Below are positions 1 through 16,319 of a stretch of 16,319 nt of DNA, piece by piece. The stretch comes from Vitrella brassicaformis CCMP3155 (taxonomy: Eukaryota; Protista; Chromerida). The stretch lies in assembly GCA_001179505.1 (NCBI GenBank), contig CDMY01000833.1, positions 1 through 16,319 on the forward strand. Reading direction: 5' to 3'. Both the position numbers and the translations under genes were made by a program. Each line of letters starts with the position of its first letter. Position 1 is the first letter of the stretch. A model generated the notes under the pieces. That model had not been told where the DNA came from, did not search any database, and was given only the letters and a program-made list of their open reading frames with translations.

Positions 1-1
1 C

Positions 2-1549
2 ACACCGCCCGCTGAGCCATTCGGCCAGCAGCCGAGGAAGCCGCGGGGCAGTCCAATGATCAAGAGGGCCTCCAACAGGGAGCGAGAGCCGACATCAGCA
101 TCAGCAGCAACGGTTAAGGTCGAGAGGGTGGCGGAAAGTAGCAAGACCCTGCCCGGCCCCCCGGGGTCCCGTGGGAGGCGAGCGCAGTCCTCTTCACCTC
201 AAGCACGGCCGCTGGAGCCTCGGCCGCTAGCTGTCGTCATACCCTCACCAGCAGCAAAGCACGCAGGTGAGATACTTGATGCTTTGCTGGATCGTTTTTG
301 TATCTATCTGCTCTACGTGCCGTGCGTATGTCTGTCTGGCTGCCTGTTTGCAGCTGCCCCTTCGCCCATCCCGCTGCCCCCGCGTCAGGTATCCCCTCTC
401 CCCGGCGACCTGAGGGCCTCGCGGGATATCGATGTCACTGAGATGCGGCCCATCAGCCTGCCCACAGCACCTCCGCATTCCAGCGGTGGGGGTGCATCGT
501 CCAGCCTGTCGCAGCCGGCGCCATCTTTTCCCTCCTCCCAGCGGCTGCCGTCTCACGAGAACTCCGACAGGGAGTCGTCGCCGAGCTCGTCTTGGGGGTC
601 ATCCGTGGTTCACTTCTTTCGCGTAGCCGTGTGTGGGCAGTGCTTCGCAGATGAGATACCCGCGGTACGTACGGGATCGGGTCGAAACACTCGCGCAAGA
701 AAAAACAAACGAGCATCTAGTGATCGATCGTCTTTTCTGATTGGATTGCAGGGTGGTGATTATGTGGAGCACTCGTCCGTGCCCTTGCCCGGCATGGACA
801 TGGAGGTCAGCGGTGCCCGCAAAGGTGTCGTGGGCGCGAATCCGACGTGGGTGCCTACAAGGACCGCGACCAGGCCGAGAAGCTGTTCGATCGGATGAAG
901 CGGAGGGGCATCCGGCGACACCCTCTGCTGATGGGCTCCTGGTGGGAGGTGGAGAGATGTCTCCACCGGCGGCACACCGCTTGAGCCACGATGACGTCTC
1001 CTGTAGAAGAGGGCAGCTACTATGCCTTCGGTGCGTGTGGGGCCGACCAGCGGCTGACGTTCCACGAGCGGACTCCATTCCCCGTGGACTACTTCACTTC
1101 GTGGGGCAAGGTGAACATTGTCGGCCACAACACGATGCTCAAGGGGTACGCCGGCATGTGCCAGACAGAGGCCGCAGAGCGACTGCTCGAGGCCATGCAA
1201 GCCTGTGAGGTCGGCAAGGAATTCTGTGTCCATCTCCCCGTTCACGGGCGGTTCTGATCGACCCCTGCCGTCACCGTGTGAACGGGGAGATGCGCCGGCC
1301 GGCCGCGGGAGCAACACCACCCGTTTGTTTTTCTCACTCTTTTCGGTCGCTGGATCGCGATGGGATGCGTGTGTGTGTGTGTGTGTGGTGGGTTGGGTTG
1401 GTTTATGGGGCTGTGTTGTTTTGTGTGTCGGTCTGGCTGTGGCGTTCTGTAGTGTGTCTGTCGTGTCCCGTCTTCCTTTATGCTCGTTGCGTTGCGCCCA
1501 GCGGCCACCGAGCAGTGTGTGGCGGTCACTGAGTGGGGGCGGGACCTGA
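2..1549 (+). CDS. 5'-truncated multi-exon gene encoding a low-complexity Ser/Pro-rich region followed by pentatricopeptide-repeat (PPR)-like motifs; exon structure uncertain
   Basis: The frame of ORF 56..898 is open from base 2, so the gene starts upstream of the window. Clear GT-AG introns at 267-353 and 665-751. Tentative introns at 806-861, at 942-1016 or 949-1011, and at 1210-1501 (donor GAG|GTCGGC, a donor hexamer also used in VPS50 and Rab7 here). PPR-like segments: DRDQAEKLFDRMKRRGI (862-912) and NIVGHNTMLKGYAGMCQTEAAERLLEAMQACE (1114-1209), possibly continued by RPPSSVWRSLSGGGT* (1502-1549). The PPR call is by resemblance to the helix-turn-helix consensus (inference). Confidence 0.45.
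1231..1292. repeat. 15-bp perfect inverted repeat (hairpin)
   Basis: catctccccgttcac (1231-1245) and gtgaacggggagatg (1278-1292) are exact reverse complements with a 32-nt spacer. Confidence 0.9.
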
Positions 1550-2036
1550 CATCCCGACCTCCACTCATGTGAATGGAGGTGGGGATGGGTGCGTGTACGG
1601 CTCTTCTGGTGCATGGACACGCACCAGAAGAGCAGTCACTGGCTGACGTGATGGAGAGGGGGGTAGAGAGAGATCCAGATAGACACAGAGAGATACAGAA
1701 AGAGGGACAGGGAAGACAGTAAAGACGGCCTGACTGCCACGCCACGCCACGCCATGCCATGCAGGCGTGCGCAGCACCACCCGCTCTCTCACTCATCCAT
1801 CCATCCACCAACCAACCACGCCACACACACACACACATACAGAGAGACAGACGCACACCCCAAGACAGCAGCGGTGGTCAATCCACTGCCTCCCCTTCTA
1901 ATTAGGCTGGATGGCTGACGTGGGATGGGATGGCGGGTGTTGGCTGCGTGCGTGCGTCGCGTGCGGTTGTACTGTAGAAGTGGTTGGTGATGGCGCTTAC
2001 ACTTACAGGGAAAGAAGGGGGGAGAGATAACCGACC

Positions 2037-2299
2037 GACTGACTGACTGACTGTCTGCCTGATTGCCTGACTGACTATGTCATGTTGATATGCAGTGCCG
2101 TGCTTTGTGAGTGACGCTGGTCAGGCCTGCCTGGATACACACAGACGTCTGCTGGGGCCGTGTGCAGTGCCGTGTGATCGATACGCACAATGGATGGTGT
2201 TTGTATGCCTGGATGCCTGGATGCCTGGATGGATGGATGGATGTCGATTCTGCTCCCTCTTGCTGTGTGTACAGACAGACAGACAGACAGACGGACGGA
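2037..2299. repeat. Tetranucleotide microsatellite cluster: (GACT)n, (GGAT)n, (GACA)n
   Basis: gactgactgactgact near 2037-2052, ggatggatggatggat near 2227-2242 and gacagacagacagacagac near 2272-2291. Confidence 0.85.
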
Positions 2300-2798
2300 C
2301 AGAAAGGGGGAGGGAGGGGAGTTTTGGATTGTGCAGCATGGTGACACCCTCTCCCCACGAGAGACCTCAGGTCGCTGAACCGAACGAATGGATAACACCA
2401 GTGTGCTCACCCATCGGTTGCAACGAAATACACACCAACGAACGACACATAGGCAACGTAACTGACACGACGACCGCATCACCTCACCCACCCTCAAACA
2501 CGTACCGTTTGCAGATCACACCCACACACGTGTGGACACATCACACCACACACGTGTGTGTCCCTCTTGTCTCACTCACTCCTGGCTTTGTCTTTTGTGT
2601 GCCCCCGTTGCCTTGTGTGCGTCTGAGAAGGTATGGTAGGCCCTCGGTTTGGCGGCGGCATTGCCTTCTGCCTCCTCACAGACTGTCTGGGTGTAAGGTG
2701 CCTGGGAACCGTGACAGACTGGGGAAGGGGGGCCCGAGTTACATACAGTGGGTGCAGCAAGGGTAACCAGGCGTGTTGATAGGTGTCTCTCTCAGACT

Positions 2799-5700
2799 TC
2801 ATGACATCGATGCGTCTTGCGGCATATCTGCGTGTGCGTGAGTGTGGGTGTGCGAGGTGCCTGTCTTGCTGCGTGCATATGGACCGGACCAATGAGCGGA
2901 CAGAAGCAACCATAAACCTTTGCCTTCGATGCGTGTCCACTCAGACAACAAACACAAGGGTGAGCACGTCTCATCCGTCCACCCTCCCTCTCTCCCTCCC
3001 TCCCTCCCTCCCTCCCACGCATCGCATCACATCACACTCTCAGCCATGCTCCGGCGGCCTCCCAACATCCCCCCTCCGCCCATCAGGCACACTCACACCG
3101 TCACGCTGCACACCAGCACTAGCTGCTGCTGGTGGGGGAGGGGGCGGTGGTGGTGGTGGCGGCCTCACGCCCGCAGGCCCGTTCGCCAGAGGCCTGGCAT
3201 ACGCAGCAGGGGGCGAAGCCGCGTGATGCCGTGGCATGGTCGGCATGGGTGGAGGGGATGAGTGGGATGCGCCGGGGTCGCCCGACGACGACCGGAGTGG
3301 CGGGGTGCGTGATCTGGGGGGCCTGGGCGGGGCGTGGGTGTCGTTGGTGGACCCGGAACGGTTGAGGTTGGCTTGTGTGACGATGGTGTGCAGCACGGCG
3401 GCGTAGTACATCTCGATGTCTGCAATGCACGACTTCTGGGCCTGCGAGAGAGAGATACAGACAAGGCAGCAAGCTGTACCCGTCTGTTTGTGTGAATGTG
3501 TGCATGTGGCGTCTCTTCTGTCTGTGTCTCTTGATGGAGAGCGATGGCCGACCTTTCGCTGGTTCTCGACTTTGCTGATGAGTGCCACGTGCAGGCGGAC
3601 ACTGTACTCCTGATGCCGCTTGCAAAACGTCAGCAGCTCGTCACCCTGATGGAAACACACACACGCACGCACGCACACACACACACACACATGCACAACC
3701 AAATGCATGGTGTCACAGAACAGGCCTTCCCCACCTGCAGCTCATGTGCCTTGATATATGTGTCAAGGAAGTCCTTGGCCGGCATCGCCACGCGCCCATC
3801 GACCGGTGACGTCGATCCGAATCCGCCCATGCCCACGCCTACCCCGCCCCCACCACTACTGGTGTGTGTGGCCTGCCTGTGTACGTTGGTGAGGTGCTTC
3901 TCGAGATCTGCCTGGATGGCCATGAAGTCCTCCACCAGCTGAAAGAGGGCGGGGCCGGGCATCACCTCGCCGCCGAACCGGCGGATGCGCGCCACCACAT
4001 CGACACACCCCTGGGAGGAGTGGGTGGGAGACATGTACGTACATTTATGTGTGTGGTCTGGCGAGGGTTGTTGTGGTGGTCAATGGAGTTGCTCACCTTG
4101 ACGACGGTCTGTGCGATGTGCCACCATATCTTCGTCTGCACGCTCTTGGGCACACATCCGCCACCTGCGGGCCGGACAAGGGCAAGCCAACATATGTGTG
4201 GCTCAGTGTTCCTCGGTGTTGTGTTGTGTTGTGATGATGTCTGATGCGCTGCTGGTCTGACCGGCGACTTCGATGCGTCCCTCGAGGTCGTGCAGCTGGA
4301 TCTTGAGCTGGTCGATGGTCGACTTGGCCGGCGAGCCACGGGGGAAGTCCTACACACACATACAGAGCAGAAGAGAGAGATGTCAGCCACATGTGGCTGG
4401 GTGGTGGATGGGTCGGTGTGTCCTGTGGTCACCCGGTTGCTTACCTTTTGGTCCCACTTGGCGCTGCTCATGCCTGCGATGAAGGTCTCCAGCTGCAGCA
4501 GGTCGCTCGCCGCCCTGGTGTACACAAACCCACGCAGCTCATTCAGCACCTGAATGACCAACACGCCACACCAACCACACGGAGGGGAACAACACAAGAG
4601 TCTCCCGCACAGTGGATGGATCATCTCACATCATTTTGTCTCACCCGTGTCCGCTCCTGGAACGCCCTTGTGAAGGCCTCCTGTGTCTGTCGGTGGACCT
4701 CTGACAGGTACACTGGCCCGCCACCTCCCCCACCAGCACCACCTCCAGCAGCAGCGGCGGCCGCAGCCCTCATGCTGCTCGCATGTGCCACGTGGCTCAT
4801 GTCGGCGCCGACGAAGTACAGCCCCACATTTGAGAGCGGGGGTTTGTGGCGGATGTCGAAAAGGGCCGAGAGGAATGTGGCGGCGGACTCGACGCCAACG
4901 ACACGCTCGGCGAGGCCGTAGAGGGTGGTGTGGGAGGTGAGGGTCTCGTTGGTCAGCGGCGGCAGCAGCTCGGCCAGCGCTGACGGATGATGCACACAAA
5001 CATACAGATGGGAGGAATGATAGAGCCGTTCTCCTCTTTAAATCACCTCCCGTGGCTGCGTGTGAGGGGTTACGGGCGACAAACGCCCTGCAGACACACA
5101 CACAACACACAACACACAAAACACACAACACACACAACACACACAACACACACACACAGGACAAGAGCTTATTCGGCGACACACGAATGCGTGACGTGTT
5201 CACCTGACGCCCAGGAGGTGGTCTTTGAGTCGTCCGAACTGCCTCTGCAGCAGGAGTATGTCGTGCTTGTCGTGCAGCCGCGGCCCGCCCACGCAGTCCT
5301 CTGGCGGCATGGGCGACTCGAGCAGCTGCTCGAACTCGCGACCATGCACACACAGGGCCAACACGTTGTAGAAGAAGATATCCATCACCTGCGCACATCC
5401 AGCAGCACCTGACGTGACGCACAGCTCCCTCCCTCCCTCCCTCCCTCCCTCCCTCGGCCCCTTACGAGTGTGATGTTGTGGCAGATTTCAGGTGCCAGCG
5501 ATGGGAAGCAGATCATGATGGCCAGGTACTTCTCCACAGACTGCCCCAGGAACTGACTCGACGTCGACAGCACAGGGCCCAGGTTGGACCGCTCCAGCGG
5601 CAGCTCCGACCAATCCTGCCAGGGCGTCTCGTGCCCGCCGTCGATCCAGTGGCGGTAGAGGTCGAGGTCTCTGTCGGTGTCTGGCGCTGCTGATGGGTGG

Positions 5701-8700
5701 TGCCTGCTCACATCGGAATCGGTCTCGCTGCCCGCGAACCGACCACCTGCACAGATGGATGCGACAGACAGAGACGGTGGATGTGTGTGTGTGTGTGTGT
5801 GTCCGTGTGGTCGTTGCTGTCTGTCTACCGAATCTGTTGTCGGGCATTTTGTCGGGGTTCCAGTTGCGGAAAGGGTTTGAGTCGGCCAGACGCACATTGG
5901 GCGCCGGCCGGACTCTCGACCTGCCCGTGGTGGCTGGCGACCCTGCGGCCGTCGGTGAGCCATCGGGCGATGCGGCAGGCAGCTGGGTGGCTACACAGGC
6001 AAGGAAGGAAATGATACAAAAGGACGAGCTCCAAGGGAAGGGATCCTGTGTAGCTTGATTCACCCACCCACCGTAAGGGTCAAATAGCGGCGTGGACAGC
6101 GCCCAGCCCCTGAGCCCCTGGGGCAGCATCTGGTGGACCCTCTTGAGGTCGATGAGGCGGAAGTTCCGGGGGATGGGCAGCCGCTGCCAGGTGTCGTTCT
6201 GGATCATGATCTTGAGGTTCCTGCTCTCCTCGCCAGCCAGTGAGGCGAAGTACTCCATGCCCTTGGCCAGCATGCATTGACGCAGGTTGTGGGTCCAGGG
6301 GAGGGGCGGGGGGGAGGGCGAGGGAGAGGGGGAGGGAGAGCCGTCCCTCGTGTGGTGGATGGGGCTTGGTGCGGGTGAGGGGTGGTGTGATCGGGACCTG
6401 GGGGCCTGGAGGGGGCAGTCGGCCATGAAGGCGTCGGCCTCCTCGATGAACAGGTGCGCCAGCAGCAGCACCTGCAGCCATACACGCATCGCATACGGCA
6501 ATGGCGGGTGGTGATGGGAGAGAGGTGTGTTGGTGTTGGTGTTGGTGTCACCTGGAAGAAGGAGTCTTCTTTGAAGTTGATTGCGTTGGTGTTGACGTTC
6601 TGCATGGCCGTCATCACATTCTGCTGGATGCGCTCCCACACGCCTTAATCCATTGGCACACACACACACACAGAGAGAGAGAACTCACATGCCATGCCCC
6701 GTTCCTCTCCTCTCCCCTATGCCATCCATCTTTTCTTCTCACACGCACCTTTCTTGCCGGCGAGGAGTTCCTTGTGCACCTTGGCCACGAACTCGGCATA
6801 GACGTCCTCTTCGGGCTGGTACGGCAGGGGGAAGTTCAGGATGTCCTCAAAGCTGTTGGCCAGGTCGTCCTCTCCCCCACACGACGACCCCCGGCGCCCC
6901 TCCATCACAGCCAACACCGACCTAACCGTCGGCACCACCCCTTCGCTCTCCCTCCTCCCATCACCACCACCACTAGTACTAATGGTGCTCTTGCCCTCCT
7001 GCTGCCGACTCACGTGCCACATGGCAATGTACTGCAGCCGATAGAGTATGTCACACAGGTACTCCAGCATGTGTGCCAGGCAGGTGACGAGCCGGTCTGA
7101 TGGGATGCGGCTGCAGAGGTCCCGCAGGTGGGTGTGGCGACTGAGAGACGAGGGGGCGTGTGTGTGCGAGGGGGAGGGCGGGCGGAGGGGAGGCTCGTCT
7201 GCGGCTGTGGGTGTGATGAAGGACAGGACGCACTGGCGCATGACCTGGGTGGCGCAGTCGGCGAGGTGGCGGCACAGCTCCGCCCCGACAGACTCGGACT
7301 GAGGCAGCATGCAAAAAGCCTTCAAGACCTCCTCATACCTTCACACACACAGAGACAGGGAAAGACGGCATGGGCAAGTCGGGCGGGGGGGGGGGGGGGN
7401 NNNNNNNNNNNNNNNNNNNNNNNNNNNNNNNNNNNNNNNNNNNNNNNNNNNNNNNNNNNNNNNNNNNNNNNNNNNNNNNNNNNNNNNNNNNNNNNNNNNN
7501 NNNNNNNNNNNNNNNNNNNNNNNNNNNNNNNNNNNNNNNNNNNNNNNNNNNNNNNNNNNNNNNNNNNNNNNNNNNNNNNNNNNNNNNNNNNNNNNNNNNN
7601 NNNNNNNNNNNNNNNNNNNNNNNNNNNNNNNNNNNNNNNNNNNNNNNNNNNNNNNNNNNNNNNNNNNNNNNNNNNNNNNNNNNNNNNNNNNNNNNNNNNG
7701 GGGTGGATGGCATTGTTTAGTGTGTGGCTTACAGGTCGACATCGATTTTCTCGATGGACGAGGTCATTGCAATCGCCCGCAGACACTCATTCAGACGCTG
7801 CACACATAACACACACAGCACGGGCAATGAAGGCATACACGCGGCTGGTTTGCGCTGCTTACGATCCTCAGTGAGTTGACGTGTCCCTGCAGCCGCTGAT
7901 TCAGCCCCTTGAGCCCGGGGAACCGGGAGTACTGCGGGTCAGAACGGAGCGGAATCTGACACCAGGCACCGACACATCCATCCATCCATCCAGAGACAGA
8001 GAAATATGACTGACGGGAAGCTGAGCCCCGCCGTCCCCCGTCTGTTCTGTGTGCGGCTTGGCTTCCGCACCCACCTCACCTGGACTTGCATGAAGACGGC
8101 GATGGCCTTGCAGAATTGGCCGTTGAAGAGGAACTGCTGTCCGAGCATTTCGAGCGAGGTGAGCTTCTGGAACTCCTTGAGGATGTCGAGCAGCCCCTGG
8201 ATGCGCTGCCGCCTGTGCTGCTGGTTGACGATCGTCAGCGCCTCCTTGACCACATCGTCGTCCAACACCTGACATATACACAGACAGACAGACAGACACA
8301 CAGACAGACAGACAGACAGACGGGGGGGGTGGCAAACAAAGGATTCGTTCAGCTTTGCGTGTGCACCACACACACAGAGGGCGTGATCGGTTTTGCGAGT
8401 GACTGACCTTGAGTTTCCTCCTGCCGTTCTTGACGATGCTGCTGACGAGTGCCAGCTCGGTTTCGATCTCGTGCACCTGCTGGACGCCCCTGACGAACTC
8501 CTCGTAGTGGCTGAAGACCTGCTGAGCCAGCCGCGCATCGACCTCCTCCTGCAGACAGAAACACAGCCAAAACAACACAACAACAAGCACGGCAGTGCAG
8601 ATCAGATCACGCCAATCCATCCATCTCATCTCCCGCACTCCACTCAGCAGCTGCCATGCCAGCCGACCTGCACTCTTGTCAGATGCTCCACCCTGTTCTG

Positions 8701-8877
8701 CATGATCTGCAGGTTCCATGGCTTGGGCGCCGCCTCGATCTCCGCCTCGATGATGCCCTTGGCCTGATCCGCCTCGAAGAACACGGCGGGCAGCTCAGCC
8801 ATGAGGGCCTTCTCCGGCTTGCGGGATGGAGAGGGCGATGACGAGAGGGCTGGCGGACGAGGCGGGAAGCGGTCCAT
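2799..8877 (-). CDS. VPS50: VPS50 / syndetin (CCDC132), EARP complex subunit; about 19 exons, ~1280 aa; last exon uncertain
   Basis: Phase-consistent exons (-): 8877-8668, 8548-8408, 8268-8080, 7955-7863, 7797-7733, 7338-6749, 6643-6552, 6471-5829, 5746-5466, 5388-5204, 5087-5047, 4979-4645, 4549-4445, 4349-4262, 4164-4097, 4010-3735, 3645-3553, 3441-3114(?), 2827-2799(?). ATG is in GCCATGG context. Motifs in VPS50 order: VHEIETELALVSSIVKNGRRKLK (Vps54_N-type helix), EYFASLAGEESRNLKIMIQNDTWQRLPIPRNF, SVEKYLAIM, TLYGLAERVVGVES, AKWDQK, DFLDTYIKA, FCKRHQEYS (Syndetin_C). Confidence 0.9.
5094..5158. repeat. Compound (CA)n/(CAACA)n microsatellite in a VPS50 intron
   Basis: Direct reading of acacacacacaacacacaacacacaaaacacacaacacac... 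Confidence 0.9.
7400..7699. other. Assembly gap (300 N) inside a VPS50 intron, flanked by G runs
   Basis: N at 7400-7699, with a G run at 7385-7399 and gggg at 7700-7703. The flanking exons join in phase (..GAC CT|G TAT GAG.., reading IDVDLYEEVLKAF). Confidence 0.97.
8279..8321. repeat. (CAGA)n microsatellite in a VPS50 intron
   Basis: cagacagacagacagacacacagacagacagacagacagac. Confidence 0.9.
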
Positions 8878-9692
8878 GGCTCAGGGAGATGCAGGATGAG
8901 TCAAATCTCCTCACTCTTTCCACTCATCCAGCTCCGAGCTCGCACCCAGATCTCCGTCCAGGCGCTGTAGCTCTTCTCTCCCTCAGTGGATATCGATGGA
9001 TTCATCACATCAAGGGGTCTGCATATCATGTAGCACAGTCTTTAAACCGAGAGGCAGGAAGGAGTCAGTCAGTCAGTCAGAGTTCACGCAACAGACACAC
9101 ACGGATCTCCATGGAATGCATGCAGTCAAAACATGCACACAAGGAAGGGAGGAAACACATCTACCGCACACAGGTGCCCGCCTGCCTGCAGCGCAACGTG
9201 CATGCCCCGTCATCACTGCCGTCCCGCGATCCTCGCTCAACCAAGCACCGGGGAACAGCAGACACACCGAGGCACGCACCATGCGCTGCAAGCAAGAACA
9301 CTCAGAAGAAACGGCTCTGATCCAAAAACTGATCACACGACACCCACCACCCACCACATGCATGGCGCCACCGCGCCCAAGACGGCCGGGTGGCGAGAAA
9401 GGAAAGACGTACGCGCCTGAGGCTGGCCTGCCTGCCTGAGGCTGGCTGGCTGCCTATCTCGCTCTCTTCCCATCGCACCACACCCTCGCCACGCCACGCG
9501 GTCATATGCTTTATGTACAGATGGGCATAAATCAGACCTCAACACAACCGACGGACACACACATACACCAGGCAAGCAAGCGACATCGAAGGTGGGAGGG
9601 AGAGAGGGAAGCCTGCACCGATCCATGAGCCGCTGCCCCATCGCTGGCTGGCTGGCTGGCTGGTTGGCAGAGTGCCACCCGGCTGGTTCAGC

Positions 9693-11338
9693 TCAGCAGC
9701 ACCCCCCTGTGGGCTGCTGCACCGTTGGCTGGTTGGCGTTGAGCGTCAGGGTCTCGGGCAAATAACTGCCGACACGACATACAAACAAAACACCCACACA
9801 CACAGGTGTGAGCAATAACTACATACTGATGTAGTGTATGTATGGTTCCTTGCTTTCTTTGGTGTTGCTCACATCTGGTCGTCGGTGTGCTCCTGCTTGA
9901 GGGCCCGTCGGGCGATCTCCTGCAGCCAGAGACAGACAAACAACATGGTGGGTGGACATAACAGCATACAACCATACAACACATCCATCTCACACTGAAC
10001 TGATCGTTTGTCAAAAGTGCTTAGCTCACTTACCGTGAACGCGTCCTCTACGTTCTCGGCTGTCTTGGCGCTGACACACACACAACACACAACAAGACGC
10101 CACAAGGCGGGGCGACACAAGACGGGTGCAGTGCAGCCGGTCGACCCCTGGCGGCTCGCCTGTGGCTCCCTCCCTCCCTCCAATGTGCTCACTCACCTGG
10201 TCTCGAAGAAAGGAATGCTGCACTTGGTCTTGCACCAGGTGGACGCCCGCGCGTGACTCACCTACACACACACAGATACACAACACCCACCCACACACAC
10301 ACACACACCCCTACACCCACATCACATGTGCGCGTCTCTCTCTCTCTCTCTCTCTCTCTTCCTCCTTCCTCTCCTGTCCTGTCCTGTCCTGTCCTGTCCA
10401 GCCGTGCCGACCTTCCTCTGTCCCTCAGCGTCGAGCTTGTTGCCCAGCACCACAAAGGGAAAGTTGTCGGGGTCACGGGGACACGCCTGCCACAACACAA
10501 ACACACCAACACAATGAATCCGTCGTATGGTCTGTCTGTCTGCTCTTCTCCGTCAGTCAGGCTTGTATGGTATGTGCTTTGGTTGTGTGTTTGCCTTGCT
10601 TGCCTGTACGAGGAATTCTTCCCGCCACGAGTCGAGGTTTTCGAACGACTTAGGGTTGGTGAGGTCGAAGACCAGCACACAGCAGTCGGCGCCGCGGTAG
10701 AAGGCCACGCCCAACGACTGGAAACGCTCCTGACCTGCCGTGTCCCAGATCTGCAGACATACCCCATCACACCACAACACACCACACCACATCACAACCA
10801 CACACAGACATACTTACAGCATGTGTGTTATCAGAGTGATCTCTCTGCTCGTTGTCTCCTGGCTGTCATCAGTCAGTGAGTCACCTGCAGAGTCACGAGC
10901 TTGTCGTCAATCATGACCTCCTTGGTCAAGAAATCGGCACCAACTGGACCAACCACACACACACACACACACAAACGAGAACAGGCATGGCAGGCAAAAA
11001 GGAACAGATGTGGATCTCTCTAGCCTGATTGATTGCCATTTCCACGGGTCTCTCTCCTCTCTCCCCTCTCACTGACTTGTGGCCTTGTACTGGTTGGTGA
11101 ACTTCTTGTTGACGTACTGGTTCATCAGAGATGTCTTGCCCACTCTGACAGACAGACATCAGACGACACAAGACAAGACAACACAACACAACACAACACA
11201 GCACAGCACAACACAGCCATCAGATCTGCCCTGCCTGCAGCGGCTCTCCCTCTCTGCGTGTGTGTGGTCAGCTGGTGCTTCTCACCCTGAGTCGCCGAGG
11301 ATGATGACCTTTAGCAGCACCCTCTTGCGGCTCGCCAT
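9693..11338 (-). CDS. RAB7: Rab7 small GTPase, 9 exons, 207 aa
   Basis: Exons (-): 11338-11286, 11144-11077, 10943-10885, 10750-10604, 10486-10412, 10261-10197, 10070-10034, 9919-9873, 9765-9693, totalling 624 nt. The protein has [23 protein letters not shown] (P-loop), YKATIGADF (Rab7 effector loop), [48 protein letters not shown] and a C-terminal GGCC* prenylation motif. Confidence 0.98.
10335..10397. repeat. (TC)n plus (CCTGT)5 microsatellites in a Rab7 intron
   Basis: A tc run at 10335-10359 and cctgt x5 at 10373-10397. Confidence 0.9.
10487..10603 (-). other. Non-canonical GC-AG intron in Rab7
   Basis: Donor CAG|GCAAGC at 10604/10603 and acceptor TGGCAG|GCG at 10487/10486. Only this donor gives EFLVQACPRDP, colinear with the Rab7 motif EFLIQASPRDP. 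Confidence 0.85.
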
Positions 11339-11536
11339 GATGATTATCTGATCGATGCCCTACGTCGTCTGTCAGCGCAGATCTGCTTCTCCAGCTCTTT
11401 CTCGCGGGTGCGAGCTTGGCGACGAGTTGTGCTTGCCTCTGTTTTGCCTCTTGGTCGGTGGCTGGAGGCGCTATAGGTGCGCCTGCTTGCCCTCCCGCAG
11501 GCCCTTTGCCTGTTGACCCATTGGCCTCACCGCGGG
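11339..11536. promoter_or_regulatory. Putative bidirectional promoter and 5' UTRs between Rab7 (-) and the Tudor-AP2 gene (+)
   Basis: The divergent ATGs at 11338 (-) and 11537 (+) are 198 bp apart. The interval lacks the microsatellites seen in neighbouring introns. Promoter function is inferred from geometry only. Confidence 0.55.
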
Positions 11537-12611
11537 ATGGCGGCAGCCACGGATCCAGCCATGGACAGGACACGTGAGCGCAGGAAGAGGGAAGGCCAGG
11601 CAGGCGGAGAGTCACTGTCTGTGAGTTGAGGGCGCGTGGGCATCCATCCACGTGTGGAGGGTTGTGTTGCATGGTGCGTGTGTGGTGGTTGTGTTGTGAT
11701 GGATAGGTGTGACTCAGACGTGGCTGCCGCTGCTGGGCGTGTGTGTGTCGTCGGCTGATGGCGCGAGCACCTCTGTGATGCGGGAGTTCAAGCACGGCTG
11801 GAAACAGGTGCGCAAGGACAGGGTGTGAGAGAGATCTGTCTGTGCTCATGGGTCTGTCTGTGTGCTGCACGAGCCTCCTGGTGTGGTGTGTCTGTGGTGT
11901 GATTGTGTGTCATTCATGTGTCAGGGCCGTGTGGGTCTGTCTTCGCGTACCGGTTGTTACAGCATCTTCTACGGTGACGACGACGTCGAGATCGTCACAC
12001 CGCAGCAACTCCTGGCCATCATCCTACACTCATGCCGAAAGGGCAAAGCAGGTGAACACCAGCAGAGAGAGAGGTAGACAGAAGGAGAGAGAGGCGACCA
12101 AACCCTTACTGCTCCCCTTCTGCTGCAGCGGCAGAGCAGTATCTGTGGCCGCAGCCCCACGACGTCCCCCAGGCCGTTCCGCCCCCCTACCGCCACCACT
12201 TCGCCAACCCGCCCATAGACCCGCCACACACCAACTTCTCACGCGTCCCCCCCTCACAACGAGCTGCAGAGAACGCCACCGTCCTGGCACAGGGACTGCA
12301 CGACGGCCGTGCCGGTGTCACATGGGACATGCGCGATAGGTGCTTCAGGGTGGTGTTTGAGGCGGGGGCGGGCACGGCTGTGCGGGGGGTCAAGGAGTTT
12401 GAGGTGGATCGCTGTGGTGGGGTGGAGGCGGCCTTCTACGCCGCCAGGATCTTCGCCGGCAAGGTGGCGGCCGTCCCTGCTGCTGCTGCTGCTGCCGCTG
12501 CTGGGGTCAGAGTGGATCGTGAGAAGCTCATCGACTTCGACGAAAACACGGGTGCCAAAGACGGCCAGACAGACGAAGAAACACGCAGAGCTCACGGTGG
12601 TGCTGACACGT

Positions 12612-12642
<31 letters not shown>

Positions 12643-13965
12643 GTCACAGCTCAATACCAGCCCTGCCAGTGTGACGACCAAGGGAAGCCCATCGGTGCCG
12701 CCGACGAGCACCGGCACCCTTCCACCAGCAGCCACAACGACATCAGCAAGGACGACGAGGAGGCGCATCTGACGCGGGAGGCCGAGCAGATGCCGCGGAT
12801 AGTGGACATCTCCTGGCGCATTTGCAAGGGGCAGCACGTGTGGTACGCCGAGCACGGCACCCACTGCCGCATGTTCCTCCCTGACAAGTGCGGCGGGGTG
12901 GAGGCGGCCTTCCGCGAGGCACTCGACTGGAAGACCGCACAGGCCAGCGCCGAGGTAGCGAGGCGCAAGGAGGAGGCCGCCATCCTGCCCACCGCCACAA
13001 AACCAAAACTTCCCGACGAGATAAAATACGTCGACGGTGAGCGATTGACTGAGTGCGGAGACGCCCACACCTCTGATGGCCAGTCTGTCCTGTCTTGTGT
13101 GTGGATGGTGTGTGTGCCTCCACACAGAGTCGAGTCACCTCCAGTTCCCCGAGCCCGACGCAGCCATGGCCGTCGACACGCCGCCCGTCGACAAGGAGGA
13201 GGAGGAGGATGAAGAAGAGGATGCAGGTGACGGTGATGGGGACCACGACAACCATGACAACCACGATGCCGATCCCGATTGGGATGTAGGCATTAGAGTG
13301 CGCAGCAAGTCACAGCAGAGCGGCAGGAAATCAGGAGGGGGTAGCACTGGCGGGGGTGGCGGTGGCGGCGGAAGTGGTGGTGGTGGTCATGGGGGCGGCG
13401 GGTCGAGTCGCAAGAGCGGGCGCAAGACGGCCGTTGCGGACGGATACCTGACGCGGAAGCCTGGGGTGTTGATGTACAAGTTTGAGGCGGTGGTGGGCGG
13501 GCAGAGGATCGTCAGAAACATCGCATGCCTCGGCAGTGAGTGAGAGACAGACAACCAAAGAGACAAGAGAGCCGAGGGAGGAGACAAAGAAAGTTGCATC
13601 TCTCTCTCATGGGGTGTGTGTGTGTGTGTAGGTTTGACGTGGTACAACTTGTATCGGGCGCTCGTCATGTCGCTGGAGCACGAAGTCGAGGTACCGTACC
13701 CGCCAAACCACACCAGCCACAGCACACCACACCCGTCATGTTGTCGACACGTCAATCATATCATGTGTGTGTATGTGGGCCTGCCTTGTCTTGTCAGTAT
13801 TGGGTGAACGAGTCAACCGTCCCGCATCAGTGGGAGCTGCCCGACGGCACCATCCTCCCACACACAGACTTCGACTACAAAAACCAAAGCGGATCGAAAT
13901 GCCCCAGACCTGACTTCGACAAGGTAACCACACACACGACAGCACAGCACAGCACACCGAGAGAG

Positions 13966-13998
<33 letters not shown>

Positions 13999-15292
13999 TG
14001 CAGAGTCCGTCGTGGATCGGCACGCGCTTCCGTCTGGTGTACGGTGCGATGGCGTTCGACGTCAGTGTGGAGGACGTCATAGTCTACGAGCAGCGCATGG
14101 AGGACTGCGGCGCTGGCATGCTCAACCTTCACAAATGGGTTAGCGACGCGACACAGACACACAGACAGACAGACAGACAGACGCCTCGGTGCATGGGCGT
14201 GTGTGTTTGTGTGTGTGTGTTGTGCAGTTTCCTCGTTTGGTAGCTGAGGGCAGTGTGGGGGTGGCCCCTGTGCGTGGGGACGTCATGGACGAGGAGAGAC
14301 TCGCCATGTCCCACAACAGCGGCGGCAACTTACCACTGGACGTGCAGCGAATCAACAGGTAGACATGGAGGCGACCGACACAGGCAGGCAATCTGTCTGT
14401 TTGTTGTGTGGTGTGCCTGTCCTGTTTTTATGGTATGGTGCCACCGACCAGGACGATCCAGGCCCACTGGTGGAATAGCAACCTCTCCGCCAACCTGAAG
14501 CGCGGCAGAGCCCGCGACCTGCCCACTCTGCCTCGCACCACACAAGTAAGTACACACACACAGACACACAGACATGCACAAGCTCACTCACTGTCTCTCT
14601 CTCTGTCTCTCTACATGGATGCGATGCAGAGCCTCTCGAAGAAGGCCCGCGACCGCCTTGTCCGTTCCCTCTACCTGCTGCCGCCCAGCGACTTCATCAC
14701 CCAACTCGCACAGCTCGCCTCTTCACGCGCACCCCCCCGGAAACCCGACACACTCAACCGCCCCCTCCCGGCCCTCGACGAGGCGGCTGCTGGTGGGGGT
14801 GGTGGTGGCGAGGAGGAGCACGGTGGCGTGATGGGCAGCAGCAGCAGCGTGAAGCGTGGGCGGGGTGAGGCGGGTGTTAACGAGGGGGATGGGGATGGGG
14901 AGAGGGAGAAGGAGAGGGCCGTGAGGCACAAGCCCGACGACGCCACGCCGTGTGCAAGTAAGCAAGCCAGCGATTGATTCCAGGGCCGACAGTGCGGTGG
15001 TGTGTATCTATGGGATGTATGGGTCCCTGGTGGGGTCGGGTGCGGTGCAGGTGAGCTGACGACGCCCACGTTGCTGGAGAAGGCCGTCGGTGCAGAAGTA
15101 GCCAAGACTGCTGCCGGCGATGGACAGAAGAAGAGTACGCCACGGCACACACACATCCACAAACGATGCAGCAACTCTCGCAAATACTCTTCCTGTGTGT
15201 TGCGTATTGCCCCAGATTCGGCCGGTGACGCGTTGGTGCGACCCATGGCCATCGCACAGCAGGATGGTCGCGCACAGCTCAAGACCGCATAG
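11537..15292 (+). CDS. Multidomain ApiAP2-like protein (~853 aa): Tudor-like + 2 AP2-like + acidic/Gly-rich linker + pRiA4b-ORF3/MM3350-like domain
   Basis: Phase-consistent GT-AG exons: 11537-11573, 11707-11807, 11925-12051, 12129-12596, 12650-13036, 13128-13535, 13632-13690, 13798-13923, 14004-14138, 14228-14358, 14452-14545, 14630-14957, 15051-15134, 15216-15292, totalling 2562 nt and ending in TAG. All 13 junctions keep the frame open. The first exon and ATG are the least certain. Confidence 0.8.
11775..12026 (+). other. Tudor-like domain (PTM/DIR17-like), split by intron 11808-11924
   Basis: Spliced sequence VMREFKHGWKQGRVGLSSRTGCYSIFYGDDDVEIVTPQQLLAII fits the pattern V-x-x-x-F-x-x-G-W-x-x-G-x-V...Y-x-I-x-Y-x-D-x-D-x-E-x-x-T-x-x-x-L of PTM/DIR17-type Tudor domains (consensus from memory). 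Confidence 0.6.
12308..12463 (+). other. AP2-like DNA-binding domain 1
   Basis: RAGVTWDMRDRCFRVVFEAGAGTAVRGVKEFEVDRCGGVEAAFYAARIFAGK matches the ApiAP2 layout: GV-x-W/F-D, a three-stranded sheet, F-x-V-x-x-x-G, then an 'EAA...A' helix. Confidence 0.7.
12615..12642. repeat. (TG)14 making up about half of a 53-nt intron
   Basis: The TG run lies inside intron 12597-12649, ending 4 nt before the acceptor CAG. Confidence 0.9.
12781..12942 (+). other. AP2-like domain 2 (more divergent)
   Basis: AEQMPRIVDISWRICKGQHVWYAEHGTHCRMFLPDKCGGVEAAFREALDWKTAQ has a P-x-I/V lead-in, W..W strands, F-x-x-x-K-x-G and a helix ending in 'ALDWK', as in ApiAP2 domains. Confidence 0.6.
13466..14460 (+). other. pRiA4b ORF-3 / IS1096 TnpR (MM3350-like) domain spread over 6 exons
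   Basis: Spliced: YKFEAVVGGQRIVRNIACLGSLTWYNLYRALVMSLEHEVEYWVNESTVPHQWELPDG...GTRFRLVYGAMAFDVSVEDV...FPRLVAEGSVGVAP...PLDVQRINRTI. Motif order parallels the family consensus (YqLkv..iwRrlevp..TL.dLH.aI..a.gW...Hl.eF...G.kf.Y.YDfGd.W.h.ieve...yP.c..G...cPPED...fd.e.in.rl). Judged by eye. Confidence 0.5.
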
Positions 15293-16128
15293 ATACCCAC
15301 ACACAGATAGATAGGAAAGGTGGATCGCGTAGCTTGCCCAGCCCAGCCTGGCCAGCCGGAGTTGGCTTGGCTTTGCAGGGAGGGAGTGGAGGGGAGGGGA
15401 GGTGTGTTGATAGGATAGCTGTGATGGAGGGATGAGATGATCCGATGACCGAGTTGCTGATATGTGTGTGCACACGAACGGTTGCGTGGATGGCCGATCC
15501 ACGTGTGTGTATGTGCATGTATGTGTGTAGGGAGTCTAGGGAGGAGAGAAGAACGACAGGGGGGCGGGGCTGGGCTGGTGTGTGTGTGTAGGGGCAGGAA
15601 AGGTCTGTACAGACAGAGATTGGCTGGCAATGACTCGCTGCCGAGCTGCAGAATGGACAGAACTGATGGGGGTTCTAGAAAGGGCACCCACGGCTGTGCT
15701 GCCTGCCTGCCTGCCGATTAGTGCTGTTGCTTGGTGCGGTGCATGCCTGCATCCATGAGTTATGATGTATGTGTTGGATGGGTTGAGACCATCGCACTAA
15801 ACAGCATCCATCCATCCATCCACATGTCTATACACATCCACACGGATCGATCCCCCGTCCCATCGGTCCACCCCACCCAGCGGACTCAGTCAGAAATGTC
15901 GGTCGGGCGCAGCAATATGAGAGCATGTCCATCCATCCGTCACATTCATCTCATCTGCTGCCTCGTCCACCGGCTCTCGCTGCGAAAAGACGCACGCCAC
16001 TCTCAGACGGCACGCACACAAGAACACGCACCCATCGATCGCGTCACACCAGTGGTGGGCACCACTGAAAGCCAGATCAGTGGAATAGCTCGTGCTGCTC
16101 TTGCTCTTCATTTGTCTGCCCGCTCTCT

Positions 16129-16215
16129 GGAATCATCAGACGCCTCACGCACAGGGTCTCTCCGCGAGAGTCGCCACTCTCGCGGAGAGAGCCTCAGCGC
16201 AAGGATGATGATTCC
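16129..16215. repeat. 87-nt nested fold-back: 15-bp perfect core stem, 4-nt loop and 10-bp outer stem
   Basis: tctctccgcgagagt (16157-16171) pairs with actctcgcggagaga (16176-16190). ggaatcatca (16129-16138) pairs with tgatgattcc (16206-16215). Three 3-bp segments pair in register between them. Confidence 0.9.
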
Positions 16216-16319
16216 TCGGAACGGACACACAACCACAAACATCAGGTCACCTCAGCTCATCCCCCTCGTCTGTCTGCCTCTCCTCCCTCCCTGATCAGCT
16301 TCACCGCCTCCCGCCACAT

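What the first reader, a model, noticed from the sequence alone, without database searches (positions are those of the whole stretch)
11537..15292. Apparently unusual architecture: Tudor + AP2 + AP2 + pRiA4b-ORF3/MM3350-like domain in one protein
Seen: a 14-exon frame that is fully phase-consistent (~853 aa). Known: ApiAP2 proteins are the main transcription factors of apicomplexans and chromerids, usually with only AP2 +/- ACDC or AT-hook domains, and Tudor folds often read methylated histones. Inference: this protein could join a histone-mark reader, tandem DNA-binding domains and a prokaryote-type domain, forming a chromatin-sensing regulator. I do not know of this combination being described, but I could not search to confirm that.
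Basis: partly seen in the sequence, partly recalled or inferred. Interest (0 to 1): 0.85.

Follow-up and report, generated by a model that had tools for sequence, protein, structure and literature searches.

The report
Vitrella AP2-like protein with MM3350 domain
A real, spliced gene of the alga Vitrella brassicaformis, a free-living relative of malaria parasites, joins a bacterial-type domain of unknown function (confirmed) to two very divergent probable AP2 DNA-binding modules and an unproven Tudor-like barrel; the mix is unusual but found only in this species.

Summary
The gene is real. Spliced RNA contigs give 13 GT..AG introns, 14 coding exons, a CDS at 11537-15292 and 838 aa. The public Vitrella brassicaformis model is the same protein read from the second Met (830 aa).

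The four domain calls fare differently:
- **Two AP2 modules: plausible only.** They resemble each other, and the ESM Atlas model of the first matches AP2 clusters (TM 0.68-0.76). Pfam, PHROGs, NCBIfam, PDB sequence searches and a 1.84-billion-protein phmmer scan give no AP2 link.
- **Tudor: not shown.** The only hits are weak matches to SH3 domains (E 0.1-0.3), which suggests at most an SH3-like barrel.

No orthologue was found anywhere, so the architecture appears specific to Vitrella. It was probably assembled by duplication of a multi-exon segment, because the paralogue shares intron positions. The scan has already noted other pRiA4b genes and many AP2-plus-chromatin fusions in this genome. 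Interest is moderate: a new variant of the ApiAP2-type factor.

The parts
11406..11573 (+). Exon 1: 5'UTR from at least 11406; first ATG at 11537 (public model starts at the second ATG, 11561)
   Evidence: RNA contig record 22 of run X7 starts at 11406; joint 11573->11707 GT..AG; translation; no ATG between 11406 and 11536, and an in-frame stop lies upstream
11707..12051 (+).
   Evidence: Joints; Pfam, PHROGs and NCBIfam silent; only weak PDB hits to sorbin/ponsin SH3 domains, E 0.1-0.3
12129..12551 (+). Exon 4: Pro-rich linker and AP2-like module 1 (about 12299-12463)
   Evidence: ESM Atlas structure TM 0.76/0.72/0.70/0.68 to AP2-annotated clusters; only a self hit in 1.84 billion representatives; Pfam silent
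12650..13036 (+). Exon 5: acidic linker and AP2-like module 2 (about 12790-12951)
   Evidence: Internal repeat with module 1, BLASTP E 8e-6, shared motif D+CGGVEAAF; second matched stretch; strand-strand-helix in the low-confidence AF2 model
13128..13535 (+). Exon 6: acidic tract (13157-13276, net charge -18), Gly/Arg/Lys-rich tract (13277-13444), start of the MM3350 domain (from about 13454)
   Evidence: Translation and composition
13454..14458 (+). MM3350 / pRiA4b-ORF3-like domain, spread over exons 6-11 (exons 13632-13690, 13798-13923, 14004-14138, 14228-14358, 14452-14545)
14459..14737 (+). Basic helical extension after the domain, conserved with paralogue P0002 (exons 11-12; intron 14546-14629)
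   Evidence: 75% identity continues to P0001 residue 704; helices in the AF2 models
14630..15292 (+). Exons 12 (14630-14957), 13 (15051-15134) and 14 (coding part 15216-15292): low-complexity C-terminal tail and stop codon
   Evidence: Joints 14957->15051 and 15134->15216; translation
15293..16319 (+). Long 3'UTR; RNA contig record 23 runs past 15900
   Evidence: Record 23 of X7, 4082 nt, colinear from 15216 to 15900 and beyond

Best explanation
This is an expressed, 14-exon, lineage-specific gene of Vitrella brassicaformis. It encodes an 838-aa modular protein with these parts in order: a small N-terminal beta-barrel-like region, two divergent AP2-like modules, a strongly acidic tract, a Gly/Arg/Lys-rich linker, a bona fide MM3350/pRiA4b-ORF3 domain with a basic helical extension, and a low-complexity tail. 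The most likely role is a nuclear DNA- or chromatin-associated regulator of the ApiAP2 type. In that role the AP2-like pair would supply DNA targeting. The MM3350 domain would act as a partner- or ligand-binding module attached to a DNA-binding domain, as in bacterial proteins that fuse pRiA4b-ORF3 to LexA- or DtxR-type winged-helix domains. Shown here: the gene structure, splicing and expression, the MM3350 fold, the internal AP2-like repeat, and the paralogy with P0002. Inferred: the AP2 fold and DNA binding, nuclear location, any histone reading, and the role of the MM3350 domain. The architecture probably arose within the Vitrella lineage by duplication or shuffling of a multi-exon MM3350 segment shared with P0002.
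For: Spliced RNA contigs and a continuous ORF; identity to the public model. MM3350 fold. Paralogue P0002 is 75% identical over 251 aligned columns (P0001 residues 460-704), and its first copy has a Pfam PF07929 hit (29.7 bits, cut-off 26.6). Five of the six P0001 introns in this region are shared with P0002. AP2-like: internal repeat; Atlas structural matches to AP2 clusters, including an apicomplexan AP2+ACDC cluster. Bacterial pRiA4b-ORF3 clusters fused to LexA_DNA_bind/Fe_dep_repress (row 5). Acidic and basic tracts typical of nuclear regulators. Chromerids carry many apiAP2 genes in paralogous, lineage-specific clusters (PMC4501334).
Against: No profile library recognises any domain in P0001 itself. 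PDB sequence searches find no AP2 or Tudor chains. Atlas feature scores of 0.84 or below count only as leads by the tool's own calibration, and TM scores on 60-residue stretches are weak evidence. Each AP2-like module has a net charge of only +1, lower than I would expect for a DNA-binding AP2. No orthologue was found, so no conservation argument is available. The single-sequence AF2 model was useless for the N-terminal half (pLDDT 37). The function of MM3350 domains is unknown in any organism.
Confidence: 0.5

Rival explanations
1. The protein is an MM3350/pRiA4b-ORF3 family protein whose N-terminal half is fast-evolving orphan sequence. On this reading the 'AP2' and 'Tudor' resemblances are superficial, and the protein is not a DNA-binding transcription factor.
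For: All HMM libraries and PDB sequence searches are silent for residues 1-350. Only a self hit in 1.84 billion proteins. Near-neutral charge of the AP2-like modules. Atlas scores in the 'lead only' range.
Against: The two modules are a genuine internal repeat with an AP2-like strand/helix pattern. Four of the six best Atlas structural rows for module 1 are AP2-annotated clusters. ApiAP2 domains are known to be very divergent and lineage-specific in chromerids (PMC4501334).
Confidence: 0.3
2. The gene belongs to a mobile-element-derived family. On this reading pRiA4b-ORF3 domains came from a bacterial mobile element, were amplified in Vitrella, and act in transposon or genome-defence biology rather than in ordinary gene regulation.
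For: In prokaryotes the family is linked to plasmids and insertion sequences ('TnpR protein' naming; PMC3942029 listed). Vitrella has several such genes, one reportedly tandemly amplified in a repeat unit (scan notes s1-201840 and s1-209536; unverified). P0002 carries three copies.
Against: This locus has 13 ordinary spliceosomal introns, sits between housekeeping genes (Arf GTPase, Vps54/syndetin), is single-copy at the DNA level apart from the diverged paralogue (68-82% nt identity), and is steadily expressed. No transposase or terminal repeats were seen.
Confidence: 0.15
3. The single ORF is an artefact that fuses two neighbouring genes.
For: Two RNA contigs (records 22 and 23 of X7) cover the gene rather than one, overlapping by only 30 nt at 12220-12249. 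Depth is about 13 on the 5' contig and about 44 on the 3' contig.
Against: The overlap lies inside exon 4, with no stop codon or splice site there. A 30-nt overlap is what a k=31 assembly graph break would produce (my inference; the k value is not stated in the tool output). The frame is continuous across all 14 exons. The independent public model is identical.
Confidence: 0.04

Closest known systems
ApiAP2 transcription factors of apicomplexans and chromerids (Pfam PF00847 AP2; solved example: the P. falciparum PF14_0633 AP2 domain, cited from my own knowledge)
   Same: Myzozoan host; one or more roughly 55-residue modules with a GV.W ... F ... helix pattern; long low-complexity linkers; lineage-specific with no orthologues, as described for most chromerid apiAP2 genes (PMC4501334); Atlas structural match to an apicomplexan AP2+ACDC cluster.
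   Different: Pfam AP2 does not match; net charge is only +1 per module; it carries an MM3350 domain and an N-terminal barrel-like region instead of ACDC or AT-hooks; DNA binding is untested.
MM3350 of Methanosarcina mazei (PDB 2I1S) / plasmid pRiA4b ORF-3 family (Pfam PF07929, IS1096 'TnpR')
   Different: About 13-17% identity; below the Pfam threshold in this protein; eukaryotic, split by five introns; embedded in an 838-aa multi-module protein; followed by a basic helical extension shared only with P0002.
Bacterial wHTH-pRiA4b_ORF3 fusions (LexA_DNA_bind / Fe_dep_repress + PF07929 clusters)
   Same: A DNA-binding domain joined to a pRiA4b-ORF3 domain in one polypeptide (structure row 5).
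   Different: The DNA-binding module is a winged helix rather than AP2; these are short prokaryotic proteins; their function is also uncharacterised.
Vitrella paralogue P0002 (1377 aa, contig CDMY01000793.1)
   Same: Middle MM3350 copy 75% identical over 251 aligned columns (245 residues of P0001), including the extension; five shared intron positions.
   Different: Three MM3350 copies and, by eye only, a chromodomain-like motif near residues 1020-1070. No AP2-like modules and no similarity in the N-terminal half.
SNAPC3 core of the human snRNA-activating complex (7XUR, 7ZWC, 9FSO)

Membership tests
pRiA4b ORF-3 / MM3350-like (PF07929) | Fold match to the solved MM3350 structure 2I1S | tested here: met
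   [not shown]
pRiA4b ORF-3 / MM3350-like (PF07929) | Pfam PF07929 HMM above the gathering score | tested here: not met
   No hit for P0001 at E<=10. It is met by copy 1 of paralogue P0002 (29.7 bits against 26.6), which aligns with the P0001 domain.
pRiA4b ORF-3 / MM3350-like (PF07929) | Nearest neighbours in structure space belong to the family | tested here: met
   Of the top 30 AFDB clusters, 18 are named pRiA4b ORF-3 family and one 'TnpR protein'; the rest are unnamed or 'uncharacterized' (one of them labelled DUF1841), none named for another fold; E down to 1.3e-6. Atlas TM 0.54-0.61.
ApiAP2 / AP2 DNA-binding domain (PF00847) | Pfam AP2 HMM match | tested here: not met
   No hit at E<=10 for the whole protein or for isolated modules. 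No AP2 chain in PDB sequence or profile searches.
ApiAP2 / AP2 DNA-binding domain (PF00847) | Three-stranded sheet packed on a C-terminal helix (AP2 fold) | tested here: inconclusive
   The ESM Atlas model of residues 135-200 gives TM 0.68-0.76 to AP2-annotated clusters. The AF2 single-sequence model is too poor to use.
ApiAP2 / AP2 DNA-binding domain (PF00847) | Sequence-specific DNA binding | not testable with these tools
   Needs PBM, DAP-seq or EMSA. Net charge of +1 per module is a caution.
Tudor / royal-family methyl-lysine or methyl-arginine readers | Tudor (or Agenet/chromo/PWWP/MBT) profile match | tested here: not met
   Pfam, PHROGs and NCBIfam silent for residues 1-90.
Tudor / royal-family methyl-lysine or methyl-arginine readers | SH3-like five-stranded barrel | tested here: inconclusive
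   The only PDB hits are sorbin/ponsin SH3 domains, E 0.1-0.3, over 32-38 residues. No usable model.
Tudor / royal-family methyl-lysine or methyl-arginine readers | Aromatic cage that binds methylated residues | not testable with these tools
   Aromatic residues (F, W, Y, F, Y) are present in the stretch, but their geometry is unknown without a reliable model.

The most novel reading that the evidence does not exclude
The MM3350/pRiA4b-ORF3 domain, an uncharacterised module of prokaryotic plasmids and insertion sequences, was taken up by the Vitrella lineage, acquired introns, multiplied, and was recombined by exon-segment duplication with DNA-binding (AP2-like) and chromatin-reader-like modules. 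That would make it a working part of eukaryotic nuclear regulators. Its second-best structural neighbour, the DNA-contacting core of SNAPC3, could then reflect a real relationship and give this family its first functional handle: a DNA- or partner-binding scaffold in transcription complexes.
Probability: 0.15. Interest if true: 0.7.

Novelty: new variant of a known kind. Interest (0 to 1): 0.42.

Why it matters
Chromerids are the free-living reference point for how the ApiAP2 regulatory system of malaria and Toxoplasma parasites arose. If the AP2-like modules bind DNA, this protein would add an accessory domain of prokaryotic origin to the short list of known ApiAP2 partners (ACDC, AT-hook). 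It would be a eukaryotic parallel to the bacterial fusions of winged-helix domains with pRiA4b-ORF3. It also offers a tractable entry point for a widespread domain whose structure has been known since 2006 but whose function has never been assigned. The value is limited because the gene is an orphan of one species and two of its four claimed domains are not verified.

Tried and rejected
- Pfam on exon pieces, the whole protein and isolated domains found nothing at E<=10. PHROGs and NCBIfam also found nothing.
- phmmer of exon 4 against 1.84 billion representatives returned only the protein itself.
- A word-indexed search with residues 1-350 returned only the protein itself.
- The same search with the four-copy MM3350 alignment gave no hit.
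- Two metagenome scans, with P0001 and with alignment A3, found no relatives.
- AF2 on the full-length single sequence gave pLDDT 37 and was unusable.
- PDB sequence searches gave only Gly-linker artefacts for the whole protein. There were no AP2 chains for the repeat profile or for either module, and no chromodomain for the P0002 motif.
- tblastn of AP2-like module 1 against phages gave no match.
- The very high RNA and DNA depth at 15698-15715 and 15805-15822 looked like a dispersed repeat. It is only (CTGC)n and (CATC)n microsatellites.
Full report
**Source and context.** The window is the whole 16,319-bp contig CDMY01000833.1 of Vitrella brassicaformis CCMP3155 (GCA_001179505.1). Upstream on the minus strand lie an Arf-family GTPase gene (about 9693-11338) and a Vps54/syndetin-like gene (about 3040-8877). 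The Arf gene is head-to-head with the gene studied here. An RNA joint with CT..AC ends at 11144/11286 belongs to it.

**Gene model.**
- I laid contigs of four public runs on 10900-15900.
- Runs X3 and X6 carry the unspliced sequence, so they are DNA. X7, and partly X1, carry spliced forms, so they are RNA.
- Two more joints follow from consecutive contig pieces: 12551/12650 and 14545/14630.
- Three more (13535/13632, 13923/14004, 14138/14228) fit the only GT..AG pairs that keep the frame. Together they account exactly for the 543 nt of contig record 23 between its mapped pieces.
- The spliced mRNA has one long ORF from 11537 to 15292: 838 aa in 14 coding exons, with introns of 77-133 nt.
- No ATG precedes 11537 in the transcript, and an in-frame stop lies upstream.
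- The public protein P0001 (830 aa) is identical from residue 9 onward.
- The two RNA contigs overlap by 30 nt inside exon 4, which I read as an assembly-graph break. A depth step from about 13 to about 44 leaves room for an additional internal-start isoform.

**C-terminal domain (confirmed).**
- Pfam does not recognise it in P0001.
- The only relative found is the Vitrella paralogue P0002 (1377 aa). It is 75% identical to P0001 residues 460-704.
- P0002 holds two further diverged copies. The first of them passes Pfam PF07929, and the four copies align with conserved R, H, D, G, W-PR and IN positions.
- A profile of the four copies finds a single PDB sequence, 2I1S (MM3350), at E 0.77, through the family's N-terminal motif.
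- AF2 on that alignment gave a usable model (pLDDT 67.5, pTM 0.72).
- Of the 30 best AlphaFold DB clusters, 18 are named pRiA4b ORF-3 family and one 'TnpR protein'; the others are unnamed or uncharacterised, and none is named for a different fold. The ESM Atlas agrees.

**AP2-like modules (plausible, not proven).**
- Residues 138-192 and 269-322 of P0001 are an internal repeat (BLASTP E 8e-6; shared D+CGGVEAAF). By eye both follow the AP2 strand-strand-strand-helix pattern.
- The ESM Atlas model of residues 135-200 matches AP2-annotated clusters at TM 0.68-0.76. These include a phage HNH+AP2 cluster and an apicomplexan AP2+ACDC cluster. The feature search also returns AP2 clusters at 0.84.
- Against this, Pfam AP2 is silent. 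So are PHROGs and NCBIfam, PDB sequence and profile searches and phage tblastn.
- phmmer of exon 4 against 1.84 billion proteins finds only the protein itself.
- Net charge is +1 per module.
- Given how divergent chromerid apiAP2 domains are (PMC4501334), I put the AP2 fold at roughly 75% and DNA binding lower.

**N-terminal region ('Tudor', not shown).** No profile hit was found. The only PDB matches are sorbin/ponsin SH3 domains at E 0.1-0.3 over 32-38 residues. An SH3-like barrel, the fold class that includes Tudor, is possible.

**Origin.**
- Within the MM3350 segment, five of the six P0001 introns sit at the same places in P0002. One of these has its donor shifted by 12 nt (KW|FPRL against KWVGRS|FPRL).
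- Each gene also has one private intron.
- Nucleotide identity is 68-82%, and blastn alignments run through introns.
- The segment was therefore copied as genomic DNA, not as cDNA.
- No relative outside Vitrella was found in any search.

**Place in the scan.** Earlier unverified notes report the same domain at 13466-14460 of this window (s1-227039) and the P0002 gene with three pRiA4b domains plus a chromodomain (s1-242734, which has the same 5974-nt length as the gene in L001). They also report two further pRiA4b genes, and many AP2-plus-chromatin-domain fusions in this genome. So this gene is one instance of a broader Vitrella habit of recombining AP2-like modules with other domains. That lowers its singularity but fits the reading.

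**Verdict.** This is a real gene with one confirmed unusual domain, two plausible AP2 modules and an unverified Tudor. It is most likely a lineage-specific ApiAP2-type nuclear factor with a prokaryote-derived accessory domain (confidence about 0.5). I found no description of the combination in the papers searched.

Noticed in passing
window 9693-11338 (- strand) and 11338-11406: An Arf-family small GTPase gene lies head-to-head with the studied gene. The gap to the first RNA-supported base (11406) is under 100 nt, which suggests a shared bidirectional promoter. A CT..AC RNA joint at 11144/11286 is one of its introns.
   Followed up: partly
window 3040-8877 (- strand): A Vps54_N / Syndetin_C gene (1271 aa) is called here. 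The AT-richer stretch at about 7000-8500 (GC 0.43-0.46) falls inside it.
   Followed up: no
window 12605-12642, 13612-13629, 13981-14000, 14195-14222: Several introns of the gene carry (GT)n/(TG)n microsatellites just upstream of the acceptor. Others carry CA/GACA-rich tracts after the donor.
   Followed up: no
window 15698-15715 and 15805-15822: (CTGC)n and (CATC)n microsatellites in the 3'UTR attract hundreds of unrelated contigs. They cause depths of 250-1100 and many loose ends. This is not a dispersed element.
   Followed up: yes
window 14139-14144; L001 5615: Intron 9 uses a weak GTTAGC donor. In paralogue P0002 the equivalent donor lies 12 nt further on, adding VGRS. Each paralogue also has one private intron 19 codons away from the other's (after PHT in P0002, after DFDK in P0001), which could be intron sliding or independent gain and loss.
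   Followed up: partly
window 12220-12249: The two RNA contigs of run X7 meet here inside exon 4, with a depth step from about 13 to about 44. This may be 5' coverage bias, or an internal transcription start giving an isoform without the N-terminal barrel.
   Followed up: no
L001 about 7106-7500 (P0002 residues about 1020-1070): P0002 has a chromodomain-like motif by eye (LLDSKWNGRRYLYLVKKRFKEPVWEP). Neither Pfam nor PDB sequence search recognises it. Scan note s1-242734 makes the same unverified call.
   Followed up: partly
[not shown]
   Followed up: partly
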